Under the pieces are notes generated by a model. It had not been told where the DNA came from. It did no database searches and worked only from the letters and a program-made list of their open reading frames with translations. A DNA stretch of 64,000 bases from Macrostomum hystrix (Eukaryota > Animalia > Platyhelminthes), in assembly GCA_950097015.1 (NCBI GenBank), contig CATNEN010000005.1, positions 1,364,001-1,428,000 of the forward strand. The letters are read 5' to 3'. Positions 1 to 64,000 of this stretch are shown here, in pieces. The translations under genes were made by a program, and so were the position numbers. Position 1 is the stretch's first letter. Every line of letters begins with the position of its first letter.

Positions 1-333
1 GGCAGCAGCGCCAGTACGTCCAGAAAGTCGCCTTGCTAGTCATTGACGAGATTCACCTCCTAGGCGAGGACCGAGGCCCGGTACTAGAAGTGATCGTGTC
101 AAGAACTAATTTCATCTGTTCTCACACTAAGCGACCAGTTCGAGTTGTCGGCCTGAGCACAGCACTGGCCAATGCTCAAGATCTTGCTGATTGGCTAGGC
201 ATCAAAGAGTCCCTGGGCATGTACAATTTCAGGCCCAGTGTACGTCCGGTGCCACTGGAAGTGCACATCCAGGGCTATCCGGGTAGGCACTACTGCCCCA
301 GAATGGCGTCTATGAATAAGCCCGCGTTTCAAG
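1..333 (+). CDS. ASCC3: ASCC3 (Ski2-like helicase) exon, second helicase cassette DEIH motif; starts before the window
   Basis: Reads [34 protein letters not shown]...[14 protein letters not shown]...MNKPAFQ; phase-1 donor G|GTTGGT at 333/334. Confidence 0.95.
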
Positions 334-409
334 GTTGGTTCTTGTCCTGCTGATTTCCTGCTTCTAGTGTACTATGGAGTGCCGGGGTGACGATAGCTTT
401 ATCCAAGCG

Positions 410-696
410 ATCATGCAGTCACTTAGTCAGTCATGCAGTCATTTAGTCAATCATGTACAGTTATTAAGTCGGTGATACAGTTATTTAGTTGGTCATACAG
501 TCATTTAGTCGGTCATACAGTCATTTAGTCGGTCATATAGTCATTTAGTCGGTCATGCAATCATTCAGTCGGTCATACAGTCATTTAGTCGGTCATATAG
601 TCATTTAGTCGGTCATATAGTCATTTAGTCGGTCATACAGTCATTTAGTCGGTCATACAGTCATTTAGTCGGTCATATAGTTATTTAGTCGGTCAT
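410..696. repeat. 20-bp minisatellite (CAGTCATTTAGTCGGTCATA)
   Basis: Tandem units in ASCC3 intron 1. Confidence 0.9.
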
Positions 697-816
697 AAAT
701 CAAACCTATAATTATTTTGAGCCACAGTAAGTTCATAGTTGAAGAATCTGAGCCACAATCTACTCACACAAGTAGTGTATTACTAATATTCAATCGCATG
801 ACACTCCCATAAACAG

Positions 817-1097
817 CCATTCGTCAGCATTCGCCTGCCAAGCCGGTGCTAATCTTCGTATCTAGCCGGCGGCAGACACGCCTGACAGCCCTGGATCTCA
901 TCGCCTACCTAGCCGGTGAAGACGACCCTAAACAGTGGCTGCACATGGAGGAGGCGGAATCGGCCCTGCTAATAGACATGGCCAGAGATCCCAATCTGAA
1001 GCTGACTCTGGCCTTCGGCATCGGTCTGCATCACGCTGGCTTGCACGAACGCGATAGGCGAATCGTTGAGGAACTGTACGCCTGCCAGAAGATTCAG
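817..1097 (+). CDS. ASCC3: ASCC3 exon (RecA2: KPVLIFVSSRRQTRLTA, GIGLHHAGL)
   Basis: Acceptor AAACAG|CC at 816/817 restores AFQ-A-IRQHSPAKPVLIF; donor CAG|GTCGGT at 1097/1098. Confidence 0.95.
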
Positions 1098-1139
1098 GTC
1101 GGTGTAAAATCAGAAATTTGTGTGTCTTATTGATCTTCA

Positions 1140-1250
1140 AGTGCTCAGATCCCATTATTACCTGTATTTCAGATCACATTACTAACTATATTTCAGATCC
1201 CATTATTACCTGTATTTCAGATCCCAATATTACCTGTTTTCAGATCCCAA
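1140..1250. repeat. ~24-bp minisatellite (CAGATCCCATTATTACCTGTATTT), left part
   Basis: Same unit resumes at 5778; the array is split by the LTR element. Confidence 0.9.
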
Positions 1251-1434
1251 TAAGGCAGAGAGACTGCGACTTAGAGTTGACGAAGATTTACAGCGATTTA
1301 TTTATTGACTCACGAGTTAAATAGCAATCAGTGCCAAGGTGTAAAAGTGAGAGAGAAAGGCATGCACGCGGTTGATGTACATTAGACACCCAGAGAAGTG
1401 AACGCATATGTACGATGCATTGCCACACACTACA
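1251..1434 (-). repeat. 3' LTR (184 bp; outer 7 bp missing)
   Basis: Matches 5594-5777 base for base; lacks the TGTGGAC seen at 5587-5593. Confidence 0.93.
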
Positions 1435-1443
1435 ATCCTCCCA
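1435..1443 (-). promoter_or_regulatory. Polypurine tract
   Basis: Minus strand GTGGGAGGAT directly precedes the TGTAG start of the 3' LTR. Confidence 0.7.
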
Positions 1444-1576
1444 CGCAAAGAAAAGAGAAGACTCGAAGGAAATAAATAAATTCAAAAAGAATAAAAACGC
1501 AGCAAGTGATTGGTGCAACTTAAGCAATATTAAGACAGTCAATGAATGAGTTCAGCGCAGCCATTTAATCAAAAGT

Positions 1577-4500
1577 TCAACCCGGCACATATCGATCAAC
1601 CGGCATCCGCCTCCGCACCGGGTAGCGCCTCTGGGGCAGCTCGTCCGCAGCGTCTCCGCCGCCGTGCAGCTCGTGCGCGAAGGGCGGCTGCTCGAAACGC
1701 TCGACGTCGGGTGCCGGCAGGAACAGCGGCCGAACGCGGTTTACGTTCACTCTGCGCGTCTTGCCATTCTTGCCGATCTCGACCACCAGATTGCGCTGGG
1801 ACAGCACCCGCCAGCCGGGGTCCCAATACGGCGCCAGCTTGGAGCCCCTCAGCTCGATGCGCAGCAGCACCTCGTCGCCCTGGCCGAATCTGCGCAGCTG
1901 CCCGGCTGACCTGTTGTAGTCGCTCTGCTGCTCGCCAGCCGCCTGCACCAGGTGCTCCTCGACAAGGGTCACGCCCGGTGAAGACCTTCAGCGGTGGCAG
2001 TCGCGTTGAGCAGTGCACTCGCGAGTTGTAGGACAGCAGGATCAGCGGCAGCTTGTCCTCCCACTCGCTCTCTCGCTCGGTGAAGCACCTGAGTAGTTGC
2101 AGCACGGACTTGTTTCCCGACTCGGCCAGTCCGTTTCCTTTCGGATTGTACGCTGTGGTTCTTGTCTTGGTGACTCCCAGACCGCGCAGAGTGTCTTGAA
2201 AGAGCTGGCTCTCGAAATTCGGGCCTTGGTCCGAGTGGATGACTCGAAGCAGTCCAGCCTGGGAGCAGATTGAAAGGAAGGCGCGAGCCGTAGTCTGGGC
2301 CGTCTGGTCTGGTAACGCTACAGCCGTCAGGTACTTGGAAAATTGGTCCTGAGCTACCAGCAGGTAATGGTTGCCGCGTGATGATGGTGCCACCTTGAAG
2401 ATGTCGATGGCCACCGAGTCCCATGGCGATCCGATAGGCAGCTCTCCGAGTGGCGCCTTGGGCTGCGAGCCTGCCTTCTTCTCCTGGCAGACGGCGCAGC
2501 TCTGGCAGTGCTGCAGGACATCCTCAGCCATGCCCGGCCAGTAGGCAGTCAGCTTGAGCGTGCGGTAGCATTTCTCGGCACCGAAGTGGCCTCCCAGACC
2601 TTCGTGAGCGTCTGCTAGGAACTGGTGTCGTAGAAATGCCGGCACCACTGGAACTTCCCTCAGTCCGTCCAGGTCGTTGAACTTGCGGGAGAGAACTCCG
2701 TCATCATTCAGCTTCAGCTTCCTCCAGATTCTGCTCAGCTGCTGCAGCGGTCCTGAACGCCATCTTGGAGGCACGTCTGGCTCGTTGACGATCGCTTGAA
2801 TCACCTGACTAAGCTCTGGATCTTGCCGCTGAGCAGTTTTGAGCTCTTCCGAGCCGATTTCTGCTGTCAGTTGAGTCGCTGCAATTTCCGGGGCGTGCAG
2901 CCTGGACAGCGCGTCGGCATCAGAATTCTCCACACCTCTGCGGTACTTGACGGTGAAGTCGAACTCTTGGAGCAGCAGCCGCCAGCGACCCAGCCTACCA
3001 TAGCTATCGATTCTCTGGGAATCGATGTAGGTGAGCGGGCAGTGATCCGTGTGCACCGTGAAATGCTTGCCAAGCAAGTAATGCCGGAAGACTTTGAAAG
3101 CGTGCAGGATGGCCAGACACTCCTTCTCTGTTGCCGAGTACTTTTTCTCCGCCGAGTTGAACGCCCTGCTCGAAAACTCGATCACTGCATCGCCTTGCTT
3201 CAGGATTGCACCGACCCCACTGCCGCTGGCATCCGTGAAGACAGCGAACTCCTTGGAAAAGTCCGGGTTCACCAGGATCGGAGGACTCATCAGGCAGATC
3301 TTGAGCTCGTCGAAGGCAGCTTGGCACTCTGCAGTCCACTCAAACGCCACGCCCTTGCCAGTCAGGTGGTGAAGTGGTGCAGCGATGGCAGCGAAGTTGG
3401 CGACATGGCGGCGGTACTGGTTGCACAGGCCGATAAACTGGCGGATCTCCTTGACTGACCTCGGCTCCTTCCACTGCTGAATCGCTTCCAGCTTCTCTTT
3501 GCTTGGCTGAGCTCCCTCCTTTGAATAGCGCATGCCGAGGAAAGTCACTTCAGGCACCGCGATCTTGCACTTGGAGCCTCTCAGTGTCAGTCCGGCTGCT
3601 CGGACACGCTGAAGTGCCTCTCGCAGTTGCAGCAGATGCTCCTTCCTGGTCTTTGAGAAGCACAGGCTGTCATCGAAAAACGTGAAGACGAAGTCACAGC
3701 CATTGAAAACTTTGGACATAAGCATGCAGAACGTGCTGGGGCCACCTGACAGGCCTTGAGGCATTCTCTTAAATTGGTATAGCGGCATCCCTGGTCCAGG
3801 GCTAAAGGCCGTCTTCTGTCTGTCTTCTTCAGCCAGAGGGATCTGAAAGTAACCTCCATTGAGATCCAGCACTGAGAACACCGTGCTGCCCGCTATTCGA
3901 TCTCGTGCCTCCTCCATTAGCGGAATTCCTTGCGCCGACCGAATCGTCTTCTTGTTGAGCTCTCTGTAGTCGATGGTCAGCCGCAGACTGCCGTCCTTCT
4001 TGGTCACGTACACCGGTGGAGCCACGTACGGACTCTCGCTCAGTTCGATCACGTCGTTCTCCAGCAGCTCCTGAATCAGCAGCTCCGCCTTCTCCCGGTA
4101 GTGCACGGGCATTCGGCGCGGTGGGACACGAACTGGCACCTCATCAGCGAGAACAATTCGATGCTGCTGGAGGTGCGTAAGTCCCGGCTTCTTCTTGAAC
4201 ACGTCCTTGAACTCCATCAGCAGTCGCTGAACTTCGGGGTCATCGGTGGTTGGCAGCTCAAAATCCACGCAGCTGAACTCGGGCACAAGAGCATCCTCGA
4301 TGTCAACTTGGTCGTCCGTCTCACTCTGGAACCTTGCACTGCAGATACGACCAGCAGCTGCAGGGTTGGCCTTGAAGTCCAGCTGCAAACGGTGCTTGCC
4401 GATGAAGTCGATCCCGACGATGACAGGACAAACCAAATCGGACACCACGTAGAACAAATGCAGCGCTGTCACTTTCCCGACTGTGAGCGGCAACTCGATC

Positions 4501-4811
4501 TGCCACTCGATGCTGATTGGCTGCTTGTTCACCGAGTGCAGCTGCACTCCGGCTGAAGTTGCGCGGCTGAGCTGCGATTTCGTCAGAATGCTGGAGTCGA
4601 CCAGTGAGCACTGGCTGCCGGTGTCTAAAAGCGCCTTTACACTTCTACCATCAAGCTTGCACTCAAACTGCGAAAGTCGGTCGGGCGTAACGCTGCATCC
4701 ACTGAAGACCCCGCCGACTGCGAGCGCTGGCCCCGGAACCTGCGCTGGTGAACCCGCAGTTACTGCTGGCCGAGGTGGCGGGCCCGCCCACCCCAGCCTC
4801 TGGCGTTTCCC
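1577..4811 (-). CDS. pol: Pol (protease, RT, RNase H, integrase) in the -1 frame; integrase C-terminus disrupted near 1965
   Basis: The frame is open from the slippery site through LLDTGS (4617-4628), RT (LDLNGGYFQI, MPQGL, FFDD), RH (VFTDAS, TDHCPL) and IN (HEGLGGH...CQSC, AID, HSDQG). The true IN tail (KLAPYW...RRYPVRRR) is in another frame, 1972-1577. Confidence 0.93.
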
Positions 4812-5572
4812 GACTGCTGCCGCCGGCTGTAGCAGTCCTTGGCGATGTGGCCGGTTTTGTGGCAGTTGTAGCAGACGATATCGGATCTCGGTCGGTGTGG
4901 CCTTGCTGTACTGCTGCTTCTCACTCCACAGGCTGCCAGCTGCTCCAGCTGGGTGCTCAATGTACTCACTGAGGCCTGCAGACTCTGCACTGTGTCCCGC
5001 AGCTCCTGTACTTCGCTGGACTGGCTCTGCCGAGGCTGTACCGCAACTGCTTGCGTTGCTGCTGAATTGTGCTGCATCAGTAGCTGAGCCTTTTCAAGCG
5101 CTTGCACTGAGGTCTTGATGTTGGTGTCTGCTCGAATCTGCCAGCCCACGGAGTCTGGCAGGCCACAGATAAACTGATGAAACAGCAGGGCTTCTCGAGC
5201 ATCCACATCGACCACGGCAGAGCTCTGCAGCAGTTTCTTCAACTCGTACAGGTACATGCGTGGAGTCTCACTTGCCAAAATTCTCCTCGCCTTGAACGCC
5301 TCCATGACGGCGAAGTGCTCTCGGTCCGGGTGGAAAGCATTCTCCAGTGCTCCAGTAACTTTGCCGAATTCTGCCTGATCGGCTGCAGACAGTTCCAAAT
5401 AGACGACAAGGGCTTCGCCGTCTAGAAAAGTTGCCAGTCGCTCCGCCTTGCAAGCGTCCCACTTGTTCACTTTGGCACAAACTTCAAAACGCTGCAGCCA
5501 TTCTTTAAAGTTGCCTGCACTGAATACTCTGGGCAGCGCTGCACTAGCTTTCTCAGCCCTTGTGGAAACCAC
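4760..5572 (-). CDS. gag: Gag (capsid-like region plus CCHC zinc knuckle); no AUG before codon 90
   Basis: PRVFSAGNFKEWLQRFE N-terminal motif and CYNCHKTGHIAKDC knuckle; stop TAA at 4762-4760. Confidence 0.9.
   Translation of the reverse strand: MVSTRAEKASAALPRVFSAGNFKEWLQRFEVCAKVNKWDACKAERLATFLDGEALVVYLELSAADQAEFGKVTGALENAFHPDREHFAVMEAFKARRILASETPRMYLYELKKLLQSSAVVDVDAREALLFHQFICGLPDSVGWQIRADTNIKTSVQALEKAQLLMQHNSAATQAVAVQPRQSQSSEVQELRDTVQSLQASVSTLSTQLEQLAACGVRSSSTARPHRPRSDIVCYNCHKTGHIAKDCYSRRQQSGNARGWGGRARHLGQQ
4768..4811 (-). promoter_or_regulatory. -1 programmed ribosomal frameshift signal
   Basis: G GGA AAC heptamer (4811-4805) in the gag frame, 6-nt spacer, then a GC-rich hairpin at 4798-4768. 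Confidence 0.85.
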
Positions 5573-5584
5573 GCTCTGCTACCA
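5565..5584 (-). promoter_or_regulatory. Primer binding site complementary to the initiator tRNA-Met 3' end
   Basis: Plus strand GAAACCACGCTCTGCTACCA resembles eukaryotic tRNAi-Met 3' ends (GAAACCnnnCTCTGCTACCA); lies 2 nt inside the LTR. Confidence 0.85.
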
Positions 5585-5586
5585 CT

Positions 5587-5777
5587 TGTGGACTAAGGCA
5601 GAGAGACTGCGACTTAGAGTTGACGAAGATTTACAGCGATTTATTTATTGACTCACGAGTTAAATAGCAATCAGTGCCAAGGTGTAAAAGTGAGAGAGAA
5701 AGGCATGCACGCGGTTGATGTACATTAGACACCCAGAGAAGTGAACGCATATGTACGATGCATTGCCACACACTACA
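5587..5777 (-). repeat. 5' LTR (191 bp, TGT...ACA on the minus strand)
   Basis: Minus strand TGTAGTG...AGTCCACA, followed after 2 nt by the PBS; contains AATAAA on the minus strand. Confidence 0.93.
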
Positions 5778-6310
5778 ATATTACCTGTTTTCAGATCCCA
5801 ATATTACCTGTATTTCAGATCCCATTATTACCTATTTTTCAGATCCCATTATTACCTATTTTTTCAGATCCCATTATTACCTATTTTTCAGATCCCATTA
5901 TTACCTATTTTTTCAGATCCCATTATTACCTGTTTTCAGATCCCATTATTACCTGTTTTCAGATCCCAATATTACCTGTATTTCAGATCCCATTATTAAC
6001 TGTATTTCAGATCCCATTAATACATATTTTTCAGATCCCATTATTACCTTTTTTCAGATCCCATTATTACCTGTTTTCAGATCCCAATATTACCTGTATT
6101 TCAGATCCCATTATTATCTGTTTTCAGATCCCAATATTACCTGTATTTCAGATCCCATTATTATCTGTTTTCAGATCCCAATATTACCTGTATTTCAGAT
6201 CCCAATATTACCTGTATTTCAGATCCCATTATTACCTGTTTTCAGATCCCATTATTACCTGTATTTCAGATACCATTATTTTCTGTTTTCAGATCCCATT
6301 ATTACCAGTC
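5778..6310. repeat. ~24-bp minisatellite, right part
   Basis: Continuation of the 1140-1250 array. Confidence 0.9.
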
Positions 6311-6412
6311 TTTTCTTGTTTTATATCCCATTAACAGCTGTATTACTGTCGCATTGTAAGTGTATGTATGCCATTTAAATAGGCTATCACCATGGTAATC
6401 CCATTCCACCAG

Positions 6413-6895
6413 GTGCTAATCGCCACCAGCACTGTAGCCTGGGGCGTGAATTTCCCGTCCCACCTGGTGATCATCAAAGGTACAGAATATTTCGACGGCA
6501 AAACTAAGCATTACGTGGATTATCCCATCACTGACGTGCTGCAGATGATGGGCCGTGCTGGCCGACCGCAGTTCGACACCCAGGGCAAGGCCGTTGTCAT
6601 GGTGCACGACGCTAAAAAGCATTTCTATAAACGATTTCTTTACGAACCATTTCCGGTTGAGTCTAGCCTACTAGGCGTCCTTAGCGACCACCTCAACGCC
6701 GAGATTGTCGCCGGCACCATCGCCAGCAAGCAGGACGCAATGGATTATCTAACTTGGACCTATTTCTTTCGTCGAGTTACCGTTAATCCGTCCTATTACG
6801 GCTTGGAGTCCACTGATCACGCGGCGCTGAATGCTTTTTTGTCGCGACTGGTTGAAAAATGCTGCCAAGAACTCCTGACTTCAGCCTGCTTGGAG
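6413..6895 (+). CDS. ASCC3: ASCC3 exon (helicase C-terminal, QMMGRAGRPQFD, winged helix)
   Basis: Acceptor CCACCAG|GTGCTA; VLIATSTVAWGVNFP and QMMGRAGRPQFD motifs; donor GAG|GTAGGA. Confidence 0.95.
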
Positions 6896-6989
6896 GTAGG
6901 AATCATATTGCTTCTGACTAGATTGTTATTTTAAACTAGTGTCACTTTTATGTGCTGAAATATACTACTACTTTGTGCTCTACATGAAA

Positions 6990-7207
6990 TCTGCCCTAAT
7001 TGGGCCAGATGGACTCAAGGGGGCGCCACCCCCACCCTCCATTAACCCAGCTAATTCTGGTACCCATTTAACCCATTTAACAGCTGGGTGAACTGAAGTA
7101 ATTCAGTGTAACTGTCTTTTTTAAAGGTCACAAATTGTTCCTGTAGAGTCGGGAATCGAACCCCTGACTCCACAGGTCGGGATTCCAATGATCTAACAAC
7201 TAGGCTA
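6990..7207 (-). mobile_element. tRNA-derived SINE copy 1 (ASCC3 intron 3)
   Basis: Minus strand box A-like TAGCCTAGTTGTTAGA, box B GGTTCGATTCCC, and core TTCAGTTCACCCAGCTG shared with copies 2 and 3. Confidence 0.75.
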
Positions 7208-7239
7208 CAACCTTACAATTCTAGAATGCATAGTGTCTG

Positions 7240-7695
7240 TATCTACACACACTGTACACCCCCGATATACAATAGTACACACACTGTACACCCCCGATAT
7301 ACAATAGTACACACACTGTACACCCCCGATATACAATAGTACACACACTGTACACCCCCCGATATACAATATGTGCACAGACTGTACATCCCGATCTACA
7401 TTATGTGCATAGACTGTACATCCCGATCTACAATATGTGCACAGACTGTACATCCCGATCTACAATATGTGCACAGACTGTACATCCCGATCTACAATAT
7501 GTGCACAGACTGTACACCCCCGATATACAATATGTGCACAGACTGTACATCACGATCTACAATATGTGCACAGACTGTACATCCCGATCTACAATATGTG
7601 CACAGACTGTACATCCCGATCTACAATATGTGCACAGACTGTACACCCCCGATATACAATATGTACACAGAATGTACACCCTGATGTACAATATT
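7240..7695. repeat. ~32-bp minisatellite (ACTGTACATCCCGATCTACAATATGTGCACAG)
   Basis: Tandem units in ASCC3 intron 3. Confidence 0.9.
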
Positions 7696-7788
7696 ACCTA
7701 CTCTAAACTAACTCACGCTGTTGGCCCACACAATCTTATCACCTTGTACACCCTGTACACCCTGTACACCCTGTACACTCGCCATCAG

Positions 7789-8312
7789 GTGGATCAGGAC
7801 GGCATCTCACTGGCGCCCACTGTACCAGGCCGAATAGCCGCCTTCTATTACCTGTCGCATCTGACTGTGAAACACTTCAAAGCCAATCTAAAGATGGACG
7901 CCACAGTGCCGGATCTCTTAACCGCACTAACCGATTGCGCTGAATTTGCCGAACTACCGGTTCGTCACAATGAGGACCAGTTAAATGCCGAGCTCAATAA
8001 TCTTTGCCGAATTCGCCAGCCGGCTAACACTGTGGACTCATCCCATTGCAAGGCTCACCTACTGTTGCAGGCTCATTTCTCGCGTTTAGTTATGCCCATT
8101 GCTGATTATGGCACCGATTTGAAATCTGTACTAGATCAGGCTATTCGAATAGTCCAGGCTATGATTGACATGTGCGCCGATGCCGGCTGGCTATCCGTGT
8201 GCCTGAGGGCAGCCCAGCTCATCCAGATGCTCGTGCAGGCTCGCTGGTACGACGACGATCCGCTAATTACTTTACCCGGCCTGGAGTCTTATCATCTGCC
8301 GGCTTTGAGACA
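7789..8312 (+). CDS. ASCC3: ASCC3 exon (second Sec63 domain, N-terminal part)
   Basis: Acceptor CATCAG|GTGGAT; GRIAAFYYL, ELPVRHNED and KAHLLLQAHFSR motifs; donor CA|GTGAGT (phase 2). Confidence 0.93.
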
Positions 8313-8489
8313 GTGAGTCTGCTTCTTCTGATTCTAAAATAGGAGCTGAAATTAATGGATGTTGTTTGTAGTAGTCAGGAGATTGTCAGAGGGGTGAGTA
8401 CTTTGTAAAATAGGTAGATCGATTTTCAAATAATTAGAGTGGATTGTCAAAGAGATTAATATTTTTAGAGGGGTAGATACATTTTCAAA

Positions 8490-8730
8490 TGGGTAGGAAG
8501 ATTGTCAGACAGGTAGGTAGGTTATCAGATAGGTACGAGTATGTTGTCAGAGGTAGGTTGGCTGTCAGACAGGTAGGTTGGCTGTCAGACAGGTAGGTAG
8601 GCTGTCAGACAGGTAGGTAGGCTGTCAGACAGGTAGGTAGGCTGTCAGACAGGTAGGTTGGCTGTCAGACAGGTAGGTAGGCTGTCAGACAGGTAGGTTG
8701 GCTGTCAGACAGGTAGGTTGGCTGTCTGAG
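8490..8730. repeat. 20-bp minisatellite (GGCTGTCAGACAGGTAGGTA)
   Basis: Tandem units in the last ASCC3 intron. Confidence 0.9.
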
Positions 8731-8768
8731 AGTTGATTAGATTGACAAGAATGCTAGCAGGCAGTGAG

Positions 8769-9429
8769 TTGTTCAGACCCGCCGACTCCCCTCCCCCCGC
8801 CAAGGCTGAGCAGCCCCAGCAACCGCCTGGACACCCTGCCCGGCCTCTTGCACGCCCCTCGCCCGTTGGCCGAGAGAGCGATTCGCGAAGCTATGGGCGG
8901 GCGTCACGCAGAGTCGGATCGCTGTCTCGCAGCCCTGGCCGCTATGCCCCGGCTTCGCTGCCATCTAGCCCTGTGCCGCCTGGCTCAGCAGCCACAGTCA
9001 GACGCTGATGATGACGACGGAGAGACTAAAGACAGTCAGCGCGTTGACGAGCCTGCAGCCGCCGACAGTAAGGTGGCCATTCCGTTGAACAGCACCGATT
9101 GGATCAGGGTTGAACGAGACGCTGAGTATTGTTTGCATCTGCGGCTAGTCAAGAATTCTTACGGCCGGCAGCCGGGCGACACTCGAGCTCAGGCTGCTCG
9201 ATTTCCTAAGGCCAAAGATGAGGGCCTCATACTGGCTCTGGGTCACGCTGAATGCGACGAAGTTCTGGCTTTGAAACGCGTCCCAGCCATGCGTCAGCGA
9301 GTGACCAACACTTCGCTGGTGTTCCTGACTCCAGAGGAACCCGGCCGTGTGCTGTACTATCTGTACGTCATGTCCGACGCCTACATTGGCCTAGATCAGC
9401 AATACCAGCTGCGACTGGATGTGGCTTAA
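8769..9429 (+). CDS. ASCC3: ASCC3 terminal exon (Sec63 Ig-like part); exact acceptor uncertain (8758-8777)
   Basis: RFPKAKDEG, EVLALKRV, LVFLTPEEPGR and LYVMSDAYIGLDQQY match the ASCC3 C-terminus; stop TAA 9427-9429. The frame is closed by TAG at 8755-8757. Confidence 0.88.
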
Positions 9430-9559
9430 CTTAGCGGCTAATTTAAAGCCTTTCTAAAAATACTTTACTGTCTGGATAGCCACCTCGACTCGCGTTCCCT
9501 GTTCGGTGTGCATATGAGCTGTTTTGATTTCAGGCAGAGGGATATTTCTACCAATATTG

Positions 9560-10500
9560 GTAGACAGATTGGTAGATAGATTGGTAGATAGATTGGTAGA
9601 ATGTCAGATAGATTGGTAGAATGTCAGATAGATTGGTAGAATGTCAGATAGATTGGTAGAAAGTCAGGTAGATTGGTAGAAAGTCAGGTAGATTGGTAGA
9701 AAGTCAGGTAGGTTTGTAGAAAGTCAGGTAGGTTTGTAGAAAGTCAGGTAGGTTTGTAGAAAGTCAGGTAGGTTTGTAGAAAGTCAGGTAGGTTTGTAGA
9801 AAGTCAGGTAGGTTTGTAGAAAGTCAGGTAGGTTTGTAGAATGTCAGATAGACTGGTAGAATTTCAGGTAGATTAATAGAATGTCAGACAGATTGGTAGA
9901 ATGTCAGATAGATTGGTAGAATGTCAGATAGACTGGTAGAATTTCAGGTAGATTGGTAGAATGTCAGATAGACTGGTAGAATTTCAGGTAGATTGGTAGA
10001 ATGTCAGATAGACTGGTAGAATGTCAGATAAATTGGTAGAATGTCAGGTAGATTGGTACATAGATTGGTAGAATGTCAGATAGACTGGTAGAATGTCAGA
10101 TAGATTGGTAGAATGTCAGACAGATTGGTAGAATGTCAGATAGATTGGTAGAATGTCAGATAGATTTGTAGAATGTCAGATAGATTTGTAGAATGTCAGA
10201 TAGACTGGTAGAATTTCAGGTAGATTGGTAGAATGTCAGATAAATTGGTAGAATGTCAGGTAGATTGGTACATAGATCGGTAGAATGTCAGATAGACTGG
10301 TAGAATGTCAGATAAATTGGTAGAATGTCAGGTAGATTGGTACATAGATTGGTAGAATGTCAGATAGATTGGTACATAGATTGGTAGAATGTCAGATAGA
10401 CTGATAGAAATTTCAAATAGACTGGTAGAATGTCATAAATTGGTAGAATGTCAGATAGATTGGTAGAATGTCAGAGAGATTGGTAGAATGTCTGAAAGTA
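9560..10500. repeat. 20-bp minisatellite (GTAGAATGTCAGATAGATTG)
   Basis: Tandem units downstream of the ASCC3 stop codon. Confidence 0.92.
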
Positions 10501-10741
10501 GGTTTTATTTTGCCAATTGTTAATGGACTGCTGCTAATAGTGAATCCGTTATTCCAATTCTTTTTCCTAAATTGCAATGTATTTTGTTGCTGAAAAAAGT
10601 TAAATCAGATAAGTGAAAACTTTATTTCAGAATAAAATAATACGATTATAGAATATTAAATCCAATTATTCGTTGGCATATCAATTGCTCTTATAAGCAA
10701 ATGTAGGTGTCTGCGTTTTGGCCTTGAAATTTATTTTTTTC

Positions 10742-11800
10742 ACTTTGTCACTCCATCATTCACTCCTAACAATGGATTTTCACTCCATCAGTCACTCCGA
10801 ACACTGGATTGTCACTCCATCAGTCACTCCAAACACTGGATTGTCACTCCATCAGTCACTCCGAACACTGGATTGTCACTCCATCAGTCACTCCTAACAA
10901 TGGATTGTCACTTCATCAGTCACTCCAAACACTGGATTGTCACTCCATCAGTCACTCCAAACACTGGATTGTCACTCCATCAGTCACTCCTAACAATGGA
11001 TTGTCACTTCATCAGTCACTCCAAACACTGGATTGTCACTCCATCAGTCACTCCTAACAATGGATTGTCACTTCATCAGTCACTCCAAACACTGGATTGT
11101 CACTCCATCAGTCACTCCAAACACTGGATTGTCACTCCATCAGTCACTCCGAACACTGGATTGTCACTCCATCAGTCACTCCTAACAATGGATTGTCACT
11201 TCATCAGTCACTCCAAACACTGGATTGTCACTCCATCAGTCACTTCAAACACTGGATTGTCACTCCATCAGTCACTCCTAACAATGGATTTTCACTCCAT
11301 CAGTCACTCCGAACACTGGATTGTCACTCCATCAGTCACTCCAAACACTGGATTGTCACTCCATCAGTCACTCCGAACACTGGATTGTCACTCCATCAGT
11401 CACTCCTAACAATGGATTGTCACTTCATCAGTCACTCCAAACACTGGATTGTCACTCCATCAGTCACTTCAAACACTGGATTGTCACTCCATCAGTCACT
11501 CCTAACAATGGATTGTCACTTCATCAGTCACTCCAAACACTGGATTGTCACTCCATCAGTCACTCCAAACACTGGATTGTCACTCCATCAGTCACTTCAA
11601 ACACTGGATTGTCACTCCATCAGTCACTCCTAACAATGGATTGTCACTTCATCAGTCACTCCAAACACTGGATTGTCACTCCATCAGTCACTCCTAACAA
11701 TGGATTGTCACTCCATCAGTCACTCCAAACACTGGATTGTCACTCCATCAGTCACTTCAAACGCTGGATTGTCACTCCATCAGTCACTCCGAACACTGGA
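10742..11800. repeat. 32-bp minisatellite (TGGATTGTCACTCCATCAGTCACTCCAAACAC)
   Basis: About 33 tandem units upstream of Lhx3. Confidence 0.92.
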
Positions 11801-12086
11801 TCGTCATTCCCTTATCGCTCATTATCATTCACTCTTATTCTAATTTCTCCCAAGTCCAAATAACTCATGGTTGTTTTTTCATTGGCTGCTGAGGGCCAAC
11901 TTTTGAGGTTGCCAATCGTTTCCGGCGAATCAGAGAACAGCAAGCTATTCTCATAGCTAAAACGCTGCTGTATTCTCCGCTTGTTAAGTTTTTAGAGGCA
12001 TTTTTGTGCCTTGGAATTTTCAGTTTTCACTAGCATTTTCTGTGCCTAGCAGTAAATACTGTAATTATAGTCATAAAAACAGGGCC

Positions 12087-15000
12087 ATGCTCAATTGCGC
12101 CGGCTGTCACAAGCAAATATTTGATCAGTATTTGCTCAGTGTGCTCAACCAGTCCTGGCATATCGCCTGCCTGCGATGCCACGACTGCGGCCAGGGACTC
12201 AGCGAGCGCTGCTTCAGCAGAGACGGCCGGCTCTACTGTCGGGCTGACTTCTTCAGGTTGGTGCCTGCTCTAGGTGCTATTGTTGTTGGAGCCTAGGACT
12301 GGGAGGTCCGGAGTTCGAATCTATGACATGACTGAATCCCCTCACTCCCATCTCTTCCGCTCTCATCTCTCCTTCTCCCATCTCTCCCTCTCCCATCTCT
12401 TCCTCTCCCATCTCTCCCTCTCCCATCTCTCCCTCTCCCATCTCTCTCTCCCATCTCTCCCTCTCCCATCTCTCCCTCTCCCATCTCTCCCTCTCCCATC
12501 TCTCCCTCTCCCATCTCTCCCTCTCCCATCCCTCCCTCTCCCATCCCTCCCTCTCCCATCTCTCCTTTCGATCTCGCCTCAATCCCAAAAATGACCTATT
12601 ATATCCTCACAAAACTAAATTGTAAATGTCCATCCCCAATTCAACATTGAGCAGGCGTTTCGGCACCAAGTGCTCCGGCTGCTCGCAGGGCATCTCGCCA
12701 AGCGACCTGGTGAGGCGGACCAGCTGCGGCCGAGTCTACCACCTGAAATGCTTTACCTGTGCTGTCTGCTGGAAACAGCTAGCAACAGGAGACCAGCTGC
12801 TGCTCATCGAGGGTGGAAGAAGATTCGTCTGCAAAGCTGACTGCGGCGTAGCTGCTGCTGCTGCGCCTTCTAAAAAGCAGCCATCAGGTGAGTCTCAACA
12901 CATATCAGATCCTCAGGATCGGGTCAAGATAATCCCAGATCCTCTGGATTGGATTATGATAATCCCAGATCCTCTGGATTGGATCATGATAATCCCAGAT
13001 CCTCAGGATTGGGTCATGATAATCCCAGATCCTCTGGATTGGATCATGATAATCCCAGATCCTCAGGATTGGATCATGATAATCCCAGATCCTCAGGATT
13101 GGGTCATGATAATCCCAGATCCTCAGGATTGGATCATGATAATCCCAGATCCTCAGGATTGGATCATGATCATCCCAGATCCTCAGGATTGGATCATGAT
13201 CATCCCAGATCCTCAGGATTGGATCATGATCATCCCAGATCCTCAGGATTGGATCATGATCATCCCAGATCCTCAGGATTGGATCATGATCATCCCAGAT
13301 CCTCAGGATTGGATCATGATCATCCCAGATCCTCAGGATTGGATCATGATCATCCCAGATCCTCAGGATTGGATCATGATCATCCCAGATCCTCAGGATT
13401 GGATCATGATCATCCCAGATCCTCAGGATTGGATCATGATAATCCCAGATCCTCAGGATTGGATCATGATCATCCCAGATCCTCAGGATTGGATCATGAT
13501 CATCCCAGATCCTCAGGATCGGATCATGATCATCCCAGATCCTCAGGATTGGATCATGATCATCCCAGATCCTCTGGATTGGATCATGATCATCCCAGAT
13601 CCTCAGGATTGGATCATGATCATCCCAGATCCTCTGGATTGGATCATGATCATCCCAGATCCTCAGGATTGGATCATGATCATCCCAGATCCTCAGGATT
13701 GGATCATGATAATCCCAGATCCTCTGGATTAGATCATGATAATCCCAGATCCTCTGGATTGGATCATGATAATCCCAGATCCTCTGGATTGGATCATGAT
13801 AATCCCAGATCCTCTGGATTGGATCATGATAATCCCAGATCCTCAGGATTGGATTATGATAATCCCAGATCGTGAATAGGGTTAATTCACGACCCTCAAA
13901 TTTTAATAAATTGTTATTTTAGATCAAAGTAACTTTCTTAGAATCCCATTTCTAAGGTCAACATTTTTCTTAGAATCACCAAGTCGAGTCTCTCAGTTCC
14001 CATGATCATGTCATTGCTTGCCCCCCCCCCAGATACGCAGACTAAATCTCTTCTTTACACAGTTTGCAAAATAATAGAATATTAGCAACTGAATTTGCGT
14101 CATAGTAACGAAGCAAAAATTTCTTAGCTAAATAACCCTCAACAGGTTTTTTGTAGCACTTGCATAACACCTTAATCCGAGTGTCAAAGGGTGTTTCTTT
14201 CTGTCTGTGCTCAGTATTTTTCTGGGCAGTTTACTATGCCAATTTTAGCTATAAGAATGCTCTTGTGAGCATGGCAACTAGAGCTTAAAGTAGGCTCAAC
14301 CAGACAGACACTGATATATTCCAATGCCCCTGTGTTGCTTCAGATAAACACACAAAAGGTGTCACCAGGTCGGCAGTGATACTTAAAGCAAACAGACAAA
14401 GAGCCAGTAAAGAGAAAGATAATTTAAACAGAAATCTAGATTGAAGAATAGTTTGAGTAAAAGCGTTTGAGATTGAGTATGGGAACTCATTTTGGAACAC
14501 TTCAAATCAATTATTATATTCTATAATTAGTTAGCAACACCTAGCTAAAGTCAGTGATATTAAAAAAACACTTTAGGATCTTTAGCGTTCTCAAATTTCA
14601 TTCTCATAGTATTGTAGAGATTTTGAGCACACAACTAACACAGGTGTGTACATCTGCCCTGACTTTCTCATCTCATGCGGATTCGAGCTTTGGACCGCTT
14701 TGTAGCGTCGAGAGACAATTGCTTTTTTATGTCGAATATTTCTGTCGCATCACTTGAAATAATATGACAAGTCCAGGTTTATTGTGTTTACTTTTTTAGT
14801 CTTAATTCTCACATAGCCCAGGGGGACTCACAGTTGCGTCATGATCACAAAGAAATTTGATTACAATTATATTTTAGTTTTAACTATACAAGTGCCGACT
14901 GGCCATAACACTTCGATGAGTTTGTTAAAGAAAATATTTGATTTCTTCTGGGACATTGTCAAAAAAGCAAGACTAGCTATTACTGTACAGTCTGAGCTGA

Positions 15001-18000
15001 AGTTTACGGAAAATATATGGAATGAGTAAATTTTAAAAGGAGATTTAAATTTCATTTCAGTGTGTGGAAGAGGTTGCTAATTCACAGCAGCATCATCTTA
15101 TTATAATATATTTATATGGCCTCTTCTTCTTAAAAGAAAATTACCCAACCAGTCTAGGAGAATAATAAATATTCTTATCTGCTTAGGCAGTAAGTCATTG
15201 GAAGAATTTCTTTTATGCGAACGAGTGCGTGAGGTTAATAAATATATGGCAAGACTATCAATTAGTTATATAATAATATTATATATAGTTTACGATATTT
15301 TACACGAAATTTCGATATAAAGAAATGTGAAAATGAAACGATTCACAGATTCTGATAGTTGATGTAACACGGTGACACAACCATAGAGCACCGGAAGGTT
15401 GGGTCTAAATTCAGCTGCTAAAATCACTGCCCTAGGGAGTTGGGTATGCGGCTAAAAAATGATTGATCAGACAATGCCATCGATTCAACTACTGATGTCT
15501 TTTGCGGCACGCAAACTGCATCTGCTAGTGACAGCTCTTGATAGAGTTGGCGATTGCTGTGTAGCAGATTGTGGGACTGCGGCTTCAGGGAATTTTGCTC
15601 GGATACTAGTTAGAGAATAGGATAAGACTTAGGGACAGGGCGAGAGGAAAGGGCGAGAGGACAGGGTGAAATGGACTGGGCGAGAGACAGCGGGAGAGAG
15701 ACAGTGAGAGAGACAGTGAGAGTGAGAGAGACAGTGAGAGTGAGAGAGACAGTGAGAGTGAGAGAGACAGTGAGAGAGACAGTGAGAGTGAGAGAGACAG
15801 TGAGAGTGAGAGAGACAGTGAGAGTGAGAGAGATAGTGAGAGTGAGAGAGACAGTGAGAGTGAGAGAGACAGTGAGAGTGAGAGAGACAGTGAGAGTGAG
15901 AGAGACAGTGAGAGTGAGAGAGACATTGAGAGTGAGAGAGACATTGAGAGTGAGAGAGACAGTGAGAGTGAGAGAGACAGTGAGAGAGACAGTGAGAGTG
16001 GGAGAGACAGTGAGAGTGGGAGAGACAGTGAGAGTGAGAGAGACAGTGAGAGTGAGAGAGGCAGTGAGAGTGAGAGAGACAATGAGAGTGAGAGAGACAT
16101 TGAGAGTGAGAGAGACATTGAGAGTGAGAGAGACAGTGAGAGTGAGAGAGACAGTGAGAGAGACAGTGAGAGTGGGAGAGACAGTGAGAGTGGGAGAGAC
16201 AGTGAGAGTGAGAGAGACAGTGAGAGAGACAGTGAGAGTGAGAGAGACAGTGAGAGTGAGAGAGACAGTGAGAGTGAGAGAGACAGTGAGAGTGAGAGAG
16301 ACAGTGAGAGTGAGAGAGACAGTGAGAGAGACAGTGAGAGTGAGAGAGACAGTGAGAGTGAGAGAGACAGTGAGAGAGGCAGTGAGAGTGAGAGAGACAG
16401 TGAGAGAGACAGTGAGAGTGAGAGAGGCAGTGAGAGTGAAAGAGACAGTGAGAGAGACAGTGAGAGTGGGAGAGACAGTGAGAGTGGGAGAGACAGGAGA
16501 GACAGGGAGAGAGAGTGAGAGGGAGATAGTGAAAGAGTGACAGTAGAGGGAGACTGTTGAAAGAGTGACAGTAGAGGGAGACTGTTGAAAGAGTGACAGT
16601 ATTGGGAGACTGTTGAAAGAGTGACAGTAGTGGGAGACTGTTGAAAGAGTGACAGTAGAGGGAGACTGTTGAAAGAGTGACAGTAGAGGGAGACTGTTGA
16701 AAGAGTGACAGTAGAGGGAGACTGTTGAAAGAGTGACAGTAGAGGGAGACTGTTGAAAGAGTGACAGTGGAGGGAGATAAGATAAGAGTAACGGGGTGAG
16801 ACACGGGTGATATAAGGGGTAAGATGGACAGATGGGTGATCAGCTGTGTCCAATACCGCAGTATAATATATTCTCATAAATTCTCATAATATAGTCGGCA
16901 TGAAAATAAAATCAATAGCGACTGTTTTCCAGCGCCAGACTATACATACTTGAGTGTCAATAGCGGCTGACAAGTCTAGGCTAGCCGGTCTGCATTTTAA
17001 GAAGGCTTGTATATAAGGTGCTTGTGTCGGATTAAGGCACTCTGTTCAGCATGTATTTCTGTATGTATTTTATGAATAGACATATGCTATAACTTGTAGA
17101 AAATTATTGCTGCAAAAAATATTCTGTAAGAACTGTGTGTTTCTCTTTTCTCGCTTCCGGTGGAAATTTGGCATTTTTGACAAAAAACAGAAGCAAATGA
17201 ATGTCTGCATAAATTATGCTAATTCGTTTATACTCTTACGTGAAAATAGTTTTGCTGGTCCCGAGCTCGAATCCGCGCCAAGGCCATTTGAGAGTGCACA
17301 CTGCCTTACGATGAATGAAAAAGTAATTAAAAATGCTATGAATTCAATTCTAGATTTTAACAGGTCCCAAAAACTCGATGGACCTATCGATGCAACGGAC
17401 CAGAAGCAGTTAGCTGTCAGATCAAGCTGTCGGTCAACTAGCTTTCGACACAATGAGCCAGAAGAGGTTAAAAGAAGCTATGAGAAAATTGACAGCGTGA
17501 ACGAGCTGGAGGAAACGAAACAAGAAGAAGACAATGACGATGAGGAAATATTCTACGCCGATGAAGCTGACGACAATCACAGCGGCGAGGATCCAGAAGC
17601 TGATCTCGATGACGACACTGCCAGTAGAGCTTCAATGGCTGTCGCATCTTCTGCCGCCGCAGCAGCCGCCGCAGCCTCAGCTAGTAGCAAGCGTCGAGGT
17701 CCACGGACAACCATCAAAGCCAAGCAGCTGGAGACTTTGAAGTCGGCTTTCGCGGCGACGCCGAAGCCAACTAGACACATTCGAGAGCAGCTGGCACAGG
17801 AGACTGGTCTCAACATGAGGGTGATTCAGGTCACTATCGCTCACTATCTACATAGATCTAGCCGTGTGCTCTGTGCGCTTAGATACTATCTAGATACAAG
17901 TACATACCATCTAGCTACAAGTACCATCTAGATACAAGTAGATACCATCTAGATACAAGTAGATACCATCTAGATACAAGTAGATACCATCTAGATACAA

Positions 18001-21000
18001 GTAGATACCATCTAGATACAAGTAGATACCATCTAGATACAAGTAGATACCATCTAGATACAAGTAGATACCATCTAGATACAAGTAGATACCATCTAGA
18101 TACAAGTAGATACCATCTAGATACAAGTAGATACCATCTAGATACAAGTAGATACCATCTAGATACAAGTAGATACCATCTAGATACAAGTAGATACCAT
18201 CTAGATACAAGTAGATACCATCTAGATACAAGTAGATACCATCTAGATACAAGTAGATACCATCTAGATACAAGTAGATACCATCTAGATACAAGTAGAT
18301 ACCATCTAGATACAAGTAGATACCATCTAGCTACAACCCTACAAGTAGATACCATCTAGATACAAGTAGATACCATCTAGATACAAGTAGATACCATCTA
18401 GATACAAGTAGATACCATCTAGATACAAGTAAATACTACCTGGATACGCAGAAATACTATCTAGATTCATAATGTCTAGGTACTAGGTGATTGCAATATT
18501 GTAATCTTGACAAGCAACACCAATAAATAATGCATCGGCAATTTTTTAGAGATTTACACACACATTTATTTAGGTCATATCAGACCGACTAAGGCATTAA
18601 CGTTTTTGATAGCAGATGGATAGCTAGTTCCTGTTTGGTTAGTTAGAAACTGAAGTAAATAAAGTATGCATCAACTGGCTGTTCTCAAATTTCTCAAACC
18701 CTTGAGGATTAGCTGGCTAACACGGTGTATGACAGGGCTGTTTAGTTCAAACAGGGTTTGAAATTTCATAGCATCTAGCTTATGCGCTTTCACAGCTTCT
18801 AAGCAGTTTCGGCCATAGACTAAAGACTAAATTCGAATTAATTAAAAGTGCCAACGCGGTTGCAGGTTTGGTTTCAAAATCGGCGGAGCAAGGAACGCCG
18901 GCTGAAGCACCTCAACGCACTGGGTGCCAGGCGGGGATTTTTTAGGAACTCGAGGCGATTCAGGACAATGCGAAATGGCGAGCTTGTTATGGCTGCTCAC
19001 GATGGGGAAAGCGGCGGCCTTATGTCCTTCGCCGGCGGATATTTCGGTTGGTAACATTGTGCTTTAAGTGTGGACCCACTTTTCCTCGTTGACCCATCTT
19101 CCCCGTTGACCCACTTTTCCCCGTTGACCCATCTTCCCCGTTGATCCATCTTCTCATTCTCACACTTGACCCATTCTCATGCTTGACTCATTCTCATAGT
19201 TGACCCATTCTCATAGTTGACTCATTCTCATAGTTGACTCATTCTCATAGTTGACTCATTCTCATAGCTGACTCATTCTCATACTTGACTCATTCTCATA
19301 CTTGACTCATTCTCATAGCTGACTCATTCTCATACTTGACTCATTCTCATAGTTGACTCATTCTCATAGTTGACTCATTCTCATACTTGACTCATTCTCA
19401 TATCTGACTCATTCTCATACTTGACTCATTCTCATAGTTGACTCATTCTCATACTTGACTCATTCTCATAGCTGACTCATTCTCATACTTGACTCATTCT
19501 CATAGTTGACTCATTCTCAGACTTGACTCATTCTGATAGTTGACCCATTCGACTTGTTGACCCATTCTCATGCTTGACTCATTCTCATAGTTGACCCATT
19601 CTCATAGTTGACTCATTCTCATACTTGACTCATTCTCATACTTGACTCATTCTCATAGCTGACTCATTCTCATAGTTGACTCATTCTCATAGTTGACTCA
19701 TTCTCATACTTGACTCATTCTCATAGTTGACTCATTCTCATAGTTGACTCATTCTCATAGCTGACTCATTCTCATACTTGACTCATTCTCATACTTGACT
19801 CATTCTCATACTTGACTCATTCTCATACTTGACTCATTCTCATACTTGACTCATTCTCATAGTTGACTCATTCGACTTGTTGACCCATTCTCATAGTTGA
19901 CTCATTCTCATAGTTGACTCATTCTCATAGCTGACTCATTCTCATACTTGACTCATTCTCATACTTGACTCCTTCTCATACTTGACTCATTCTCATACTT
20001 GACTCATTCTCATACTTGACTCATTCTCATACTTGACTCATTCTCATACTTGACTCATTCTCATAGTTGACTCATTCTCAGACTTGACTCATTCTGATAG
20101 TTGACCCATTCGACTTGTTGACCCATTCTCATACTTGACTCATTCTCATAGTTGACCCATTCTCATAGTTGACCCATTCTCACATTTGACCTATTTTCCC
20201 TGCTGACCCATCCACCTAGTTGAGCCATTTCCCTTGCTGACCCATTTTATCCAATGAATAATTTAACTTGTTAAACCGTAGTTTTCGCAAATAAATGTTC
20301 CTTTTCATGCAGTACATCCTTGACCCACACTATCATCCAACACCTCAGATGGGTCAAACTACTTCTCTAGCTTCCATCCGGCTCAATTTTACCAAGCCGC
20401 CGCCGCCGCCGCAGCCGCAGCCGCCGCCGCTTCAGCAGCGTCAGTCGACTCAATGCACCCGACAACTTCATCTGCACTTCTGGGAATTCCCTGTATGAGC
20501 GATTTGTTTATCGATTTGTTAAGCTTTTGACCCATCGACTTATAAATCACTCTACTTATTGACTCATGACTCATTGACCCACTGATTCACTGACCCATTG
20601 ACTCACTGACCCATTGACCTACTGACCCATTGACCTACTGACCCATTGACTCACTGACCCATTGACCTACTGACCAATAGACTCACTGACCCATTGACTC
20701 ACTGACCCATTGACCTACTGACCCATTGACCTACTGACCCATTGACTCACTGACCCATTGACCTACTGACCAATTGACTCACTGACCCATTGACCTATTG
20801 ACCCATTGACTCACTGACCCATTGACTCACTGACCCATTAACTCACTGACCCATTGACCTATTGACCCATTGACTCACTGACCCATTGACTCACTGACCC
20901 ATTGACTCACTGACCCATAGAATCCTTGACCCAAAATTTTTAGGCTCCCAGACAGACAGCACAGGCAGTGACAGTCGCCAGCAAGTCTACTGTCCTCTGT

Positions 21001-21167
21001 CTGAAATCGGTCAAATTGCCCAGCAACCGTTGCTGCCGATGTCCCGAGACTCAAGCCGGTCCATGGGAGCAGACAGTGTTGAAGAGTCCAACAGATTGAG
21101 CACTGCTCAAAGAATTCAGTCTACTTCAAACTCGCAGCAGCTGTGCAGCCCCATCGAAACTTGGTGA
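12087..21167 (+). CDS. LHX3: LIM-homeobox transcription factor, Lhx3/4 (Lim3) class; about 475 aa in 6 exons
   Basis: Exons 12087-12256 (LIM1), 12655-12887 (LIM2), 17354-17829, 18866-19046, 20349-20492 and 20944-21167. All GT-AG, phases consistent, 1428 nt in total. Homeodomain [47 protein letters not shown]|[14 protein letters not shown] is the Lhx3/4 signature. The last two exons are less certain. Confidence 0.92.
12340..12565. repeat. 15-bp CT-rich minisatellite
   Basis: CTCTCCCATCTCTCC units in Lhx3 intron 1. Confidence 0.9.
12905..13872. repeat. 30-bp minisatellite (GATCCTCAGGATTGGATCATGATCATCCCA)
   Basis: About 32 units starting just after the Lhx3 exon 2 donor. Confidence 0.95.
15670..16775. 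repeat. 18-bp (GAGAGACAGTGAGAGTGA) array followed by a 28-bp (AAAGAGTGACAGTAGAGGGAGACTGTTG) array
   Basis: Tandem units in Lhx3 intron 2. Confidence 0.92.
17880..18470. repeat. 21-bp minisatellite (CCATCTAGATACAAGTAGATA)
   Basis: Near-perfect units in the homeodomain intron. Confidence 0.95.
19070..20250. repeat. 17-bp minisatellite (TGACTCATTCTCATAGT)
   Basis: Tandem units in Lhx3 intron 4. Confidence 0.92.
20555..20930. repeat. 16-bp minisatellite (ACTGACCCATTGACTC)
   Basis: Tandem units in Lhx3 intron 5. Confidence 0.9.
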
Positions 21168-21797
21168 TTTTCCTGCCACAGTTTTGTGAAAAAGAGATTG
21201 AACAGAATACGGTTTCTCTAATGAAAATGTTTAGTGATCATTTGTCGTCTAGAAAAAATATATTCATGTATTTAACAATGATAAAGTATCACAGAGCTCA
21301 CGCGTATTACTAGTATCCAAAAAAACATGTGCAATGTCTTCGTGACACCTGTGGTAACACTACCACATAATAGTGACTTTGCACAATAAATTTTGACCTA
21401 TTGTTGCTGTAGTGTTAATTACTTTATTGTCTAGTGTTGAGAATCTTCATTTTAACTTTTTGCCTTCCTTTATAGCGTACCATCGTATCTACCCTCCCTG
21501 TCTTATCTACCCTCCCTGCCTTATCTACCCTCCCTGCCTTATCTACCCTCCCTGCCTTATCTACCCTCCCTGGCTTATCTACATTCCCTGTCTTATCTAC
21601 CCTCCCTGTCTTATCTACATTCCCTGTCTTATCTACCCTCCCTGCCTTATCTACATTCCCTGTCTTATCTACCCTCCCTGCCTTATCTACATTCCCTGTC
21701 TTATCTACCCTCCCTGTCTTATCTACATTCCCTGTCTTATCTACATTCCCTGTCTTATCTACCCTCCCTGCCTTATCTACCCTCCCTCCCTTATCTA

Positions 21798-23173
21798 CGA
21801 GGGGTGTCCAAAAAGTAGTGATACTTTTGCTCGTATAGCCTTACTGCATGCTTGAAAATCAGCAAGTTTGGTGTTGTTGGAAAGCGAAAAATATCAGCTT
21901 TAATTTGACTGCAAACATTTAACAAAAAGACAACCTATAACAAAGTTATGAATAGAAACACACAACAAGGTCAGCCATAGAGTTACAATGAATTTATGCA
22001 TGGTGTAACAGGTCAAGAAGTTTCGACAGTTAGTACGACTCATCATCATCAGGGAGGGAAGCTTTCTCCACATAATTACCCCCCGATTGCACGCACTTCT
22101 TCCAGCGACGAAACAAGCTTACAATCGCATCTGCGTAGATCTGTGGTGGGTCGGAACCCTTCAGTGTCCACACTTTAGACTCTTGCTTTGTCGGCGGGTC
22201 AAAATGTGGAACCCACGTCTCGTCGCCAGTAACAATCAACTGGCGGAACTGATTCCAGCCACCGCGTTGACTTACCAGATTCAGGTTCCCTTGGCATGTC
22301 TGCTGGCGCTGCAGTCGCATATCAGCAGTGAGGAGCTTTGGGACCCAGCGGGCGCTCAGCTTAACGAAGTTCATATTGGTCAGGCATAGATGAACCGTTG
22401 ATCGTGGGGTGTCGAGTCTGTCAGCAATCTCACGAATTGTCATTCTGCAGTCTTCTTCCAGCAGATCAAGAATCCGGTCAGCCAAAGCCTTTGAGCTTGG
22501 TGTAGATGGCCTTCCTGGCCTTGGCAAGTCAGCCAAATTTGTTCTTCCTGACTCAAATTGCTCGACCCATCTGTACACCGTCATGCGACTTACTGCTTCG
22601 GCTCCGTGAATGCTGCACAGATGATGGTAAATCTCCTGTCCACTTTTCCCAATACTCCATAGTGTGTGAATTGCGTGTCGCTGTCCTTCCTTTGAGCGCA
22701 CGTCCGTAACTGTCAGTTGAACAGAATCTGGTCTTGAAAAAGCAAGCACTTGTGAAAGAAAAATGAGCTGGCAGTGCAGAAGCAGGCAGGCAGGCAGAAG
22801 CAAGCTGGCAGTGCAAAGAAGACTTAGCCACAATTTTACCACAGACCAAAAAGCAACCCTCGTACGCTCGTAAATTGCTACCCCAGTATTTATTGGTTTA
22901 CATTTATTGATTTGTTAAGCTCTAAAGCTTCATGAATCTTTGAGGCAGATAAAAACTCAACAAAGTCAACCATACAGTATTTTTGTAAGTCTATGAGCAA
23001 CCCTTGCTCAAATAGACAGTGATAACTTTTTTTAAAAACAACATATGAGGATGATTTTTTAGTCAAATTAAAGCTGATATTTTTCGCTTTCCAACAACAC
23101 CAAACTTGCTGATTTTCAAGCATGCAGTAAGGCTATACGAGCAAAAGTATCACTACTTTTTGGACACCCCTCG
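21798..23173 (-). mobile_element. Tc1/mariner (mariner-type) DNA transposon, internally deleted; 113-bp TIRs, TA target duplication
   Basis: TIRs 21798-21910 and 23061-23173 are perfect reverse complements; TA at 21796-97 and 23174-75; inserted in an 18-bp minisatellite. Confidence 0.96.
22030..22707 (-). pseudogene. Mariner transposase with in-frame loss of most of the catalytic domain
   Basis: HTH region (TVYRWVEQF, PRPGRP), WVPKLL and IVTGDETW are present. KGSDPP joins directly to the C-terminal YADAIVSLFRRWKKCVQSGGNYVEK. No second or third catalytic Asp; no AUG at the expected start. Confidence 0.88.
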
Positions 23174-23977
23174 TACATTCCCTCCCTTATCTACATTCCC
23201 TGTCTTATTTACCCTCCCTGTCTTATCTACCCTCCCTGCCTTATCTACCCTCCCTGTCTTATCTACCCTCCCTCCCTTATCTACATTCCCTGTCTTATCT
23301 ACCCTCCCTGCCTTATCTACCCTCCATGCCTTATCTACCCTCCCTGTCTTATCTACCCTCCCTGCCTTATCTACCCTCCCTGTCTTATTTACCTTCCCTG
23401 TCTTATCTACCATCCCTGTCTTATCTACCATCCCTGTCTTATCTACCCTCCCTGTCTTATCTACCATCCCTGTCTTATCTACCCTCCCTGTCTTATCTAC
23501 CCTCCCTGCCTTATCTACCCTCCCTGCCTTATCTACCCTCCCTGCCTTATCTACCCTCCCTCCCTTATCTACCCTCCCTGTCTTATCTACCCTCCCTGCC
23601 TTATCTACCCTCCCTGTCTTATCTACCCTCCCTGTCTTATCTACCCTCCCTGTGTTATCTACCCTCCCTGTCTTATCTACCCTCCCTCCCTTATCTACCC
23701 TCCCTGTCTTATCTACCCTCCCTCCCTTATCTACAATTCCTGTCTTATCTACCCTCCCTGTCTTATCTACCCTCCCTGCCTTATCTACCCTCCCTCCCTT
23801 ATCTACATTCCCTGCCTTATCTACCCTCACTGTCTTATCTACCCTCCCTGCCTTATCTACCCTCCCTGTCTTATCTACCCTCCCTGCCTTATCTACCCTC
23901 CCTGTCTTATCTACCCTCCCTGTCTTATCTCCCATCCCTGTCTTATCTACCCTCCCTCCCTAATCTACCCTCCCTCA

Positions 23978-26900
23978 CAGCTACCTCACAATCTACTAGA
24001 ATCTACCTCACAATCTACTAGAATCTACCTCACAATCTACTAGAGTCTACCTCACAATCTACAAGAATCTACCTCACAATCTACAAGAATCTACCTCACA
24101 ATCTACAAGAATCTACCTCACAATCTACAAGAATGTACCTCACAATCTACTAGAGTCTACTTCACTATCACTATCAACGTCGTTATCAGTGGCCGTTATT
24201 TTTTCAATTTATTTGAGCCTTTCCACTTTTATTTTCCAACAGTTAAGCTGAAAACTTAATTTAGTCAGATTTAAATCGAACGAACGGTCCCACCACCCCT
24301 GATCCGGTCTGCAACTGGGCAGTCACTGAGTCCAGTTAATGCCTGTCGTTTGGCGCATTACCTGAAGAAAGAAAATGAACAAAGCATTCAACGGAACACA
24401 ATCAATAGGCTAATCCATTTCTAAATCCTACTTGAAGATTCTGCAATGAACCTGATGGTTCTGTATTTTCGCGTCCCTGTATTGAAAAAAATAAAATTTT
24501 CCTTGTTTCAACAAACGCTGCATAGATTTAATATAGAATCGGTAAGTCAAAATTATTTATTTTAACTCTGGAAATCTATAGCTTATAGATTAGTAATGCT
24601 TAGCCTCTGAACACATTAATAATCCACTGGTAAATTGCTGTCATGCCTAATTCACTGTTAGCGAAAACGCAACTAAATTGCTCTATTTTTTTTCTTTTTT
24701 GTTTGAGCTTTTAGTAGCTAGAGATAAACGGAAATGGCCCACAACATACTTTGAGCTGGTACCCCCACTCACAGACTACAATAATCTACCTCACAATCTA
24801 CAAGAATCAACCTCACAATCTACAAGAATCTACCTCACAATCTACTAGAATCCACATCACAATCTACAAGAATCTACCTCACAATCTACTAGAATCTACC
24901 TCACAATCTACAATAATCTACCTCACAATCTACTAGAATCTACCTCACAATCTACAATAATCTACCTCACAATCTACAATAATCTACATCACAATCTACT
25001 AGAATCTACCTCATAATCTACTAGAATCTACCTCACAATCTACTAGAATCTACCTCACAATCTACTAGAATCTACCTCATAATCTACAAGAATCTACCTC
25101 ATAATCTACTAGAATCTACCTCACAATCTACTAGAATCTACCTCACAATCTACTAGAATCTACCTCATAATCTACAAGAATCTACCTCACAATCTACAAT
25201 AATCTACCTCACAATCTACAAGATTCTACCTCACAATTTACAAGAATCTACCTCACAATTTACAAGAATCTACCTCACAATCTACTAGATTCTACCTCAC
25301 AATCTACTAGAATCTACCTCACAATCTACAAGAATCTACCTCACAATTTACAAGAATCTACCTCACAATCTACTAGAATCTACCTCACAATTTACAAGAA
25401 TCTACCTCATAATCTACAAGAATCTACCTCACAATCTACAAGAATCTACCTCACAATCTACAAGAATCTACCTCATAATCTACAAGAATCTACCTCACAA
25501 TTTACAAGAATCTACCTCATAATCTACAAGAATCTACCTCACAATCTACAAGAATCTACCTCATAATCTACAAGAATCTACCTCAGAATCTACTAGAAGC
25601 TACCTCACAATCTACTAGAATCTACCTCACAATCTACTAGAATCCACATCACAATCTACAAGAATCTACCTCACAATCTACTAGAATCTACCTCACAATC
25701 TACAAGAATCTACCTCACAATCTACAAGAATCTACCTCATAATCTACAAGAATCTACCTCACAATTTACAAGAATCTACCTCATAATCTACAAGAATCTA
25801 CCTCACAATCTACAAGAATCTACCTCATAATCTACAAGAATCTACCTCAGAATCTACTAGAAGCTACCTCACAATCTACTAGAATCTACCTCACAATCTA
25901 CTAGAATCCACATCACAATCTACAAGAATCTACCTCACAATCTACTAGAATCTACCTCACAATCTACTAGAATCTACCTCACAATCTACAAGAATCAACC
26001 TCACAATCTACTAGAATCTACCTCACAATCTACTAGAATCTACCTCACAATCTACAATAATCTACCTCACAATCTACTAGAATCTACCTCACAATCTACA
26101 AGAATCAACCTCACAATCTACTAGAATCTACCTCACAATCTACTAGAAGCTACCTCACAATCTACTAGAATCTACCTCACAATCTACAATAATCTACCTC
26201 ATAATCTACAAGAATCTACCTCACAATTTACAAGAATCTACCTCATAATCTACAAGAATCTACCTCACAATCTACAAGAATCTACCTCACAATCTACAAG
26301 AATCTACCTCATAATCTACAAGAATCTACCTCACAATTTACAAGAATCTACCTAATAATCTACAAGAATCTACCTCACAATCTACAAGAATCTACCTCAC
26401 AATCTACAAGAATCTACATCACAATCTACTAGAATCTACCTCATAATCTACGAGAATCTACCTCACAATCTACAATAATCTACCTCACAATCTACAAGAA
26501 TCTACCTCATAATCTACAAGAATCTACCTCATAATCTACAAGAATCTACCTCACAATCTACAAGAATCTACCTCACAATCTACAAGAATCTACCTCATAA
26601 TCTACAAGAATCTACCTCACAATTTACAAGAATCTACCTAATAATCTACAAGAATCTACCTCACAATCTACAAGAATCTACCTCACAATCTACAAGAATC
26701 TACATCACAATCTACTAGAATCTACCTCATAATCTACGAGAATCTACCTCACAATCTACAATAATCTACCTCACAATTTACAAGAATCTACCTCATAATC
26801 TACAAGAATCTACCTCACAATCTACAAGAATCTACCTCACAATCTACAAGAATCTACATCACAATCTACTAGAATCTACCTCATAATCTACGAGAATCTA

Positions 26901-27215
26901 CCTCACAATCTACAATAATCTACCTCACAATCTACAAGAATCTACCTCACAATTTACAAGAATCTACCTCATAATCTACAAGAATCTACCTCACAATCTA
27001 CAAGAATCTACCTCACAATCTACAAGAATCTACCTCACAATTTACAAGAATCTACCTTATAATCTACAAGAATCTACCTCACAATTTACAAGAATCTACC
27101 TCACAATCTACAAGAATCTACCTCATAATCTACAACAATCTACCTCACAATCTACTAGAATCTACCTCACAATCTACTAGAATCTACCTCACAATCTACT
27201 AGAATCTACCTCACT
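23978..27215. repeat. 22-bp minisatellite (AATCTACCTCACAATCTACAAG) in two blocks, 23978-24160 and 24770-27215
   Basis: Tandem units separated by about 600 bp of unique sequence. Confidence 0.92.
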
Positions 27216-28839
27216 ACCTACTGACATCTACCGAAAATATGCAAGATCTTCAAATCATCCCCTATATATTGTCGATCAATAACAAAAAACGATATTTTAA
27301 ATATAATTTTTCTCGTAAAAAACTTGTCACAAATTGGAAAACCATGTTTAGAACGCTTTTTGCTGTAAAAAGCGAGTCCAGGCAAACATTTATTTTAATT
27401 AGTTTTTTTCACTTCAGGATAAAAATCAACAGCTCCGAAACGAGGGCGTCTCCTACCTGAAACAATGAGATGTTAATTTCCTCAATCTCCATTAGGAAAT
27501 AGGATTTCCCTTTCCCTTATACCGTCTACCCTCTCTCCCTTCTCAACTCTCTTTGCCTTATCTACACTCTCTCCTTTATCAGCTCTCTTTGTCTTCTCTA
27601 GCCTCTCTCCCTTATCTACTTTCTCTCCCTTATCTACTTTCTCTCCCTTATCTACTTTCTCTCCCTAATCTATCCTCTCTCCATCTTCTTCTTACTCTCT
27701 CCTATCTACCCTCTCTCCCTTCACAGCCTACCCAAGACTAAATAGGTGTCCTAGAAAGTCCCACAATCGTTAAATATCGATTGCTTAATTGCTTATAAAT
27801 CCACACAGAAAAATATGCATATTTTAAACCCGCTGAGATCCGTAGCCTTGATCCACTTTAAAGTGTGCTTAGCCAGTTATAAAATACCCTGGGAATTAAA
27901 CTGTGTCGCCAAATTGTAAAACTAGCTGATAATTTGCATGCCGACTTTTTTCAAAGTTGATGTCTCTAGGGGGTGAGGCGGAGATAAGCGGACACTTTGA
28001 CTTGCTAATAAATTAACGGCAGTTTCTTTTCTGCCCGCGGTTGTCTGAACTATCTTGAGTTGGCATAAGCTGCCAGCGAAAATTAATAGCAATGGAATGC
28101 CTCTGAGCTGGTCTTGGGTGGAAAAGAAATTTTGTAATCGTTGTTTTTTTTAAATCATCAATTTTTCCATAAATTGTCGATTTCTTAAATCGTTGATTTT
28201 CTTAAACCGTTGATTTTCAAAATATCGTTGATTTATTAAATAGTTGATTTACATAATCGCTGATTTCCTAAACAGTTGTTTTCCTTAATCGTTGATTTTC
28301 TTTGTCGTTAATTTCTTTATTCATTTATTTCCATTTAATGTTAATTAAACCGTTAAATATCAGCATCAACACAACTTATCTGATCGCGAACTTTTATCAG
28401 GCAGATTGTTTGCTAAAATTATAAATTGAAAAGCGATAAATACAGACAGCGATATTCCAACTGTTCTACTACTTCCAGGCCACAAGTAGTATTATTTGGT
28501 TACAAAAGTATTTTTTCAGCTGCAAATTTTCAGACCAGACGCAGAATGAGACAGTAAATTTTGTACGCATCGCTCAATTATTCCGTCATAGCTGCATAGC
28601 ACTTTAAGCCTCAAGTCCCTATAGTCTATGGCAAAATCCAAGATTAGTAGACTTAAAATGATTAAGCCTTAGGCAAGGCTTAATCTTGCGATTTCTTATA
28701 GCGGAAAGAATTTAGTTAATAAGTTCGATCCACTTTGACGAAACATCGACTAATAGGCAAGTTATTCGTGGTTAACGTCAGGGTTAGCGTCTTTTATTTC
28801 AATAAAATTGAGTTTTTCGATGAGCATAGTTGATTAACA

Positions 28840-31800
28840 ATGGAGTCGTCGACTTTTCAATCACCTGCCTCGGTAGGTCTTCAATCTCGTCAGAAGCAGC
28901 TAGAGCAGCAGCAGCAGCAGCAGCATAATTTTAAAAAGCAACAATTTAAATCTCTGTTGCTGGGTCGTCATGCTTCTGGGAAGAAACTTTTGCCACGTAC
29001 GCAATCGCTAAAGATACAAAGTCAGCAGCAGCAGGAGCAACAGCAGCAGCCTGCCAATGCTAACAAAGCTGTAGCTTTGTACTCAACAGTATCGGATGAA
29101 CAGTATCTGTCAAAGTTGTGAGTCTTTGTCGAATCCTACTGTAGTTACTAACCTACATTGTTCTACACAGATTTTTAAATACTTTTTAATATTTGCACTT
29201 TTCAGGCCTGCTCAGACTCAGGCGTCTAAACCGCCCTCACATGTTGGAGCTGAAGCCAAGAAATTAGGTCTTGGAATTGGAAAGTTCCAGCCATCACCAT
29301 TGACTCAAAAGGAGTGCCTCAGTTCTTCACTTGTCCAGGTTAGTTGCGTGAGTAATTATTTAATCTGAATATAATCAGAGTAGAATCAGAGTAGAATCAG
29401 AGTAGAAACTGAGTAGAATCAGAGTAGAATCAGAATAGAATCAGAAAAGAGTCAGAGTAGAATCAGAGTAGAATCAGAGTAGAATCAAAGTAGAATCAGA
29501 GTAGAATCAAAGTAGAATCACAGTAGAATCCGAATACAATCAGAGTAGAATCAGAGTAGAATTCGAATAGAATCAGAATAGAATCAGAATAGAATCCGAA
29601 TAGAATCCGAATAGAATTTGAATAGAATCAGAGTAGAATCAGAGTAGAATCAGAATAGAAACAGAATAGAATTCGAGTAGAATCCGAATAGAATCAGAAT
29701 AGAATTCGAGTAGAATCCGAATAGAATCAGAATAGAATCCGAATAGAATCAGAATATAATCAGAATAGAATTCGAGTAGAATCAGAATAGAATCAGAATA
29801 GAATTCGAGTAGAATCCGAATAGAATCAGAATAGAATCCAAATAGAATCAGAATAGAATTCGAGTAGAATCCGAAAAGAATCAGAATAGAATCCGAATAG
29901 AATCAGAATAGAATTCGAATAGAATCAGAATAGAATTCGAGTAGAATCCGAATAGAATCAGAATAGAATTCGAGTAGAATCCGAATAGAATCAGAGTAGA
30001 ATCAGAGTAGAATCAGAGTAGAATCAGAGTAGAATCCGAATAGAATCAGAATAGAATCAGAATAGAATTCGAATAGAATCAGAATAGAATTCGAGTAGAA
30101 TCCGAATAGAATCAGAATAGAATTCGAGTAGAATCCGAATAGAATCAGAATAGAATCCGAATAGAATCAGAATAGAATTCGAGTAGAATCCGAAAAGAAT
30201 CAGAATAGAATCCGAATAGAATCAGAATAGAATCCGAATAGAATCAGAATAGAATTCGAGTAGAATCAGAATAGAATCAGAATAGAATCAGAATAGAATT
30301 CGAATAGAATCAGAATAGAATTCGAGTAGAATCCGAAAAGAATCAGAATAGAATCCGAATAGAATCAGAATAGAATTAAAATAGAATCAGAATAGAATTC
30401 GAGTAGAATCCGAATAGAATCAGAATACAATTCGAGTAGAATCCGAATAGAATCAGAGTAGAATCAGAGTAGAATCAGAGTAGAATCAGAGTAGAATCAG
30501 AGTAGAATCAGAGTAGAATCAGAGTAGAATCCGAATAGAATCAGAATAGAATCAGAATAGAATTCGAATAGAATCAGAATAGAATTCGAGTAGAATCCGA
30601 ATAGAATCAGAATAGAATTCGAGTAGAATCCGAATAGAATCAGAATAGAATCCGAATAGAATCAGAATAGAATTCGAGTAGAATCCGAAAAGAATCAGAA
30701 TAGAATCCGAATAGAATCAGAATAGAATCCGAATAGAATCAGAATAGAATTCGAGTAGAATCAGAATAGAATCAGAATAGAATCAGAATAGAATTCGAAT
30801 AGAATCAGAATAGAATTCGAGTAGAATCCGAATAGAATCAGAATAGAATCAGAATAGAATTCGAGTAGAATCAGAATAGAATCAGAATAGAATCAGAATA
30901 GAATTCGAATAGAATCAGAATAGAATTCGAGTAGAATCCGAATAGAATCAGAATAGAATTCGAGTAGAATCCGAAAAGAATCATAATAGAATCAGAATAG
31001 AATCAGAATAGAATTCGAATAGAATCAGAATAGAATTCGAGTAGAATCCGAATAGAATCAGAATAGAATTCGAGTAGAATCCGAATAGAATCAGAATAGA
31101 ATCCGAATAGAATCAGAATAGAATTCGAGTAGAAACCGAAAAGAATCAGAATAGAATCCGAATAGAATCAGAATAGAATTCGAGTAGAATCCGAAAAGAA
31201 TCAGAATAGAATTCGAGTAGAATCCGAATAGAATCAGAATAGAATCCGAATAGAATCAGAATAGAATTCGAGTAGAATCCGAATAGAATCAGAATAGAAT
31301 TAGAATAGAATCAGAGTAGAATCAGAATAGAATCCGAATAGAATCAGAATAGAATTCGAGTAGAATTCGAATAGAATCAGAATAGAATCAGAATAGAATC
31401 AGAATAGAATCCGAGTAGAATCAGAATAGAATTTGAATAGAATCAGAATAGAATCCGAATAGAATCAGAATAGAATTTGAATAGAATCAGAATAGAATCA
31501 GAATAGAATCAAAATAGAATCCGAGTAGAATCAGAATAGAATTTGAATAGAATCAGAGTAGAATCAAAGTAGAATCAGAGTAGAATTCGAATAGAATCAG
31601 AATAGAATCGGAGTAGAATCAGAATATACTTAAATATTTTTAAAACTATTTTTTGTTCTTTGTTGATTAACACCGCAGCAAAAAAAGCTAGAGCAGCAGC
31701 ATCAGCAGAAGACATCAGCACTTTTCTGGCACGAAATGGGCCATCCCTCGCCTAGCAACGCTCCGAAGGACGACTTAAGGCAGTCGCGGTCCAGTGACCA

Positions 31801-32642
31801 AAGTCAGTTGGTGGAGCAGCAACAGCAGGACCAGCAGATTCTAGTTCTGTCACCGGAGCAGCAGCAGCTGGTCGCTGCAGAGATCAGTCGGATTCAACGC
31901 GTTCTAAGTGTTGTTCAGAAGCGGGGCCTGCAGCATCATGCGGCAATGTCCGCTGAGCAGATGGCCACACTAACAGAGGAACTCGGTCGCATGAACCCGG
32001 CATTCTTGACGTCTGAGGACTTTGAGCTGCTGTCCAATGTCAGAAGACTGGTAGCTTGCATGGGTAGCAAGTTAACTTATCAGATGAAAATTAAGCAGCA
32101 GCAGCAGCAGCAGCAACAACAACAGCAACAACAACTACAATCACTGCAAAAGCAACAGCACCAGCCCGCTGTTATTATTAGGTTGGACCCTGAGTTGTTG
32201 TATTCAGTAAAAATAGCTTCGGTCTTAAAAAGTTTGATGTATGATTGGTTGGTACTTTAATGGTTGATATTTTGATGGATGACATATTGATTGATTGATG
32301 GATGACTGGTTGATTGATTAACAAATGACATGCTGACCATCGTCACACAAAAATTGCAGTCCCAACGCGGCTCAGCAGTCGCAGTCAGCATCATTAGCCG
32401 CCGAGGAGCATCGGCGCCAAGTCAATAATCAGATTAAGGACGTCATCGAGGGCCTTCGCCAAGTAAACTCACTTGGACTGCACTCGGCGCTCGCTTCAAG
32501 TAAAGAGAGCATCAGCGCACTCATGCGGGACCTGCAGACTGTGAATGCCGACAATGTTACCGAAGTTGAACACTTTATTATTCGAAAATTAGGCGAGAAG
32601 ATCAGAGAGGTTTGGCAGCAGCAACAGCAGCAGCAGCAGCAA

Positions 32643-32682
<40 letters not shown>

Positions 32683-35600
32683 GGCAGCAGCAGCAGCAGC
32701 AGCAACAACATCTCGGTGAGTTCGCGCAATCAATCAGTTCATACTGATCTCAAAGCATTGATCAATCAATTCATTACTGATCTCAAAGCATTGATCAATC
32801 AGTTCATTACTGATCTCAAAGCATTGATCAATCAGTTCATTACTGATCTCAAAGCATTGATCAATCAGTTCATTACTGATCTCAAAACATCGATCATACA
32901 TTTCTTGAATTCATGGAGATTTGGTCGAGTAGTTAGGGCTTAGGTAGAGACTCGGTGGCTTTGGCAGCCTTCCAAGTCAGTCCACGGACTTAATAGCTGT
33001 ACACAGCCTTTGGAAGCGCCTGTACATCTGTACATCTGGCCCAACTGGGCCAGTGACTCCTAGAGTGACTCCAAAACAATGCCCCGTCGCCTGGTTTTAG
33101 GCGAGATCGATAACTCTGGTCCACGTCAGTCTCGTCGCCAGTGTAAAGACGCGTCGCCACGTTTTTCTGAGTCCAGCCAGCAGGCGTCTCTCCAGAGAAG
33201 AACACCTGTTCTGAAGGAATCGAAGCCACCTTTGGCGACACCCACCGATTTGAAATCGGTCACTTGGAATGCTAGGGTTGACAAACTGGGCGGCGTTGTC
33301 AGCAACCATGCCGCTGGAAATGTAGATCGTGAGACTCGACCCAGGAAACGTGAGTTACAACAGATCATGAGCGAGCTTATGTGTGAGGTCATGTGAGTTC
33401 ATGAGCGAGTTCATGAGTCAGTTCATGATTGAGTTCATGTGAGCTCATGAGCGAGTTTTTGTGTGAGTCCATAAGTGATTTTATGAATGTTATGAGTGAG
33501 TCCATGAGTGTGTTTGTAAATAAATGTGTTCATTTGTAAGTTGATAAATTGCAAGTGTAGATTGTCAAAATTAGCGTGGTAATATTTTTAATGAATTTAT
33601 TTGTGAGGACTTCACAAAAATTTAAACCAGATATCTCGTGTTTTTTTCAGTCGGCAGTTGTTGATAATTTGACTCGGCAGAAATTTTCATTGTGTCTCCC
33701 CAAGGGGGTGCATCGGTGCAGAGCTTGTGAAATTCGAACCAGTTAAAAGTTCTGCTATGTGAAACAGGCTCGAAAAAGTTCGAAGTTGTTGCTGCTTGAT
33801 CGGGCCGGAAAAAACTGAATTATCAAAATTTGCATTTACGACGAGCTCCGATCCAAGCTTAGAATTCACAGATGAAATGAACTCTGGGAAACTTTCTTTC
33901 AAACATTGCCATTCTAAGTTCCAAAATACTGGATCCGCCCCTCTCCCCAACTGAATCCGCCCCTCTCCCCAACTGAATCCGCCCCTCTCCCCAACTGAAT
34001 CCGCCCCTCTCCCCAACTGAATCCGCCCCTCTCCCCAACTGAATCCGCCCCTCTCTCCAACTGAATCCGCCCCTCTCCCCAACTGAATCCGCCCCTCTCC
34101 CCAACTGAATCCGCCCCTCTCCCCAACTGAATCCGCCCCTCTCCCCAACTGAATCCGCCCCTCTCCCCAACTGAATCCGCCCCTCTCCCCAACTGAATCC
34201 GCCCCTCTCCCCAACTGAATCCGCCCCTCTCCCCAACTGAATCCGCCCCTCTCCCCAACTGAATCCGCCCCTCTCTCGAACTGAATCCGCCCCTCTTACC
34301 AACTGAATCCGCCCCTCTCTCCAACTGAATCCGCCCCTCTTACCAACTGAATCCGCTCCTTTCCCAAACTTTCCCCTATAATCCGCCTCTCCAACAATAT
34401 ATCCGCCCCTTCACTAACTGAATCCGCTCCTTTCCCCAGGAGTCTGCCCCTCTCCCAAAGCGTATCACAGTGATCTAGCCAGCTTTTCCCATTCACACCA
34501 GACTCGGTGATTCGCGGCCTATTTAAGCGATTCGGAAGTGCTGGTGGCGCCGGTAGCAGCGGTCCGAGGTCTCAAAGCACAGCACGGCGGATGCTCAACT
34601 TAATTTTCGGCGGAGGCGGCGGCGCTCCAGGCAGCAAGCGCGGCCCAGACGGCCAGTCAAGTCGTCGACGCGGCAGCAGGAGCGGCAGCAAAAGTCGACG
34701 TCATCACCGGTGTCGTCGTAGGAGCGTCAGCGGCAGCTGTGACAGCAGCAGCGACAATCAAGAAGCCCAGATGGATGACGATGATAGCTGTCGCCGTAGC
34801 CGACATAGCTGCCGACGGCGTATTCGTCGAAGGTGTCGCCGACATCAGCGGCGTCGTCGTCGAAGTAAAAGTCGCGAAGGTGACGTCGTTTTCGACGCCA
34901 AAGGCAGTCGTCGTCGACGAGTTTCGAGCGTTAAAAAGCGCTTTGCCGCGGGAGCTGACGGTCGCAGTAGCAGTCCTTCAAGCACTTCATCATCCAGATC
35001 ATCCTCGAGTTGCTCCAGTGACGATAGCCGTTCAGCAAATTCGTCTTCTTCGTCGTTTTCAATATCTTTGGCCGACTTTAAGCCGATGTCGCTGATGGAG
35101 CTGCGAGAAACCCTTCTGCGGCTCACTAATTATTACGAACTGCGCCAATGGCGGGCAAGCGCTGGTGCCGGCGCTGTTGTCGACAACGACAATGACTTCG
35201 CGAGTCAAGACAGCCGCTTGGCTGCTGCGATGGATCGGATTTATGGCCTGGAATCGTCGCCAGCTACCGCCACAGCTGCTACTAATTTCGCAAATTCAAC
35301 AAAGCTATCTTCGTTTTACAGTGAGTTGACAAAGATATTGTTTTCAACTTGTTTTGCATGCGTTATTATAAAAAATGTGAAATCACGATTCTATTTTAGA
35401 AAATTCATCAAACGCCGACAGTACATTGAATACCGATGGTAAGTCTTCTAAGTGCTGAAACCTTTGATGTTTTGCTGCCACCGCCAAACCCTTTGATGTT
35501 TGTGCCCCGCCGCTGCTGAAACATTTAATGTTGTTCCGCTACAGCCATACCCTTTGATGTTGTGCTGCCACCACCGAACCCTTTGATGTTGTGCTGCCAC

Positions 35601-35836
35601 CACCGAACCCTTTGATGTTATGCTGCCACCACCGAACCCTTTGACGTTGTGCTGCCACCACCGAACCCTTTGATGTTGTGCTGCCACCACCGAACCCTTT
35701 GATGTTGTGCTGCCACCGCCATACCCTTTGATGTTGTCGTTGTCGCTGGGGTTCATGCTAATGTCACGTACTATTTTTAACCCTTTCACTTTTAAAAAGA
35801 CGGCGAATTTGTACCTAATTCACAAGAGCAGCAGCA

Positions 35837-35901
<65 letters not shown>

Positions 35902-35984
35902 TTCCCAGCCATCTCATGATGCGCATCTTTGACCAGCTGGGCTTGAAGGAGTTTATGTCGCACAGCAACACGGAAGCTCAATGA
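28840..35984 (+). CDS. Uncharacterised polyQ and Arg/Ser-rich protein; about 853 aa in 8 exons
   Basis: Exons 28840-29117, 29206-29338, 31679-32181, 32360-32715, 33101-33349, 34502-35320, 35400-35438 and 35800-35984. All GT-AG with matching phases, 2562 nt in total. No recognisable domain. Confidence 0.65.
29365..31627. repeat. 11-bp minisatellite (AATCAGARTAG and variants)
   Basis: Fills intron 2 of the orphan gene. Confidence 0.93.
32727..32890. repeat. 33-bp minisatellite
   Basis: CTGATCTCAAAGCATTGATCAATCAGTTCATTA, about 4.5 units. Confidence 0.85.
33930..34450. repeat. 22-bp C-rich minisatellite (ACTGAATCCGCCCCTCTCCCCA)
   Basis: Tandem units in intron 5 of the orphan gene. Confidence 0.92.
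35455..35740. repeat. 29-bp minisatellite (CTTTGATGTTGTGCTGCCACCACCGAACC)
   Basis: Tandem units in the last intron of the orphan gene. Confidence 0.88.
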
Positions 35985-36344
35985 ATTTCAAAAGAAAACA
36001 AATTTTGTATTGACTGTGTATTGTGCATCAGCTTTGCCTGTTAGCATCAACTCTTGTCTTTAAACATTTAGTAGTGAGGCCTTAAGGGCAGTTTAGTTTT
36101 TAAACCAATTATTTCATTTCAAGACTCTTAAGATACAACTTGATTTAAACTTTATATTTTTTGTTCTTATGCTTGTAGATTGGTATTATTTCTTATGTAA
36201 ACGAATAGGCCCCCTTAAAAAGGTTACCTTAAAACAAGTAGTACAAAAAATGTCCTATTTCTTATTGGACACGTTACTGGCGATTCACACGGTCTAGCTT
36301 CTTTAGAGATGCTGTTTTAAATAAGTTTTTAAAACATGGAAACA

Positions 36345-36830
36345 AAAGAGAGAGATAAGACAAATTAGAGATATGAGAGAGACGAGACAGATGAGAGCGA
36401 TGAGAGAGAGATAGAGAGAGACGAGAGAGATGAGAGAGATATGAGGGAGATAAGAGAGATGAGAGAAGAGATGAGAGAAATGGGAGCGATGAGAGAAATG
36501 AGAGATATGAGAGAGATGAGGGGTGATGAGAGCGATGAGAGAGATATGAGCGAGATGAGAGAAAAGAGATGAGGGAGATGAGAGGGGGAGATAAGAGCGA
36601 TGAGAGAGAGAGAAAGATCTGAGGGAGATAAGAGGGAGAGATAAGAGCGATGAGAGAGAGAGATCTGAGGGAGATGAGAGGGAGAGATAAGAGCGATGAG
36701 ATAGAGATCTGAGGGAGATGAGAGGGAGAGATAAGAGCGATGAGATAGAGATCTGAGGGAGATGAGAGGGAGAGATAAGAGCGATGAGATTGAGATCTGA
36801 GGGAGATGAGATGGAGAGATATGAAACTGA
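36345..36830. repeat. Degenerate GA-rich tandem repeat
   Basis: GAGATGAGAGGGAGAGATAAGAGCGAT-like units. Confidence 0.8.
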
Positions 36831-37468
36831 TATGATTGCATTTTCGAAAAATCCTGCATAGAAATTGCTCATTTCTTATTTGTCACAATTAAGCACCAGT
36901 GAACAAAAATTTACAATTCATATAGGTTTTAAATTAGACAAATATCTAACTAGTAAGCGCTGCCTTTTGTACAGGTAATTTTTTCTCCCTTCTTACATAG
37001 AATTCTACCAATACACTGCATAACTCTACAGCTGTTTCTCTCTCTTTATTTCCTCCGCTCTCTCAAAGTCTGCAATGCTGTTGACAGTTGCTGAATAATT
37101 TAGGGGGCTGCTGAGTTAGGAAAAAAGAGGAAAAAAAGAATGAGAGGGAGAGAGACAGGTGAACCAGAAGCAGCTGGAGCAAGCAAAGCAACAAAATAAA
37201 GCACTTGTCTCCTCCCATTCTCTTTATCTTCTCTCCGCTAATCTGTTTTCTGTCCATAAAGTCTACCTATTTTAGTTATTATGTCAAGACTTTTTGCTTG
37301 ATCCAAGTAGTATTTTCGGATTCAGTTAACTGAACTGGTTAGAAAAAGCTCAATATTGTCTTGCAATGAATTCGCATGAATATGGATGGGCAAAGGCCTC
37401 AAACAAATATTTAAACGATTAAAATAGAAAGGCGGCTAGAAAAAGTCTATCGATTCATGACGAGTCAT

Positions 37469-37916
37469 GACAAACTTATAAAACTTGGGTTTTATCTGTC
37501 GAGAGAAAACCGTAAAGAGAGATAAGGATAGAAAAGAAACTGACCCTTAGGGAATGGGGTGGGCGTCAAAAAAGGCAGGGGACAAACTTATAAAACTTGG
37601 GTTTTATCTGTCGAGAGAAAACCGTAAAGAGAGATAAGGATAGAAAAGAAACTGACCCTTAGGGAATGGGGTGGGCGTCAAAAAAGGCAGGGGACAAACT
37701 TATAAAACTTGGGTTTTATCTGTCGAGAGAAAACCGTAAAGAGAGATAAGGATAGAAAAGAAACTGACCCTTAGGGAATGGGGTGGGCGTCAAAAAAGGC
37801 AGGGGACAAACTTATAAAACTTGGGTTTTATCTGTCGAGAGAAAACCGTAAAGAGAGATAAGGATAGAAAAGAAACTGACCCTTAGGGAATGGGGTGGGC
37901 GTCAAAAAGGGCAGGG
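37469..37916. repeat. 4 x 112-bp tandem duplication
   Basis: Units start at 37469, 37581, 37693 and 37805 and are essentially identical. Confidence 0.93.
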
Positions 37917-38734
37917 GTAGAGTCATGCGAAACAAAACACACACACAGAGGGACAACCAATCAGAGCGCAGAGAGACGAAATGAGAAAGGACCGCAAAAA
38001 CACACGAAGTCTGCAACATTGAATAACACAGTCAGTTTTAATCGAAATTTATTTTGCATTAATTAGTCTTCCAAAGTTAATTGGGGTGGGGTTTCACCGC
38101 AAAAAATGTATAAATATAGAATTTCTACATGTATCGTATCCAAATGTCTGTATGTAGGCGCTGTTAAGATGGACTTTGAATGTCTATGCACTTTGGACTT
38201 TTATGGACATTGACGTAGCAATAGTAATTTCCTTTACGCATACATGCAGATGTGCCTGTAATTGAAACCTGAATTTCTAATCACAAAACTAACAAGTCAG
38301 GGTTCCTAGTCATATAGCGGGCTTTCATTCTTATAGAACAATATTAATAATGGCTAAAACAAAGCAAGTCTGGATGTTGAATACACACCGAATTTACGAG
38401 AGTACAATTACACTGAACAATGAAATGTTTGTAACATATGTGTTAATAAAACATGGAGGAAATTATATTTATGTTGGGCTTAAACTGCGACACGAATGTT
38501 GGTACTCTTGGCATAGAGATGTTGACAAGTTTGTAATCTAAAAATAAAATTGTGTTTGAAGTAAAAAATCAGACGAAAACAAGCTGGACAAAAAATCCAC
38601 TATTATGATGAAAAGAGATAGAGATATAGTAGACAGGTCTAGAGATAAATTTGCTTGCAGCAATTTATCGGCTTAATAGATTAATACAGAGACAGAAAAT
38701 AGAAAAAAAGCTAGAGTAATTGAAAGAAACCGCG

Positions 38735-39080
38735 CAGAAGGGAGAGAGGAAAGGAGAGAGAAAGGGAGAGAGGAAGACAGAGATGAAGGGAGAGAGAGGA
38801 AGGGAGAGTGAAGAAGGGAGAGAGAAGAAGGGAGAGAGAGAGGAAAGGAGAGAGAGGAAGGGAGAGAGAAGAAGGGAGAGAGAAGAAGGGAGAGAAAAGA
38901 GACGGGAGAAAGAAGAAGGGAGAGAAAAGACGGGAGAAAGAAGAAGGGAGAGAAAAGACGGGAGAAAGAAGAAGGGAGAGAAAAGACGGGAGAAAGAAGA
39001 AGGGAGAGAAAAGACGGGAGAAAGAAGAAGGGAGAGAGGAAGGATAGAAAGGAGGGAAGAGGAAATGAGAGAAGAAGGGA
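38735..39080. repeat. Purine-rich tandem repeat
   Basis: AGAAGAAGGGAGAGAAAAGACGGGAGA-like units. Confidence 0.8.
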
Positions 39081-39322
39081 AAATGATAGATGTCAAAAAC
39101 TGATAGATGTCAGTCGCTGATTAGAAAAGTAAGGGTAGGCATTCAGTAATCTCTGCCCAGACACCAGCTGTGAACATGACAGAGCATTATAGTTTTGCAC
39201 TGAATAATTGCAAGCTGTTATAAGTTCTCGCGTTTAAAATATATTTAAATGGGAACAAAACATTGTTTAAAAACATTTTCTAGTCGACTAAACAATAGTT
39301 TCACGAACAGTTGGGCAAGTCA

Positions 39323-42300
39323 CTAGAGCGACAGCTCGGGCCACAACGCGTGCCAACGATCGTGCCGCTGGTACGGCTGACGCAGCAGAGCCTCCCAGTG
39401 ACTGCGTCTCTCGCCTTCGCACTCGCTGCCAAGAGTCAGAGCGCCTGCGTCGAGTGACAAATATTGGGAGTGACAGATAAAAAGGGTGACAGTTATTGGG
39501 AATGACAGATATAGGGGGTGACAGATGTTGGGAGTGGCAGTTATTGGGAGTGACAGATATAGGGGATGACAGTTATTGGGAATAACAGATATAGGGGTGA
39601 CAGATGTTGGGAGTGGCAGTTATTGGGAGTGACAGATATAGGGGATGACAGTTATTGGGAGTGACAGATATAGGGGTGACAGTTATTGGGAGTGACAGAT
39701 ATAGGGGTGACAGTTATTGGGAGTGACAGATTTTGGGAGTGGCAGTTATTAGGAGTGACAGATATAGGGGGTGACAGATGTTGGGAGTGGCAGTTATTGG
39801 GAGTGACAGATATAGGGGTGACAGTTATTGGAGTGACAGATATAACGGGTGACAGTTATTGGGAATAACAGATATAGGGGGTGACAGATGTTGGGAGTGG
39901 CAGTTATTGGGAGTGACAGATATAGGGGGTGACAGTTATTGGGAGTGACAGTTATTGGGAGTGACAGATATAGGGGGTGACAGTTATTGGGAGTGACAGT
40001 TATTGGGAGTGACAGATATAGGGGATGACAGTTATTGGGAGTGACAGATTTTAGGAGTGACATATTTTAGGAGTGGCAGTTATTAGGAGTGACAGATATA
40101 GAGGTGACAGATATTGAGAGTGACAGATATTGGGAGTGACAGATATTGGGAGTGACAGACAAGGTGTAAAAGAATGTCGACTGAAATGAAATTTACAACG
40201 TTAAATATATATATAAAGGTGGGAATATTTTTTAAATATGAATTTAGAATTTTTTAATTATATAAGTCACTAAAATTCGTTAATTTTAGTGACATTTAAT
40301 TCACCGCTCACCCATAAAATCATTTTTCGAGCCAAAGTCCTTGTCCCAAACTGTAATCTCTAATATCTTCTCGCTGAGCTCCTGGGGCGAAACGATAAAG
40401 TAGAACTCCTTAAATGAAAATTTTGTGGAGGCGCGGATAAGTGACAGAATCAAATAAAGAGTGACAGAATTGAATATAGAGTGTGACAGAATCAAATAAA
40501 GAGTGACAGAATTGAATAAAGAGTGACAGAATCAAATAAAGAGTGACAGAATTGAATAAAGAGTGTGACAGAATCAAATAAAGAGTGACAGAATCAAATA
40601 AAGAGTGACAGAATTAAATAAAGAGTGACAGAATAGAATAAAGAGTGACAGAATTGAATAAAGAGTGACAGAATTGAATAAAGAGTGACAGAATCAAATA
40701 AAGAGTGACAGAATTGAATAAAGAGTGACAGAATCAAATAAAGAGTGACAGAATTGAATAAAGAGTGAGAGAATCAAATAAAGAGTGACAGAATTGAATA
40801 AAGAGTGACAGAATTGAATAAAGAGTGACAGAATTAAATAAAGAGTGACAGAATTAAATAAAGAGTGACAGAATTGAATAAAGAGTGACAGAATTGAATA
40901 AAGAGTGACAGAATCAAATAAAGAGTGACAGAATTGAATAAAGAGTGACAGAATCAAATAAAGAGTGACAGAATTGAATAAAGAGTGAGAGAATCAAATA
41001 AAGAGTGACAGAATTGAATAAAGAGTGACAGAATTGAATAAAGAGTGAGAGAATTAAATAAAGAGTGACAGAATCAAATAAAGAGTGACAGAATCAAATA
41101 AAGAGTGACAGAATTGAATAAAGAGTGACAGAATTGAATAAAGAGTGACAGAATCAAATAAAGAGTGACAGAATCAAATAAAGAGTGACAGAATTGAATA
41201 AAGAGTGACAGAATTGAATAAAGAGTGTGACAGAATCAAATAAAGAGTGACAGAATCAAATAAAGTGTGACAGAATTGAATAAAGAGTGACAGAATTAAA
41301 TAAAGAGTGACAGAATCAAATAAAGAGTGACAGAATTGAATAAAGAGTGACAGAATCAAATAAAGAGTGACAGAATTGAATAAAGAGTGAGAGAATCAAA
41401 TAAAGAGTGACAGAATTGAATAAAGAGTGACAGAATTGAATAAAGAGTGACAGAATTAAATAAAGAGTGACAGAATCAAATAAAGAGTGACAGAATCAAA
41501 TAAAGAGTGACAGAATTGAATAAAGAGTGACAGAATTGAATAAAGAGTGACAGAATCAAATAAAGAGTGACAGAATCAAATAAAGAGTGACAGAATTGAA
41601 TAAAGAGTGACAGAATCAAATAAAGAGTGACAGAATTGAATAAAGAGTGTGACAGAATCAAATAAAGAGTGACAGAATTAAATAAAGAGTGACAGAATTG
41701 AATAAAGAGTGACAGAATTAAATAAAGAGTGACAGAATCAAATAAAGAGTGACAGAATTGAATAAAGAGTGACAGAATTGAATAAAGAGTGTGACAGAAT
41801 CAAATAAAGAGTGACAGAATCAAATAAAGTGTGACAGAATTGAATAAAGAGTGACAGAATTGAATAAAGAGTGTGACAGAATCAAATAAAGAGTGACAGA
41901 ATCAAATAAAGAGTGACAGAATCAAATAAAGAGTGACAGAATTGAATAAAGAGTGACAGAATCAAATAAAGTGTGACAGAATTGAATAAAGAGTGTGAGA
42001 ATCATATAAAGAGTGACAGAATTGAATAAAATGTGACAGAATTGAAAAAAGAGTGACAGAATTGAATAAAGAGTGACAGAATTGAATAAAGAGTGAGAGA
42101 ATCAAATAAAGAGTGACAGAATTGAATAAAGAGTGACAGAATCAAATAAAGAGTGACAGAATTGAATAAAGAGTGACAGAATTGAATAAAGAGTGTGACA
42201 GAATCAAATAAAGAGTGACAGAATCAAATAAAGTGTGACAGAATTGAATAAAGAGTGACAGAATTAAATAAAGAGTGACAGAATCAAATAAAGAGTGACA

Positions 42301-45300
42301 GAATTGAATAAAGAGTGACAGAATCAAATAAAGAGTGACAGAATTGAATAAAGAGTGAGAGAATCAAATAAAGAGTGACAGAATTGAATAAAGAGTGACA
42401 GAATTGAATAAAGAGTGACAGAATTAAATAAAGAGTGACAGAATCAAATAAAGAGTGACAGAATCAAATAAAGAGTGACAGAATTGAATAAAGAGTGACA
42501 GAATTGAATAAAGAGTGACAGAATCAAATAAAGAGTGACAGAATCAAATAAAGAGTGACAGAATTGAATAAAGAGTGACAGAATCAAATAAAGAGTGACA
42601 GAATTGAATAAAGAGTGTGACAGAATCAAATAAAGAGTGACAGAATTAAATAAAGAGTGACAGAATTGAATAAAGAGTGACAGAATTAAATAAAGAGTGA
42701 CAGAATCAAATAAAGAGTGACAGAATTGAATAAAGAGTGACAGAATTGAATAAAGAGTGTGACAGAATCAAATAAAGAGTGACAGAATCAAATAAAGTGT
42801 GACAGAATTGAATAAAGAGTGACAGAATTGAATAAAGAGTGTGACAGAATCAAATAAAGAGTGACAGAATCAAATAAAGAGTGACAGAATCAAATAAAGA
42901 GTGACAGAATTGAATAAAGAGTGACAGAATCAAATAAAGTGTGACAGAATTGAATAAAGAGTGTGAGAATCATATAAAGAGTGACAGAATTGAATAAAAT
43001 GTGACAGAATTGAAAAAAGAGTGACAGAATTGAATAAAGAGTGACAGAATTGAATAAAGAGTGAGAGAATCAAATAAAGAGTGACAGAATTGAATAAAGA
43101 GTGACAGAATCAAATAAAGAGTGACAGAATTAAATAAAGAGTGACAGAATCAAATAAAGAGTGACAGAATTGAATAAAGAGTGACAGAATTGAATAAAGA
43201 GTGACAGAATTGAATAGAGTGTGACAAAATCAAATAAAGAGTGACAGAATCAAATAAAGAGTGACAGAATCAAATAAAGAGTGACAGAATCAAATAAAGA
43301 GTGACAGAATTGAATAAAGAGTGACAGAATTGAATAAAGACTGACAGAATTAATTAAAGAGTGACAGAATTGAATAGAGTGTGAAAGAATCAAATAAAGA
43401 GTGACAGAATCAAATAAAGAGTGAGAGAATCAAATAAAGAGTGAGAGAATCAAATAAAGAGTGACAGAATCAAATAAAGAGTGACAGAATTAAATAAAGA
43501 GTGACAGAATTGAATAAAGAGTGGCAGAATTGAATAAAGAGTGAGAGAGTCAAATAAAGAGTGACAGAATCAAATAAAGAGTGAGAGAATCAAATAAAGA
43601 GTGACAGAATCAAATAAAGAGTGACAGAATTAAATAAAGAGTGGCAGAATTGAATAAAGAGTGAGAGAATCAAATAAAGAGTGAGAGAATCAAATAAAGA
43701 GTGACAGAATCAAATAAAGAGTGAGAGAATCAAATAAAGAGTGACAGAATCAAATAAAGAGTGACAGAATTAAATAAAGAGTGACAGAATTGAATAAAGA
43801 GTGACAGAATTGAATAAAGAGTGACAGAATTAAATAGAGAGTGACAGAATAGAATAAAGAGTGAGAGAATCAAATAAAGAGTGACAGAATTGAATAAAGA
43901 GTGACAGAATCAAATAAAGAGTGACAGAATTGAATAAAGAGTGACAGAATCAAATAAAGAGTGACAGAATTGAATAAAGAGTGAGAGAATCAAATAAAGA
44001 GTGACAGAATTGAATAAAGAGTGACAGAATTGAATAAAGAGTGACAGAATTAAATAAAGAGTGACAGAATCAAATAAAGAGTGACAGAATCAAATAAAGA
44101 GTGACAGAATTGAATAAAGAGTGACAGAATTGAATAAAGAGTGACAGAATCAAATAAAGAGTGACAGAATCAAATAAAGAGTGACAGAATTGAATAAAGA
44201 GTGACAGAATTGAATAAAGAGTGTGACAGAATCAAATAAAGAGTGACAGAATCAAATAAAGTGTGACAGAATTGAATAAAGAGTGACAGAATTAAATAAA
44301 GAGTGACAGAATTGAATAGAGTGTGAAAGAATCAAATAAAGAGTGACAGAATCAAATAAAGAGTGAGAGAATCAAATAAAGAGTGAGAGAATCAAATAAA
44401 GAGTGACAGAATCAAATAAAGAGTGACAGAATTAAATAAAGAGTGACAGAATTGAATAAAGAGTGACAGAATTGAATAAAGAGTGACAGAATCAAATAAA
44501 GAGTGACAGAATCAAATAAAGAGTGACAGAATTGAATAAAGAGTGACAGAATCAAATAAAGAGTGACAGAATTAAATAAAGAGTGACAGAATCAAATAAA
44601 GAGTGACAGAATCAAATAAAGAGTGACAGAATTAAATAAAGAGTGACAGAATTGAATAAAGAGTAAAAGAATTGAACAAAGATTGACATAATAAAAGCCA
44701 TAGTGTCGATAAAGGCTGACGGATTGGGAGCTAGAGAACAGTGTCAGAAAAGATCTCGACCTCTTCAAAATCCGGATTTAACGTGCGTCTTTTAACCTCC
44801 GTTTTGAACTTTTTCGGCGTTCCATCGTCCGGTCGAAGTCGACTGAAATAAAATTTCACAAAACACGTGTTTTATAACAAACATTCTCAAAATAACTCAA
44901 TAACTAAACTCAATAGAACCTCACAGCTTAACGAACGGATCACTGTATCCATTGGGATCCATCGCAATGAGATTAACGCATTGAATAATCCTCACAGCCA
45001 GCTCAGTTTTGGCTGGTGCATAGTACAGGCCGATGAGGATTTTTCCACGATCATCTTCTTCTTGTTTTAGTGACCGGTCGAGATCCTGTAGGTTTGAAGA
45101 ATTCCATATTGTTTGTTTGGTTGTCTTCAGAATGGGATTCTTTCGTAGAATGATTTTAAACGGTTTCAAAATTGACTTTGTCAATTTTTACTATTATGAT
45201 CGTTTCTAAGAATGAGATACGATTATTTCAAAATAATTTTTTTTTGCTTTCTAAGAAAGGATTTTGCATCGCTTCTAAGAAAAGGGGTTGTTTTGAATTC

Positions 45301-48300
45301 GTGGCAAGAATGGTGATGATAGTTTGTAAATTTGTAATTTATATTTGCGATGACAGAATTGGGCAGGATCTAACTTAGCCTTCTCAAAATCGAAAATGGG
45401 ATAATTTCTTTAAAGAAAGATTATATAGTCTTTATAGGTAGTTCTTACTAATTCTTATGGTGTACGGCATGGAATTGTAATTATAAGATGTGTAAGACAG
45501 GTACTATTTTGAACAGACAGGGTGTTGCAAATGCTTAGATTAACCTAGATTTTAGTAAAGTCGTCAGAATATTAAATTAAGTACCTTTGCACATAATAGA
45601 TTCTGCTATATGTTACAAAAGCATATTAGGAAAAAGATAGTATTTTACGAGTATGAGCAAAATAATACTAGACGAGGCTGAGAAAGAATCCGATACAATG
45701 TTCCAACTCTCTTTGATGTATCAATCGGGAAAATTAGTTCCAGAAATGCGACAACGTGTGAGTCGGAATGAAATTGCTTATCTTTAATAACTCACAAAGT
45801 TTTTTGGCTGCAAAAACACTTGGGAATATTCCTTCTTGCTAGTCCGTAGAAGCTGGCTCAGCGGGTAGAGAATCTCGCCCATCCAGTCGAAACCGATCGT
45901 GTCCTCGTCCAGAACTGAAATCCTGATTTTTTAGGGGGGGGGGCATCTCGTTGACGACTGAATTTTGAGTTTCTGAGATCAAATCTTTTGCTGCACGCAT
46001 TATATCTTTCAGGCTATTTGAACTTTTTTAATGTCGTGCATAAGCTACTTGGCTGACGCCTGGCAAGACTAAAGTTTCTGGCGGGCTTCAGGCAAATTAT
46101 ATTCGATCTGTGGAAACTCGTGTCTAGTTTTTCAATCAATTTTTGTCAGTAAAAAATAAAACTCGAATAAGCACGTACTTGTTTCGAACTCTAATTCTTG
46201 CTGTCTATTGCCTTTTTACCTATCCTGCAATTATTCACCTAACACCGACGTTCTCACCTCGTTATCCATAATGCACAAAACACCAAAAAAATTCCTTCCC
46301 CCTTTGTACACCTTTGGACACCCCCCACGCCAAACCTGATTCAGAGGAGTTTCTAAAAATAGAATTACAGCGAGCATTTCGTCCGCCCTCTCGGCACCCA
46401 CCTCACGCCCCACACATTCTATTGTAGATTTTCTAAAAGTAGAACCACGCCGAGTATATCCTCTTTTATTCTTAACTGATCCTCGAAAGGACATCGAGTA
46501 TGTATTCGATATGAATTATCGAAAAACTCGAATAGGAATAAAGATTGCTGGGGCTTCGATTATATATAGCTACATCAAAAGCTAGGAAATTAACTTAAAC
46601 CTGAGCATTTTGGAGTCAATATCAGCTTTCGTAACGCCGCTGTAGCAGAACTCCTCGTCCCATAAGGGATTCAACGTGCGGTGGCAGGTGCGAGAGCGCA
46701 TCTTTGTTCGCTTCCCAGTGTCCGGCAGCAGGTGCATCTTCACGTACGGATCGGAGAGGCCGTTGTGATCGTGAGCTCTCAGATTGTCACCCTTAATGAT
46801 GCGAATATATAGGGCCGCTTTGCCAGGAATGTACTGCAGCACAAAGTGCAACGTGCCCAGGCCCCGGTCTTCAAAGTAAGCGGCTGGGCTGGATGTTTCA
46901 TACTGCTGCTGCTGCAAGCCAGTCGGGCCTTGTACAGCTGGACTTCGCTCGGGTGTAGCGGTTGCTTTTGGAAGGAGCAAGGAGGGGTTTAAAGTAACGA
47001 TACAAAGCAGCAGGTTCAATTATATATTTCTTAGATGAACCCTTACCTCCGTATTTGACGCTTGCTTTCGCTCCTGCAGACAATCCATTGCTCTCGCTAT
47101 CATGCTTGGCGTCTGCAATGAAAAAAGTCGTGATGAAACTGATTTGTAATTTGTTATGCGAAATCGCTTTCGATTATAATTTTAATTTTTTATCTAACGA
47201 GCGCAGTGATCAGAGGGTGGAGGACAACGACCTCGATTCTAAAAATAGAATTTTTATTTCTGTGTATTCCTGCAAACACCCACCTCACGCCAAGATCTTA
47301 AAAATAGAATTCTCTCCAGTCTTCCTGTTGAAAGCCACCTCACGCCACGTTTCTAAAAATAGAATTCTTTTTCCACGCTTCATTCCTATACCTTCTTAGG
47401 CTTTCTTAACTATAAAAGTGTACCACTTCAATGTATTTGAAACGTAAATCGATGCAATGCGACGCGACGCAATTACGAGCGTAACCTTTCAACGGCACAC
47501 TGTCTTTAGCGTCGCCGCGGCCTCCAGCGACATCTTCATCCGCCTCTGAGTCTTCGTTTTCGTGCAAGGCGTCGCCGCTTTTGCTGGCGTGGCTGCGCCT
47601 TCGGCCAGGCAGAGCTTCGGGACAGCAGCAGAGAAGGTTGCGCAGGGAATTCATGCGGGAGAGTCTCGTTATTAGCTTGTTATAGTGCAAACTGACTTCG
47701 CAGCAGCCGCGTTTTTTATGAGCTAGCTGAGCTAGTCTGATATTTGAGGCTAACTATGCCCTGTTGTAGCATCAAGGCTATTATGTGGATGGATTTCTAT
47801 AACCATCTTTATGGGAACTGCTTAACACAGGCGGTCCTATAGCAGGCTTGGGAGCCCCAACCCGCACTGTCGTGTGTCCATTCAGCTGAAGCCAATCGTA
47901 GAGGCCATTGCGACTGCCAACCCCCTCCCAAACAGCCATCCCAATGGAAGTTTTCAGTTTCACCCCCAGCATTCACAATCATTTATTTGTCGTTTTCCCA
48001 ATCTATATAGAGATTACTGTGCGATAATGCTGGTTTAAATGCGCCCATTCGTGTAGCTAGCACTGACAATTGGGATCAGGGTCACGGGCCGGGATAGAAA
48101 TATTTGTTTAAACTGACACACACACACACACACACAGCTCTTCCTCTTCTCAGTCCACAGTTTCCCAGGTTAATCAAACCCGGTCCACTTCACGAATGAG
48201 CTCTCAGTTGAGCTTTTTTTATCTATCCGAGGTTTATTGTATTTTTCTTGGCCTATTTTGGGTGTACTATTGAGCTGGGGAGGGAGAATGAGTCGAAAGA

Positions 48301-51300
48301 TTCGTGGAAAAATATTCCCAGATAATCCCATTTTGTGGGATTTAAGCAGGTGTGCTCGAAAAGCAGGAAGCCATCATTCTCAAGGTCTAGCGAGTGTTTC
48401 CTGTTCACAGATGCAGTGGTTTAGATCCAAACCAAATGCTTGAATCTAGCTATTCAGAATGCTTACCAAATCATGACCTAATAAAAATTGCTTACTTCAC
48501 TCACTCCTTCACTCACTCACTCACTCACTCACTCACTCACTCACTCACTCACTCACTCACTCACTCACTCACTCACTCACTCATTCACTCACTCACTCAT
48601 TCACTCACTCACTCACTCACTCACTCACTCACTCACTCACTCACTCACTCACTCACTCATTCACTCACTCACTCACTCACTCACTCACTCACTCACTCAC
48701 TCACTCACTCACTCACTCACTCACTCATTCACTCACTCACTCACTCACTCACTCACTCACTCACTCACTCACTCACTCACTCACTCACTCACTCACTCAC
48801 TCACTCACTCACTCACTCACTCACTCACTCACTCACTCACTCACCTACTAACTTACTTACTTACATACGTAGATATTTACTGAACTTACTACTTATTCAC
48901 TTACCTTAACATTAGTTTTTGTTGTCGATTTTAGCATTTTTAGCCAAAAATTAACGGCGTTAGACATAAATTTTTTTTCTAGAAAATACACATTACGAGC
49001 TCGTATCTAAGCTCGTAAAGTTTTATTTGAACAGATTTTGCAACCCACCCCAATTATGAAGACTGTCTCATGCTGCGTTTATTCTTTGGTCTTCATTAGA
49101 AACGTTGCAAAGGCTAGGCTAATCTAACAGTATACAGCAGATAAGTATTCACCGCCATTGTGCAACTGAGTTAGTCTAGTGCAATAAAAAATGCGCATGA
49201 GCACAGAAGGTAGATAAATGGTAAGTGGAAAACTCAGCCCAGTTTTTCCCATGAGAGTTATTGCCCCGACTGACTACCGCCATCGAAAAAGTACACAGTA
49301 AAGATGGCAATTATGGCGCGTAGTCTTGTGGTGAATTCTTTGCTGTACTTTTCTTATAATTAGCCGAACTCGTAGCAATTAGAGTCACTTTTACTCGTAG
49401 AATCGTAGCAAGGTTCGAAGATACAGTCAAGAAAGTTTCAAAGCATGAGCTACGAGTGTTTATCGGGCATGTTTTGATATATCGTTTTTCGATAACTTTA
49501 AAAAATGGTGACTAACATCATCTCTGCTTACTGCAAGTAGTGCAATTTGGCTTTCGACGATAAGTTATTATAGAAATGCAATCCAACGAACCTGAATAAG
49601 TAGTACGAGGATCCGTTTCAGCGTCCGTTTCAGATTCGGTGTCAACTCTGTCCTCATCTTCATCAGTGGAATCTCTTGCGTATGGCAACCGATTGTAGAA
49701 CCATCCTCCAGACTTTTTCCAAAGCTGAAATGTTTTATTTTGTGTTTTACTTGTTTAGACTGCACTAGGCGTATTGCAGGTTGCTGACTTTAGTATTACT
49801 CCCCTTTACTATCTCTAACGATAAGAGGATTAAAAAAATATTACTTCGAGGACTTCGCCGGTAAAAAAAGGCTGCTTATTTTAGTGAGCTAGCAGATTAG
49901 CCAGCCTAATCCTTCGATTGAGATATTTTAAAAAGGAATAATTCCTCAACACTACGTGCATATAGCTAAGTAAAGAGGCAAGCTATATCAACGTTGCTAC
50001 TAAATTTACTATCAGGACACTTCACTGCGGTGCAGAATACTGCATGTTTCTAAAAATAGATACACACAACCCCACCCCATAGTTTTCTACCCCCACGACG
50101 CCCACCTCACTTCCCTAGTCCTTCAGTGTTTCTAAAAATAGCTATTTGTGGTGTATTTTTTATCTTTCGCATTTTTTATCCTTTGAGGCAACCAACGACG
50201 CATCAGACTAAAAAACATCGCGTCTATCATATTCAGTACCTGAAGTTCCTTATGGCAGATTTTACATTCCCAGTCGTCATCTGATTTTGTATTTAAATAA
50301 CTAGCCAGTGAACTAGTCGCTTCATTGCTTCGAAGTTGCTGCCGATAATGTGGTCTAGTTCCGCATTTTTTACAAGTTGCCTGTCGTGGACAAGTTGATC
50401 AAATGACTTTCATGTATACCTTTTTAGTGTCTTCATGCACGAGGAGTTTCGTAAGGCGTACTCACCAGTCCACAGATGCGACACGCCATGCTGCAGTTGT
50501 TTTTTCCTATCAGGTTCTTCAGCGATCGTAGCAACAAACCGGTGGTTAATCTGTCGCCGCAAAGAAGGCAAAATTGTCGACCATCTCCAATAGCCATTGA
50601 TTTCAAAGCGTTTAACTTTGAAATATAGTGCCTTTGATGGTAATAGTTTATAAATGAGGCATGATTGGGACAGTAAATTAGGTAAGAGCAAAAGGAAACG
50701 ATGCGGGAGGGGGAAATTAGAAGAGAGGATGAACGGGGAAAGAGGAAGTGAGATAAAAGAAGAAGACAAATGAGACTAAATAAATAAGGGAGACGAGGGA
50801 AGAGGGAGATGAGAGAGATGAGGGAGATGAGGGAGAGAAAGAAAGGGAAGGAGAGGAAGTAGAGGAGGGAGAGGAGGGAGATCAGGGAGAGGAAGTAGAG
50901 AAGGGAGAGGAGGGAGATCAGGGAGAGGAAGTAGAGGAGGGAGAGGAGGGAGATCAGGGAGAGGAAGTAGAGGAGGGAGAGGAGGGAGATCAGGGAGAGG
51001 AAGTAGAGGAGGGAGAGGAGGGTGATCAGGGAGAGGAAGTAGAGGAGGGAGAGGAGGGAGATCAGGGAGAGGAAGTAGAGGAGGGAGAGGAGGGTGATCA
51101 GGGAGAGGAAGTAGAGGAGGGAGAGGAGGGAGATCAGGGAGAGGAAGTAGAGGAGGGAGAGGAGGGAGATCAGGGAGAGGAAGTAGAGGAGGGAGAGGAG
51201 GGAGATCAGGGAGAGGAAGTAGAGGAGGGAGAGGAGGGAGATCAGGGAGAGGAAGTAGAGGAGGGAGAGGAGGGAGATCAGGGAGAGGAAGGAGAGGAGG

Positions 51301-54300
51301 GAGAGGAAGGAGAGGAAGGAGAGGAGGGAGAGGAGGGAGATCAGGGAGAGGAAGGAGAGGAGGGAGAGGAAGGAGAGGAAGGAGAGGAAGGAGAGGAAGG
51401 AGAGGAAGGAGATCAGGGAGATCAGGGAGATCAGGGAGATCAGGGAAAGTAAGGAGAGGAAGGAGAGGAGGGAGAAGAGAGAGAGGAGGGAGAGGAAATG
51501 AAAAAGGAACCATACCCAAGTCGAAGGAAAGTAGAGTCACATTACCATAAGGCGAGTGTTCTGTTAGAGACGTAGTGCATTTAATCCTTCATTTAGCTCG
51601 AAAACCGTTGCACTGATATAATAAATGATCCCGTAAGTCATCTCAACTAGTGATTAAACTAAGCCAAGCAGTGGCGAGAAGGGGGAATGTGGTATCGGTT
51701 GATGCGGTCCGTTTTGGTAGAATTCACACAGCTATAGGGAGATCCGGTATCAGAACAAACAGACACACGCCAGGATAATATCTGACAGGCGCTTGATGGA
51801 GGTGCGTCAATCAGATGAAGGCGGGTTATTGCTACTTGTGTCGAAAATTTCTTTTGAATAGGATCAAGTGGGAATGACAATCGCTACCGTCGTGTTGTTT
51901 TCAAAGGATATCTTATTTTTCTGGGCAATTTCCCCCCCCCCCACTCAGAAATAGAAGGCGGAGGCTTCTGTGAATCAGGCGACAAAAAATAGTTTTTTTT
52001 GCAAAAGAATGTTTTTTAAAAGTCAGGAACAGTTTTTGTCTATTTAAATAGAAGCTTTTGTGTCTGGCTTTCACTCAATGATGGCTCTAATTTAGATTTA
52101 AGCGTTCTTTTAAAAACCTGAAGCATTTTGCTCCAAAACGGAAAGTGGATAATCGCCTTGTAGGGCTGTTTTAGCTAAAGGACTTCAAATTCTTACTTAT
52201 TTTCGGCCTAAACTGAGATGCCTGATGGGGCGCCTTTCTGCTTGGTTAAGGAGTGACTGATGGGGAGTGACTGATGGAGAGTGACTGATGGGGAGTGACT
52301 GATGGGGAGTGACTGATGGGTAGTGACTGATGGAGAGTGACTGATGGGGTGTGATTGATGGGAGTGACTGATGGGTAGTGACTGATGGAGAGTGACTGAT
52401 GGGTAGTGACTGATGGAGAGTGACTGATGGGGAGTGACTGATTGGGAGTGACTGATGGAGAGTGACTGATGGGGAGTGACTGATGGGGAGTGACTGATGG
52501 GTAGTGACTGATGGGGAGTGACTGATGGGGTGTGACTGATGGGTAGTGACTGATTGGGAGTGACTGATGGGAGTGACTGATGGGAGTGACTGATGGGGAG
52601 TGGTGATGGGGAGTGACTGATGGGGAGTGACTGATGGGGAGTGACTGATGGGGAGTGACTGATGGGGAGTGACTGATGGGGAGTGACTGATGGGAGTGAC
52701 TGATGGGGAGTGACTGATGGGGAGTGACTGATGGGTAGTGACTGATGGGTAGTGACTGATGGGTAGTGACTGATGGGGAGTGACTGATGGGAGTGACTGA
52801 TGGGAGTGACTGATGGGGAGTGACTGATGGGGAGTGACTGATGGGGAGTGACTGATGGGAGTGACTGATCGGAGTGACTGATGGGGAGTGACTGATGGGG
52901 AGTGGTGATGGGGAGTGACTGATGGAGAGTGACTGATGGGGTGTGACTGATGGGAGTGACTGATGGGAGTGACTGATGGGGAGTGACTGATGGGGAGTGA
53001 CTGATAGGGAGTGACTGAAGTATAGTAAGCAGATCCTGTTTTACAAAGGAGGCCAGCAGACGGAATTGCAAGCAGGCGCTCACAAACCGCACTTTGAGTC
53101 GGCAGAGCAGAAAACAACAAAGAGAATTTGCTCCCCTAGTAGTATCAGCAACTGCAACCGAGGGTTACCAACCTGATTCTTCCATTTTCAACAGCCAGTA
53201 GGCGCTCATTGTCCCGCAGCACACTGTTGATTGTCAACAGCTCCTGATTTGCAGTCTGTTCTGGAACTCGGCCCTCAGCAGCGGCTGTGTATCGATTAGC
53301 GGCACTTGACCAACCTTTTCGTATTCTAAAACGTTATTTTTATAGACTGGCTTCGTTAAAATTGAGTGCTTTGTGTAACCAGCACCTAATAAGTTAACAA
53401 CAAGAACCTGTAGGTTCTGCTAAGAAGCTATAGAAAATTTGGCCTACTATAGTATGTACTGGGTGAGTTGCAGAGAAAGTCTACTAGAAATGGCTGATTA
53501 ATTGAAGTCTCCGCATGTGATCAATACCATTGCGCTGTTGTGGTTCTGTGTTACTGCTGTGTACACTTGTTAGACTAATAAATAGCATCAGTTGGAAGAA
53601 AGCTATCATTTTGGAAAATAGTTGCATCAGTTATATAAGTTAGATACTTCAAGACACGAATACTTGTTAGACAAGAATACTTGTTAGACAAGAAGACTTG
53701 TTACAAAAAAGACTTGTTAGAAAAAATACATGTTAGACAGGAAGGAACATCTGTTAGACAGGAAGGAACATCTGTTAGACAGGAATGAATATCTGTTAGA
53801 CAGGTAGGAACATCTGTTACACGTGTAGGAACATCTGTTAGACAGGAATGAATATTTGTTAGACAGGAAGCAACATCTGTTAGACAGGATGGAACATCTG
53901 TTAGACAGGAAGCGAAATCTGTTAGACAGGAAGCAACATCTGTTAGACAGGATGGAACATCTGTTAGACAGGAATGAATATCTGTTAGACAGGAAGCAAC
54001 ATATGTTAGACAGGTAGGAACATCTGTTAGACAGGTAGGAACATCTGTTAGACAGGAATGGAAAACCTGTTAGACAGGAATGAATATCTGTTAGACAGGT
54101 AGGAACATCTGTTAGACAGGTAGGAACATCTGTTAGACAGGAAGGAACACCTGTTAGACAAGTAGGAACATCTGTTAGACAGGTTCTCTACCTGTTAGAC
54201 AGGTAGGAACATCTGTGAGACAGGTAGGAACATCTGTTAGACAGGTAGGAACATCTGTTAGACAGGTAGGAACATCTGTTAGACAGGTTCTCTACCTGTT

Positions 54301-57109
54301 AGACAGGTAGGAACACCTGTTAGACAGGTAGGAACATCTGTTAGACAGGTAGGAACATCTGTTAGACAGGATGGAACATCTGTTAGACAGGAAGCAACAT
54401 ATATTAGACAGGTAGGAACATCTGTTAGACAGGTAGGAACATCTGTTAGACAGGAATGGAAAACCTGTTAGACAGGAATGAATATCTGTTAGACAGGTAG
54501 GAACATCTGTTAGACAGGTAGGAACATCTGTTAGACAGGAAGGAACACCTGTTAGACAAGTAGGAACATCTGTTAGACAGGTTCTCTACCTGTTAGACAG
54601 GTAGGAACATCTGTTAGACAGGTAGGAACATCTGTTAGACAGGTAGGAACATCTGTTAGACAGGTAGGAACATCTGTTAGACAGGTTCTCTACCTGTTAG
54701 ACAGGTAGGAACATCTGTTAGACAGGTAGGAACATCTGTTAGACAGGTAGGAACATCTGTTAGACAGGTAGGAACATCTGTTAGACAGGTTCTCTACCTG
54801 TTAGACAGGTAGGAACATCTGTTAGACAGGTAGGAACATCTGTTAGACAGGTAGGAACATCTGTTAGACAGGTAGGAACATCTGTTAGACAGGTAGGAAC
54901 ATCTGTTAGACAGGTAGGAACATCTGTTAGACAGGAAGGAACACCTGTTAGACAAGTAGGAACATCTGTTAGACAGGTTCTCTACCTGTTAGACATCTGT
55001 TAGACAGGTAGGAACATCTGTTAGACAGGTAGGAACATCTGTTAGACAGGTAGGAACATCTGTTAGACAGGTAGGAACATCTGTTAGACAGGTAGGAACA
55101 TCTGTTAGACAGGTTCTCTACCTGTTAGACAGGTAGGAACACCTGTTAGACAGGTAGGAACATCTGTTAGACAGGTAGGAACATCTGTTAGACAGGTAGG
55201 AACATCTGTTAGACAGGTAGGAACATCTGTTAGACAGGTAGGAACATCTGTTAGATAGGTAGGAACATCTGTTAGACAGGTAGGAACATCTGTTAGACAG
55301 GTTCTCTACCTGTTAGACAGGTAGGAACACCTGTTAGACAGGTAGGAACATCTGTTAGACAGGTAGGAACATCTGTTAGACAGGTAGGAACATCTGTTAG
55401 ACAGGTAGGAACATCTTTTAGACAGGTAGGAACATCTGTTAGACAGGTTCTCTACCTGTTAGACAGGTAGGAACATCTGTTAGACAGGTAGGAACATCTG
55501 TTAGACAGGTAGGAACATCTGTTAGACAGGTTCTCTACCTGTTAGACAGGTAGGAACATCTGTTAGACAAGAAGGAACATCCGATAGACTGTTATCGAAA
55601 AGGAACAATATGCCTATCATGCTTGAATGGAAAACTGTGTCAAGAAACTTAAGCACGCGAAAAGCCGTACCCTGTTCGCACAAGTGCGAACTTTTCGCTA
55701 AGTTGAGTGCTATTGCTAATGATATTTGCTTTTTTGCGTTAAAAGTCGAATTTCGACCGAGAAAGTGAGAGCCACCGAAAATTAGAAATCGTTTTCTTTT
55801 CACAAGCAAAAGAATAAAAAAACCGATGATGCAGACAAGATACGCTTGTTAAGCTATTCTATTAGGTGCGATTCGAATCGAAACTTAAAACCTTTGTAAA
55901 GTGCAAGTCTAACAGGTTCTATATCTGTTAGACAGGTTCTCTAACTGTTAGACAGGTTCTTGACCTGTTAGATAGGTTCTCTATCTGTTAGATAGGTTCT
56001 TGACCTGTTGGACAGGTTCTCTATCTGTCAGACAGGTTCTCTATCTGTCAGACAGGTTCTCTATCCGTCAGACAGGTTCTCTATTCTGTCAGACAGGTTC
56101 TCTATTCTGTCAGACAGGTTCTCTATCTGTCAGACAGGTTCTCTATCTGTCAGACAGGTTCTCTATCTGTCAGACAGGTTCTCTATCTGTCAGACAGGTT
56201 CTCTATCTGTCAGACAGGTTCTCTATCTGTCAGACAGGTTCTCTACCTGTTAGACAGGTTCTTGACTTGTTAGACAGGTTCTCTATCTGTCAGACAGGTT
56301 CTCTATCTGTCAGACAGGTTCTCTGTCTGTCAGACAGGTTCTCTATCTGTCAGACAGGTTCTCTACCTGTTAGACAGGTTCTCTAATTGTTAGACAGGTT
56401 CTCTAGTTGTTAGACAGGTTCTCTACCTGTTAGACAGGTTCTCTATCTGTTAGACAGGTTCTCTACCTGTTAGACAGGTTCTCTACCTGTTAGACAGGTT
56501 CTCTAGTTGTTAGACAGGTTCTCTAGTTGTTAGACAGGTTCTCTAGTTGTTAGACAGGTTCTCTAGTTGTTAGACAGGTTCTCTAGTTGTTAGACAGGTT
56601 CTCTAGTTGTTAGACAGGTTCTCTAGTTGTTAGACAGGTTCTCTAGTTGTTAGACAGGTTCTCTAGTTGTTAGACAGGTTCTCTAGTTGTTAGACAGGTT
56701 CTCTAGTTGTTAGACAGGTTCTCTAGTTGTTAGAAAGGTTCTCTAGTTGTTAGACAGGTGCCCTTTCATGCATTTATCCTCAATGCCAATTGTTGTTTTC
56801 ACATAATCATCAGAGTGTGCTAAATTGGCTACATCAATTTTTCGCAAAGCACAAAACGCGAAACACAATGTGTATTGTTAATGGACCGTTTTGCATTCAG
56901 GTTTGCTAGTTTTTTTCCAGAATGCGACGATATTTTTAAATTGAAATTTGCACAGCTACCTAGCGAATTAACTGGTCTTTTGTGTCTAAGCAAGGTTTCC
57001 TCAGAGAAAAACAATGGAATAATGATGCAGTAACGATGCGGTTGTTAAGCACTCACTTGGAACGAAGGCACAACTGTCTGTCGGATGGGCAGGGCCAATG
57101 ATTCCACAT
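39323..57109 (-). CDS. RPH3A: Rabphilin (Rab3/Rab27 effector): Rab-binding domain with 4 CxxC, linker, C2A, C2B; about 541 aa in 12 exons
   Basis: Exons 57109-57057 ([14 protein letters not shown]), 53325-53173 (IRKGWS...ENGRIR), 50631-50466 ([10 protein letters not shown]...CRIC), 50380-50240 (CKKC...WECKIC), 49724-49592 ([10 protein letters not shown]), 47073-47047, 46964-46601, 45922-45796, 45085-44925, 44842-44761, 40408-40312 and 39444-39323. Total 1626 nt, phases consistent. Both C2 domains keep the acidic Ca2+ ligands. Confidence 0.93.
39460..40160. repeat. Compound minisatellite (GTTATTGGGAGTGACAGATATAGGGGGTGACA)
   Basis: Fills the last rabphilin intron. Confidence 0.88.
40440..44690. 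repeat. 20-bp minisatellite (GAGTGACAGAATTGAATAAA), about 4.2 kb
   Basis: Fills a C2B intron of rabphilin; carries a 968-bp higher-order duplication. Confidence 0.96.
47486..47654 (-). CDS. RPH3A: Putative alternative first coding exon of rabphilin ([13 protein letters not shown]...)
   Basis: ATG at 47654; phase-1 donor AAAG|GTTACG at 47486/47485 fits the phase-1 exon at 47073; no phase-1 acceptor upstream in this frame. Confidence 0.6.
48499..48870. repeat. (TCAC)n microsatellite ending in (TTAC)n
   Basis: About 85 units in rabphilin intron 5. Confidence 0.96.
50780..51500. repeat. 36-bp purine-rich minisatellite
   Basis: ATCAGGGAGAGGAAGTAGAGGAGGGAGAGGAGGGAG units. Confidence 0.9.
52253..53018. 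repeat. 14-15-bp minisatellite (GGGGAGTGACTGAT)
   Basis: Tandem units in rabphilin intron 2. Confidence 0.92.
53690..55570. repeat. 21-bp minisatellite (CTGTTAGACAGGTAGGAACAT)
   Basis: Tandem units in rabphilin intron 1. Confidence 0.93.
55905..56760. repeat. 20-bp minisatellite (CTGTYAGACAGGTTCTCTAY)
   Basis: Tandem units in rabphilin intron 1. Confidence 0.93.
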
Positions 57110-57774
57110 CTTCCTATCTCTCTCTCTCGTGTTTTTTACGTCCGAATTGTCTGCTTCTGCAGTGGGGTCTAGAAAATTGCTTTTCCGTCTTGTCTTGTCA
57201 AGGGCCGATTCAGTCAGCGAAGTCGTTTATCAAGTCGTTTCAGGAAATTTGCTGCTACTTATTACTTATTTTTTTCCGTCGACTCGCTTGTACGAGCCGT
57301 AGTTCTATGATTTCCTCTAGTGGAAAAGCATATTGCCTTCTAGACTCAGAAGCGGTATTTGGCGATAAGAAGAAGTGCCTAGATAAGCTGGTTCGTACAC
57401 TCACCCAATAAGTTGGTCAGTAAGGAGCTCAGTAAAGATTCGGTTTTGTCACAATTGCCATACGGTGAATCTACCCTGAAATTGTACAATAGAATAATAA
57501 TTATTATTTACTAGGCTGTCGCGTGAAATATTTTCATCTGTACATCGGCATCGTCTGGTTATCAGTAGAAATACAACTAACTGGGGAAACACCACGGGGT
57601 ATTTCAAATACCCACTGCCTAATACTTCACGATGGCTTCCAAACTGGATGACCGATTTTTTTTAAAAGTCCATAATAATAATTAATTATTTATTACACCT
57701 GCCCCAATCGGGCCAGATGTGCAGCCGACAGCACAGCCGCAGCTATTGCGCGGCGCATCTGAAGGCTGAAGGTA

Positions 57775-57976
57775 TTCGTACGGCTGTTCAGTCCATGGAC
57801 TGGGGGGACGCTCCACCCACCTCCAATTATCCCAGCTGATGCTGGTACCAGCTGGGTGAACTGAAGCAAAGCAGAGTTAAGTGTCTTGCTAAAGGACACA
57901 AATTGTTCCAGTGGAGTCGGGAATCGAACCCCCGACCTTGAAGTCGTGAGTCCGGCGCTCTAACCACTCGGCTCTA
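57775..57976 (-). mobile_element. tRNA-derived SINE copy 2
   Basis: Minus strand GCCGAGTGGTTAGAGCG (box A), GGTTCGATTCCC (box B), GTGTCCTTTAGCAAGACACTTAAC...CACCCAGCTG core, CAGTCCATGGACTG palindrome. Confidence 0.8.
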
Positions 57977-57983
57977 ACCACTG

Positions 57984-58290
57984 TACCTGTTAGACACTTT
58001 CTATACCTGTTAGACACTTTCTATACCTGTTAGACACTTTCTATACCTGTTAGACACTTTCTATACCTGTTAGACACTTCCTATACCTGTTAGACACTTT
58101 CTATACCTGTTAGACACTTCCTATACCTGTTAGACACTTTCTATACCTGTTAGACACTTTCTATACCCGTAAGACAGCTTCTATACCTGTTAGACAGGTT
58201 CTCTACCAGTTAGTCAGCTTCTATACCTGTTAGACAGGTTCTCTACCAGTTAGACAGATTCTATACCAGTTACACAGGTTCTCGACCTGT
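57984..58290. repeat. 20-bp minisatellite (CTGTTAGACACTTTCTATAC)
   Basis: Lies between rabphilin and the neuropeptide gene. Confidence 0.9.
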
Positions 58291-58535
58291 TCCTGTTAGT
58301 TTCATGTTCTATTCCTGTTGGAGGCCATTAACTCAAGTATCAGCCCGAAGGACTCAATTGATGACCTTGACGATTAACTATTAATTTTTCAGTTCCACAG
58401 CTGTAGGGTATTTAGAATTCGCTGAAAAAAGCAAAGCAACAAAGCCAGGAACAATAGCCAACTATAACAATATAACAATAGTCAACTCCACTTGGCTGAG
58501 TTGAAATCAAAGGCCTAGAGTTCGCCAACTCTGAG

Positions 58536-58594
58536 CCAATCACCGATAAAATGCGTGTTCTATAATCTTAGTGACACTCGTCTCATCTTATTGG
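58536..58594. promoter_or_regulatory. Candidate promoter: opposed CCAAT (58536) and ATTGG (58590) boxes flanking TATAAT (58561)
   Basis: Motifs lie about 100-150 bp upstream of a putative non-coding exon (58688-58776) of the neuropeptide gene. Confidence 0.35.
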
Positions 58595-59097
58595 CTATAG
58601 CGGAGACCCGTTTGGGCATAGACTCAAGGACGGCTATATTGTTAGTCTCTGAGCAGATTATTCTATCCCTCTTTGCTGCTCTCACAGGTGCTGGTTCTGT
58701 ATCATTGGCTTCTGGGAAAACGAGCTAATTACATATATTTGCATCGCTGCTTCCGATTTCAAGTCGTTCAGAAAAGGTGAGTTGTGAAGAATTGAGCAGT
58801 GCCAATAGTATGCGAGTATATTATTTGACATAGATAATTATAAGTAGCTGTTGATAGTTTCATCAAGTCAGAATTACATCTCACCTAGATATTATCTCTA
58901 GTTGAGATTGGCCAGGATACTGTGTCTTTCAGAAAGCAAATTGCAAGTTAGATAATGCGGGGGAAATTTTGCAATACAAAATGAACACTTTTTTAGTGTC
59001 AGAGAACAAATTTTTCATTTAAAAGCTCGATTTTTTGCAGACAAAACTACGCGGAAAACGAAACAGACGAGAGACTTGGCCCTAACAGGTAGAAAAC

Positions 59098-59724
59098 ATG
59101 AGGACAACGATAATTTCATTGTGGCTGCTGTTAGTCACCATGCTGATTGCTTGCTGGAGCACCTCTGCTTTTGGTCAAGACGAGAAAATAGGTAAACATC
59201 AATAATAAACATGTTTGTCATTTTTTCTAAGCATTTTTAAAACAATGAGCGATTATACTTTGTCTAACATATTTGCATGAATAGGAACCGATGTTCAATA
59301 CGCTGAAGCGGTCCTGCCAAACGACTGGGATTCTGGGATCGAATCTGTAGTTCCGAGTGGATTCGGAAAGCGAGGCTACGCCAGATTCGGAAAACGCGGC
59401 TACGCCAGATTCGGAAAACGCGGCTACGCCAGATTCGGAAAACGCGGCTACGCCAGATTCGGAAAACGCGGCTACGCCAGATTCGGAAAGCGAGGCTACG
59501 CCAGATTCGGAAAACGCGGCTACGCCAGATTCGGAAAGCGAGGCTACGCCAGATTCGGAAAGCGAGGCTACGCCAGATTCGGAAAACGCGGCTACGCCAG
59601 ATTCGGAAAGCGAGGCTACGCCAGATTCGGAAAACGCGGCTACGCCAGATTCGGAAAACGTGATTCGGAAATGCCTGCCAACGAAGAGGCGCTGATGATT
59701 GACATTCCAAGTTACATTGTTTAA
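59098..59724 (+). CDS. FMRFamide-like neuropeptide precursor, 12 x GYARFamide (177 aa, 2 coding exons)
   Basis: Exon 59098-59191 encodes signal peptide MRTTIISLWLLLVTMLIACWSTSAFG; GT-AG intron 59192-59284; exon 59285-59724 encodes ...SGFGKR(GYARFGKR)x12 DSEMP...SYIV*. Confidence 0.95.
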
Positions 59725-60029
59725 GACTCTTAAAGGCAGTGGACTATGAATGGCTTTTCCTATACGCATAATGGTCAGTTTAGTATCAAGCAAATCAGTC
59801 GCTAATTAAAATAAAAAAACGAACGGGCTGCACGCCTTTGACAATGGCCTGCTATGAGCTGTCGCAACATGCCAGTAAGGGCTCTCTTGTTGTATTTCTT
59901 AGAAATTTCTGAGCATCTTGATGTTTTGATTGAATGTATGAGCATGCATGATTAATGATAACCTTACATGAGGATCTGAATGTAAGTTTAGGATATTCCG
60001 ATCTGGGGATCTAAACTTGATTAGAAGGA

Positions 60030-62165
60030 TAATCCTATCTAGGCAATTACAAGTAGATTTGAGAAGGCGATAATCCTATCTGGAAATCTGAATTTGAGTA
60101 GGGGATAATCCTATCTGAGGATCTAGATTTGAGAAGGCGATAATCCTATCTGGGGATCTAGATTTGAGAAGGCGATAATCCTATCTGAGGATCTAGATTT
60201 GAGTAGGGGATAATCCTATCTGGTGATCTAGATTTGAGAAGAGAATAATCCTATCTGGGGATCTAGATTTGAGCAGGGGATAGTCCTATCTGGAAATCTG
60301 AATTTGAGTAGGGGATAATCCTATCTGAGGATCTAGATTTGAGAAGGCGATAATCCTATCTGGGGATCTAGATTTGAGAAGGCGATAATCCTATCTGAGG
60401 ATCTAGATTTGAGTAGGGGATAATCCTATCTGGTGATCTAGATTTGAGAAGAGAATAATCCTATCTGGGGATCTAGATTTGAGCAGGGGATAGTCCTATC
60501 TGGGGATCTGGATTTGAGAATGGGATAATCCTATCTGAGGATCTAGATTTGAGTAGAGGATAATCCTATCTGGGGATCTGGATTTGAGAAGGCGATAATC
60601 CTATCTGGGGATCTAGATTTGAGTAGAGGATAATCCTATCTGGGGATCTAGATTTGAGAAGGCGATAATCCTATCTGGGGATCTAGATTTGAGCAGGAGA
60701 TAATCCTATCTGAGGATCTAGATTTGAGTAGGGGATAATCCAATCTGGGGATCTAGATTTGAGCAGGGGATAACCCTATCTGGGGATCAAGATTTGAGAA
60801 GGCGATAATCCTATCTGGGGATCTAGATTTGAGTAGGGGATAATCCTATCTGGGGATCTAGATTTGAGAAGAGAATAATCCTATCTGGGGATCTAGATTT
60901 GAGTAGGGGATAATCCTATCTGGGGATCTGGATTTGAGCACGGGATAACCCTATTTGAGGATCTAGATTTGAGTAGGGGATAATCCTATCTGGGGATCTA
61001 GATTTGAGTAGGGGATAATCCTATCTAGGGATCTAGATTTGAGAAGAGAATAATCCTATCTGGGGATCTAGATTTGAGCAGGGGATAGTCCTATCTGGGG
61101 ATCTGGATTTGAGTAGGGGATAACCCTATTTGAGGATCTAGATTTGAGAATGGGATAATCCTATCTGAGGATCTAGATTTGAGTAGGGGATAATCCTATC
61201 TGGGGATCTAGAATTGAGCAGGGGATAACCCTATCTGGGGATCTAGATTTGAGTAGGGGATAATCCTATCTGGGGATCTAGATTTGAGAAGGTGATAATC
61301 CTATCTGGGGATCTAGATTTGAGCAGGGGATAATCCTATCTGGGGATCTAGATTTGAGCAGAGGATAGTCCTATCTGGGGATCTAGATTTGAGAATGGGA
61401 TAATCCTATCTGGGAATCAAGATTTGAGTAGGGGATAATCCAATCTGGGGATCTAGATTTGAGCAGGGGATAACCCTATCTGGGGATCAAGATTTGAGAA
61501 GGCGATAATCCTATCTGGGGATCTAGATTTGAGTAGGGGATAATCCTATCTGGGGATCTAGATTTGAGAAGAGAATAATCCTATCTGGGGATCTAGATTT
61601 GAGTAGGGGATAATCCTATCTGGGGATCTGGATTTGAGCACGGGATAACCCTATTTGAGGATCTAGATTTGAGTAGGGGATAATCCTATCTGGGGATCTA
61701 GATTTGAGTAGGGGATAATCCTATCTAGGGATCTAGATTTGAGAAGAGAATAATCCTATCTGGGGATCTAGATTTGAGCAGGGGATAGTCCTATCTGGGG
61801 ATCTGGATTTGAGTAGGGGATAACCCTATTTGAGGATCTAGATTTGAGAATGGGATAATCCTATCTGAGGATCTAGATTTGAGTAGGGGATAATCCTATC
61901 TGGGGATCTAGAATTGAGCAGGGGATAACCCTATCTGGGGATCTAGATTTGAGTAGGGGATAATCCTATCTGGGGATCTAGATTTGAGAAGGTGATAATC
62001 CTATCTGGGGATCTAGATTTGAGCAGGGGATAATCCTATCTGGGGATCTAGATTTGAGCAGAGGATAGTCCTATCTGGGGATCTAGATTTGAGAATGGGA
62101 TAATCCTATCTGGGAATCAAGATTTGAGCAGGGTATAATCCTATTTGGGGATCAAGATTTGAGAA
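60030..62165. repeat. 35-bp minisatellite (GATCTAGATTTGAGTAGGGGATAATCCTATCTGGG)
   Basis: About 60 units with a 700-bp higher-order duplication. Confidence 0.94.
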
Positions 62166-62493
62166 GGGGTTGTCTGCACTATTACACTATTGAAACAGTG
62201 AAAAAGTCAGCTATATTTTTCGCTGTCGGTAGCGCATTAAAGACACGGGGAAAAGTTGTCATATTGACGCTAACATGCACCTGCTGCCTCTCACAATTCA
62301 ATCGATAAAATGGGGGAATACTTTTTCAGGGTACGGAATTTCTTTTCCATCTATGAGCTATCACTACTCAAGGAATTATCATTTATCCTATCACTTAAGC
62401 AAGAAAATGATAGATACCTTATACAAACTATAAACCTTCTATAATAGCAATAATTACAGTAAGTAATAACTAAACGAGTATAAATAATATAAT

Positions 62494-62673
62494 GGGTTGC
62501 AGCCTAGTGGTTAGAGCGTCTTTAAGGTCGGAGGTTCGATTCCCGAATCCACTGGTTACAATTTGTTTCCCTTATCAAGACTAATTAATCTGTATTGATT
62601 CAGTTCACGCAGCTGTTAAATGAGGGTGGGTGTGGCGTGCCCCCAGTCCATGGACTGACAGCCGTACGCAGAC
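62494..62673 (+). mobile_element. tRNA-derived SINE copy 3
   Basis: GCAGCCTAGTGGTTAGAGCG, GGTTCGATTCCC, TTCAGTTCACGCAGCTGTTAAATG and CAGTCCATGGACTG, collinear with copies 1 and 2. Confidence 0.75.
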
Positions 62674-63431
62674 ATTGCATGTGTCACTTAGTAATTTAAT
62701 AGAGATAATAAAAAAAGTAAACTTTGAAACTTCTAGCTCGTAAACTAGAAAAGATAATTAATCTATGAGTGGTTGCTTTGACAACATATAATTGTGCAGA
62801 ATACGTTCTAAATCTCCTCCTGTAGCAGTTGATTGAACACATATATGGCTAGTTGCTGAGGTCATATCATGCTTTATTAGAACACGCACATCGTGTGTGC
62901 TTAGTAGTTATAAAGTTTGGATAAATCTCTAATTAACTATCTATAGTATATTCGGCTGCTACCTGGTTAATGTTATACATTATGTGTTCATTTTTTCTGA
63001 CGTATTGGTGATCCTGTGTGTACTACAAGTGTGGTCAAGTGTCCATATGCACACAGATAGACACACACACACGCACACACACACACTTAGCAGGACTAAA
63101 TACGAGTACTAACACTGAGTTAGCTCATCGGGACCAAAGTTCTTATTGGGTGCAACACTGCTTTGCTAAATGCTCATTATCACTCATGCATGCTTCATTA
63201 ATGATAGAGAACTTCTATAATAATACAGCTCCTGATGAGAAACATTATTAGATTTGATCGGCCAATTCACTTACAAAGACAAAGTTGAAAGTGAATTTTA
63301 ACACGAATTTCGTTTGATGCAGGGGTCTAAAACTATCATGAAAGATTTTCGGGTTAAAATTTGGATTTTTATGCAAAATTTGGCAAATCAAGAGACTAAT
63401 GAATTGCAATGTGCGGACAACTGAAATAAGC

Positions 63432-64000
63432 GATGGGATAGGGATGATGGGATGGGATAGGGTAATAGGACGGGATAGGGGTGATGGGATGGAATAGGGG
63501 TGATGGGATGGGATAGGGGTGATGGGATGGGATAGGGTAATAGGACGGGATAGGGGTGATGGGATGGAATAGGGGTGATGGGATGGGATAGGGGTGATGG
63601 GATTGGATAGGGGTGATGGGATGGGATAGGGGTGATGGGATGGAATAGGGGTGATGGTATGGGATAGGGGTGATGGGATGGGATAGGGGTGATGGGATGG
63701 GGTAGGAATGATGGGATGGGTAGGGGTGATGGGATGGGATAGGGGTGATGGGATGGGGTAGGGGTGATGGTATGGGATAGGGGTGATGGGATGGAATAGG
63801 GGTGATGGGATGGGATAGGGGTGATGGGATGGGATAGAAGTGATGGGATGGGATTGAGGTGATGGGATGGGATAGGGGTGATGGGTTGGGATAGGGGTGA
63901 TGGGATGGGATTGAGGTAATGGGATGGGATAGGTGTGATGGGTTGGGATAGGGGTGATGGGATGGGATTGAGGTAATGGGATGTGATAGGGGTGATGGGT
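63432..64000. repeat. 20-bp G-rich minisatellite (GGGGTGATGGGATGGGATA-type)
   Basis: Runs to the end of the window. Confidence 0.93.

What the first reader, a model, noticed from the sequence alone, without database searches (positions are those of the whole stretch)
47486..47654. Internal alternative first exon may convert rabphilin into a Doc2-like, possibly palmitoylated isoform
Seen: between the Rab-binding exons (57109-49592) and the C2 exons lies an ATG-initiated exon, [22 protein letters not shown]..., ending in a phase-1 donor. Long-form exon 5 also ends in phase 1, and this exon has no phase-1 acceptor upstream, so it cannot be a cassette exon and fits only as a mutually exclusive start. 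The short form would be about 382 aa (Cys triplet, basic patch, C2A, C2B). Established: Doc2 proteins are rabphilin relatives lacking the Rab-binding domain, and N-terminal Cys clusters next to basic residues are typical S-palmitoylation sites. Inference: one invertebrate gene may produce both a Rab-recruited vesicle effector and a lipid-anchored Ca2+ sensor, convergent on Doc2/synaptotagmin.
Basis: partly seen in the sequence, partly recalled or inferred. Interest (0 to 1): 0.76.

Follow-up and report, generated by a model that had tools for sequence, protein, structure and literature searches.

The report
Rabphilin gene's second start exon
A flatworm rabphilin gene really does make a second messenger RNA that starts at an internal exon. 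It encodes a 395-residue protein with both calcium-binding C2 domains but no Rab-binding head, like vertebrate Doc2. The proposed lipid anchor on its triple-cysteine tip is still untested.

Summary
The exon is real and expressed. Spliced contigs from four public runs of one study join 47486 to 47112 at a GT..AG intron on the minus strand. They continue through both C2 domains.

Two runs also hold the long form, with exon 5 (ends 49592) joined to the same acceptor. The two 5' exons are therefore mutually exclusive.

- The acceptor is 47112, not 47073, which adds 13 codons. The short protein is 395 aa, not 382.
- Four open, phase-compatible AG sites do lie upstream. The contigs simply read through them.

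The C2 domains score best against Doc2 and rabphilin-3A, and the acidic calcium ligands are present. The closest proteins are Macrostomum lignano fragments at 79-87% identity.

Not shown:
- The transcription start, because contigs cannot give one.
- Conservation of the Cys-Cys-Cys exon, because every route was blank or blocked.
- Palmitoylation.

Internal promoters that remove the Rab-binding part are known for RIM. I found no description of one for rabphilin. The scan noted another hidden first exon (neurexin) in this genome, but not this one.

The parts
47486..47654 (-). Coding part of the alternative first exon. It has 56 codons plus 1 base ([22 protein letters not shown]...VPLK), with a phase-1 GT donor at 47485-47484.
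   Evidence: The joint 47486->47112 appears in contigs of X1-X4. G+C is 0.60 and GC3 0.64.
47655..47849 (-). 5' untranslated part of the same exon. Contigs run colinear with the genome up to 47750 (X1), 47763 (X2), 47797 (X3) and 47849 (X4). The true start is not determined. The longer forms contain upstream ATGs at 47772 and 47806, each opening an 18-codon uORF.
   Evidence: table 8.
47850..48400 (-). Presumed internal promoter region. Low-depth RNA contigs lie at 47782-47936, 47910-48080 and 48346-48400, while the other introns of the gene show none. The region is unique within the window.
   Evidence: tables 2 and 8; (blastn found only the self match).
47047..47112 (-). Shared 66-nt micro-exon, phase 1 in and phase 1 out ((D)[21 protein letters not shown]). 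It is the common acceptor for both 5' exons.
   Evidence: joints 47112/47486 and 46964/47047. The loose end at 47115 equals the end of exon 5..
46601..46964 (-). Linker plus most of C2A.
   Evidence: Pfam C2 3.4e-14. The best single-domain PDB matches are Doc2 alpha/beta C2A at 78 bits and rabphilin-3A C2A at 72 bits. Joints.
45796..45922 (-). End of C2A, including loop 3 ([13 protein letters not shown]).
44925..45085 (-). Inter-C2 linker and start of C2B (loop 1, [12 protein letters not shown]).
44761..44842 (-). C2B polybasic strand exon ([14 protein letters not shown]).
40312..40408 (-). C2B loop-3 exon ([14 protein letters not shown]). Its start is fixed by the loose end of the contigs. 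Its end is inferred from the GT donor.
   Evidence: loose end at 44760.
39323..39444 (-). Last coding exon (…[25 protein letters not shown], then stop). Boundaries are inferred from the AG acceptor and the reading frame.
   Evidence: It resembles the C-termini of M. lignano P0008 and P0006.
49592..49731 (-). Long-form exon 5, the end of the Rab-binding region ([10 protein letters not shown]...). Its phase-1 donor is spliced to 47112 in runs X2 and X4.
   Evidence: (loose ends).
57054..57109 (-). Long-form first coding exon ([18 protein letters not shown]). It matches the conserved WVCPNDRQLALRAK start of invertebrate rabphilins.
   Evidence: Alignment in Craxton 2010, additional file 47.

Best explanation
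One minus-strand rabphilin gene of a macrostomid-like flatworm gives two classes of mRNA that differ only at the 5' end.

The long class starts at 57109. It encodes the Rab-binding head and splices exon 5 (ends 49592) to the 66-nt exon at 47112.

The short class starts inside the 2.5-kb intron between exon 5 and that micro-exon. It most likely comes from its own promoter, somewhere upstream of 47750-47849. It uses the ATG at 47654 and splices 47486 to the same 47112 acceptor, in the same phase.

The short mRNA encodes a 395-aa protein made of a unique 56-residue head, a disordered linker, C2A and C2B.

Shown here: the junctions, the coexistence of both forms, the open frame, and the rabphilin/Doc2 type of the C2 domains with their acidic ligands.

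Inferred:
- The short form has an independent start site.
- Without the Rab-binding domain it cannot be recruited to vesicles by Rab3/27. It would act as a Doc2-like soluble or membrane-tethered Ca2+/phospholipid-binding factor.
- The LLCCCP triplet, followed by RRR, is S-acylated and supplies the replacement membrane anchor. I put this last step at about 40-50%.
For: - The joint 47112/47486 (CT..AC on the plus strand) is in contigs of all four runs. In X1 and X3 a single contig of 1577 or 1646 nt runs from the 5' UTR through the alternative exon, the micro-exon, C2A and C2B.
- Five introns are removed exactly and have zero depth, so these unlabelled runs are RNA.
- X2 and X4 also carry loose ends at 47115 whose letters equal 49595-49624, the end of exon 5. 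This is the long form.
- No joint enters the alternative exon from upstream, and no spliced-leader-like loose end is seen.
- The junction codon is GAC in both forms, and the frame stays open for 395 codons.
- 47654 is the first ATG in the shorter UTRs.
- The exon's G+C and GC3 are coding-like.
- C2A hits Doc2 and rabphilin best. The C2B of the M. lignano relative hits Doc2b C2B at 160 bits and rabphilin C2B at 153 bits, against about 100 for Syt1 C2B.
- Precedent: RIM1 beta and RIM2 gamma arise from internal promoters and lack the Rab3-binding part (PMC10169678).
Against: - Contigs cannot show a transcription start. Low-depth contigs continue to 48080 and 48346-48400, so the start may be dispersed or further upstream.
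- The Kozak context is weak (C at -3), and the longer UTRs hold two uORFs.
- No relative of the 56-aa exon was found. phmmer against 1.84 billion representatives gave only two spurious repeat proteins, and the word search gave nothing. These searches were poorly suited to the question.
- All four runs come from one study.
- There is no protein-level evidence and no test of acylation.
Confidence: 0.75

Rival explanations
1. There are two neighbouring genes rather than one. On this reading, a Noc2/Rph3al-like Rab-binding gene (57109-49592) sits next to a Doc2-like tandem-C2 gene that starts at the 47654 exon. The 'long form' would be an occasional conjoined read-through transcript.
For: The short-form path dominates the assemblies. 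It is the only path in X1 and X3. The alternative-exon contig has depth 15.4 against 18.6 for the C2 body in X2, and 6.0 against 4.6 for the long-form contig in X4 (the tool warns that depth is a poor measure). Tetrapods have exactly such a linked Rph3al-Doc2b pair (PMC2823689).
Against: The exon 5->47112 junction is in frame, canonical, and assembled in two of the four runs. No terminal exon or polyadenylation evidence was seen for a Rab-binding-only product. The distinction from 'one gene, two promoters' is largely semantic.
Confidence: 0.12
2. The short mRNA is real, but its N-terminus is only a start peptide. The Cys triplet is not acylated, and the protein is a soluble, Doc2-like C2 tandem that reaches membranes only through Ca2+/PIP2 binding.
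For: Doc2 itself has no lipid anchor. The exon matches no Pfam family and no detectable relative, so there is no sign of constraint on the cysteines. The rest of the exon is acidic low-complexity linker.
Against: A cysteine cluster within 11 residues of the N-terminus, preceded by LL and followed by RRR, is the classic context of dually acylated neuronal proteins such as GAP-43 and PSD-95 (general knowledge). The TM-less synaptotagmin-17 (B/K protein) also uses one; the title of Fukuda & Mikoshiba 2001 is cited in PMC5217085.
Confidence: 0.4
3. The exon is non-productive. It would be a cryptic donor used within retained-intron or pre-mRNA molecules from the upstream promoter, or a non-coding or NMD-targeted 5' variant.
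For: There is weak RNA coverage upstream of the exon at 47782-48080 and 48346-48400. The ORF length alone is not beyond chance. The longer UTRs contain uORFs.
Against: Coverage falls to zero at 48164-48286 in all runs and is several-fold lower upstream than over the exon. The exon's depth is comparable with that of the C2 exons. The frame from 47654 runs uninterrupted through both C2 domains. The only other in-frame Met downstream that I saw by eye lies inside C2A (VKMHLL).
Confidence: 0.06
4. The 5' end is made by spliced-leader trans-splicing, which is common in Macrostomum, rather than by an internal promoter.
For: About 20% of Macrostomum genes are SL trans-spliced, and about 1% have several SL sites (PMC10468722).
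Against: None of the four contig 5' ends carries letters unlike the genome, and no loose end was reported upstream of 47654. An SL-borne ATG spliced at 47112 would be out of frame.
Confidence: 0.03

Closest known systems
Rabphilin-3A / invertebrate Rph
   Same: It is the same gene. The long form has the WxCPSDRQLxLRxK start, zinc-finger cysteines and the SGxWF motif. Its tandem C2 domains score with rabphilin C2A and C2B. The fifth C2A acidic ligand sits one residue early, as Craxton notes for invertebrate Rph.
   Different: The short isoform lacks the whole Rab-binding domain, which is the feature that defines a rabphilin. The papers I could search describe no such isoform. The Caenorhabditis alternative N-terminal exons keep the Rab-binding domain.
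Vertebrate Doc2 alpha/beta
   Same: The architecture matches: a short N-terminal region plus C2A and C2B, with no TM segment and no Rab-binding domain. The C2 domains are the nearest solved relatives. Doc2 is held to be the C-terminal fission product of an Rph3a duplicate (PMC2823689).
   Different: This is an isoform of the rabphilin gene, not a separate gene. No Munc13-interacting (MID) sequence is recognisable, though this was not formally tested. A Cys cluster sits at the N-terminus instead. Invertebrates are reported to have no Doc2 gene.
RIM1 beta / RIM2 beta, gamma (internal-promoter isoforms of a Rab3 effector)
   Same: Internal promoters produce forms that lack the Rab3-binding N-terminus but keep the C-terminal C2 domain(s) and a short unique head (PMC10169678).
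   Different: It is a different gene family, and these are vertebrate genes. No Cys cluster is known to me in the gamma heads.
Synaptotagmin-17 (B/K protein) and other N-terminal Cys-cluster proteins
   Same: It is a tandem-C2 protein without a TM segment (PMC7883739). Its membrane targeting depends on an N-terminal cysteine cluster (title of Fukuda & Mikoshiba 2001, seen).
   Different: Its C2 domains belong to the synaptotagmin lineage, and it is a separate gene. Acylation of the flatworm head is untested.

Membership tests
Rabphilin (Rph3a) | N-terminal Rab3/27-binding domain (helix, zinc finger, SGAWFF motif) | tested here: inconclusive
   The long form has [18 protein letters not shown], CxxC pairs and [10 protein letters not shown]. 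These line up with Craxton's alignment. Exon-by-exon Pfam and PDB searches gave nothing significant. The short isoform has none of this.
Rabphilin (Rph3a) | C-terminal tandem C2 domains of the Rph/Doc2 type | tested here: met
   The C2A exon scores 78 bits against Doc2a/b C2A and 72 against rabphilin C2A as single domains. M. lignano P0008, a close relative, scores 160 bits against Doc2b C2B and 153 against rabphilin C2B, against about 100 for Syt1 C2B.
Doc2 | Tandem C2 without a Rab-binding domain or TM segment | tested here: met
   The spliced contigs go from the 56-aa head straight to the micro-exon, C2A and C2B. The head has no hydrophobic stretch.
Doc2 | N-terminal Munc13-interacting domain (MID) | not tested
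   The scans returned no model for MID. The head exon hit no Pfam family. No Doc2 N-terminal sequence was at hand by reference for comparison.
Doc2 | A separate gene, the fission product of an Rph3a duplicate | tested here: not met
   The short form shares every exon from 47112 downstream with the long rabphilin form.
Doc2 / Ca2+-sensing C2 tandems | Five acidic Ca2+ ligands in each C2 domain | tested here: met
   By inspection. C2A has [10 protein letters not shown] and LDEDTIGFD, with the fifth ligand one residue early. C2B has [10 protein letters not shown] and [10 protein letters not shown]. Actual Ca2+ binding was not tested.
N-terminally S-acylated proteins (GAP-43, PSD-95, Syt17 type) | Cys cluster near the N-terminus with hydrophobic and basic neighbours | tested here: met
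   Residues 9-11 are CCC, preceded by LL and followed by P...RRR.
N-terminally S-acylated proteins (GAP-43, PSD-95, Syt17 type) | Demonstrated thioester-linked acylation and acylation-dependent membrane binding | not testable with these tools
   This needs acyl-biotin exchange and mutants.
Alternative-promoter isoforms | Distinct 5' exon joined to a common acceptor, mutually exclusive with the upstream exons | tested here: met
   The joints 47486->47112 and 49592->47112 both occur. No contig joins exon 5 to the alternative exon.
Alternative-promoter isoforms | Independent transcription start site | tested here: inconclusive
   Four contigs end at 47750-47849, and depth drops sharply upstream. 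Contigs cannot show a start.

The most novel reading that the evidence does not exclude
The internal promoter is old and functional. On this reading, invertebrate rabphilin genes already carried a Doc2-like transcription unit nested inside them. Here it is even the major mRNA, with a lipid anchor replacing Rab recruitment. The vertebrate split into Rph3al and Doc2b would then only have separated two pre-existing units. 'Invertebrates lack Doc2' would be true of genes but not of proteins.
Probability: 0.15. Interest if true: 0.7.

Novelty: new variant of a known kind. Interest (0 to 1): 0.48.

Why it matters
Rabphilin is defined by Rab-dependent recruitment to secretory vesicles. Doc2, its Rab-independent cousin, is thought to exist only in vertebrates, as a fission product of a rabphilin duplicate.

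An invertebrate rabphilin gene whose apparently commonest transcript already encodes the Doc2 layout gives a concrete intermediate for that fission. It also means that knock-downs or antibodies aimed at 'rabphilin' in flatworms would hit two proteins with different targeting.

The Cys-triplet head offers a simple, testable swap of membrane-targeting device, from Rab binding to lipid anchor, within one gene.

On the ordinary side, internal promoters that trim the N-terminus are common, and they are already known for the Rab3 effector RIM.

Tried and rejected
**Conservation of the 56-aa head**
- phmmer against 1.84 billion representatives gave two hits, both tandem-repeat proteins.
- The word search gave no candidate; it sees only proteins of 31-98 aa.
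- Searching with the C2A exon and then with M. lignano P0003 found only N-terminally truncated M. lignano gene-model fragments. No N-terminus could be compared.
- The look-up of encoding contigs for P0003, P0004, P0005, P0006 and P0008 all returned 'not on record', so no M. lignano DNA could be fetched.
- These blanks say little. Representatives are clustered at 50% identity, isoforms collapse into one entry, and no eukaryotic genome collection was at hand.

**Rab-binding exons.** Exon-wise Pfam and PDB searches gave nothing significant (one search was a length slip). The assignment rests on motifs.

**Literature**
- No paper describing a rabphilin isoform without the Rab-binding domain was found.
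- Staunton 2001 and Fukuda & Mikoshiba 2001 are not held.
- A term search of Craxton's supplements was uninformative.

**Rejected readings**
- Cassette exon: the contigs read through the possible acceptors.
- Retrocopy in DNA: introns have zero depth, and the runs have the size of transcriptomes.
- Use of the 47073 acceptor: no such joint was seen in any run.

Full report
**Observation**

On the minus strand, 47654-47486 reads ATG followed by 55 more codons and one extra base ([56 protein letters not shown]). It is followed by GTTACG, a phase-1 donor.

The long-form exon 5 is about 49731-49592. It contains [10 protein letters not shown], the rabphilin SGAWFF-type motif, and also ends in phase 1 before GTTCGT. 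The long-form start, [18 protein letters not shown], is at 57109. It matches the conserved N-terminus of invertebrate rabphilins in Craxton's alignment.

By sequence alone the open frame is not striking:
- Four of 66 ATGs in 44700-50000 are open for 56 codons.
- Random sequence stays open 3% of the time at local intron composition, and 16% at the exon's own composition.

The exon is compositionally coding-like. Its G+C is 0.60 and GC3 0.64, against 0.375 in the adjoining intron and a GC3 of 0.65 in the C2A exon. It is unique in the window.

**RNA evidence**

The look-up of sequencing runs returned four runs of one study and one organism, each holding about 0.53 of the sampled words of 46550-47760. 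That share is about what the exonic fraction with the alternative exon included would give (about 0.5-0.6), and more than without it (about 0.35).

Laying their contigs on 44720-48400 gave exact GT..AG joints:

| Joint (plus-strand coordinates) | Note |
|---|---|
| 44842/44925 | |
| 45084/45795 | cut +1 |
| 45921/46600 | cut +1 |
| 46964/47047 | |
| 47112/47486 | present in all four runs |

The introns have zero depth. The runs are therefore RNA although not labelled so, and a genomic retrocopy is excluded.

In X1 and X3 one contig (1577 and 1646 nt) runs from the 5' UTR through the alternative exon, the micro-exon, C2A and C2B. In X2 and X4 the assembly breaks at 47112-47115, and loose ends there read the reverse complement of 49595-49624, which is the end of exon 5. 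Both the 49592->47112 and 47486->47112 forms therefore exist.

No contig joins exon 5 to the alternative exon. No letters unlike the genome, such as a spliced leader, precede it. The contigs stay colinear with the genome up to 47750, 47763, 47797 and 47849.

- The acceptor is 47112, not 47073. The 39 extra bases are in frame. The shared micro-exon is 47047-47112.
- Four AGs upstream of the ATG would be phase-compatible and open (exon starts 47695, 47722, 47731, 47749). The claim that the exon 'cannot be a cassette' does not follow from the sequence. It holds because the RNA reads through those sites.

**Gene model of the short form** (exon by exon, never joined for a search)

| Exon (window coordinates) | Length |
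|---|---|
| 47486-47654 | 169 nt |
| 47047-47112 | 66 nt |
| 46601-46964 | 364 nt |
| 45796-45922 | 127 nt |
| 44925-45085 | 161 nt |
| 44761-44842 | 82 nt |
| 40312-40408 | 97 nt |
| 39326-39444 | 119 nt, then stop |

- The total is 1185 nt, or 395 codons.
- The last two exons lie outside the laid stretch. The start of the first is fixed by the contigs' loose end. The rest is inferred from splice signals and frame.
- The junction codon at 47112 is GAC in both isoforms.
- 47654 is the first ATG of the shorter UTRs. The longer UTRs contain two 18-codon uORFs, and the Kozak context is weak.

**What the protein is**

- The C2A exon hits Pfam C2. Among solved single domains it scores best with Doc2 alpha/beta C2A (78 bits) and rabphilin-3A C2A (72 bits).
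- The closest database proteins are fragmentary Macrostomum lignano models at 79-87% identity.
- The C2B of one such fragment, P0008, scores 160 bits with Doc2b C2B and 153 with rabphilin C2B, against about 100 for synaptotagmin-1 C2B.
- The acidic ligands are in place: [10 protein letters not shown] and LDEDTIGFD in C2A, and [10 protein letters not shown] and [10 protein letters not shown] in C2B. The fifth C2A ligand sits one residue early, as Craxton describes for invertebrate rabphilins.
- The Rab-binding exons could not be confirmed statistically piece by piece. They rest on motifs.

**Mechanism**

Shown: two mutually exclusive 5' exons feed one acceptor, giving a form with the Rab-binding head and a form with a 56-residue Cys-cluster head.

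Inferred:
- An internal promoter lies upstream of 47750-47849. Depth falls several-fold there and is zero at 48164-48286. Weak contigs at 47782-48080 and 48346-48400, which are absent from the other introns, suggest dispersed or additional upstream initiation.
- The short form cannot be Rab-recruited and behaves like Doc2.
- The LLCCCP...RRR head is S-acylated. This is plausible by analogy with GAP-43-type heads (general knowledge) and with TM-less synaptotagmin-17, but it is untested.

Rough contig depths suggest that the short form is the commoner mRNA in these samples. The tool warns that depth is a poor measure.

**Comparison with what is known**

- Craxton (PMC2823689) reports a single Rph and no Doc2 in invertebrates. 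She explains Doc2 as the C-terminal product of duplication and fission of Rph3a.
- The alternative N-terminal exons she notes in Caenorhabditis keep the Rab-binding domain.
- RIM1 beta and RIM2 beta/gamma are the nearest precedent: internal-promoter isoforms of a Rab3 effector that lack the Rab-binding part.
- I found no description of a rabphilin isoform without its Rab-binding domain.
- I therefore file this as a new variant of a known kind. It works like Doc2, but it is not a Doc2 gene.

**Limits**

- All RNA comes from one study.
- Contigs show neither starts nor strand.
- Conservation of the head could not be tested.
- There is no protein or acylation evidence.

Noticed in passing
Craxton 2010 additional file 47; not in the window: The N-terminal extension of Caenorhabditis rbf-1 variant 1 carries a Cys cluster after basic residues (C. 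elegans ...RKCLKLCCCTAQ..., other species ...LGGLCCTAQ...). This is a second rabphilin with a possible acylation motif, here in front of the Rab-binding domain. The text is machine-read from a PDF, so the letters need checking.
   Followed up: no
window 47782-48080 and 48346-48400: Low-depth RNA contigs (depth about 3) lie upstream of the alternative exon in three of four runs, while the other introns of the gene show none. They could be a minor distal start, promoter-associated RNA or pre-mRNA.
   Followed up: partly
window 48497-48844; 44000-44696 and on to about 40500: The introns are packed with arrays. There is a (TCAC)x87 microsatellite between exon 5 and the alternative exon. A 20-bp unit repeated about 35 times continues, by the ORF list, through most of the 4.3-kb intron inside C2B.
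   Followed up: no
window 47250-47375: The intron between the alternative exon and the micro-exon holds three loose copies of a roughly 60-bp unit containing AATTCTATTTTTAG (seen).
   Followed up: no
window 50135-50606: The zinc-finger region of the long form has two candidate CxxCG segments (…[13 protein letters not shown]… and …[12 protein letters not shown]…), and its cysteine spacing differs from other rabphilins. Exon boundaries here are unverified, and Pfam did not recognise the pieces.
   Followed up: partly
P0003/P0004/P0005/P0008 versus P0006/P0007 (M. lignano): M. lignano has at least two rabphilin-like tandem-C2 lineages, about 58% identical to each other. All are present only as N-terminally truncated gene models.
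   Followed up: no
window 57057-59724: Earlier first-reader notes place a putative GYARFamide neuropeptide minisatellite gene head-to-head with the rabphilin long-form promoter. I did not examine it.
   Followed up: no

What the first reader, a model, noticed from the sequence alone, without database searches (positions are those of the whole stretch)
59098..59724. Hidden neuropeptide precursor encoding 12 identical GYARFamide peptides, disguised as a minisatellite
Seen: the 24-bp tandem array at 59374-59661 reads GYARF-GKR twelve times in a frame the ORF track does not list. It is joined by a 93-nt GT-AG intron to an upstream signal-peptide exon, giving 534 nt in frame. Variation between units is only synonymous (AAA CGC versus AAG CGA, order AAAABABBABAA), unlike the neighbouring non-coding arrays. 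Established: Gly-Lys-Arg is the convertase and amidation signal, and GYIRFamide/YIRFamide are known flatworm FMRFamide-like myoactive peptides. Inference: GYARFamide is an Ile-to-Ala variant, and a 13th site could release an ...VVPSGFamide peptide. I cannot verify whether this peptide has been described.
Basis: partly seen in the sequence, partly recalled or inferred. Interest (0 to 1): 0.82.

Follow-up and report, generated by a model that had tools for sequence, protein, structure and literature searches.

The report
Flatworm GYARF-amide neuropeptide precursor gene
The 24-base "minisatellite" is the coding core of a small two-exon flatworm gene for a secreted FMRFamide-like neuropeptide precursor that should release twelve copies of GYARF-amide. 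It is a new member of a well-known family, and its Macrostomum lignano counterpart is already in UniProt.

Summary
ATG 59098 opens a 94-nt signal-peptide exon. A 93-nt GT-AG intron (59192-59284) joins it in frame to an exon holding 12 perfect GYARF-GKR units (59374-59661), with stop at 59722-59724. Only two columns of the 24-nt unit vary; both are third codon positions.

The array occurs once in the 220-Mb genome. That genome matches the published Macrostomum hystrix assembly in size and contig count.

Two M. lignano UniProt models, A0A1I8JRL5 ("FMRFamide-related neuropeptides") and A0A1I8IXZ7, carry a homologous signal peptide followed by many GYARFGKR/GYTRFGKR units. The M. lignano 24-nt unit, rebuilt from its three translated frames, differs from the window's at two third codon positions only, while the flanks have diverged strongly. 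So this is a conserved FMRFamide-like (FLP) precursor gene, not a chance ORF.

I found no paper naming GYARFamide or YARFamide, but McVeigh 2009 could not be read. The "13th" ...PSGF-amide site is a decayed edge unit and is not conserved in M. lignano.

The spliced protein was never joined or searched as one sequence.

The scan has already found several similar multi-copy neuropeptide genes elsewhere in this genome. Verdict: real gene, new member of a known kind, modest interest.

The parts
59098..59191 (+). Exon 1 (94 nt): start codon and signal peptide, MRTTIISLWLLLVTMLIACWSTSAFG|QDEKI plus the first base of a Gly codon
   Evidence: Translation. It has an n-region Arg, a 12-aa window with Kyte-Doolittle mean 2.69, and small residues at -3/-1 (AFG|Q). 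It is homologous to the signal peptide of M. lignano P0001, E=5e-5.
59192..59284 (+). Phase-1 GT-AG intron, 93 nt, 75% A+T, with a CTAAC branch-point motif at 59264-59268
   Evidence: Unspliced read-through stops at 59205.
59285..59724 (+). Exon 2 coding part: acidic spacer, 12 peptide units, acidic C-terminal tail, TAA stop at 59722-59724
   Evidence: Translation. BLASTP against P0001 gives E=3e-23.
59359..59373 (+). Decayed 5' edge unit GGATTCGGAAAGCGA (G-F-G-K-R).
   Evidence: The M. lignano spacer ends ...DTLDKR without Gly.
59374..59661 (+). Twelve 24-nt units, each GGC TAC GCC AGA TTC GGA AAR CGN = GYARF-G-KR. Predicted product: 12 x GYARF-NH2.
   Evidence: Unique in the genome. The unit is 22/24 nt identical to the reconstructed M. 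lignano unit, with all differences at third codon positions.
59662..59721 (+). C-terminal acidic tail DSEMPANEEALMIDIPSYIV (net charge -5). Its first 10 nt (GATTCGGAAA, 59662-59671) are a partial repeat unit read out of phase.
59805..59815 (+). Overlapping ATTAAA/AATAAA poly(A) signals, 81-86 nt after the stop codon
   Evidence: Sequence motif only; the transcript end was not observed.

Best explanation
This is a functional, single-copy, two-exon gene of a Macrostomum flatworm, most likely M. hystrix, encoding a 177-codon prepropeptide of the FMRFamide-like peptide (FLP) class.

Shown here: the gene structure, the unit sequence, its uniqueness in the genome and its conservation in M. lignano.

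Inferred from established neuropeptide biochemistry:
- Signal peptidase cuts near AFG|Q.
- Prohormone convertases cut after each Lys-Arg.
- Carboxypeptidase E-type trimming removes the basic residues.
- Peptidylglycine alpha-amidating monooxygenase turns the exposed Gly into a C-terminal amide.
- The result is 12 identical GYARF-NH2 pentapeptides ([M+H]+ 612.325), an acidic N-terminal spacer and an acidic C-terminal tail.

Inferred by analogy with GYIRFamide/YIRFamide in other flatworms: the peptide is released from neurons and acts through a G-protein-coupled receptor, probably as a myoexcitatory or modulatory signal.

Inferred on array history: the array is kept uniform by unequal crossing-over or gene conversion together with purifying selection on the peptide.
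For: - The reading frame, splice sites, 12 units and third-position-only variation are all present as described.
- Exon 1 has signal-peptide features and is homologous to the signal peptide of M. lignano A0A1I8JRL5.
- That protein, and A0A1I8IXZ7, follow the signal peptide with GYARFGKR/GYTRFGKR copies. UniProt names the first 'FMRFamide-related neuropeptides'.
- The two exons align colinearly and adjacently on P0001, with exon 2 starting at a shared 'TD'.
- The M. lignano 24-nt unit reconstructs uniquely from its three translated frames. It differs from the window's units at 2 of 24 positions, both synonymous third positions. By contrast, the signal peptide is only 36% identical and the spacer cannot be aligned. 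This is the pattern expected when selection acts on the mature peptide.
- The array is unique in the genome, unlike the neighbouring satellites.
- More distant hits that share the xxRFGKR repeat are named FMRFamide-type precursors of a nemertean and a nematode.
- The language-model look-alikes are all multi-copy amidated neuropeptide precursors, though all score below 0.9.
- Flatworm FLPs, their myoexcitatory action and their GPCR/PKC/calcium-channel route are documented in PMC2919380. The YIRFamide gene spp-11 is reported in PMC2953531.
Against:
- Signal-peptide prediction was heuristic only; no SignalP was available.
- Pfam FARP (PF01581) did not match at E<=1. It is a very short model, so this is weak.
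- Within the array, the synonymous-only pattern rests on about 3 linked mutations.
- Both M. lignano models are frameshifted, and one is fused to a retrotransposon, so they are imperfect comparators.
- No peptide has been detected, and no receptor is known.
Confidence: 0.85

Rival explanations
1. A non-coding minisatellite that happens to be open in one frame next to a chance signal-peptide-like ORF. There is no gene.
For: The window is packed with minisatellites of period 19-35. All three forward frames of the array are open. The array's overall homogeneity (94% matches) is no greater than that of one neighbouring array. No RNA evidence was obtained.
Against: The period is a multiple of 3. 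The unit encodes the canonical RF-Gly-Lys-Arg motif. The array is unique in 220 Mb. The same peptide unit and a homologous signal peptide occur together in M. lignano proteins. All within-species and between-species differences in the unit fall on synonymous third positions.
Confidence: 0.03
2. A real gene, but with a different transcript structure from the reader's model, for example another first exon, trans-splicing to the 59285 acceptor, or an additional upstream exon.
For: The splice was not observed directly. Macrostomum genes are often SL trans-spliced (the section headings of PMC10468722 list SL trans-spliced genes). The M. lignano model P0005 joins the signal peptide to the array differently from P0001.
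Against: Exon 1 is homologous to the signal peptide of the M. lignano orthologue and lies 93 nt upstream with consensus GT, CTAAC and AG signals in the correct phase. The two exons abut on P0001 in the alignment. Without exon 1 the product would have no signal peptide.
Confidence: 0.08
3. A secreted repetitive protein or peptide of non-neuronal use, for example a gland secretion or a defence peptide, or a recently inactivated gene, rather than a neuropeptide.
For: Tissue expression and processing are untested. Several top statistical hits to the repeat are unrelated low-complexity proteins.
Against: The dibasic cleavage site plus Gly amidation signal flanking a 5-residue x-x-x-R-F core, repeated between acidic spacers after a signal peptide, is the defining layout of FLP precursors. 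The peptide differs by one residue from GYIRFamide, a neuronal flatworm peptide (PMC2919380). The ORF, splice signals and all 12 units are intact.
Confidence: 0.05

Closest known systems
Macrostomum lignano A0A1I8JRL5 ('FMRFamide-related neuropeptides') and A0A1I8IXZ7 (UniProt/UniRef gene models)
   Same: Both have a homologous signal peptide, then an acidic spacer, then tandem GY[A/T]RFG[K/R]R units and a short acidic tail. The 24-nt unit is 22/24 identical at the DNA level. They are almost certainly orthologues or co-orthologues.
   Different: Overall BLASTP identity to A0A1I8JRL5 is 49% over the repeats. The signal peptide is 36% identical and the spacer cannot be aligned. The M. lignano models also contain GYTRF units. 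They are frameshifted inside the array, and one is fused to a retrotransposon RT/RNase H. The window's gene is clean, with 12 identical peptides.
Flatworm (G/R)YIRFamide peptides and the planarian YIRFamide gene spp-11 (Collins et al. 2010, PMC2953531; Novozhilova et al. 2010, PMC2919380)
   Same: A pentapeptide G-Y-x-R-F-NH2 from a flatworm. Multi-copy precursor logic. Expected GPCR-mediated myoexcitation.
   Different: Position 3 is Ala (Thr in some M. lignano copies) instead of Ile. Orthology to spp-11 was not tested because no reference sequence was in hand. No Y-I-R-F-G-K-R coding pattern exists anywhere in this genome.
YMRFamide/FMRFamide precursor of Macrostomum (M. lignano Mlig001796.g3, cited in PMC9234716) and its counterpart in this genome at G000:C7:11247782-11248330
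   Same: It is the second Y-x-RFamide multi-copy precursor in the same genome. It also has GKR/GR processing sites and acidic spacers.
   Different: Tetrapeptide YMRF without the N-terminal Gly. Units are interleaved with spacers rather than forming a perfect head-to-tail array. Different chromosome piece. No detectable similarity outside the RFG(K/R) motif.
Classical multi-copy FMRFamide precursors of other spiralians and nematode FLPs (e.g. Lineus longissimus XP_064635473.1, Ditylenchus destructor KAI1723125.1)
   Same: Tandem xxRF-G-K-R units after a signal peptide. They were retrieved by the repeat in a full HMMER scan.
   Different: Similarity is confined to the RFGKR motif. The N-terminal peptide residues and the flanks are unrelated. 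Pfam FARP did not score.

Membership tests
FMRFamide-like peptide (FLP / RFamide) precursor | N-terminal signal peptide directing the precursor into the secretory pathway | tested here: met
   Exon 1 has an n-region Arg, a 16-residue hydrophobic core (Kyte-Doolittle mean 2.69) and AFG|Q at -3/-1. It is homologous to the M. lignano orthologue's signal peptide. The test was heuristic; SignalP was not available.
FMRFamide-like peptide (FLP / RFamide) precursor | One or more peptides ending in Arg-Phe, followed by Gly (amide donor) and basic cleavage sites | tested here: met
   There are 12 copies of KR|GYARF-G-KR.
FMRFamide-like peptide (FLP / RFamide) precursor | Sequence-profile match to Pfam FARP (PF01581) | tested here: inconclusive
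   No Pfam family scored at E<=1. The model is very short, and the named M. lignano orthologue P0001 does not score either.
FMRFamide-like peptide (FLP / RFamide) precursor | Transcribed and spliced mRNA; neuronal expression | not tested
Neuronal expression cannot be tested with these tools.
FMRFamide-like peptide (FLP / RFamide) precursor | Mature amidated peptide detectable and bioactive | not testable with these tools
   Needs LC-MS/MS ([M+H]+ 612.325) and muscle or GPCR assays.
Flatworm (G)YIRFamide family (spp-11 type) | Core Tyr-Ile-Arg-Phe-NH2, optionally N-terminally extended by Gly or Arg | tested here: not met
   The core is Tyr-Ala-Arg-Phe. No YIRFGKR coding pattern occurs in the genome. 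The peptide works like a GYIRFamide in layout but is not that peptide.
Flatworm (G)YIRFamide family (spp-11 type) | Orthology of the precursor to planarian or schistosome YIRFamide genes | not tested
   No spp-11 sequence was available by reference. Among the best 150 full-scan hits, only the two M. lignano models had a GY-x-RF-type unit; the only other Y-x-RFG hit was a nemertean YMRF precursor.
Macrostomum GYARF/GYTRF precursor (A0A1I8JRL5 lineage) | Homologous signal peptide plus a GY[A/T]RFG[K/R]R array in one protein | tested here: met

The most novel reading that the evidence does not exclude
GYARF-amide is a Macrostomum-lineage ligand that has replaced the otherwise conserved flatworm (G)YIRF-amide. 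This genome has no YIRF-coding gene by pattern; it has only GYARF and YMRF genes. From memory of Day et al. 1997 (not read here), alanine substitution of Ile in YIRFamide strongly reduced activity on schistosome muscle. If that holds, the natural Ile-to-Ala/Thr change would imply co-evolution of a receptor with altered selectivity. That would give a natural ligand-receptor pair for mapping FLP-GPCR specificity in flatworms.
Probability: 0.25. Interest if true: 0.45.

Novelty: new member of a known kind. Interest (0 to 1): 0.3.

Why it matters
FLPs are the main myoexcitatory peptides of flatworms, and their receptors are candidate anthelmintic targets. A clean, single-copy 12 x GYARF-amide gene sits in a non-polyploid Macrostomum genome, in a genus where transgenesis methods exist for M. 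lignano. It gives a tractable handle on how position 3 of the G-Y-x-R-F-amide core (Ile, Met, Ala, Thr) affects receptor selectivity. It also corrects two frameshifted or chimeric M. lignano models in UniProt. Beyond that it is an ordinary neuropeptide gene. It also shows that coding tandem arrays can be told from neighbouring satellites by three features: a period divisible by 3, uniqueness in the genome, and variation only at third codon positions.

Tried and rejected
- The spliced protein was deliberately never joined. Each exon was searched by reference only, so SignalP-like and whole-protein searches on the joined sequence were left out.
- The look-up of encoding contigs for P0001 and P0005 found nothing on record, so the M. 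lignano intron position could not be compared.
- McVeigh et al. 2009 (PMC2749192), the likeliest place for a prior Macrostomum FLP listing, is not held.
- Full-text searches for GYARFamide, YARFamide, YARFGKR, YARFGRR, YARF-NH2, YTRFamide and YTRFGKR gave no true hit. The 'gyarf' hits are Hungarian surnames. Supplements are not indexed.
- Pfam gave nothing.
- BLASTP of the exon-2 spacer alone against the P0001 spacer gave no alignment.
- The bacterial promoter/terminator scan, tRNA scan and Rfam scan of the surroundings were uninformative.
- Fixed-phase column counts for three neighbouring arrays (55000, 55912, 63432) are unreliable because of phase slips and are not used.
- The ORFs on the minus strand across the array (188 and 148 aa) are repeat read-throughs with no start or secretion signal and were rejected.

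Full report
**1. The observation**

- ATG 59098 sits in a good Kozak context. It opens a 31-codon stretch, MRTTIISLWLLLVTMLIACWSTSAFGQDEKI, that ends at a consensus donor (ATAG|GTAAAC, GT at 59192-59193).
- Read without splicing, it stops at 59205.
- The 93-nt interval 59192-59284 is 75% A+T. It carries a CTAAC branch-point motif at 59264-59268 and ends in AATAG.
- From 59285 the frame (phase 1) reads G-TDVQYAEAVLPNDWDSGIESVVPSGF-GKR, then twelve GYARF-GKR units, then DSEMPANEEALMIDIPSYIV and TAA.
- Tandem Repeats Finder reports the array as period 24, 12.5 copies, 94% matches.
- My own slicing gives 12 units at 59374-59661 in three DNA versions (AAACGC, AAGCGA and a final AAACGT), in the order AAAABABBABAA. 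Only columns 21 and 24 vary, and both are third codon positions.
- ATTAAA and AATAAA signals lie 81-86 nt after the stop.
- The spliced coding length is 94 + 440 = 534 nt.

**2. Is it more than chance?**

The window is full of minisatellites (periods 19, 20, 21 and 35), and all three forward frames of the 24-nt array are open. An open frame alone therefore proves nothing. The within-array argument from synonymous-only variation is also weaker than it looks. The two variable sites are completely linked, so there are only about three independent mutations. With 17 of 72 possible single changes synonymous, the rough chance that all three are silent is about 0.013.

Three other facts settle the question.
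- The array and its 5' flank are single-copy in the 220-Mb genome. The 35-bp array immediately downstream has diverged relatives on four other contigs. A 300-bp element 1.1 kb upstream has thousands of copies.
- The unit encodes the canonical prohormone motif: Arg-Phe, then Gly as amide donor, then Lys-Arg as convertase site.
- The gene is conserved in another species (section 3).

**3. Relatives**

The word-indexed search with exon 2 found one protein. It is Macrostomum lignano A0A1I8JRL5, which UniProt names 'FMRFamide-related neuropeptides'.

The exhaustive HMMER scan of 1.8 billion representatives added M. lignano A0A1I8IXZ7 (95% identity over the best stretch). This model has the same signal peptide, at least ten GYARFGKR units and an artefactual fusion to a retrotransposon RT/RNase H.

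Among the best 150 hits, only these two carry a GY-x-RF unit. The only other Y-x-RFG hit is a nemertean YMRF precursor. The other hits with xxRFGKR repeats are named FMRFamide-type precursors of a nemertean and a nematode, or unnamed metagenomic proteins. The rest are unrelated low-complexity proteins.

The splice model gets indirect support from these relatives.
- Exon 1 by itself aligns to the signal peptide of A0A1I8JRL5 (E=5e-5, 36% identity).
- In a three-way alignment the two exons lie colinearly and adjacently on that protein. Exon 2 starts at a shared Thr-Asp just after the ...AQED that matches ...GQDE of exon 1.
- So one protein in the sister species contains both parts in the order the splice predicts.

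Both M. lignano models are frameshifted inside the array and show the same unit in all three frames (GYARFGKR, ATPDSGSA, LRQIREAR). Only one 24-nt sequence satisfies all three. It differs from the window's units at two positions, and both are synonymous third positions. The spacer between signal peptide and array cannot be aligned at all. A strongly conserved mature-peptide unit inside fast-evolving pro-regions is the normal signature of a neuropeptide precursor under selection.

**4. Organism**

G000 has 220,453,370 bases in 42 contigs. The published Macrostomum hystrix assembly is described as about 220 Mb in 42 contigs (PMC10468722). Together with the M. lignano best hits, this makes M. hystrix the likely source; that is an inference. 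Earlier notes of this scan also call the genome a Macrostomum flatworm and report several other multi-copy neuropeptide genes in it. That assembly has an RNA-seq-based annotation, so the gene is 'hidden' only from a prokaryote-style ORF list.

**5. How it most likely works**

Shown here:
- the gene structure;
- signal-peptide features: Arg in the n-region, a 16-residue hydrophobic core, and AFG|Q, which parallels SLA|Q in M. lignano;
- twelve KR-flanked GYARFG units;
- acidic spacer and tail, each with net charge -5.

Inferred from general prohormone biochemistry: convertase cleavage after Lys-Arg, removal of the basic residues, and amidation of the Gly-extended peptide. This would give 12 x GYARF-NH2 ([M+H]+ 612.325).

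Inferred by analogy with GYIRFamide/YIRFamide: neuronal release and action on a GPCR coupled through PKC to voltage-operated calcium channels in muscle (PMC2919380).

It has no counterpart in M. lignano, whose spacer ends ...TLDKR. I regard it as a spacer that may happen to be amidated. The first 10 nt of the C-terminal tail are likewise a partial unit read out of phase.

**6. Comparison with what is known**

The peptide is one residue away from GYIRFamide of triclads. Position 3 is Ala here, Ala or Thr in M. lignano, Ile in triclads and Met in the YMRFamide peptides.

This genome has no Y-I-R-F-G-K-R coding pattern. It does have a second Y-x-RFamide gene on contig C7, with about 12 YMRFG(KR/RS) units. 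That gene corresponds to the M. lignano FMRFa/YMRFa propeptide cited in PMC9234716.

The window's gene meets the defining features of an FLP precursor that could be tested. It does not carry the YIRF core, and orthology to planarian spp-11 (PMC2953531) was not tested.

**7. Novelty**

No paper in the searchable library contains GYARFamide, YARFamide, YARFGKR or related strings. Supplements are not indexed, and McVeigh et al. 2009 could not be read. The orthologous M. lignano protein is already in UniProt under an FMRFamide-related name. This is therefore a new member, and a clean reference copy, of a known kind.

**8. Limits**

- All searches were done exon by exon by reference, and no whole-precursor search or signal-peptide predictor was run on a joined sequence.

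Noticed in passing
G000:C7:11247782-11248330 (+), = L017:1283-1831: A second Y-x-RFamide precursor in the same genome, with about 12 copies of YMRFG(KR/RS) separated by acidic spacers. The ORF has no ATG at its start, so a 5' signal-peptide exon probably lies upstream. It is likely the counterpart of the M. lignano FMRFa/YMRFa propeptide Mlig001796.g3 cited in PMC9234716.
   Followed up: partly
window 57680-58291: A dispersed repeat of about 300 bp (57680-57983) has more than 3000 first-look candidates in the genome, and the scored copies are about 90% identical. It is followed directly by a 20-bp minisatellite (57984-58291). It looks like a SINE-like element with a satellite tail, 1.1 kb upstream of the neuropeptide gene. 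No tRNA or Rfam match was found.
   Followed up: partly
window 59991-62169: A 35-bp minisatellite (62 copies) starts 267 nt after the stop codon. Arrays 67-72% identical occur on contigs C39, C34, C3 and C38, so it belongs to a dispersed satellite family, unlike the coding 24-bp array.
   Followed up: partly
P0001 and P0005 (M. lignano UniProt A0A1I8JRL5, A0A1I8IXZ7): Both public M. lignano models are frameshifted inside the repeat; the same 24-nt unit appears in all three frames. A0A1I8IXZ7 is also fused to a retrotransposon RT/RNase H and is named after that. The true M. lignano precursor probably has many more GYARF/GYTRF copies than either model shows.
   Followed up: partly
window about 47486-59191: According to earlier notes of this scan, a rabphilin-like gene lies on the minus strand head-to-head with the neuropeptide gene. 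I did not verify the position of its first exon. ORFs in 56760-57990 were uninformative.
   Followed up: no
window 1596-4547 (-): A 983-aa open frame lies in the most GC-rich part of the window (53% GC). It may be a transposable-element protein. I did not examine it.
   Followed up: no
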